From assembly GCA_951406725.2 (NCBI GenBank), contig OX597814.1, positions 38,564,001 through 38,628,000 on the forward strand: 64,000 bases of DNA, read 5' to 3'. Positions 1 to 64,000 of this stretch are shown piece after piece (within the stretch, counting starts at the first letter, position 1; each line of letters begins with the position of its first letter). The stretch is from Octopus vulgaris (Eukaryota). Below the pieces are notes generated by a model. That model saw only the letters and a program-made list of their open reading frames with translations. It did no database searches and had not been told where the DNA came from. The translations under genes and the position numbers were made by a program.

Positions 1-1106
1 GTTATTTTACTATTTTACAAAATAGTAGAAAAACATGTCCAAACCTTAGACATTTTGTTGCTTTTTGTTGTCTCATAGTATACGTGTGACAGTATGTCAC
101 TGCAGTACATTATCATTGATTGTAGAATCATTCGTTTTCTAAATGTTATTAAAAACATTTTCGTCCATCGGTATCAGATATTGAATTGGTTTAATTAAAG
201 AATAAAACTGGCACAAAAGAATTCTTAACTCGCAAGATGATAAACAGACATAAAATCTAAAGTGTCTGGCAAGTCTAGTATCTTCAATAAATAATCTGCA
301 GCAGACTGATAAAATATTATCGATGTCATCTTTAAATAGGGTTAAGAATAAAGAGCATGGAAATCATTCCTTTAATTAAAAGTGTTGACCTTCGTTGATA
401 CAAGAGTGTATACGTGCTAGAGTTAGACATTAATGGATAATATGTACCGTATCGTCATTTATAAGTACAAACAGACACACACACATACACCCACCCACAC
501 ACAAACACAGGCACACATATGCTTCAGGATTAAATAATATTTCACGTATTGGCACAGATACATCAATAAATAATGGCTAAATGGGGAAAAAATCATTATA
601 TTTATAAGTACAGTATAATGATGGCTACATATATCTATCAATTTCTCTCTCTCTCTATCTCGCTCTCTCTCTCTCTCTGTCTATATGCATGTATGTATGT
701 ATGAATGTATGTATGCGTGCATATATATATGTGTATGCATAGCTATTTTCATCAGGTCTTTAATGTTCATCACGTCTTTAATGTTTAGAATCACAGAAAT
801 ACGAAGCTTAATGGTGTCACTGTACCGTAACTCCAATGCTGCTATACATTAACAACACTGCAAATAGAAAAGATTTCTGTTACTAAGAGCAGCACAAAAT
901 ATGAACATTTATATCACCAATCGCGTTAACTGATGACTCCTCTTCAAAATGGATGATTGTTGAATTAACTTGTTTTCGTTTCTTTATGCAGAATTTATTC
1001 ATACGTAAAATTATGATAAAAATGCAGTCATTATCCAATAGGGTTCACGTAGGATTTTCAAATAAGAAACGGAACAACGAGAATTCTACTTATTTCTTGC
1101 CTAGTA

Positions 1107-1485
1107 TGACCAGAAGAGAATTAGTGCATTCAAGCTTTGGTGTTGGAGAAGACTTTTACGGGATTCCATGGACAGCGATGCTCACCAATGGAGAAGTTCT
1201 TAAGCAGATCAGGCCGAAAATGTCGCTAGAAGCTAGGATCACTAAGCATAGATTGGCATATTTCGGTCATATGCGGAGAAAATCCCTGGAGAAGGACATC
1301 ATGCTCGGAATGATCAGTGGCAAGAGAAGAAGAGGCCGACCAAGAACCCGCAGGCTTGACACCATCAAGACTGACAAGGGAATGGACATAGCCAATCTGA
1401 AAGAAGCGGCCCAGGATAGAACTGACTGGAGGACACTGATCCAACGAGTGACGGAGAGTCGACTTCGACTGAGCAGAAAGATAGA
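1107..1485 (+). mobile_element. RTE/BovB-type LINE 3' fragment (5'-truncated, frameshifted)
   Basis: Translation across two frames gives ..WCWRRLL.IPWTA..TNGEVL..SLEARITKHRLAYFGH..SLEKDIMLGMISGKRRRGRPRTRRLD..LKEAAQDRTDWR, the typical RTE ORF C-terminus, followed by a short AGAT tail. Confidence 0.85.
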
Positions 1486-1787
1486 TATCACAGCACTCAA
1501 GGCTAGGCTTGGACAATTATTTCTTTGTATAAATCGGACCTAGATATATAGTCTGTTGAATACCGTAGGAGCTGCGGTATACCTCTTCACTACAATCATT
1601 CAGTTCCACATAATTTTCAAAGGCTAACTCAGTGCATATATGTGACACTACTTATTTCATGTATCTTAAAACACTGCTTGTGAGATCATTTATGTTTAAA
1701 ATCATCGATTCTACGAAAGAAGAAATTTGCCGTTTTCGCATATTTACTGTTTCAAATAGCGAGTACAGAATTACTCATGAAAAGTCT

Positions 1788-1798
1788 GTTGTTGTTGT

Positions 1799-1830
<32 letters not shown>

Positions 1831-1868
1831 TTGATGTTGCTGTTGTAGTTGTTGTTGTTGTTGTTGTT
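1788..1868 (+). repeat. (GTT/GCT)n trinucleotide microsatellite
   Basis: Direct reading. Confidence 0.9.
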
Positions 1869-3811
1869 GGAAGTGGGGCTGCTTCGACTGTTAGAGAGTT
1901 GGGTGGTTTGTTCATGGCATTATTAGCAACCAGAATGTGATGTTTAGGAGACTCGGAAACATAACTTGAGGGTTTTGTAATTTTATCCCAACACGTATAA
2001 ATAGAAAATCACCAGCCTATTTGAAAGAACTTGAGTACCCGTTTTCATCTCTTATATGCATCACACGAATTCACATTTTCATAATCGAATCAAGTTACAT
2101 AATTCATACCCACAAACTATTTAGTAAAAAAAGGCACAAACGTGCCTTATGATTTGCTTTATACACTCTATTTCAAGACTCAACTTCCTTTTATAAGGAT
2201 TCTGAGGATATGCCTTTTAAATTGATAATCAACTCCATTAGCATATTATTTAGTCTCAGTATTTTGGTGACATTAAACTCGTGGCTAAATTGTCTTTGCA
2301 AACTGACGATAAGACACGTATAACTCCGTTATATATACCGCAAGTTACATCAAACATCCCATTAACAATCCAATAAATCCCAGGGTTAGTTAAATTTCAT
2401 AGGATATCTGTAAGTTATTGGGGGCCGTAATGGCTGTTGAATACATCAATCATTAATTAAGAGACGCTGCTGGGTTAGAGAATGTTAAATTGAAGGTACC
2501 AACTGCCTTGTTTTGTTAGAAAATTAGCTCGTACCACAACTATTTCTACCACAAGAACGGTGAAACGAAAGACAATTCTCTATCTTTTGCTTGTAGAGTC
2601 TCTTAGTTAAAAAGCAAATATCAATAGGGTTATATTTCAGTAATACAATCTGTTTAGAAACAGGAAATGTTAGACTCATTATGTGTTCGTCCAAACAGAT
2701 TGAATAGAATAAGAGTGTTACGAGGAACCTATGTTATTAACTCATAAATAAAGCATAACATTTGGAATATATTATACTGTATTAGTTGCCAACTTGGGTT
2801 GTGTGTAAAACGCCTTGAAATTTGCTTCACAAATTTTGAAGCCTCAGCAAAATATGCAGTGACTAACGAAACAACTATGCAATAAAGTAACCGACATCTG
2901 TATTTAAAAAATATAGACTGGTCAAGCAGGATGTTTCAGTCAGTAATCTAGGGGTAATATCATACCAACACATACCTACGATTCAACACTAAAAATTTAT
3001 TAACATTCGCTTGTATATCAGTGAAGCAACGCTGACTGACACTTAAGCCTAGGCATCACCAGTACGCAATTTTTCAGTCTCCAAAACGAAAGAAAAAGAA
3101 ACAGGCATAAGAGTTAGATCCGTGACAGGATTTAACAGCAGGTATATATAATTGATAAACGACTCGCCCACAATTCCTGGGTGCAGTGCAAATGAAGTAC
3201 AACTATATGTTCTTCTTTTCGCCGTTAGTATAAAAATATATTAGATAAATATGAATTTAATAAACACATATTAACGAAACCATGGTAACAGTTTTAATTC
3301 CATACGCACGTTCTCCAGCCTGAAGTTAAATAATAAAGCAAATCCACGGTTTGATCTGACTTGTTAATCGTGTACTGTATAGCCAGTTAAACTTTAAACT
3401 AATCTGTAGGAAAACACTCTGTATCTGAACAGTTTGAGGTGAGAATATTAACGTTATCAGTGGCTTTAATGTAACTCAAAACTAATCGATAGTCCACTAT
3501 AATTGCTGCGTGTGAAACAAGTGTTTCATAATCGGGGTCATTATTTCTTAGCGAGGCTAAAAATATTATTATAAATCAGAATATTGTTCATATGTTTAAA
3601 GCAAAGGGAGCAATAAAAAACACATGCACGCAGCTACACAACATCGTTTATATATATATATATATATACGACAGTAAAAATGAACACTGGGATTAGTATA
3701 TCTGGAAGTGATTTTAAATATTTTTACGGTACCAGCCTCTGTATATTTATCCCTATACATGCTCTGCCTCTCTCTTTCTCTCTCTCTTTCTCTCTCTCTA
3801 TCTCTCTCTCT

Positions 3812-4841
<1,030 letters not shown>

Positions 4842-4843
4842 GT

Positions 4844-5149
4844 ACGAGGCAGATGGACAAACCATCAACACAAAGAAAAGGGATGGACCACGCACCACCT
4901 GCCCCAAAGCGGAGATACGCAGATGTTGTGCGCGCCACAAACAGCCAACATGATGTTGTCGAAAGAGCAGCTGCTGAGCAACAATCTTTTTTGTGCATGG
5001 CACAAAAGATTGTACAGCAGCTGACCTGGCTTCATCAAACCCAAGCCCGCAGGTGGTACTACCCACTATATACCAGACCACCACAGCAAACAGACACAGG
5101 ATGGACACCGCCGGCAACAACGTACACCTCACCTCGATACTCCTACTGA
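4844..5149 (+). pseudogene. ORF1 C-terminal remnant of LINE A
   Basis: Open frame (..EQQSFLCMAQKIVQQL..) overlapping the ORF2 start; resembles the -1-frame extension of LINE B ORF1 (..FLAMLNMAKEIHKNI..). Confidence 0.6.
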
Positions 5150-8097
5150 ACATCAGAGGACTGCAAACACTCAGTAACAGGACAAAGACCCCGTTCCTGA
5201 GAGACTTTGTTGCATGCAATCAAGCCTTATGCATAGCACTTACAGAAACGCACCTGAAACCGGACATAGCAGATGCGGAGTTACACATACCACAGTATGC
5301 TGTACTACGGACCGACAGGAAAGAAAGGAGTCATGGAGGTGTTGCTATGTACATCCGTGAGGACCTCACACCCCAGGTCCTCTTGTCATACTCAAACTCG
5401 GTGTGTGACACACTAATTGTACATATTAGGCAACTTGATGTAGTTGTGTGTGCTACATATCGCCCTCCAGATGCCCCAAGCCATGTGGGCAAGTTCGAAG
5501 ACTGCCTTATAAAAATAGAAGAAATTCTAACCACATTAGAACAACACATAGGTGTGCTTCTTATGGGAGACTTCAATCTGCCCAATGTCAGATGGCCCGA
5601 GGGCCTTTCTCTCCCAGGAATGACAAGATGTGAACGAGGACAGGCGAGGTCCCTCCTGAACCTCATCAACACCCTGTACATGGAGCAGGTAATACTCCAA
5701 CCAACCAGGGCAGGTAACACACTGGATCTCTGCTTCACAAATGACATGGATCTCATCCATAATGTGAAAGTGACACCGACACTACTCTCGGATCACAACA
5801 TGATAGAGCTGACCATGTACGGGCCAAAAGAGAGCACGGACATGCAGCCTACAAGAAACCCTCAAAATCTTTCCAGCTTGAACTACCATAAGGCAAACTG
5901 GAAACAAATTGAGAAAGAGATCCTCAAACAAAACTGGCCTGAATGTCTCTCCTCGCCAGACATCGACGTGAAACTTCAACAATTCATGTCTGTAATGCAA
6001 GCCATATGCTACAAATGTGTCCCAGAGAGAAAGGCCACTGTACACAAGAACAAAATCCCCAGAGAGAGGAAAATTTTAATGAGACGGCGTACGAAATTTT
6101 CAAATCGCCTAAACAAACAGATTGAAAGCAGTGAAAAGTCCCGCCTAAAAATAAAACTGTTGGAAATCGAAAAATGTCTGCAACTCTCCCATGAAAAAGA
6201 AAGAGCAGACAAAGAAGCCTGGGCTATAGAAAACATAAAATCTAACCCCAGAGCTTTCTACAGGTATGCCAAAGAAACAGCTACAGTGCACTGTAGAATA
6301 GGGCCACTCCTTGAAAAGGATGGCACACTTACAGGAAAACCAATGAGGGTAAGTGAAATACTGAATGGGCAATTCAAGAGTGTTTTCACTCCACCCCTTG
6401 GGCATCTCCAAATCACCAATCCAACTGACTTTTTTACCACTGCAGATATAAAATCAGAGGCGGCGACGATAGATTACATCGATATAAAGGAAGACGATGT
6501 AACCAAGGCTATAGATGAAATGAAAACAGACTCAGCTACTGGCCCCGATGGATTCCCGGCAATCCTCCTAAAAGCATGTGAGAGAGTCCTAGCAAGACCA
6601 CTGCAGTTCCTCTTTCAGAGCTTCCTTGCAGCTGGCAAACTTCCAGGAAAACTGAAGGAAGGTAAAATATGCCCCATTCATAAAGGAGGTAGCAGAGCGG
6701 AAGCCAAGAACTATAGACCTATCTCTCTGACCTCACACATCAGCAAGGTCATGGAACGAATAGTCAGAAGGAAGCTGATCACCTTCCTTGAAGAGAATGA
6801 CTTGCTGCCCGACACCCAACATGGTTTCCGACCAGGGAGAAGCTGTTTAACTCAGCTCCTACAACACTATGACTGGGTGCTGAAACGGCTGCTCAACCAC
6901 TCAAATGTGGAAGTGATATATCTCGACTTTGCAAAGGCCTTTGATAAAGTCGATCATGGAATGATATGTCACAAACTGCGTGATCTCAACATAGTTGGAA
7001 AACTGGGAGAATGGCTTCATGACTTTCTGAAGGATAGAAGTCAGGTGGTAGTAGCCAATGGGGCCACCTCCATTAACACACAAATAGTGAGCGGTGTTCC
7101 ACAGGGCACTGTTCTGGGACCACTACTGTTCATAATGGCCCTCTCAGACATGCCCTCAGCCACGCAGAGAGCCACGATCACAAGTTATGCAGATGATACA
7201 AAAGTCTCACAGGCAATACAGAACCCTGAGGACACTAAACACCTGCAATGTGAGCTGGACGAAATATACAAGTGGGCTGAAAAGAATAGCATGCAGTTCA
7301 ATGCTGGAAAGTTTCAAGCTTTATACTATCAGCATGCAAAACTGAATGCAATACCCAATGAATACACTGGACCCGGAGGGATTGCAATCCCAGAGGCACA
7401 ATCAGTGCGTGACCTGGGTATTCACATGAGAGATGACGCGACCTTTCATGTACATGTTGCTAAACTGACAATGAAATGTAGACGGCTGGCTGGATGGATT
7501 CTTAGAACCTTTAGAACAAGAGAACAAGAAACCATGATGGTCCTCTGGAAGACACTTGTCCTAAGCCACTTTGACTATTGCTCTCAGCTATGGTCACCAT
7601 CCAGTGTCAAGTTGATCACAGAACTTGAGGCGATCCAACGAAGCTACACAAAGAAGATAGCCTCTATGCAGAATGTAAGCTACTGGGAAAGACTCAAGAG
7701 ATTAAAATTATATTCCCTGGAGCGTAGGCGGGAAAGATATGCCATAATATACATCTGGAAGATCCTGGAGGGAAGTGTCCTGAACTTTGGCATCGAGAGT
7801 TACGCAAATGCCAGAACTGGGCGCCACTGCGTGGTGCCTAGGACACCAAACCTGCCATCAAGATGTAGGACAAGATTCTGTGATAGCCTGGGCTTCCGAG
7901 GCCCACATCTCTTCAATATCCTCCCGAAGAACCTGAGAGACCTGCATGGGGTGGATACAGATGTCTTTAAAATGAAGCTGGATCTCTTCCTGTCAGGTGT
8001 CCCAGATGAACCAACTTCACGGCAGGAGGGGCAGATGAGGGCAGCTGCATCGAACTCTCTCATGCACCAAATAGCAGTTGCTAGAAAGCATTCGTGA
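4993..8097 (+). CDS. ORF2: APE endonuclease + reverse transcriptase (frame open from 4978; first ATG 5101)
   Basis: EN motifs NIRGL, TETHL, YRPP, GDFN, LDL, SDH; RT motifs [36 protein letters not shown]; C-terminal [10 protein letters not shown]. Confidence 0.95.
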   Translation: MHGTKDCTAADLASSNPSPQVVLPTIYQTTTANRHRMDTAGNNVHLTSILLLNIRGLQTLSNRTKTPFLRDFVACNQALCIALTETHLKPDIADAELHIPQYAVLRTDRKERSHGGVAMYIREDLTPQVLLSYSNSVCDTLIVHIRQLDVVVCATYRPPDAPSHVGKFEDCLIKIEEILTTLEQHIGVLLMGDFNLPNVRWPEGLSLPGMTRCERGQARSLLNLINTLYMEQVILQPTRAGNTLDLCFTNDMDLIHNVKVTPTLLSDHNMIELTMYGPKESTDMQPTRNPQNLSSLNYHKANWKQIEKEILKQNWPECLSSPDIDVKLQQFMSVMQAICYKCVPERKATVHKNKIPRERKILMRRRTKFSNRLNKQIESSEKSRLKIKLLEIEKCLQLSHEKERADKEAWAIENIKSNPRAFYRYAKETATVHCRIGPLLEKDGTLTGKPMRVSEILNGQFKSVFTPPLGHLQITNPTDFFTTADIKSEAATIDYIDIKEDDVTKAIDEMKTDSATGPDGFPAILLKACERVLARPLQFLFQSFLAAGKLPGKLKEGKICPIHKGGSRAEAKNYRPISLTSHISKVMERIVRRKLITFLEENDLLPDTQHGFRPGRSCLTQLLQHYDWVLKRLLNHSNVEVIYLDFAKAFDKVDHGMICHKLRDLNIVGKLGEWLHDFLKDRSQVVVANGATSINTQIVSGVPQGTVLGPLLFIMALSDMPSATQRATITSYADDTKVSQAIQNPEDTKHLQCELDEIYKWAEKNSMQFNAGKFQALYYQHAKLNAIPNEYTGPGGIAIPEAQSVRDLGIHMRDDATFHVHVAKLTMKCRRLAGWILRTFRTREQETMMVLWKTLVLSHFDYCSQLWSPSSVKLITELEAIQRSYTKKIASMQNVSYWERLKRLKLYSLERRRERYAIIYIWKILEGSVLNFGIESYANARTGRHCVVPRTPNLPSRCRTRFCDSLGFRGPHLFNILPKNLRDLHGVDTDVFKMKLDLFLSGVPDEPTSRQEGQMRAAASNSLMHQIAVARKHS

Positions 8098-8186
8098 AGT
8101 AAAACCATGTAGCAACACCAAATGGCGGTGCCCCAGCATGGCCACAGCTCATAAGCTGAAACTAGAATCAATCAATCAATCAATCA

Positions 8187-9341
<1,155 letters not shown>

Positions 9342-9662
9342 GATTAACTGTTGAACTGGACGGACGTCTATTTGTTTCTCTCCCGAGTCAGTAGCAAGCT
9401 ACACAGCTTCAAAACTAACTGACCTTAAATATATATATATTTGTAACCACGTGTTTGCCTACAAACCCGTAAGTACGTTTTCATTTAACTACAAATTGTT
9501 ATATACACCTGTTTTTCTTTTAATATCCTCAAACAACCAAATAATCAAAAACTCACACCCTTAAGAGAGAACATTTATATATATATACACTTCTTTAACT
9601 CCCAAGAAAGAATATATATATTTTCAAAAATCAAAAGGAAAACAAACAAAAGAAAAACAAAC

Positions 9663-10784
9663 ATGACTAACTTGCAGGCCTGCAACAGACGAAATTGGTC
9701 TGATAACGAAATTGATGTTTTAATAAACACATGGCTCTCTCTTTCCCAAACAGAAAATCTAAATGTCTTGTGTTTGAATGAGATTGCCGAAAAAACATCA
9801 CAAGTGGTCAACACACGATCCGTCAAACAGATTCGTAGCAAGTTGAAACATATCGAAGTATCTTTCAAACTGATAAGAGGCCATTATGAAAAGCTTCTAC
9901 ATATTTTCACAGTTCAAGAACAACAACAGCTAGAAAATCAGCAGCCACAACAACAACAACAACAGAATGAGCCACTCCTGGTTCCCAACACAATGGCTGA
10001 CCCTGACATCGGTCAGGCACAACAACAACAACAACAGCCACAGCAACAAGAACAACAACAGCCACTCCTCAACTCTAGCTTACTAGACGATTCACTAAAT
10101 GCCAGTATCTTTTCACCGCTCTCACAGCAACCACCACAATTATCATCATCATCATCACCACCGCTGCCACCATCGTCTTCTATCACCAAAAATACCAACA
10201 GAAAACCAAATAAGAAACCACTGCCCTCTTCCCCCACATCACCACCTCAATACTACTGCAGTAACAAAAACTTAAAGAAACATAGGAAGCAGAATGCGCC
10301 CCCCACGGCACAAACAAGAAATCCCCAAATATGCCGCTATTCACTGCGCCAGAGACTCTGCACAAATAGTGACTGCATCTTCACGCATCTACCCGGCACT
10401 AGACGCACTACTGGCCAAGGCCAAAGCACGCATCCCACAATAACATCAACACCACCAAATAGTAAATCGAAATTCAAAACACACACAACTCGGAGTCCCA
10501 AAATCTGCCGGTATTCCCAACGTGAGAGAACATGTCTACTGAGTGACTGTCCCTTCACTCATCTTCCAGGGACCCGACGCACAAACAGAAACGGGGCCTC
10601 AAGCCAACACACAAACCTGAATAACAATAAAAATAGAAACACACCATGCTGCAGTAATGCTGGTCCAGTCTTTTCAGGAAGACACAAAAACAACAACAAC
10701 AAAAGTGGAAACTACAACCCTATCCAACAGTGCAACCACACCTCCAGCCAAAAACTGCTCCCTAAGCAGGAAAATTTTTTTTAG
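9663..10784 (+). CDS. LINE B ORF1: Myb/SANT-like N-terminus, Q/S/P-rich linker, two CCCH-type zinc fingers
   Basis: NWSDNEIDVLINTW..EIAEK..RSVKQIRSKLKHI; two C-x8-C-x4-C-x3-H-LPGTRR repeats starting near 10332 and 10506. Confidence 0.8.
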   Translation: MTNLQACNRRNWSDNEIDVLINTWLSLSQTENLNVLCLNEIAEKTSQVVNTRSVKQIRSKLKHIEVSFKLIRGHYEKLLHIFTVQEQQQLENQQPQQQQQQNEPLLVPNTMADPDIGQAQQQQQQPQQQEQQQPLLNSSLLDDSLNASIFSPLSQQPPQLSSSSSPPLPPSSSITKNTNRKPNKKPLPSSPTSPPQYYCSNKNLKKHRKQNAPPTAQTRNPQICRYSLRQRLCTNSDCIFTHLPGTRRTTGQGQSTHPTITSTPPNSKSKFKTHTTRSPKICRYSQRERTCLLSDCPFTHLPGTRRTNRNGASSQHTNLNNNKNRNTPCCSNAGPVFSGRHKNNNNKSGNYNPIQQCNHTSSQKLLPKQENFF

Positions 10785-13700
10785 CCATGTTGAACATGGC
10801 AAAAGAGATACACAAAAACATTCTAGCCATCACTCAACACCATCCTATGCTATTACCCCAGTGCACCAATTCCCCACATTGCTGCCACTAACACACACAA
10901 AAAATCCAAGCCCCCTGCAACAGTCAAAACCAGCCACTACACTAACCTCCACATTCCTACTCAATGCACAAGGTGTCAGCCCTTCCATCAATGCACAAAA
11001 ATGGAAGGTCCAATTCATTGAAGACTGGGTTGGTAACCATTCACACCACATCCCTTTCTTCATTCTCACTGAGACCCACCTTGACAACTCCCACTTGGAA
11101 GCCGAAGTGAGAGTGAAGAATTTCACAACCATCCGCGCGGATCGTATCGGCAGGAGGAAGGGTGGAACTGCCATTTTCCTGCATGATTCATTTACGGCAG
11201 ATGGAAATAGTATATTCTCCAACGGCTACTGTGAATCAGTCACCGTGCACAACAAAGCCAATGATCTGACAGTAATTGGGCTCTATAGGCCGCCCCAAAC
11301 ACCCATACTGTGCTTTAAAGAATGCCTCAACAGCATTAAGTGCTTTATTCAACAGTGCCATTCTAGCAACATACTCATGATGGGAGACTTCAATCTACCC
11401 TGTGTTGACTGGACTACAAACTGTTTGAAACCAAGCACTCCCGCCTCAACCGCTGACAAAGAAGCAGCAGAGTCACTTTTCGACTTTACGAATGAGTTTT
11501 TCTTGTCCCAACTTGTCCTTGCACCAACAAGACATCAGAACATTTTGGACCTAGTGTTTAGTAACCACACTAACACTATACATAACGTTACAGTGGAAAA
11601 AACCCTTCTTTCAGACCATGACATGGTTCTCTGTAACATGAAATTCCACCAGCCGAAAGCTAATCCTAGTGACCTTCCTCCAGCCCACCCATTTGACAAC
11701 ATGGATCTCCATAAAGCCAACTGGGATGCAATCAGGAACGAGCTATCAAATGTTGACTGGTCCTTTACACATACACACATCTCCACCAACCATAAAACAT
11801 CTTGGCAGATCTTTGTAGACACCGTCACAGACATATGTGCAAAACACTCCCCACCAAGACCTGTGAACAAAAAGTGCAGAATCCCCCAAAACAGAAAAAC
11901 CATTATCAGAAAAATAAAAAGAACAAACAAAAAAATTAACAAACTAAAGTACTGCCAACAGCAACACACACATTCGACGGCTATCGCACTGCTTGAATCC
12001 AAAAAATATAACCTCCAACAATGCATGAAGTCCCTCATCAATAACCAAAGATCAGCTGAGGAGAAGTGGGCCATTGAAAAAATCAAACTCAACCCCAAAG
12101 TGTTCTTTTCATTTGCGAGGAAACGCAGGGTCACTGTCTCCACTGTAGGCCCTCTAATTGACGAAACTGGCACTCTCCAAGATAATGCCAAATCCATGGC
12201 CGAGATACTGCAGAAACAATACTGCTCTGTTTTCAGCAATCCTGATATGGCCGATCTGGGCTGTATCAGTGATGTCAACCCCCAACACACTATATCGGAC
12301 ATAACGTTTAGTGCCCCTGATGTCTTAGCGGCGATAAACGAAATAAAACACAATTCAGCAGTAGGCCCCGATAGGTTCCCTGCTTGTGTCCTGAAGGTGT
12401 GTCGACACCAACTTGCATCTCCCCTTGCTAATCTGTGGAGAAACTCACTGGATGCTGGCTATATTCCAAAAAACCTTCTGTCCCAGTCTGTTGTCCCAGT
12501 TTTCAAAAAGGGAAACAAGTCCCTTGCAGTGAATTACCGTCCGATCTCACTCACCTCTCATATCATCAAGGTATTTGAGAGGGTGGTGAGATCTCAAATA
12601 ACCCAATTTCTGGAAAGCAACAGACGGCTGATCTCCAACCAACATGGGTTCCGTAATGGAAGGGACTGCCTAACGCAGCTCCTGCATCACTTTGAGGACA
12701 TTTTGAGAGCTTTGGGAGAGGGCTCCAACACCGATGTCATCTACCTTGATTTCAGTAAGGCCTTCGACAGGGTCGATCACAAGATCCTATTGAAAAAACT
12801 ATCCAACATTGGTGTCTCTGGAAAGTTACTGAAATGGATTAAGTGTTTCCTGACAGACAGATCTCAACATGTTGTAGTTGAAGGGGTAAAATCAAGCCCA
12901 GCCAAAGTCAGTAGTGGCGTTCCGCAAGGCACTGTGCTGGGCCCACTTCTTTTCATCATTTACATTAATGACATTAATGACATCATCAAGCACAGCAACA
13001 TAAAAATCTTTGCAGATGACTCCAAGCTACAGAAGGTCATAAATGAGGCGAGTGACCGGACATGCCTTCAGTCAGATCTACTGGCTGTTATCCAATGGGC
13101 AGAAAAAAACAATATGCTGCTGAACGAGGATAAATTTGAGCTAATCCACTTTGGAAAAGAGGATGCCCTGAAACTCCCATACTCCCTTCCTTCAGGTGAA
13201 ACTCTCGCGGCGTCCAACAACATCAGAGACTTGGGAGTAATTGTGGACAACAACGTAAGCTGGGCCACTCATATAAACACCAAAGTTGACATGGCCCGCA
13301 GAATGTGTTCCTGGATTCTCAGAACTTTCCAGTCGAGAGATATCCACACCATTATCCTTCTCTTCTCCACTTTTGCCCGACCCCACCTTGAATACTGTTG
13401 TCCACTGTGGTCTCCCCACACAATACAAGGTATCATAAAAGTCGAAGCACCTCAAAGGGCAATCACAAAAAAGATAGATGGCATGACAGGCCTCGACTAT
13501 TGGGGTCGACTAGAAAAGCTAAAACTCTATTCTCTCCAACGTCGTCGTGAGCGCTACATCATCTGCATGATGTGGAAAATATTCCATCAGCATTGCCCAA
13601 ATGATGTTGGCATCACCTTTAAGGTACATCCAAGGCTTGGGCCCCGTGCCATCCGCCCAAAACAAAAATCGCACTCTCATCTCATAACAACAATACGGCA

Positions 13701-30979: not shown

Positions 30980-31139
30980 TACGACGGGCTTCTTTCAGTT
31001 TCCGTCTACCAAATTCACACACAAGGCTTTGGTCGGCCCGAGGCTATAGTAGAAGACACTTGCCCAAAGTGCCACGCAGTGGGACTGAACCCGGAACCAT
31101 GTGGTTGGTAAAGAAGCTACTTACCACACAGCCACTCCT
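30980..31139 (-). mobile_element. tRNA-derived SINE head (octopus-type)
   Basis: Minus strand A box TGGCTGTGTGG and B box GGTTCAGTCC; homologous to other copies in the window. Confidence 0.85.
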
Positions 31140-31147
31140 TATATATG

Positions 31148-31211
<64 letters not shown>

Positions 31212-31435
31212 GAGAGAGAGATACTTCTCTGCTTTGCTTCAGACATTTGACTGCAGTCCTTGTGGCACACACCGCCTTTAGTGGAACAAATGGAACCCAG
31301 GTCTTCTATTGTATAAGCCTAGAAATTATTATATTGGGCCTTTTGCCGAAATGCTATGTTTCGGGGACACCAACATCAGTTGTCAATTGAATGTGACAGA
31401 CACACAATAATTGTTTTATATATATATTTTTGTTT

Positions 31436-32190
31436 TATTATTTTACTTATTTCCGTCACATGACTGCGGCCATTCTGGATAACTGCCTAAAATGTTCTAG
31501 AGGAAGATATCAACTTGTAAGCCTAGTACATATTCTCTCGGCTACTGTTGTACGACCGAATATTTACCGGGACGTAAACACACAACTACTGGTTGTCAAA
31601 CAATAGTATAGACGCAGGAGAGGCTGTGTGGTAAGTAGCTTGCTTACCAACCACATGATTCCGGGTTCAGTTCCACTGCGTGGCACCTTCGGTGAGTGTC
31701 TTCTACTGTAGCCTGAGGCCGACCATAGCCTTGTGAGTGGATTTGGTAGACGGAAACTGATAGAAGCCCGTCGTATAAGTGTATATATATATATATATAT
31801 ATGTGTGTGCGTGTATGTTTGTGTGTCTGTGTTTGTCCCCCTAGCGTTGCTTGACAACCGATGCTGGTGTGGTTATGTCCCCGTCACTTTGCGGTTCGGA
31901 ATAAGAGACTGATAGAATAAGTACTTGGTTTACAAATAATAAGTCCCGTGGTCGATTTGCTCGACCAAAGGCGGTGTTCCAGCATGGCCGCAGTCAAATA
32001 ACTGAAACAAGTAAAAGAGTAGAAGAGATATATTAATATATATGACGGGCTTCATTCTGTTTCCGTCTACCAAATCCACTCACAAATTTTTTAATCGGCT
32101 TTAGGCTACGGTAGAAGATACTTGCCCAAAGTGCTGCACAATGGAACTGAATCCGGAAGTATGACTAGGATGCAAGCTTCTTACCACACA
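31436..32190 (-). mobile_element. Degenerate SINE split by the 31611 insertion (tail 31436-31605, head 32043-32190)
   Basis: Minus-strand tail ..ATGGCCGCAGTCATGTGACGGAAATAAGTAAAA on the left, decayed head on the right. Confidence 0.65.
31611..32028 (+). mobile_element. Full-length tRNA-derived SINE with internal TA/TG microsatellite and LINE-like 3' tail
   Basis: A/B boxes at ~31621-31673; tail GGCGGTGTTCCAGCATGGCCGCAGTCAAATAACTGAAACAAGTAAAAGAGTA from 31970. Confidence 0.88.
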
Positions 32191-33724
32191 AACTTGTACT
32201 TGTGTGTATGGGTGCTTTGGTATGAGGGTACGTGTATTATGTGATTCTCTATGCATGTATGTGTATATAACTTGTAACGTATCTGTACGTTTATTTATGT
32301 GTTGAGAGTTTTTTATTGAGCTTCTTAGAGAGCATATATTATGAATTTATTTATGCAAATACTTTAGGGCAATGCAGTAGACTTATAAGAACACGGGTAG
32401 GAGTGATACAATCAATAATGTGAGCAGGAAATGTGAAATTAATTTAAATTTCCCTGCTATGTAGAAGTTGTAAGCACAAATCTAGCGATAAAATTAGCGT
32501 ATCTGAAAGAGAAATCTAATAACAAGAATTAAAAATTAATTTCACCTAATTTATTTACATGCTTAGAGGTAGTCTGGTCTTTATAGCCGATAGATGAACC
32601 ATCGACATGTTTAGGATTTAATCATCATCATCAACAGATTTTACACAAATTAAAGCGAACTTTGATAATTCGATAAAACGTAACAAGTATTAAAGATTTA
32701 CGTCGGGTATTTGGCTATTGTTAATTTACATAATTGATGAAACAAATGTCTTATGGAAAATAAATCAAATGAGACAATACCAGAATTTTTAAAAAGAAGC
32801 TAAGAATGACCTAATATATGACTCACGGCATGACTCTCAAATAATTATAATTTCTTTCTTATTAAGAGACAACTTCCAAATATTTACTAGTGATCGTAAA
32901 GAAAAAGGGTGATATTCTCAAGTAATTACGAAACAATTTTATACAATATATATTTGCAAGGAAAGACTCATCGATAGAAAGCTTTACATGCAATAACAAT
33001 AAATATTTTTTTTTATAAAGACCAGCAGAACTAATTCCCAGAATAAGTGGAATAATTTATTCTTTAAAATAAATTGTTTGAGGTGAACTATTGATCAAAG
33101 ACAACGAAATTAAAACATATGTGTGTGTGTGTATGTATGTGTGTGTGTATGTGTGTGTTTGTGCAATTATTTGAGGCTATATTTAAAAAAATGATGATTT
33201 CAGCAGATAGTACATTCCTACTTAGAAAAGAATGAAGTAGTTATTGCTTATAAACTAAAAGGATCCTGTATTTTTTTTTATCTTTGTGAGATAAGATTTG
33301 GAAAAATATATAACTGATCATAAATGAAAAAATAGAATTTAAACCAAAAATATTTTACTTTTTAAGAGACGAACGCTAAAGTTATAATCGATATATTAAA
33401 TGCATTTGCGAAAAACGAATGAAATACAATATTACTCAAAGTGAAGGTTTTAAAACCATACAGGGAGACGCAATTCAATATTTAGACTGAAGCTTTCTAA
33501 CTAAATATTATATTCTGAAATATGCCGTGTGCCAAATTCTATTAAGTTTGAATTCGTTTGTGACTATCCAATGTATTATATGCAAATCTGAACTCCTTTA
33601 AACTACAGCTATATTTCCTATCTCTTAAAGTTGTTGCAATCAATGTGTGTTTCCAAAAGCTACCTCAGAATTCTTTTTACCCATTAGATTTCGTAGGTCC
33701 TTAATTACAATTTCTGAGGAAAGC

Positions 33725-35005
33725 AAATGCTGGGTTTTTATCTAAAAGCCGCCTGCAAAAAATCAAGCATATGTTATTCATGGATGACCTGAAAATTTAT
33801 GGTAAGGATTAAGCTCAAGTTAGTTCCTTGGTTGATATGGTGTATACCTTTAATGCGGATATTAGAATGGACGTCGGACAGACAAATTGTGGTGTGTTAG
33901 TCTTCAACAGAAGCAAATCAAATGTATGAACGAACTGTCAATACCAATGAAGCAGATAGAAGATACGGGCTATAAATACTTCGGGATTTTGGAAATGGAT
34001 AAATAGATGGCGAAAGAAATGAGAGAAACATTTAAGGTGGAGTACTTTCGCAGACTGAAAGTGATTCTTAAGTCGAAATTAAATGGATGGAAAAAGTCAA
34101 AGCTATCAACACCTGAGCGATTTCACTCCTTAGATATGGAGTAGGTGTAATCGCATGGATAGTAGACGAACTAAACGGCTTAGAGAAAAACAAGGAAGCT
34201 GTTAACTAGACATGGGACACTACATCCAAATGATCGTACAGACAGACTGTATGTACCAAGAAAAAGAGGTGGATGAGGACTTATTGGATGCGAACAAAGC
34301 ATTAGAGCAGAAGAAAACATGGTATGTAAAAAATGCCACAGGAACGCTATTATTAGAATTAGTATGGCCAGGCCTGTGTAGGATGAACGATTGCAAAGAA
34401 AGAGCACTATACAAGAAATTGTAAACGAATGAAACTGAAAATAGGTGGATATAGAAAAGAATGCATGGACAATTTCATAGGGATGATTTAGATAAGACAG
34501 AGAAAAAAAGATGGTTGTGGATGACTAACTTTAAATCCGGAAACGTTGGCTGTAATCTGTGCTGCCCTAGAGCAAGCACTAAGAACAAACTACATAAAAT
34601 GCAGAATAGATAACACAGCAGAAAATGATAAGTTCAGAATCTGTAGACAAACCGTGAAATCTTATGGCAGATTTCAGCGTTGAGATTTTAGAGATAGCAC
34701 ACGTTAACTTGCGGATTTAAGCAGTTGTGGTCGATGAAAAGGGTAGCAGTAGTACCAATAATTGCCGGAGCCTTGGGAACAGTGAGCAAAAATCTCGAGA
34801 ATTACGTGGAATGAATGGAGGCTGAAATAAGGAGGGAGGACTTGCAGAAAACATCACTCCTTGGAACCGCTCGAATTCTCTGGCAGGTGCCCGAAAAATA
34901 AGAGGTTTTCCCTTAGTTCACTGGTAGTGGACAGCTGCCACTGTAGTACATCTCGAGCGTTAGAAAATGTGCAAAGGCAGTAACACCAATAATAATAATA
35001 ATAAT
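33725..35005 (+). mobile_element. Decayed R4/Dong-like LINE ending in (TAA)n
   Basis: Broken frames with LFMDDLKIY, YKYFGI, ILKSKLNG, DRLYVPRKRGG, MHGQF, EQALRTNYIK, VPIIAGALGTV, LQKTSLLGTARIL; (AAT)n at 34988-35005. Confidence 0.85.
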
Positions 35006-35353
35006 CATGAGCAGTAGTGGAGGAGCATCATAGTCTTGTATTGAGAAGGATTCTTTGGGGTTTCAATAATTCAGCTCTGGAAACATGAGTGTTTCGTTCA
35101 ACATCCTTAAACAACCCTTATTCAGGGACCTTTTGTGCGGGATGGGCTACTCGGCCAGAACAAAATTTTAACTGAGCCCCTCCTTCAAGGCCATGTGCTG
35201 TTTATCTTGTTATGAGATCACCATGTCGCGCGCATATGGTTATGATGCATGTGCTTGGTGTACCTTTATCAGACGGGTAGTCATGATGGGTATACTGGGC
35301 TTCGTATATTTTACGCCAGTGTCACTTTGATGACATGCGCTGTACTTTCACTC
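35006..35353 (+). repeat. ~550-bp TAA-associated interspersed repeat, 5'-truncated copy
   Basis: Homologous to 49433-49968, 51262-51773, 51796-52350 and 54796-55289; ends ..CACTC+(AAT)n. Confidence 0.8.
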
Positions 35354-35394
<41 letters not shown>

Positions 35395-35740
35395 AGATGA
35401 TGATAATAATAATAATGATGATGATGAGAATAATAATAATAATGATGGTGATGAGAATAATAATGAGAATAATAATGATGATGATGATGAGAATAATAAT
35501 GATAATAATGATGATGATGAGAATACTAATGATAATAATGATGATGATGATGAGAATAATAATGATACTAATGATAATAATGATGATGATGATGAGAATA
35601 ATAATGATAACAATAATAATAATGATGATGATGAGAATAATAATGATAACAATAATAATAATGATGATGATGAGAATAATAATGATAACAATAATAATAA
35701 TGATGACGATGATGACCACAACAACAGCAACTATAATAAT
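35354..35740 (+). repeat. Compound (AAT/GAT)n microsatellite with 30-36-bp higher-order units
   Basis: Repeated GAGAATAATAATGATAACAATAATAATAATGATGATGAT-like units. Confidence 0.9.
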
Positions 35741-35914
35741 ACCAAATCGGCATATATGCTAACTGGTATGAACATCATCCTGATCCAGTCGTTGAAAGTA
35801 AAAATTTACACAGCCTGTGGGGTTTTCCAGTCAATATTGAAAGAGCGATCGAGGCAAATCATTCAGACATAATTATCACAAGCGAAGAATCTATTTGTAA
35901 ACTAATGTATGTTT

Positions 35915-36059
35915 CCTTCTTTATATTACAATTGACGGATATTTGTCCTCATCTTCTTTGTTGTTAACACAACGTTTCCGACGATATACCCTCCTGACTT
36001 CATCAGGTGTCTTGGGGAACTTTCGAACTTGGTTTCAAAATTTCCCCAAGACACCTGAT
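35915..36059 (-). mobile_element. Penelope-like terminal-repeat remnant with a degenerate minimal hammerhead and inverted duplication
   Basis: Minus strand GACAC-CTGATGA-..-GAAA-CG-TT-GTGTT (35966-36011); 18-bp inverted repeat 36002-36019/36042-36059. Confidence 0.55.
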
Positions 36060-36592
36060 AGTGAGTTCTTTTAAATATAGAACTGTATTAATATATGTAA
36101 GTGTCTCTATTGATAAAAAATACATCTCCAAAGGAATTTGACAAAGTTAGTACATATAGGGATCAGTAGAGTTAAAAACAAGTGATGTGAAACCTTAAAG
36201 CAAAATGTCATCTTGTTATTGTATGTGCCATAAGTATGATAAAAAAGGGATGTCAGAGACATTTAGACAATATTCCCAGAGAACAATATCTCAAGGAAAT
36301 CCAAAATCTTCTCTCACCTATTCCAAACCCATCCTTAGAAAAAAACTATATATTTAAATGTTTGTGTTGTATTATATTGAGTTATTTCTCTACCACCGTA
36401 ACTACTTCTTTTGGCCAGGCTTTCACTTATATTTCAATATCTCAACCAATCTTTACTTGCCCTCCAGTAATACTTTTAATATCTTCATTATAAATTCACT
36501 GAAGGGGATCATTCCCAGCATAGAGATCAGTAGCATACCCCTTGGAAGTTCCTCTCTTGATTTTTACGCCTCCTAATACCAAATTCTCTGCA

Positions 36593-37245
36593 GTTAATTC
36601 AGTTCTCCAGTGGACGAAACCATTGCTCATATCACAAAACGAATGCCCTGGATATGCCAAAACCACTACAAGGTGTGGCGACAGGATGAGGTAGCAAAAG
36701 TGCTACATGAAAACAGTGCGAAAACTGGGAGGTTACAGAGAAGCAATACGTTGTATGAGCACAAATCGCAGAGAGTGGCTGTGTCAGAGACTTGCAAAAT
36801 CCTCCCTGGCTTCCACATACAAACCGATCAGGCACCATAGAATAACAGACCGGGTAAAATGATGGTCGACAAGATTCTCCGCGTGTACTATATTGTTCTG
36901 TGCCCCTTTAACCCACAAATAGCCAAGAAGGGAGGCAAGAAAATAGTTAACCCCTCTTAATTACAAAATAACCTCGGCTATGGAAGCTGAAGAAGGTGAA
37001 GACAATTCCAAATAGTGTTGGTTTGTTGGGAACAGTATCAAAAGGCATCAAGAGGAATATAATTGAAATCCGAATAGAGTGCTTAGTAGAACTTTAACAA
37101 AACTTTTGCCTTCTTGGGACGGCCAGAATAATTAGGAAAGTATTAGTTGAAAAGAACAAATAGCGTGGTACCGTGGGCTCCAGGCAGCAATGCCACTACA
37201 CACGCATGACTCCAAGAGTTCCAACAAAACCTGTGATAAATATAA
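36593..37245 (+). mobile_element. Decayed R4-like LINE 3' fragment ending in (AAT)n
   Basis: DEVAKVLH, FHIQTD, NRP, GLLGTVSK and LLGTARIIRKVL-like remnants. Confidence 0.7.
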
Positions 37246-37346
37246 ATAATAATTATTATAATAATAATTATTATGATTATTATTATTGTTATTATTATTA
37301 TGATTATTATTATTGTTTTTCCTTAGGTTCTCTCACTCTCTCATTT

Positions 37347-37383
<37 letters not shown>

Positions 37384-40300
37384 TTTCCCTGTTTTGTTGT
37401 TTTGCAGCCGGATCATTTATATTTAATTTCATTATTCTCAAAGCTTGCTTCCAAATGATTTTATATGCAGACATTTACCTATATGCGATTGCATATATGG
37501 CGTAGTATTATTCATTTTCTTTATAACGTTAACTTTTCAAGAGCGAAGTATTAACATTCCAGCAACCTGATATATTTCAGTGCAACGTGCACATAATACT
37601 TAAAAGTGCAACCTCCCTCTTCCAACGTATTTAGGTATTGACTTCACACAAAAAACTTTAGATTGATTTCAATAGTATTAAAGAATAATTCTTTCTTATA
37701 TTATACCATAATGAAACCATTGTGTTAACACAGTACGCAATTGACTCAGAAATCGGTAATATATTTTCGAAATATTGTAGAGCGTTTTACAAAGGTTTCC
37801 TGCTTCCAAGCCAGTTATTTTTAAATAGAAATCACGTTCGAAGTTATTCGGTGTATTTAGATCGGAATTAAGAATAGTGACATGAAAATATAAACAACAT
37901 TTTGGCAGACGACGAAATTCTTCGTTCAACATTTTTGAATGGAAAAGAACAGCAGATATCCTTCGGCGTTTCTTATGATATTCATCAATTTCAATGATAT
38001 AACTGTTCCAATGTAATTCGTCGTGGAACTAAATATGAAAATTTTAGTTATCCTTAGAAATGAAATAGTGCGGTTGACTAGAAATATGAGCAATCGTTTG
38101 TATTCTCCAGTAACTCTACAAACACCTCATACTTGTAAACATATGAGAATAATTCGTTTCAGATGTCGTTCGTATTTCTGTTGTCTATTCCAGTTTCTGT
38201 TTCTTCAATTTACTGCACCTGGTATAGTGAATAATTTCAAGTTCGCTATATACTTGTGGATACCCATATCAAAGTCATCCATTAAATGATGGAATGTCTA
38301 CTTAAGATATTTTCATGGCTCAAATAATGATTTAGTCCGTTGTTTAAAAAGTGGTGCTGTTTTTGGCAGCCTACGTTTTAAACTGATATTTCAATGGTTA
38401 ATTTGTAGAGATGGTAGGGAATACATCACTTTGTCAATGATGAGTAAAATATGTGAAGTATCAGGAACAAGTGTATAATTTTATCCCCATGGGACAAGAA
38501 GTGTAGTAAGCATAAGACTTTTGGATGTAATACATATCTTAGAGAAATTTCCAGCTGTTTCTCTCAAATTAATGTTATTAACCGAACTTTCACTTCACAA
38601 TTTGGAGATGGCAGATTTTCTATTGCAGTGTTATATTTCATTTGCATGAGCTTTCAAATTATATATATTTCGTTATTGATAACGAATTTTGAGCGAATGT
38701 AACTGACTAATCTTTAATATTTCTGATATCAATTTGCTGCTTGAATATCAGCACTCACAAATTGATATTTCTTTTACATTTGCACAACCAGATATTGCAT
38801 GACTTAGATGGTTTGTACCAGGTGTATTCATTATATTTTAAGTGCTTAAAGAATATGTATTGCATGTTATAAATAACACATTACGTATAATGTCCGTTTT
38901 ATCGTTGCATTTAAGTACATATTCTTTTTGGTAAATGCAACAAGGCTGAACATTTTAAATTTCTATCATTATAAACATAGAATATTGTTCTTTTACAGGC
39001 ATTTTTTATCGATAAACAGCATACATGTAAATAGTATTTTATCCATAGAAAGCGTGGATATATTTTCCTGCACCGAGCAAAAACGTGGAGGTGAATCTTT
39101 AACATATTTGAGTGGGGTGATATTTTAGTTTCAGGATTTCTGTCGAAAAGTGGTCTAACGTGTTTTATTTTTAATCATATATAGCCTACACTATGCCACT
39201 CTCCACTTAACTAAGTTAAGGAAAAGGTGGACAAATTATGGAGTAACTCAGAAAAGGGAATGCGTGCAGTTAGCCAGCTTATAAACTAAGCAATGGAATG
39301 TGGTAACAAACGAATAAACATGCATATTATTGTCGCGCAATTGTTGATAATTACTCATTTGAAGCTCTCGATATGAAAATATAGCATCTATTGTTCGTAA
39401 TTAACTTTAAAATTACTTTATTTTATGTTCAAACATTATCATTAAATCCGCAGATTGACAACGGAAAAATATTAAGGGCCATACTTCTGCGTTTGTTCCA
39501 TCATAACATGATATTTCATGAAATTAGTTAATCATAAACAAATGTGTTTATAATATAAGAAAAAAATATTTTCTTACATTTAAGAATACAACATAATTTA
39601 GATCATTTTTCCTTCAAAAACTATTCACATTTAAATCGCTTCATGATTTCATTTTCGAAATGTTTTTGAATGTTGAACAAAGAATAATTTTCGGGTACTG
39701 ATTTCTTTTCATTTGAATATAGGCAGCAGGACTACAATACATGTCGCGCCCCTAATGTGGCGTATTTTAGTTTCATAGATATATTACAATCATGGAAATT
39801 TTAGAAACGAATTTCACTATTACTGTATTGTTAAATATATTCACAAACAATATTTGGTTATTTGAAGGTTTTTGCTCTGTGACTCGATTATATAAATCGA
39901 TCGATGATACATAGTGCAAAATACATATTTTGGCGTAATGCAGTACCTGACCGTGGACCTTGATATTCTGAATAAAAAGATCTAGTAATTAAAATTCTGA
40001 AAGAGCTATTTTAGATAAAGAGAAGGTACATATTGTCAAGATATTGGCTGTTATTTATATAATGGATAGTGAATACTTATTTGAATATGTTTAAATGTGC
40101 TTCATTAATTATATATGAGATTGAGAAAACAGAAAAACGATAAAAGCCTATTCCGTTAGACATCAAGACAGTTAAATTACATTTAGCATTATATTACACA
40201 TACTTGCATCCAGAAATTCAATGTATTTATTTCAAATCTATATTTAAAGATATACTCCGATAATCTGCTGTTCATCTACTAAATTCTTCCAACTATATTT

Positions 40301-42582
40301 AATATCACTTCCATCATATTATGTCATTATTATGTTGCATGATGCATCGGGAAGCAGAATATATTATATCATATAGCGTGCAAATTCAAATGATATATGG
40401 AAATGTATAACAATCTAAATAAATGTTTGATGTGGGAGCTCGCTAAAAATAAACAACGTTCACAATATATTATTATTGTACATTATTGTACAGAAAAAGG
40501 AATATATTGTGAATTACTTCAACATACACACACACAAATACGCAAACGCACACACACACCACACACACATATGAATTTCCATTAACGGCTGAATAAATAT
40601 ATAATTTAAATAATATATTGCGTAAAGTAACTCGAGTAAATTGACACTTTATTTCATTTATGTCATTAACGAATATATAATTTTAGTGTTTGCATCTCAT
40701 GTCAAGATGAATAACGTTTGATATGATGTATTTGTTTTTTTTTACATTTCTAAGGTCACTCTGATATGAGATTTCTTCGTTATTATTACCTCCAAAGGAG
40801 GAAAATTTAATCGGGATATGCATATTCCCTGTCCTGAAAAATCATGCTGCTGCTTGGTTAAGCTGAGAAAACACAGCAGCTCATCAGAATCTTGTCATAA
40901 CAATGGTGACACTTAGAAATATTTCCTGTACCTGTAAAGTAAGAGATAAGTTAAAAAGTAATGTTACTAATGGAATAAAAAATAATAACAACTTCATGTC
41001 CAGCGTCAATTTCTGTAAATATGCGTTCAAAGCAATCTGATGCTAGGCAGAGATATGGTATGAACAAAAAACTATGACAGTTTTTAAATACCGAAATTGA
41101 CTTGTGCACTCCGTTTGAGATTTAGGTATAATATCCACAGTGAAAATTTATTTTACTGAAATATTTCTAAGGGAGCGTACAAGTAAATATGGCGAAATAC
41201 AAAATCCGGTCAACATTTTCATATATATGGAATTGTATGAAATATCCATAATGATATTCATATGACGGGACACTATCTTAGGGGGAAATAAGTTGGTTAG
41301 ATGGTCATCTTAAACAAATGGTTATTGCAATAAATAGTTTTCAGTTTTGTCTCCATTATTTCCATATATGAAACTTTTCTTCATCAAATTATTGCATTAT
41401 AAATATCTGTCTCTGTAACATACGTTTCTCCATAAATAAGTACAAAATTACATTTTCACTAAAATATTGATTTACACCTTAAACTGTTTTTGTATAAGCA
41501 GTCCTTATTTTATATATTTGCTCTAGTTACTGCACAATATTATATTTTTATTTCCATATAGATATGTGTATATATTTGCGTACGGCTGTGTGTGTGTGTG
41601 TGTGTGTTATTTCTATATAGTCTATGATTTTGCCTACACACATTGTGATATATCTAATATTCATAACTTCCTGTGAAACTATTCTCATTACTAAATATAT
41701 TTAATTAAATATGCTTGTCTTTAGTTAAAATAAACTTTTCCTGTGCCTACATTAAACTTGCTTATTCATAAGTCCTGATATTTTCTTGTTCTAATTATAT
41801 TTTGTTATTTTATTTTCCTTAATTTGCGAAAGGCGCAATCTTTGACGCACAAATTACTATCTTAGTACCTGGGGAGGACTTACTTCAAAGTCATTGTTCT
41901 TCTCAGTAGAAAAGACTATGTTTCATTACTATTGTATTTCAATTTTAATAATTTATAAGGTGCGAACGTTTTTGATTTTTATTGGAAATTATTATATTCT
42001 GATAGTAAGGGGACATCTTTTGTTTTTATTCGTTACACAGGAAGTAGGGGGAGCACTTTTTGTCACGAATTCTCAAGGCAGTCATCTACCTTCAGTAGAG
42101 TCAAATAAGGGCCCCACACTGCATCGTCAATGACTCATTTCAATGTTTCTTTCTAGCAATTGCTTTGCTCGTATACGACATAGAAGCTACTATAAAATAG
42201 CTGTCTTAACTGACGAGGCAACACAATTTTCCAAAATTGACACGTCAGTATTGTGAATTCTCAATCGGCGCACTTTTCACGGGATTTTATGGTCCCTCTT
42301 AGCGTATCTGTTTTCATTCATGTTTGTGAGTGCGTGTGTATATGTGTATGGATATTTATATACATACAGCCTGAAGAGTAGCTTACGGTCTACACACGTT
42401 TGAATAATATAAATCTTCCGAGGTTCCGCTAGCTATGAAACACACAGGCACACCGACAGAGTGATACACACACATATGCTTAAATACGTACGTACATATA
42501 TAAGTGTGTGTACGTTTGTATTTCAGAATGCATGTACATATATTTTTATATACATTCATGCAGAAACACACACACTCACACA

Positions 42583-42668
<86 letters not shown>

Positions 42669-43289
42669 AATACATGTGCGCGCCCGTGTGCGAGTGCGTT
42701 TCTGTATGCATATATATTACATACGTATTTGTAATATATATATATATATATACTTGATTTCTTATTTAAAAATAAATTATGACGAGGGAAAAGAAAACAT
42801 TAACTTACCAATGACCGTTTTTCATAAGCTTGAACTATAAGTTCATTTCAGTAATATTTTATTGACGTACAAAACAAAACCATCTACTAACACAACCAAA
42901 TAAATAAAATACACGCGAACAAGAAATTAAACAAATAAAAGTGTCAATAGAAAATATGAATGAATATACAAGACAAAGTCTGCAGGGCAACTGAGAAATG
43001 GAATCAAAAGCGACAAGCCACGATCCCAGCCAAAAAGGTCAGCCACCGATATTCCACGGGTAGTTTACAAAAGAATAGAAACCAAGAAGAAATAAAACTG
43101 AAAGACTATCTAAGAGGCAATAAAAGCAAACAGACACTGTGGATACAAATGAAGTACGCCGGTGACTATTTGGTTCAAATGTGAAGAGAATACGAAAACT
43201 GAAGAAGCAAAGCACAAATAGATACAAAATATTTGCGTCACTTATCGGATAAAATCACACACAAACACACACACGCATATACACATGTT

Positions 43290-43322
<33 letters not shown>

Positions 43323-43659
43323 ACACGCCCTCAAATATGTATGTAGATGCATGTAGATATATAGTTTTTTTTTATATATAAAATAGTAGTACTTCATAAG
43401 AGTTAGTTGGAAGATTAAGCTGACACGATCCAGCTTCGTGATATTTGCAAAACCTATAAGAGAAAGTGACGTGACATGATACTGAATACAAAATATTTCT
43501 CTCGCTATAAAATGAGCAGTATGACGGGATTTTAAGATAAATATCAACTTCGTTTGCGTTTCAGCGAATAACCAAATGGAACATGCTTTGGTTATTCGCT
43601 GAAGAGTAAACTTTATACAGAACGAACGTTGGGTTTACCGTGTCCGCACAACAAGTACT

Positions 43660-44240
43660 AAGAGTGGTAAAAATCAAACATCCAGTCAATATCATGGTGT
43701 TTGGCGTGATCACTAATGATGGCGATGTTATGCCTCTATTTGTCTTCCCATACGGTCTCATACTCAACATAGATGCCTACATCAAGTTCCTGAAGAACGT
43801 AGAGCAGCTCTGGGTCAAGAGGTTGGCTGATGGAAGACCCCATGTCTGACAACATGACTCCGCACTATAACGCAGAAGCAGGAGTATCCAGTCATCGCTG
43901 TTAGACAATTTGGCCACCACCCAATTCACCAGGGTGCAACGCACTTGATTATTATGTGTGGACCGTCATTGAGCGAGAGACAAAAAGAAAAATTCTTGTA
44001 ACAACAAAGTTGAACTGAAGGCAAGCATTATGACGCATTCACCAACTTAAATGAAGAGACAGTTCTGAAGACTTGCAGGAAGTTTTGAAGTCATCTGTAG
44101 GACGTGATTGAAACCAATGGGGATTTTATTGAATATATTTACTCTTTAGTATTTCAAGATATATTTTACGTAACTTTGGTAAATATGCCTGTAATATCGA
44201 ATGTCATTGTAATTTTCAGTTTTGCGTACGTTAGACTGCA
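43660..44240 (+). mobile_element. Tc1/mariner-superfamily transposase fragment (resembles DD37D/maT type)
   Basis: KHPVNIMVFGVITNDG..QHDSA..PNSP..LDYYVW..IER remnants. Confidence 0.75.
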
Positions 44241-44891
44241 TTTTATTCACTGCACCTACAATGTATATTGTGAAAATAGCAGCCAGAGGACGTCGACAAA
44301 CACAAATTTTCACTGATAAACGTTAATTGAAATCGGGGAAATGAACAGAAATTTTAATCCCCCGTACCAACTTACGAAAAGAATCGTAAGGCAGATATAT
44401 CCTTATCGACACAATATCGACCTTTGTGAAAATGTCACATATTTACCCTTAGCGAGTTTTACTGAATCAATGGACATAGAAACTGTTCATGTCAAACAAT
44501 GCACGCGATTACCGATTTTAATTCCGCAGCAATTTCAAATAGGTATTCGAAGTGAATAACACATAAAACTGCATATAAGGATATTATTGCTTACAACAAT
44601 ATCAATTGGTATAGCATGCGTAAATAATGGTGAAAGTAATACCATATGTTAAAAGATTATTAATTAGTAATTAAGGGTGCTACAAGCGGCACCAGAATTT
44701 TTACACATTGTCCCGCTTTCTATTAATGTCTCAGTGAAAATGTGTGGTTGTAGTCGTTTTCTGGATGCGATTTTTAGCGCGTGGTGCCTCTTGTAATGCC
44801 CTTAATAATTAATTATTACTCGTAGCCCGACGATAGATTAACTGGCTGAATTTTCGAAGTCGCTGTCAAAAATTTTCTTGTTTAAGTATAA

Positions 44892-45060
44892 GGCAGGCAG
44901 TGTGCTGGCAGAATGGTTAGCACGTCGAGCAAGATGCATTTCATCCATCCTTTACGTTCTGAGTTGAAATTTCTTCACGGTCACTTTGCCTTTCTTCTGT
45001 TCTGGGTCAATGAAATAATTGCCATTAAAATAATTGCAGGCCTTGCGCCAAAATTTGAAA
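44892..45060 (+). mobile_element. Decayed second tRNA-SINE family
   Basis: A-box-like TGGCAGAATGG and B-box-like GAGTTGAAAT; related to 50540-50705 and 47820-47965 (minus). Confidence 0.55.
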
Positions 45061-47589
45061 CAGGTGCGTATTGTGTTTGTGTTTTAAGTGGTGGCATTAC
45101 AATATAGTCAACGTAGATGATATTATCAGGTGCAAAGTACGATTCGATTCACAATGTTTGTACGCTGATGGTGAAAACCACAATTAACTAAACTATACAA
45201 TCATGTCTACTGATGAATTTCTTAAATCATGACTAATATCATAATAACGCGAATCCATAAAATATCTGTATATATATAATAAAAAAATCATTGTATTGTC
45301 TCATTATAAAACACGTGATATGTATTCCTTGCTAGCGTTACTTTACAAACCTAATATTTGTTCTTCAGCGAATCCTAAGCAAAGTCTATATAAACTTTGA
45401 AAGAATCTTTGAAAATATTTTGTATATCACGTATATGCATTCTGTTATATTACACGCAATGACTACCCAGATCTGTTTGGAGTTTAAAAAGGAATAATGT
45501 TAACAATAAGAATCACTTTCCCCGACATTAATGATTGCAGAATGTGCGATACAAATCGTTGTCGAAACAGATTTTTATTACAGCTCAATTTAATTATGTG
45601 GAAGAAAAAGAAAACTTAGTAATATGTGAAATCCTGTTCACTGACATCGATATTCCTTTCAGGGGAAAGCTTTTACACTCAACTGTATATTCCTCGTAGA
45701 GCTGAATTTCCATACACTATAAGATGGTCATATATTTCAAAAAGCATTTAGTATATTGATCAACACAAAAGCGAACATTGGAAAAAAGAAAACATTGCTT
45801 GGTTTATGGGGATTAAGCTTGCGATACTGGAGACGGTTATATTTTTACCAAAGTTTTAGCAGCCATCATTCCTGAATGTTCATAAATGTACGCTGTGCGT
45901 CCAAATATCGTTATATAATGTACTGCCTGTTTTCAAACGTTTTGTAATAGGAAAGCTGAAATTTAAACTAAAGTTTCATACAGCTTCTGATTCGCTTTAA
46001 ATCGTGATAACATTTGCTAATGCAATACAAATTATGACTACATTATATAGAAATGAACCATTGATATGATAATACTCTTTGAACAATTGTCTCATATACT
46101 AAATAAATTAACCAAATTAATTTATATGTGGCGTAGTGGCGGATGTGTGCGTTTGTATGCATGCGTGTGCATGTGTGTCTATGGAATTGGACAAAATAAA
46201 TATCACGTGGCTCGTGTTTATGCATAGAATTCGATTATACTCACCATGTTTAGACTGCATTTATTAGAACTATAAAGGCTAATATTCAAAAAAGTATGTA
46301 AATATTATCTGGTTAAAACTTTATATGAATGTTTATATAAGCTTCATTCAGATTTTAATCTACATCAGACAGAAGTCTATTCTATTGTGAATTCGAAAAC
46401 ATAGTAAGTACATTATAGTCTACGATTTGAGATAAATAATTAATCAATATTCAAGCAAAATAACAATAACGTATCAACTTCTTTGAATATATATGACGAA
46501 AATCTACATTATATATAATTTACTAAGTTAATAACCGCCATTACTATAAAGAAAAACATTGTCCTCACATTACAGCCGACAACGTTTTAAAGTACTTAAT
46601 AAATAATTAAATATTATCGAAAATGTATACAATAAAATTATATCTAAGATATATATATCATCATATTGTGTATTTAATATTTTTTCAAATCCATTTCTTA
46701 AAGTTTCTGCTCTATTATATGCAAGAAATTGGCTTCTCTATTACACAATTTAGATTCTGAGGTAACTCTGTAAAAAGTGTGATCGATCTTTATATAACTT
46801 TGTTTCTTAAGCGCGATGTATTAAGTGTGATAGTCCCTTTATTCCTAGGTGAGTAAATATTGACTAAATAATCTTCCTCTCGTTATGATGAGATTGTTTA
46901 GGAACCATAAAATTAAGATAACTTATTTTATTTTCTTGGACCGAGCAAAATTGATTGCACAGTTCGACATAAATTTCAGTAGTAAAGTATCATATGATAA
47001 CAGTATATAAGCTAATTAGTTGAAATATATAAATTTGACCGCTTATGATATTGGTGAGAATATTAATACAATGACACATCGACACCTCATTCACTTCTCA
47101 CTTCAATTAACACTTGTGGTATCTTCAATATACGTGCGTTCGGTTTCAGATAATTTTGTTTCTGATAGATTGTCAAGTTTAGCTAATGTATATATATATA
47201 TTAGAAAAGAGCAATAATTGTATGAAAACAATTAATTTTGTAAGAATATGTATAGATATTCAAAATTGCTCGTAAGTGTAACACTTCAAATTATATATAT
47301 ATTAACGGCTATCTATAAATATTTGAGTGTGTGCTTCAGTGTGTATATATTTATATAAGCAACACTGAGGTACCTGTAGGATTTAGATTTTGTTGATATG
47401 TAAAATTTCTAAACAATACATTAGTAAGTTTGTGCATGTTTCAGAATAACATACTATGCGTATATGAATATATCATCGTCACACATTTTCTCATTCATTG
47501 TCCGATTATACATGCGTGCGCGCTGACACGCGCACGCGCACATGCATATACGTGTGTATGTATTTGCATGTGTGTATCTTTACAAACAT

Positions 47590-47631
<42 letters not shown>

Positions 47632-47989
47632 ATAATGATATTAATAATAATAATAATAATTTAGGGTATCTAAGAGATACCTCAACGCTGGAAATAGGAG
47701 CCGAAACGTGACCCTAAATTTTCATTTGGCACCAGGAGAGACGACAAAAGGACAAGATGAACTACCAAAAAATTACTGGATAATTCTAGATCCCGGATTT
47801 CTGGCTTTGCATAAGAAATGCTTTTCCTTTGATTATGATTTCAAATTTTAGCACAAGGCCAGCAATGTCGGAGGAGGGGATAAGTCAGTTATTTCGACCC
47901 CAGTGCTCAAGTGGTACTTATTTTATCGATTCCGAAATGATGTAAAGAAAAGTTAATCCTGGCTTATTTTAATAAGAATTATGATAATA

Positions 47990-49400
47990 TACTTCAGTAG
48001 CCACAGAGGCATATATAACGGGGACATTAAGAGGACAGAAAACATCTTGTGTTTTGATTCACATAAAAGACAGAAGTAAGGAATGGAAAAGATGGTAAAA
48101 TGCTGTAAAATTATGCATACTATACAAAGTGTCTGATATCATGAATAATGTAATCCTCCTGATACAGGAGAAACCCTGCTGGAGCCGATAAAGGATTACG
48201 CGAACAATTAAACGCACGAACCCTATCACTCATGCTCTCCATTCTACAGGTGCATACTTAAAAAAAGGGCCATTTGCCCTAACCATTTTAACGACAGCCA
48301 CCAATATTTTCACAAATTCCCTGGAAGTTAGCACTTCACTATTCCTAAGAAGAAACTCTAAAACGCCGATGCGATATTGACCGAAGGGAAATGTGTCTTT
48401 GTGCAATCCTTTCCTCCTCGCCCACTAGGCAAATTTATTCCGCCATAGCCACAAGACAGAGGAACACTGCCAAATCTGACTTGTTAAAGGTTGGTGCTAG
48501 AGCAATCGTCGTGATGGATACGGTTGATAATCGGATCCGTCCCACACACGCAGTATCAGATTTTTAAGTTAAATCCACGCACCAGCAATAGCAGGGTTAT
48601 GGGTCGTAAATTATCAAAAATATCCCCTGTACTGGTGTCCTTTGTGAGCAAGATTAACGCACCTTGGCCCACATACATAAGAATACTCCTGTTTTGCTCC
48701 TGAAGAGGATACAAGTTTGCGATGAGTTCACCAAAAAACTCTGGCTTATAATCATAACACTCATGGACAAACCAACCAAACCCGGCGATTTGTACCTTGT
48801 GCAACCACATGGTACTTCTCATATTTCAGTTGCTATTATTGGCATTTAGTATTGCGTAGACCTGTCTTCCGAGAATTTTAGAATGCCTTCGAGATAGATG
48901 CAAATATCTGTAATTCTCTATGGTTTAGGACATTCTCTGGAATGTTGAGCAATGTGCTGCTGAAATGCTGCACACATTGTAGATTTGTTGCCAGATCATA
49001 CCTCCACTACCGGAACCAGCAATCGGCTTTCTTTCTTTCTTGATTTTATTGCTCGAGCTCTAGACCTAACAACGTCAATTTTAACCGTTAGCCTGCTGAT
49101 TGCTATGCCACTTCTAATTGCCTCTCCCAATTGTTCATCTAAATAATTTCTCTCTATTACCTGCTCTCTTCGAAATGATGTTGGATCATAATCATTTTCC
49201 CTTCTCACAATTTTCCACCACCTCCTAGTAACATGTCGTTTCTTTTTGTGCAGGAAAAAACGCATTCAAAGTTCAGTAAACGGGATTTTGTCTAATAGAC
49301 TTATATAAGGCAACAGTGAATGTAACAATTTTTTTTATCTGTTTAGCCAACTAGATTGGATTGTGGACACCCCAACTGATTCTTGTGCGTTATCCTAACG
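47990..49400 (-). mobile_element. Highly decayed L1/Tx1-like LINE fragment
   Basis: Minus-strand GALILLTKD..FDNLRPITLL..KI (RT N-terminal region); boundaries approximate. Confidence 0.55.
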
Positions 49401-49432
49401 AAGTCATTGACGACAATAACAACAACAGCAAC

Positions 49433-49968
49433 AATACTTGAAGAAGTACAAGGTGGTGGCTCCCATGGCTTATCATCTTAACTGATTTGAAATGTTATCA
49501 TTTACATCGCCTTGGTATAAAAAATGGACTACAGCAAATACTGTGCTCATTACCACAATTTGTCAGTTGTTTGAACTGAAATAGTTCAGCATGTCCCTTA
49601 GTGACTGACGATATATGCATCTCTGATCACGAGCAGAAGTAGTGGGGGAATATCATAGCCATGTGTTGAGCGGAATTCTTTGAGGTTTGGATACTTCACC
49701 TCTGGAAACATGGGTGTTTCGTTCTGCATCCTTAAAAAGTTTTTATTCAGGCATCATTTGAGCGCGAAGGGCGACTCGACATAAAGAAAATTCTAACTGG
49801 GCTCCTCCTGCAATCCCATGCGCTGGGAATCTTGATATGAGATCGCCATGTCACACACATACAGTTGTGATCCGTGTACCCGTTGTACCTTTATCAGGCG
49901 GGTAGTTATGATGAGTATACTAGGCTTTGTAAATGTTACCCGAGTGTCACTTTGATGCTCTCTTAATC
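49433..49968 (+). repeat. ~550-bp TAA-associated repeat
   Basis: Homology to other copies; (AAC)n upstream and (AAT)n downstream. Confidence 0.8.
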
Positions 49969-49978
49969 AATAATAATA

Positions 49979-50009
<31 letters not shown>

Positions 50010-50539
50010 GATAATTATTGCTGTTCTTGTTATATTATAGGATTTTTCCATAAAAAATAATTGATTATAATATTGAAGCAAAGAGACTCGCTGTAACCAT
50101 AGAGTATAAACGTGCCAGATCTTAGAATCTGCAATAGAGTGGATGACAAAGATATTGAGAAAATTGAGAAATATCGGAACCAAGCCAGAAAGAAGAAAAG
50201 ATTATGGAAAACGAAGGTGAGAATTGTTCATCCGGTAATTTGTTCAATTGGCACGACATTCAATCTGGTACCTAAGAGTCGGGACGATACTGGAATTTAG
50301 ACACTTGTTGTGCTTCCAAACAGTGCTATCCTGTACTATACAAAAAAACCTAACTATGATTTTTTTTTTAGCTTTGAAGAACTTTATTATTAAATTTAAT
50401 TATAACACATTTGCTAATTAAATCAGGATGTCATAGCTTCTGAATAAAAAGAAATATCTACTTAAGTTTCATAAATTTCTAAAACCATTTCATTTTGCTA
50501 TAAACTATTGGTTTCACGCCTTGACCCAAAGCCAGTACC

Positions 50540-50705
50540 TTCAGGAGAGGGAACAACTGGTGTCGCTGTACTTATTTTATCGAGCAGGAAATATGAACGG
50601 CGAAGTCGACCTCGGCAGAATTTGAACACAGAACCTAAAACCGGTCGATATGCTGCTATGTATTTTGCCTGGAGTGCTAACGATTCTGCCTGTTCGCCAC
50701 CTTAC
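50540..50705 (-). mobile_element. Second tRNA-SINE family copy
   Basis: Minus strand AGGCAGAATCGTTAGC..GTTCAAATTC..GGTCGACTTCGCC..CGATAAAATAAGTAC. Confidence 0.6.
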
Positions 50706-51261
50706 TTTACTACAAAATATTAAATTCTTTGCTACTTTATATATATACTTTTTTCTATTAGATTGTATAAAATAGTGCATTGTCTCCTAAAATGTATTTC
50801 ATTCATTAAAATGTATTTACCGTCAATAACAGTCTTCCAGCATTATTATTGTTAATTTTAAACAGGTTCTGGGAATTGTCAATTACTTACCAACTTCACT
50901 TTTTATACCAAGTCTACAATCAATAAAACATTTATCATCGCTGTTATCATTTGTAGTTTAACGATTGTTATCACTCCGTACATTGCCATTGTCATGCCTC
51001 CAAGCTTCAACATGCAAAATAGGTTATATAATTCTTTTGTTAATTCCCTTCAGAATCCAAAAACGAAAGAATGATAGAGATTTCGATAAAATAATTCATT
51101 ACATTTGTTCTGGTTTTTACATTCTGAGAAATATATTCCGCAAAGGTGAAATTTACTTTCATTTTACGGAGGTGACAACATGATGCACACACCAAGAAGA
51201 ATGGTCACTGAGTAACTTCCGGCACTAAACTGGAAGCCATTATATGGTCATTATTATTCTT

Positions 51262-51773
51262 GAGTGAGTGAGAGAGTAGCACATGACATCAAAGTTGTAT
51301 TGCGGTACCAAAGCCCAGTATGCACATCATGATAACCAATCAGATAAGGTTTCACCAGGCACACATATCACAAAGATATGCGTGTCACATGAAGATTTCA
51401 CATCATGCTGAACAGCGCATGAACTTGCAAGTGGGGCCCAGTCAGAATTTTTTCAGGTTCACTACACAATCCTGCTCAAAAGATTCCTGAATAAGGTTTG
51501 TTTAAGGATGGTGAACGAAACATCCATGTTTACAGGAGTGAATTATCCAAAGCCCAAATTATACCTCTCAGCCCGTGTCCAAGTTGCTCTTCTACCTCTC
51601 CTGCTTGTGATCTGGGGCTCACATATTGACAACCATCAAGAGATATGGCATTGAGCAGAATATTTGATGTAGCACGACTTTAGCACAAAGACAAAGAATG
51701 TAATTGAAGATACTTCCAATAAGTTAAGATGAGAAGCCATGAGAGCCACTGGCTGGTACTTGATTAGGGCATT
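51262..51773 (-). repeat. ~550-bp TAA-associated repeat (older copy)
   Basis: Tandem with the next copy, separated by (ATT)n. Confidence 0.8.
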
Positions 51774-51795
51774 TATTATTATTATTATTATTATT

Positions 51796-52347
51796 GAGTG
51801 AGAGAGCAGTGCATGTCATCGAAGTGACACTGGGGTAAAATATACGAAGCCCAGTGTAACCATCATGACTACCTCTCTGATAAGGGTACACCAGGCACAT
51901 GCATCACAAACATATGTGCGCGACATGGTGATCTCATATCAAGATAACAGCACATGATCTCACAGGTGGGGCCCAGGTAAATTTTCTTGTGGTCGAGTAA
52001 ACCATCCCGCTCAAAAAATCCCCGAATAAGGATTGTTTAAGGATGTTGAACGAACCACCCTTGTTTCCAAAGGTGAATTATCCAAACCTCTAAGAATTCC
52101 TTTCAACACACGGCTATGATGTTCCCCCACTACTTCTGCTTGTGATCACAGATGCACATATCGTCAGCCACTAAGGAACATGCTCAACTGGCTAAGGTCA
52201 AACAACTGACAAGCAAATCTGTGGTACTGAGCAGAATATTTGCTTTAGCCCATCTTTTATACCAAGACAAATCAATGTACAATATAACACTTCCAATCAG
52301 TTAAGATCAGAAGCCTTGAAAGCCACTGCCTGTTACTGCATCACGGC

Positions 52348-52350
<3 letters not shown>
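51796..52350 (-). repeat. ~550-bp TAA-associated repeat (full-length)
   Basis: (ATT)n on both sides; minus strand starts AATGCC and ends GCTCTCTCACTC. Confidence 0.85.
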
Positions 52351-52416
<66 letters not shown>

Positions 52417-54666
52417 CATTATTATTAATATTATCATCATCATTATTGTAGCATTGTTACGCCTGAACTGTTACAACTCGCACCCAGAACCTGAAATAAC
52501 AGCTATATGAACATTTACTATGTCTTTTATTTGTGATTAGCTATGATATGTTGTTCGGGAAAGGGATCAGAATATAAGAATTAAGATTCTGTTAAATTTG
52601 TGATATTCCATGATTTAAAGAGCTTAAAGAGAATCGTGCATTTTCAGATGGACGATGTAATTCTTAGCATATGGGCAGCAACAATGAGAACAATTGTTTC
52701 AGGTTTCCTGGCATTTGTCTAAACACATATAGAGTTAATACTCTTAGGAACCACAATTTTTGAGAACTCTATTACATGGATATTATACGTCCTAACTTTC
52801 TCAGATATTTTACAGAAGTGTTGTAGTCTTCTCGGTTTCACATGTCTATGAGCAAACATGTTTCGTCAAATTTGATATTTATTCCAGTATATAGTTTATT
52901 GGCCTAAATAACACGATGAATTTGAAAACTAACGTCATAAGAAACAATGATATCTTTAGTTACTACTATCATGATAAGCTTATATTTCCACCAGTTCTTA
53001 TATCGGATTCCAGACTTACGGTATACAAGAGAGTACAAATACAGTCCAAAGTTATGGTGGTTAATATACACATCTCATGCAAGGATAAAGCATCCGAAGA
53101 TGAAGTGGTAATTTTTTCTCTGTCTGGCCCATTATACAGGCAGTCAGGATTAGTACAATTTCAACAATGCTTACTTGGTAGTTTCTAGTTGGCAAACGTT
53201 GGTCGTTAGCTGCATTAATGAAGCGCCCTGTTTCTAATTTACATTGAGGTGCAGCTTCTCATTGATGGTCAATATTTGTAGCTGTACACGGAGCATTTAA
53301 AACGTTACCCAAATGTGTCTTCAACAATAAAGAATTTTAACCATGAAAATTATGGTTTATAATGCTCTTGCCATTTCTAACTTGTTAGGTCTTCGAAGGC
53401 TGTGACTCTATACAGTAGCGATCTCCAAAACTTAGAAATATTTCACCAACAAAACTTCCTTCAATTTTGACCATTAAATGGGTGCATTATGCGACCAACA
53501 CAAAGTCATGGAAAGAGACAAATGATAATGTGTCAAATTGCTGATAATGTCATAAATGTCTTCCATGGTCAGGATATCTAGCAATAATTTTATTCAGTGA
53601 GCTTACCTCAGGTAAAATATCACGAAGTTACCTATGGTACAAGCACTAACACTGCGAGCCACTGGTGTTCAGCCTAAATCGTTTGAAACACAAGTCCGAT
53701 GCCGTTCCAGGTGCCAGAGTTCCGTCGGTGTTCATTGGACCCAGAAGCGTCGAAAGCACTAGAAGAGAAAAGAAATAAGTCAAAGTACAGGAGAGAAAGT
53801 CAAGGGAAAATCAACCTCATCCTCCACATACATTACCTTGCAGGCAATGCCATCGACTCATCCATGCAAAAATTGGTCTACAGCGTCATCAATGACATCA
53901 CCATTAAGGAAGCGTTGAGCGAGAACGAAAATAATACTCGGAAACGAGATAAAGTCGACGACAAAAATGTTTATACGTACTTCTTTGCTTTTTCTAATAT
54001 TTAGTACATTTTGTGGGGAACTTTCATGTTTGGAGACAAGCCTATGCATTGAGTCATTATTGCTCTTTAGATACGCGTCTACCTCTTTAAAATGCTGTCT
54101 TTAGAAACAGTAGCTGCTGCATTAGTCAACGCCTTTCATCCTTCCGTGAGATACGCAGTCTGTCTATATCTGCCTTTGAGTGATGTATACGGTGTCTGGT
54201 GAGGAGCATGCTTAGTTGTATATCTATTTCACTGATCCCACATAAACAAGTATAGCCAAGGTTGTGAGTGCATTAATCCTGATACCTTCATTAAATTAGC
54301 TCTTTAGATTATTTCTAAACCTATGATAGCAATTTTTCTCTTTTTTTTCCTTTGGCACATTGGTGAGTTCTAGATGACTCGCGTTATAATTACTTACTTG
54401 ATGCTGGTAAAATTACCTGTCTGAATACTGCGCTTTTTCCAGTCCTCTTTCAATAATTTAACCTTAGCAGACATGTCTGCGCATATAGTCAATTTGTTTG
54501 CTATAATACTGCGTTCATCTTCCATTTCTAGCAGATTCTACGTTTGCTATAGTAGAAAATATTATTATTATTATTATTGGTGTTGATGTTATCGCGATTA
54601 CTACTGCATTTATCATCTTTTTTCATCATCCACATCAACATACACATCATAATCATCATAATCAAT

Positions 54667-54747
<81 letters not shown>

Positions 54748-54795
54748 TTCGTCGTCGTCGTCATTATCATCACCATCATCATAATCATTATCATT

Positions 54796-55289
54796 GACTG
54801 AGAGAGCCGTGCATGACATCAAACTGACACTGGGGTAAAATATAAGATGCCCAGTAGAGACATCATGGCTACCCATTTGATAAAGGTACATCAGGAGCAT
54901 GCATCACAAACATATGTATGCGACATGGTAAGCTCATACCAAGATAAACTGCGAATGATCTTGCAGGTTGGACCCAGTTAGTATTTGTTTCATGTCGAGT
55001 AGCCCATCCCACTCAAATGGTCCTGAAGAAGGGTTGTTTAAGTATGTTGAACGTAACACCATTATTCAAGAAGTGAATTATTCAATCCCCAAAGAATTTA
55101 TCTCAATGAATGGCTATGATGCTCCCACCTACTTCTGCTCGTGATCAGAGATGCATATATCGCCAGACATTAAATGATAGGCTCAACTAGTTAAAGTCAA
55201 ACTACTGACATGCAAATCTGAGTAACTGAGCAGAATATTGGCAGTTGCCCATCTTTTATACCATGACAAAACATCTTCATGATAACATA
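54796..55289 (-). repeat. ~550-bp TAA-associated repeat
   Basis: Homology to other copies; abuts the (ATT/ATC)n tract at ~54560-54795. Confidence 0.8.
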
Positions 55290-55825
55290 ATTATTATCAT
55301 TCATTTGGTTCTTTATTTTATTTTCCAGTAAATATATAATCTCCTATGATTGTAGATATGATTTAAGTTCACAATGTATTTTTGTTATTTTAACCTCATC
55401 CAACATGCTTTGTCGATATATTTTATATTTTCAATATTATTTCCTTTATAACTCATCCATGTTTACAATATTTGTATCAGCATACAAATCTATGTATCAC
55501 ATGATTATTTACGTATTTATATCTCCTTCAATCGCTCTTGATTTTACTTTCTCTTCTTTACTTGATCGTCTCTTATACTAACTTTAATATTTCCTTTTCC
55601 TACTACAAATTTGAGCACTTCAAATCTTTTCTATTCTTTCTACATCTTCTTTCCCTTATCTCTCCTTATTATTATTGTACTACTTATATAGACCTTTCAT
55701 CTTCCAACACCACCATATAGACATACAATTTTTGTCCTCTAACAAAGCTAATATAAATGAGCTGAATCCATATTATCCAAAATATGACTAAGCTTTAACA
55801 AATGCGATCTTTTTGCAGGAATACG

Positions 55826-55875
<50 letters not shown>

Positions 55876-57057
55876 CGTGTGTGTGAGTGTGCGTGCACGT
55901 AAGCATTCAGTTTGAGATTGGATGATCCTCTCGCTAGTCGGGTGTACCTGCTATATATATTTAATTCTCTTCTGTGATATATATCCCACCATTATTGTTT
56001 TACAGCAATTTCAACCGTGCTATGCGTCTTCTACATTAATACATCCTTGACACACACATCAAGAAAATCAATGTGTTGCAATAAAATCGCACATTAGCTT
56101 TTAGATTATCTATAAGACTATCATATTTGAAATATATTGTACAAGAATCAGCAGAGTGATCTATGTTTCCATTGATTGATTGCATTTTACGTACTTGTGA
56201 AATATATTTCAATGAAATATAATTTAGTATGACGAGCTACATAGGAAATTTATATATGTCTATTAAATTAGGAAGCTTAGCGTATAAATGAGAAACGGCA
56301 AGCATTTTAACACATGCTAACACTACTAATTCTTCATTTAATTGTTTTATGTACCATGCATATCAAATATCAGTTTCGAAATGCCTTATTTTGTATTTGA
56401 GAAATGTTTGGCTAACTACATCCTCTAACAGAATTATCGTTATCTTTCAAAAGTAATTTACTCTTTCATGTCTTATTTATTCACTGAAATTCGTCTATGC
56501 TGAAGCACCACTTTGTTAGATTAGTCGAAGAAATAGATCCAAGCAACTATATCCATGTACGGTAATTTATCGGTTTTCTTGCCGGCAATCTAAGTTTTGC
56601 GGCATTAAGAAACAAACGCAGGTTATCAAGAGGCGCAATGGAATACACACAAACGTAGAGACGTTCATAATGATATATTTACACATATATTTATAGATAC
56701 ACACACATGTATCTATGCATATATATGAATATGTGTGTGCATATGTGTGTATGCGTGCAAACGTATATGATGGACTCTATTGCTGTACACGAAGCATGAG
56801 GGTGAGAGAATGTTACACCTTTCCACATTTTCTTTTCTTTTTCCAAGGTAATTCTGATAAAAATTGGAGTACGCAAATCCATCGCGCAGCCCAAACATTG
56901 CCTTATTTAACGTGGTAATACCTTGTGTAGCACCATTCATTCCTTTTGCTACAACTGAAAGAGATGTTAGTGTAAGTACGTCTCAGCGCTTAAGAAGAGC
57001 AGTGCTCAATCGAATGGCAGTTGAACTTTGAGTTCCTCCACACATCCACAGGTCTAG

Positions 57058-57213
<156 letters not shown>

Positions 57214-57230
57214 TGTCTATAGTCTATATA

Positions 57231-57390
57231 CACGTAGGAGTGACTGTGTAGTACGTAGCTTGCTTACGAACCACATCGTTCTGGGCCCAGTCCCACTGCA
57301 TGGCACCTTGTGCAAGTGTCTTCTACTATAGCTTCCGGCCGACCAAACCCTTGTGAGTAGATTTGGTAGACGGAAACTGAAAGAAGCCCG

Positions 57391-57393
<3 letters not shown>
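57231..57393 (+). mobile_element. tRNA-derived SINE head
   Basis: Homologous to 31611-31775. Confidence 0.82.
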
Positions 57394-57482
<89 letters not shown>

Positions 57483-57500
57483 CATACATACATATATATA

Positions 57501-57570
57501 CACCAGGTGGTGCTATTAAGTTAGACATGGCCTGGGCCAATAATGGCCGAAACCTATCAAAGTATCAAAG
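57501..57570 (+). mobile_element. Solo 70-bp 3' end of LINE B in a TA tract
   Basis: Reads identical to 13909-13978, including (TATCAAAG)2. Confidence 0.92.
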
Positions 57571-59095
57571 TATATATATATATATATACATACATATATA
57601 CATATGGATATGAAGTATACCACGGGGGTTTTCACAGTTTCTGTCTACCGTATTTGATGCTAAACAAATATTGTGATCAATAGTTAAATTGACCATTGCT
57701 TACTGACGTACTGACTGGAAATATTATAGTTCTTAAATGTTGGGTAATTGGGCCATGAAGCATTGAATTTGCTTCCTATCTACCCAATGTTGCTCAAGTA
57801 TATGGATATTAAATCTCTTAGAGACAAATATTTCTAGGCAACTTTTTATGTAAAATATTTAAATGCAGCAATTCTTGAATTTGTACAGAGGTATATGATT
57901 AGTAGCAGTGAAAAGGTTGAAATATTTGTTTTATACAATTTATGTGTATGTTCAACACATAGCGTCAGGACATCTTTCTGAAACAGGCACATCTATAATT
58001 TAGAATCACAAAGAGGATTATCGAAATGATTTTGGAGGATGTATCCTAATCTTAATCTACCTGTGACAAGAAATTTCACCCATGAGTTTGTGTGAGTGGG
58101 GAACTAAATATATTGTTTCCAAAAAAAGTCAATTAAATATATACTAACTAAATTTGTCACGCTATCACTTTCTTGATATCTTCGTCAATGTGCATTAGAA
58201 TATACTTCATTTTATATTTCTATTCCCGTGGCTCCTCATCAGAAATTGTAAAAATTAAAGTAGTTATTTCTTGTTTCGTTAACGTAGTTTCGAGAGAAAA
58301 AACACTACATTTTTAATATGTTTTCTAATCTGCTAAGGTAAAATTAATTACAAAGCCAATATTATTTTCATTAACTTCGTCCCGGAAACACATTTCTTTT
58401 AACTAGAAATTAAATGAAGGCAAATTAATTTTGTATTTAATAGAAATACCTTCAATAAATATACAGACAAATTGATTTCTGTTGCAGTTTTGTATGCCAC
58501 GAACTAATATTGACATACATCACGACATTATGAAAGCTTATGGTCTGCTAACCATATATTGAAAAATTATATGTTGATACATACTTTTGGTTCGTGTTAT
58601 TTGTTTATTGGGTTTGTTAGAGGCTCTCATATAAAACAATACTCATCACAAACTTCGACCACTTCTTCAAAATTACATTGCTATATTCAATATGATCAAT
58701 ACATATTGTATTATATAACATATCTGGCAGATAATTGAATACACTTAACCATGTCGCATTAATAATCATGCAAGCTTATTGTGAAATATTTACTAAATAA
58801 ATGTTTGATGCATCCCAGGAGACCTTAAATTATGAAAAGGAATAATTATAGTTTAAAGGAAATTAAGACGCTTTCTGATAACTAATAATAAAAATATATC
58901 TTCAGATGCTACTTCAAGAGAAGCTGAAAGTACTGGCAGGATAACATTTTCTGCAGTCTACGGCGGTTTATATTGTCACAATTTCAGAGTTAGGATTTAA
59001 AATTAAAGAAACGTTTTGTTGAAAACATTATTAAGTCAAAGAAAAGCAAAAAAAAAACCTGAAAAATAACATAAAAACAAACTATGGACGATTGC

Positions 59096-59410
59096 TACTT
59101 GTTTCACTCATTTGACTGCGGCCATGCTGGAGTACCACCGGTGCTCGTACCAATCGACCCAAGATCTTATTCCAACAGTCTCTTTTACAAAACCGCTACG
59201 TTACAGAAACGTAATCGGTTGTCAGGCGATAGAGCAATGGTGGGGGTGACAAACGCAAACACAGAAATACATATATATATATATATTCGACGGGCTGCTT
59301 TCTGTTTCCAATTTGGTCGGTTAAAGGCTACAGTAGAAGACACTCACCCAAGGTTCCATGCAGTGGGCCTGAACCTGGAACCATGTGGTTGGGAAGCACG
59401 CTTCTTACTA
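59096..59410 (-). mobile_element. Decayed tRNA-SINE (tail plus partial head)
   Basis: Minus-strand tail GGTGGTACTCCAGCATGGCCGCAGTCAAATGAGTGAAACAAGTA; head remnant at ~59288-59410. Confidence 0.75.
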
Positions 59411-60072
59411 AGTAAGAGATGAACGCTGGGGTCTATGAAATTGACAAAGCCCTACACACAAAATTGCCGGACTTGTGCCAAAATCTGAGATCAACGAAGC
59501 TCAGATGTTAAGGAAATGGACGCAAGTATAGATGAGGTCTCATCTTGCGAGTTGATTTCACAATTTCAATCGCAATTAAAATGGAAGGAGATATTATGAA
59601 CAAAGGTTTCGAATCATACAGCCTAGATGTTCAGATTATTTATTCGCATTTGTATTTCTTGATGCACTTGATTATAAATGTGTTGCAAAAAGTTCCAATT
59701 TTCAAGCTATACAGATATACAGATACAATCTAACATGATTTCCAGTGATTAAATAACATGTATGTAGTTCGAAAATCTGCAAACCTTTTCATTTTCGCAT
59801 GTTCTTATTGTTAAGGTCACAATTCCTGTGAGTGAAGTTTGTTTGTTACTCATCAATCTCGGTTTCTATAGTTCAGACAAAAAAATATTTCTACAGAAAG
59901 TTAATCCTGTTTCGGTTTCAATCTCATCAGCTTCCCAAAATCTAGCATTCACAAATACTTTTATATGTTTTTTCTTGAGCAACAATTCTTCATACGAGCA
60001 AACACAGACATATACCCATATACATAAGAAATTTATTGCACACAAACATATAGTAATATATCAATACATACA

Positions 60073-60133
<61 letters not shown>

Positions 60134-60651
60134 ATGTATTCGTATGTATGCATAAAAATAAATGAGAGGGTGATGCGTGTATTTGTAGCTGCATGCCAGT
60201 TATGATATTCGAAGAAACATATTGGTATTACTTTTGTTGTCTGTGCTGCTTGCTTATATGTTACGTAGACGAAGTTCTAAACAAGAATTTGTTTGTGAAA
60301 ATCCAATATTTGTTTTCAATTGCAGCAATTAGCTGCATACATCTATATTCCTATAACCTATCATTGCCTGCCATCACAGTATATAACATTAATTTCTCTC
60401 TATTCACTTATGCGCATATACACATGCGAACTAAAGTATAATCGTGTATTTACGAGCACTGTTACATTGCGAACATATCATATACTTTTTCAGACACCTA
60501 TATACAACTATTTGTATTCGGATACACACGTACACATATACATGGATACATACATGCATATATGCATACATACATAAATACATATATTTTTAAGTATAAC
60601 AAATATATATATATATTCACACACATAGATATGTATATATATATATATATT

Positions 60652-60737
<86 letters not shown>

Positions 60738-62509
60738 TGCGTAGATATAAACATATAAACACGCACATAAACGTGCAGACACACACCCATATATGTATGT
60801 GTTTGGGGCTGCGAATAAATGTATATGCTTGTGTCTATGTATAAATGTATCAGTGAGCAATAAAGATTATGCTCTAGGCCCAAATCATTGTAACAATATG
60901 AGGGAATCAAACATTGATAGTAACAATCCTACACAGCACAAATGATATTTTCATAGATGTAAACATAAATAAGTTAAGAAGTAACTCTCTATTTCAGTCT
61001 CACATACAAATACCCAGGAAAATCAGCAAAAACTAATGGAGAACAGAGAATGACAGTGTAGCACACCTATATCTCAAATCAAATGTGAGACAGACAAGAT
61101 TTAGACAGATGAAGTATGTTTATATTCCAATGATATTTTTTTCTGTTGCCCTGTAGTAAAATTATTTTCATTAATTTTATTAGAAAATAAAATAACAAGC
61201 ACAACAGCAACAACAACCAAAACAACAACAACAATAAGAGCAACAACAAAAATAATGATAATAAAGCAATGAAACGGCGAAAAAATAGAATAAGCAGAAT
61301 GTCAGTTGAAATATATATATAAAAAAAGAAAAATGTCTGCAACAATATTTTCAACATATTGCTTTCACAGCTTATACATTTCATCTATTCAGGGTATTAG
61401 TAATATTTACCTTAAGGCTGTGTGTATTGACTCTGGTCTCAATAAACGCTAAATAATACAGGGGAGTGCGGGATGGGGGAGGATGTGAGTATATAAAGAG
61501 AGAAAAATCACAGAGAGAGACAAAGAGAGAGAAAGAAGAGGGGAATATTAGTGGAATTTTATTATTTCTTGTTAAATAGATTTCTCTAAATTGGTGTCGA
61601 ACTTAATACAACGCAATAGATTCTATTTTTTATTTGTTTCTTTTATAACATTCGACATTTCAAGAGAAACACAAGTCATGTATATTTACACACATACTTA
61701 CCTACATACATGTTTGAATATGTGAGGTAGTGTTGCAAGTTTATGTATATGCTTTGTACTTCTACAAGAGACCATAATATAAAATCAAGATGAAAGTTTT
61801 TTTTTTCCTATTCTATATATAATTAGATCTAATTACATTCAACATTTTCAATTCAAAATTCTCACACATATTCAAACTATAATGAAATTGTCGCGTACTT
61901 AGATACATACGTATATATATATATATACATATATATGTGTGTATATATATATTCAATGACTAGAAAAACAACATTTAAATACAACAGTGAACATAAGTGG
62001 TTGAAATATAAAAAAGTTTTACGATAAAACAGTTTTCAATATATTAAGTACTTTCTGCATTTAGACTACAATCTCTGGTTTCTTTAGAATATCTTGAAGT
62101 AGACCTTTAAAACAAGTGCAACAAGTGTTAATATTATTAAATGAATATCTGAAATATTCCTTTGATACCATCGTTTTCAATACGTATTTTCGCAGATATG
62201 GTACTTCTTATTGATAACGAATTACTCATTACTGCAAAGCTACATATTCATTAGGGAGTGTTTTAATCAATAGAAAAGAAATTAGTATATTAAGGGACCT
62301 TATGTAATTTGAAGAGACGTTTTGAAAAATTGATCAAATGTTATGGGATTTCAAACGATATAACGATTGCAAGTAGTGTACGGAATTTTACTATAGCATT
62401 AATCATATTAATGACTTAGGTTGTTTAAATGTCAGTAACATAGTTAATATGAAGGCCAACGATCTAGAAGAAACGGTGTAGTAGTAGTATTAAAGTATAA
62501 TAATAATAA

Positions 62510-64000
62510 TAAGCCTATCTTTATTGACCACAACGGCTGAACATAAAAAATATATTGGGACAAAACAAGGTTCAAGTGGGGTTTAAAACAGAAAACGTGT
62601 AAACAACAAAAACGAAATAAAATAGTTGACACAAAACAGAACCAACAAAATTCCGCAATAGGGGCAGGTCCACCCGGGTCCAAGCGGGCATATCATACAC
62701 CTTGATCACCACGACAGCCATGGCCACGCCAGTTAGGTACCCCTCTTTCCCTCAATTGTTCCGGCTGGCAGATGAGTATTCAGAGTAGGGCTATTCACGC
62801 AATCTATTTTCGCAGCGCCCACTCACCTTTTGACAAACTTCCAGGGACTGGTGGGGAGCAACACTTCCCTCTCTACGCTCATTTTCCTTTTGAAGTGGAG
62901 CGTGAAATACACGATGTGGGCTCGGTCGAGGAGAAGTCCTTGCAGTCTTGTCCACCACACTACCCATTTTGTTATGGGAACCGCCTGACTGCACTTCCCT
63001 GTTAGTAGAGTTTGCTTTAAACCGGCAGAGTTCCCTGGAAGCACTGACAGGTCAAGGATTTTTCGAAGATATATATAGGCCGCGGTCCGAAAGTCTTCAG
63101 GAAAAGACCAGATTTTCCCCGAGAGCGTCATTTAACTTTCCCACAACTAAATCCTTAGAGAACTCCAAGGTGGAACATCTACCGACCGTGTTGCTCGATT
63201 GGCAGAAAGCTTTGGGCGCTTGCCGACACTCGAGATGCCAAGCGTCCATTTTTGGTCCGTGCTTGACCCAGGATTGTAGCTCTGTGAATGAAACGAGCTG
63301 CGAGAAGTCCTGAGAAGTGGATATGTCGCAGGCTCAGCGCATGTCTACGCATAAATTACCCACAGTATGACCAGCAGCTGTTAATAGAAGATGGACCGTC
63401 TGACGAGCGGATCACGTCCCTTCCATAGAAAGTGAAGAGCAGGCGCTCCAACATTATTAGACACGAAGTGGGGCAAGGGATGAAATTCAGGCTGTTGTAG
63501 ATGATGGAAGCAATGTACGCATTCGCCACCTCCGTTCGACCGTTCAGATACAGCTTCCTCTCACCCTATTTCTAGGTGAAATGGTCCTCCCGGCTTGTTA
63601 CCCACCTTCAAATCTTGTCCATCTGGAGGACTGGACTAAACCAGATGCCGAGGAACTTAACCCTATAACGCTCTCGGATTAATCTGCTTCTAAAAGTGCC
63701 GAGCTGCAAGCCCACCGATTTTTCCTGGATGAACCCTTGCCCCTGTGACCGCTTCGTACTTCCTTAGAGCAGTAGTGGCCAAGATCTCCGATGTGTCCAA
63801 CAGCATTACGGTGCCGTCGTCTGCGTAACTCGACAGAAATCTTCCGCATCCTAGATCATGTGACATGCCTTTTGAAGCATCCAGCTTCCACATCAGTGGC
63901 TCGAAATCCAGTATGTACAGAAGAGGCGGCAGTGGGCACCCTTGACGGACCGATGGAGCGATGCTAAACGATTCCGATAGGTGGTAAATTATTTTGTCCA
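62510..64000 (-). mobile_element. Decayed L1/Tx1-like LINE 3' portion, running off the window
   Basis: Minus strand VRQGCPLPPLLYILDFEPL, SYADDGTV, YEAVTGARVH; AATAAA followed by (ATT)n near 62500-62525. Confidence 0.8.

Follow-up and report, generated by a model that had tools for sequence, protein, structure and literature searches.

The HIV-1 gag-pol junction, as described in the consulted portions of two reports (PMC5009743, PMC3458567), joins a structural, nucleic-acid-binding first ORF to an overlapping second ORF that carries reverse transcriptase (RT) at −1, and it does so with the heptamer U UUU UUA in the same phase as in the octopus LINE family, here called family B, that is the subject of this work. 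Unlike HIV-1, family B belongs to the non-LTR elements and encodes an APE endonuclease; Pfam detected no protease in its ORF2, and no conserved stem-loop at approximately 7 nt spacing was found. The Dictyostelium elements TRE5-A and TRE3-A are APE-type non-LTR elements like family B, and both are stated to require a −1 frameshift for ORF2 in a figure legend of the review PMC5911963. They are, unlike family B, amoebal elements that target tRNA genes, and the likeness concerns the described mechanism. Human L1 and Bombyx SART1 share with family B the bicistronic LINE RNA, and the output of L1 and SART1 ORF2 depends on ORF1 translation according to the consulted part of PMC2881922. The ORFs are separated by a spacer in L1 and joined by a UAAUG stop-start in SART1, whereas in the ten families described below the two ORFs overlap by 35-132 codons, with a slippery heptamer at the start of the overlap. 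An ORF2 with APE endonuclease and RT is also shared with those CR1-group (Jockey superfamily) LINEs whose ORF1 is of PHD, zinc-finger or esterase type. PHD domains were found in the core-clade locus L222 and GDSL esterase ORF1 matches in the sister loci L245 and L310, and these are CR1/L2 ORF1 types in the available portion of PMC4120745; the clade name is not fixed, because the tree was built without named reference sequences.

The worked-out cases of LINE ORF2 translation, L1 and SART1, are described as reinitiation, and ORF2 initiation is called open (for the latter see PMC3894237), in the consulted portions of PMC2881922, PMC3894237 and PMC3708506. The available part of a 2016 frameshifting review mentions HeT-A, TART and L1 and no CR1-type case. 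Our search found no description of a conserved slippery site in these LINEs: no such statement occurred in the main-text portions seen of PMC1965478, PMC7175516, PMC13343379, PMC4120745, PMC1925062, PMC5006619 and PMC11203168, and the words 'frameshift' and 'overlap' were absent from those of PMC4120745 and PMC13343379. Older and subscription papers lay outside this search, and earlier proposals may exist.

The window is a stretch of 64,000 nucleotides of the Octopus vulgaris genome. The family B copy within it, and the features to which the text refers, are as follows.

9339 to 13985, forward strand: full-length family B LINE (APE endonuclease and RT) between (AT)n tracts, with short tail repeats at its end
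9663 to 10784, forward strand: ORF1 of the window copy, 373 aa, ending ..PKQENFF and a stop
10657 to 10659, forward strand: ATG that is in the ORF2 frame in one-base-deletion copies only
10763 to 10765, forward strand: TAA that, in majority copies, shuts the ORF2 frame 4 codons 5' of the heptamer and so limits on the 5' side where a shift could take place
10775 to 10783, forward strand: U-run, 8 T (10775-10782) and an A in the window copy; TTC+T6+A in majority copies
10775 to 10808, forward strand: hairpin with its core at 10784-10800, the 5' arm taking in the U-run; strong in B and A among the families, but not a general feature
10783 to 13896, forward strand: ORF2, with an S/T/P-rich linker, endonuclease (LLN motif at about 10957-10965) and RT; first ATG at 11377
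10785 to 10891, forward strand: ORF1 C-terminal tail ..LAMLNMAKEIHK..CCH and stop, in use in majority copies
13928 to 13939, forward strand: stretch of the 3' UTR that could pair at 11 of 12 positions (one G-U) with 10784-10795, of marginal significance

The element has the makeup of an APE-type LINE, with an ORF2 that carries an APE endonuclease and RT (PF14529, PF03372 and PF00078, all over the Pfam cut-offs), an upstream ORF1 and short tail repeats. The ORF1 of the window copy gave weak Myb/SANT-like and CCCH zinc-finger matches, below the Pfam cut-offs. As the initial annotation had read them, the 8 T and the TAG that closes ORF1 are present in the window sequence, and the ATG at 10657 shares the frame of ORF2, where another ATG follows only at 11377, with no Met between the run and the middle of the endonuclease. 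The likenesses drawn there to LINE A of the same window were also borne out: the −1 frame of the window copy reads FFLAMLNMAKEIHKNILAITQ, which resembles SFLCMAQKIVQQL in LINE A ORF1, and the IFFVHGTKD to which the ORF2 frame had been likened was found in LINE A ORF2. The ORF1 of the window copy is cut short because a one-base deletion puts the TAG (10782-10784) in frame. The window copy is a one-base-deletion mutant from an indel hotspot at the junction, with a truncated ORF1 and with ORF2 at +1 relative to it, so that it lacks the −1 frame of gag-pol-type frameshifting, and it is probably a dead-end copy.

When the Octopus vulgaris genome was searched with a pattern that matched both junction flanks exactly, 358 copies of family B were recovered, of which 193 had TTC+T6 and 5 had 8 T. 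Among the first 81 listed of these 358 copies, the window copy included, 46 had the majority form of the junction, 13, 7 and 6 lacked one, two and three T, respectively, 3 had 8 T and 6 had other forms. Majority copies encode an ORF1 of 409 aa that runs through the junction as ..ENSFLAMLNM.. and on to ..ENSFLAMLNMAKEIHK..CCH and its stop, overlapping ORF2. In these copies ORF2 is at −1, U UUU UUA stands in slip phase, and the first Met of the ORF2 frame is 200 codons 3' of the heptamer, inside the endonuclease. The earlier suggestion of a consensus with 6 or 9 T was right as to the length that gives ..SFLAM.., but the extra base is a C and not a ninth T; the U UUU UUA heptamer with a −1 slip into ORF2, proposed on the same occasion, is what the majority form reads. 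Both ORFs were intact behind a majority junction in 9 of the 81 copies. In all 8 of the 8 public runs examined, the main contig likewise carried the majority form; these runs were available as contigs with guessed RNA status, and some of them may be the assembly's own source. Run X9 held one low-depth contig, approximately 88% identical, in which the last U of the run was changed to C and which also bore indels.

The top BLAST matches to the window had suggested a consensus of the 8-T length (25 of 30 with C+5T, 4 with 8 T and 1 with C+7T). They were misleading on run length because such matches are biased to copies of the same length, and the flank pattern search corrected this. A +1 shifty stop or a −2 slip on U8 was rejected as the family mechanism on the rarity of 8 T; frame loss on U8 is noted in the consulted part of PMC3458567, and the U8 run of the window copy may leak. 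The ATG at 10657 was rejected as the ORF2 start, as it opens only a 42-codon ORF in the majority copy L040. An 8-T consensus with a conserved ATG, named at the outset as evidence that would speak against frameshifting, was not found in family B.

The junction run was the most indel-prone site of the family B element, with indels in 32 of 81 copies compared to 39 of 895 observations at twelve other runs of 6-7 bases (p 7e-19), and it differed from the next-hottest run of the family as well (p 7e-4). Junction variants made up 15 of the 31 youngest and 12 of the 24 oldest copies. On the copy tree, the 35 variant tips took 34 changes (shuffled mean 33.5), a recurrence test that is weakened within subfamilies because the tree is nearly star-like. 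No family B subfamily was fixed for a junction variant, and two-base deletions founded none. These findings point to errors at insertion as the origin of the junction variants, probably made by RT on U6 beside the hairpin, and since variants recur and no subfamily is fixed for one, they suggest selection for the exact run length in source elements. General homopolymer error of the assembly was rejected as the cause, given that other 6-7-base runs were far less affected and that families A and D were nearly clean; in family A, the U6 run was intact in 91 of the first 100 listed of 384 copies, counted by eye. Some of the junction indels may come from a hairpin-specific sequencing artefact, the public runs consisting of contigs only.

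Two further elements of the window belong to related families.

4987 to 4993, forward strand: LINE A junction heptamer U UUU UUG, in −1 phase and inside a hairpin
16923 to 19058, forward strand: family D copy, 5'-truncated; at other loci, copies long enough to include the junction have A AAU UUU in −1 phase

Metagenome and MAG contigs were scanned for other relatives, of which the best 80 of 447 and the best 80 of 460 were kept; the N-terminus of the endonuclease was reached by 101 of these 160 best-scoring relatives, and the viral contigs scanned gave 1 fragment only. A tree of 99 ORF2 proteins (724 columns, FastTree, midpoint root, ORF2s of outside loci below 780 aa left out) placed families A-D, L222, L223, L225, L227 and L320 in one clade with support 1.0, the core clade, together with 17 database proteins that come without DNA and so without a junction. 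L224 has a broken ORF2 and for that reason does not figure in the tree; it was added as a family by 47% identity. The junction was readable in ten families, four of them in the Octopus vulgaris genome and six from metagenome or MAG contigs.

All ten families had ORF2 at −1 and a canonical heptamer, which was U UUU UUA in seven and U UUU UUG, A AAU UUU and A AAA AAC in one each. Synonymous variation of the heptamer among families, which the initial annotation had held would count against a slip site, was thus not what was seen. In family D, the Phe-Leu is changed to NFV and a canonical heptamer, A AAU UUU, is still kept, in all 20 loci that bear the junction, out of 30 fetched. In family C, U UUU UUA follows one codon after an ORF2-frame stop (31 of 33 matches, some loci being counted twice). 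Such a stop was located 1-7 codons 5' of the heptamer in nine of the ten families and 21 codons 5' of it in family D. Six families, B included, have no AUG before the endonuclease; one is present in A, C, L225 and L320, that of LINE A, whose ORF2 spans 4978-8097, lying in frame 38 codons further on. The residue that precedes Phe-Leu varies (Ser, Asn, Pro, His) and its codon always ends in U. Family B in its majority form has two features of a gag-pol-type −1 frameshift site, a heptamer in phase and an ORF2 that is open from the heptamer onward and closed shortly before it.

The background of canonical heptamers in the same phase was 9 in 3,306 upstream ORF1 codons, none of them U6. The tripeptide xFL was coded as nnU UUU UUR at 8 of 8 junctions compared to 2 of 37 such tripeptides in ORF2, and this coding, together with the different canonical heptamer of family D, shows nucleotide conservation at the junction beyond what the protein needs. 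When ORF1 was shuffled synonymously, the joint probability that the ORF2 frame would be open through the overlaps was approximately 1e-11, and the ORF1 frame was likewise open through them (approximately 1e-7), which is not fully explained; these joint products overstate independence, and the counts are not independent events, because the families share ancestry. Overall, the earlier interpretation of the junction is supported, and we consider it likely, from the sequence evidence, that ORF2 of family B is made by −1 ribosomal frameshifting as a predicted ORF1-ORF2 fusion.

By this mechanism, most ribosomes would read through the junction and produce the 409-aa ORF1 protein, and a few percent would slip in tandem, with tRNA-Phe and tRNA-Leu on U UUU UUA, pass the S/T/P-rich linker and continue into the endonuclease and RT. 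The predicted fusion of approximately 1,410 aa would comprise 374 ORF1 codons and 1,037 ORF2 codons. Bare U6A gave a −1 shift of 4-6% in reticulocyte lysate according to the consulted part of PMC3458567, and shifting at that level could suffice where little of the protein is required. As the search for a conserved stimulator 3' of the site found none, the low ratio of ORF2 to ORF1 may be set by how readily U6A itself slips.

The hairpin next to the heptamer had been offered as the stimulator. It is present and extends onto the U-run, but the 1-nt loop first drawn for it cannot close, and it folds with a 3-nt loop (7-bp stem, −12.9 kcal/mol in the window copy). In the majority copy L040 it reached −16.0 kcal/mol (z −5.8 compared to shuffles of the downstream 33 nt). 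The heptamer-containing hairpin had a z of about −2.4 in A and L224 and was weak or absent in other families, and it was rejected as a stimulator for its lack of conservation across families; moreover, it would be melted inside the ribosome because it starts at spacer 0. No conserved structure was found 5-9 nt downstream in the ten families, with a median z of −1.8 to +1.0 across spacers and lengths and a best-of-nine z below −2 in only four of them. In family B another stem can be drawn at spacer 5 (−8.6 kcal/mol, z about −2.3 to −2.8), but it is probably not essential, since an 8-copy subfamily has lost one of its C-G pairs (reference position 1489). The candidate 3' UTR pairing with the stretch that follows the heptamer had a neighbourhood p of 0.05 in family B and of 0.09-0.57 in eight other families, with tail lengths chosen by eye, and it was never the best site of the element.

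Termination-reinitiation, or AUG-independent internal initiation near the ORF1 stop, of the kind reported for SART1 and L1, could make ORF2 separately, the U-run being kept for some other reason. We regard this as unlikely, and it is the main rival because four of the ten families have a usable upstream in-frame AUG and because in most families ORF1 ends within a few codons of where the endonuclease begins. However, these stops mostly fall within the Leu-Asn codons of the first endonuclease motif, which is too late for a restart to give the whole domain. Reinitiation also gives no reason why the open stretch of the ORF2 frame should reach back as far as the heptamer and be shut just 5' of it, or why heptamers of four different sequences should stand in exact phase. 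A stop-start of the SART1 type, in which the ORF1 stop overlaps an ORF2-frame AUG, was not found in these families, and the ATG after the stop in families C and D is in the ORF1 frame.

The conservation might also reflect the protein, with Phe-Leu beginning an ORF1 helix and codon habits doing the rest, or an RNA role unrelated to translation. This agrees with the FLxxM/L motif, which opens a probable amphipathic helix, judged from sequence, in eight of the ten families. It is already strained by the coding controls, since, for the amino acids encoded, a canonical heptamer had a chance of 0.013-0.27 per family and since the junction, a mutagenic run, is the only T6 run of the coding region in five of the eight U6 families, and we consider it very unlikely.

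Correction of the frame at the nucleic-acid level, either by a polymerase that slips and adds a U or by copies with two-base deletions that supply ORF2 as in-frame fusions, would draw on the very indel-proneness of the junction run, and one of the 7 two-base-deletion copies among the 81 of family B, L065, encodes an intact fusion of 1,410 aa. Cis preference means that the RNA that made ORF2 is the RNA that is copied. Polymerase slippage combined with cis preference predicts that copies with an added T should be common, but they were seen once in 81 copies of family B and once in the first 100 listed of family A. The two-base deletions, for their part, gave rise to no subfamily in B and were absent from the first 100 copies listed in A, and family D has no T6 run at all. 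We hold this route to be highly improbable. The least probable reading is that the U-run serves as a 3' splice acceptor, a polypyrimidine tract with an AG that would yield an ORF2 mRNA, as an AG follows within 3 nt of the run in five of the ten families, B included, but is 7-24 nt away in the other five, splicing does not need the codon phase that is observed, and no joint ending at this AG was present in the 8 public runs (contigs only, RNA status guessed).

The −1 frameshifting proposed for family B may extend beyond the core clade. Outside it, a long ORF overlapped ORF2 at −1 in 25 loci and at +1 in 11. A canonical heptamer was found in phase in 17 of the 25 loci with a −1 overlap compared to 2.9 expected, the 17 including the near-identical copies L310 and L311. 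The heptamers of these distant elements were often the most shift-prone ones, namely U UUA AAC, G GGA AAC and A AAA AAC, and in several elements with an esterase ORF1 (L245, L310) the U UUA AAC was followed by an immediate stop. Some of the A AAA AAC cases are a Lys-Asn protein motif in A-rich sequence and are weaker. Whether −1 frameshifting is the normal route to ORF2, with a Gag-Pol-like fusion enzyme, in a large part of the CR1-group LINEs is at present an even call.

Judged by these comparisons, the signature of −1 frameshifting in this LINE clade is real and conserved, and it became visible here by way of a mutant copy. A slippery site that is conserved and exact in phase allows a retrovirus-like route to be tested cheaply and sharply in animal LINEs. 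If frameshifting holds, ORF2 annotations begun at the first Met would be truncated for these families, and the RNA-binding part of ORF1 would be built into the enzyme, an arrangement from which cis preference and RNP assembly could follow simply. The LINEs could then also come under the control of host factors that influence frameshifting. If it holds for the CR1 group, a bare slippery site would set the output of the fusion, and would be kept despite breaking approximately 40% of family B progeny.

In nine of the 10 core families, the four octopus LINE families A to D and six from metagenome or MAG contigs, the ORF1 frame was found to be open through the overlap region as far as the first endonuclease motif, giving the core families Q/P/M-rich ORF1 tails of 35-132 aa. 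Naturally occurring copies with ORF1 and ORF2 fused in frame were also observed (L065, at about 80-4723, L052 and L167). A two-base deletion in the family B copy L065 resulted in an intact ORF of 1,410 aa, and the family C copy L167 contained an open frame of 1,439 codons. These copies resemble the predicted frameshift product. No family B subfamily was found to have descended from in-frame fusion copies. A second indel-prone run, the A6 run in the RT (window about 12469-12474), was affected in 12 of 80 copies, by an independent event in each.

Outside the core clade, a sister CR1-like group (L229, L243, L264, L228 and L256) retained G GGA AAC or G GAA AAC in the -1 phase, and these heptamers occupied a single homologous ORF1 position. 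In another group (L234 and L317), G GGG GAA was present. L319 (1296-1302) and L324 (994-1000) carried a U UUU UUR junction coding for Phe-Leu, together with the probable helix, as in the core clade. Since these two elements fall outside the core clade by ORF2, this suggests exchange of ORF1 and junction across lineages, or convergence. The LINE-like matches in prokaryotic genome bins (460, of which L302-L381 are the best 80) are most simply explained as MAGs contaminated by host-animal DNA.

A CAUGGCC-type motif was common to the 3' UTRs of families A, B, C and D and of a minus-strand element, and is probably an RT recognition signal. The terminal 3' UTR hairpin (window 13943-13956 in family B, and the L418 3' UTR) showed covariation between families B and C, from G-C to A-U. 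Directly after the full-length family B copy, a family B 3' fragment lay in tandem (window 13989-14915). Copies of families A-D were very often located within long (AT)n tracts (window 4840, 9339 and 14915, and fetched loci), suggesting microsatellite targeting by these families.
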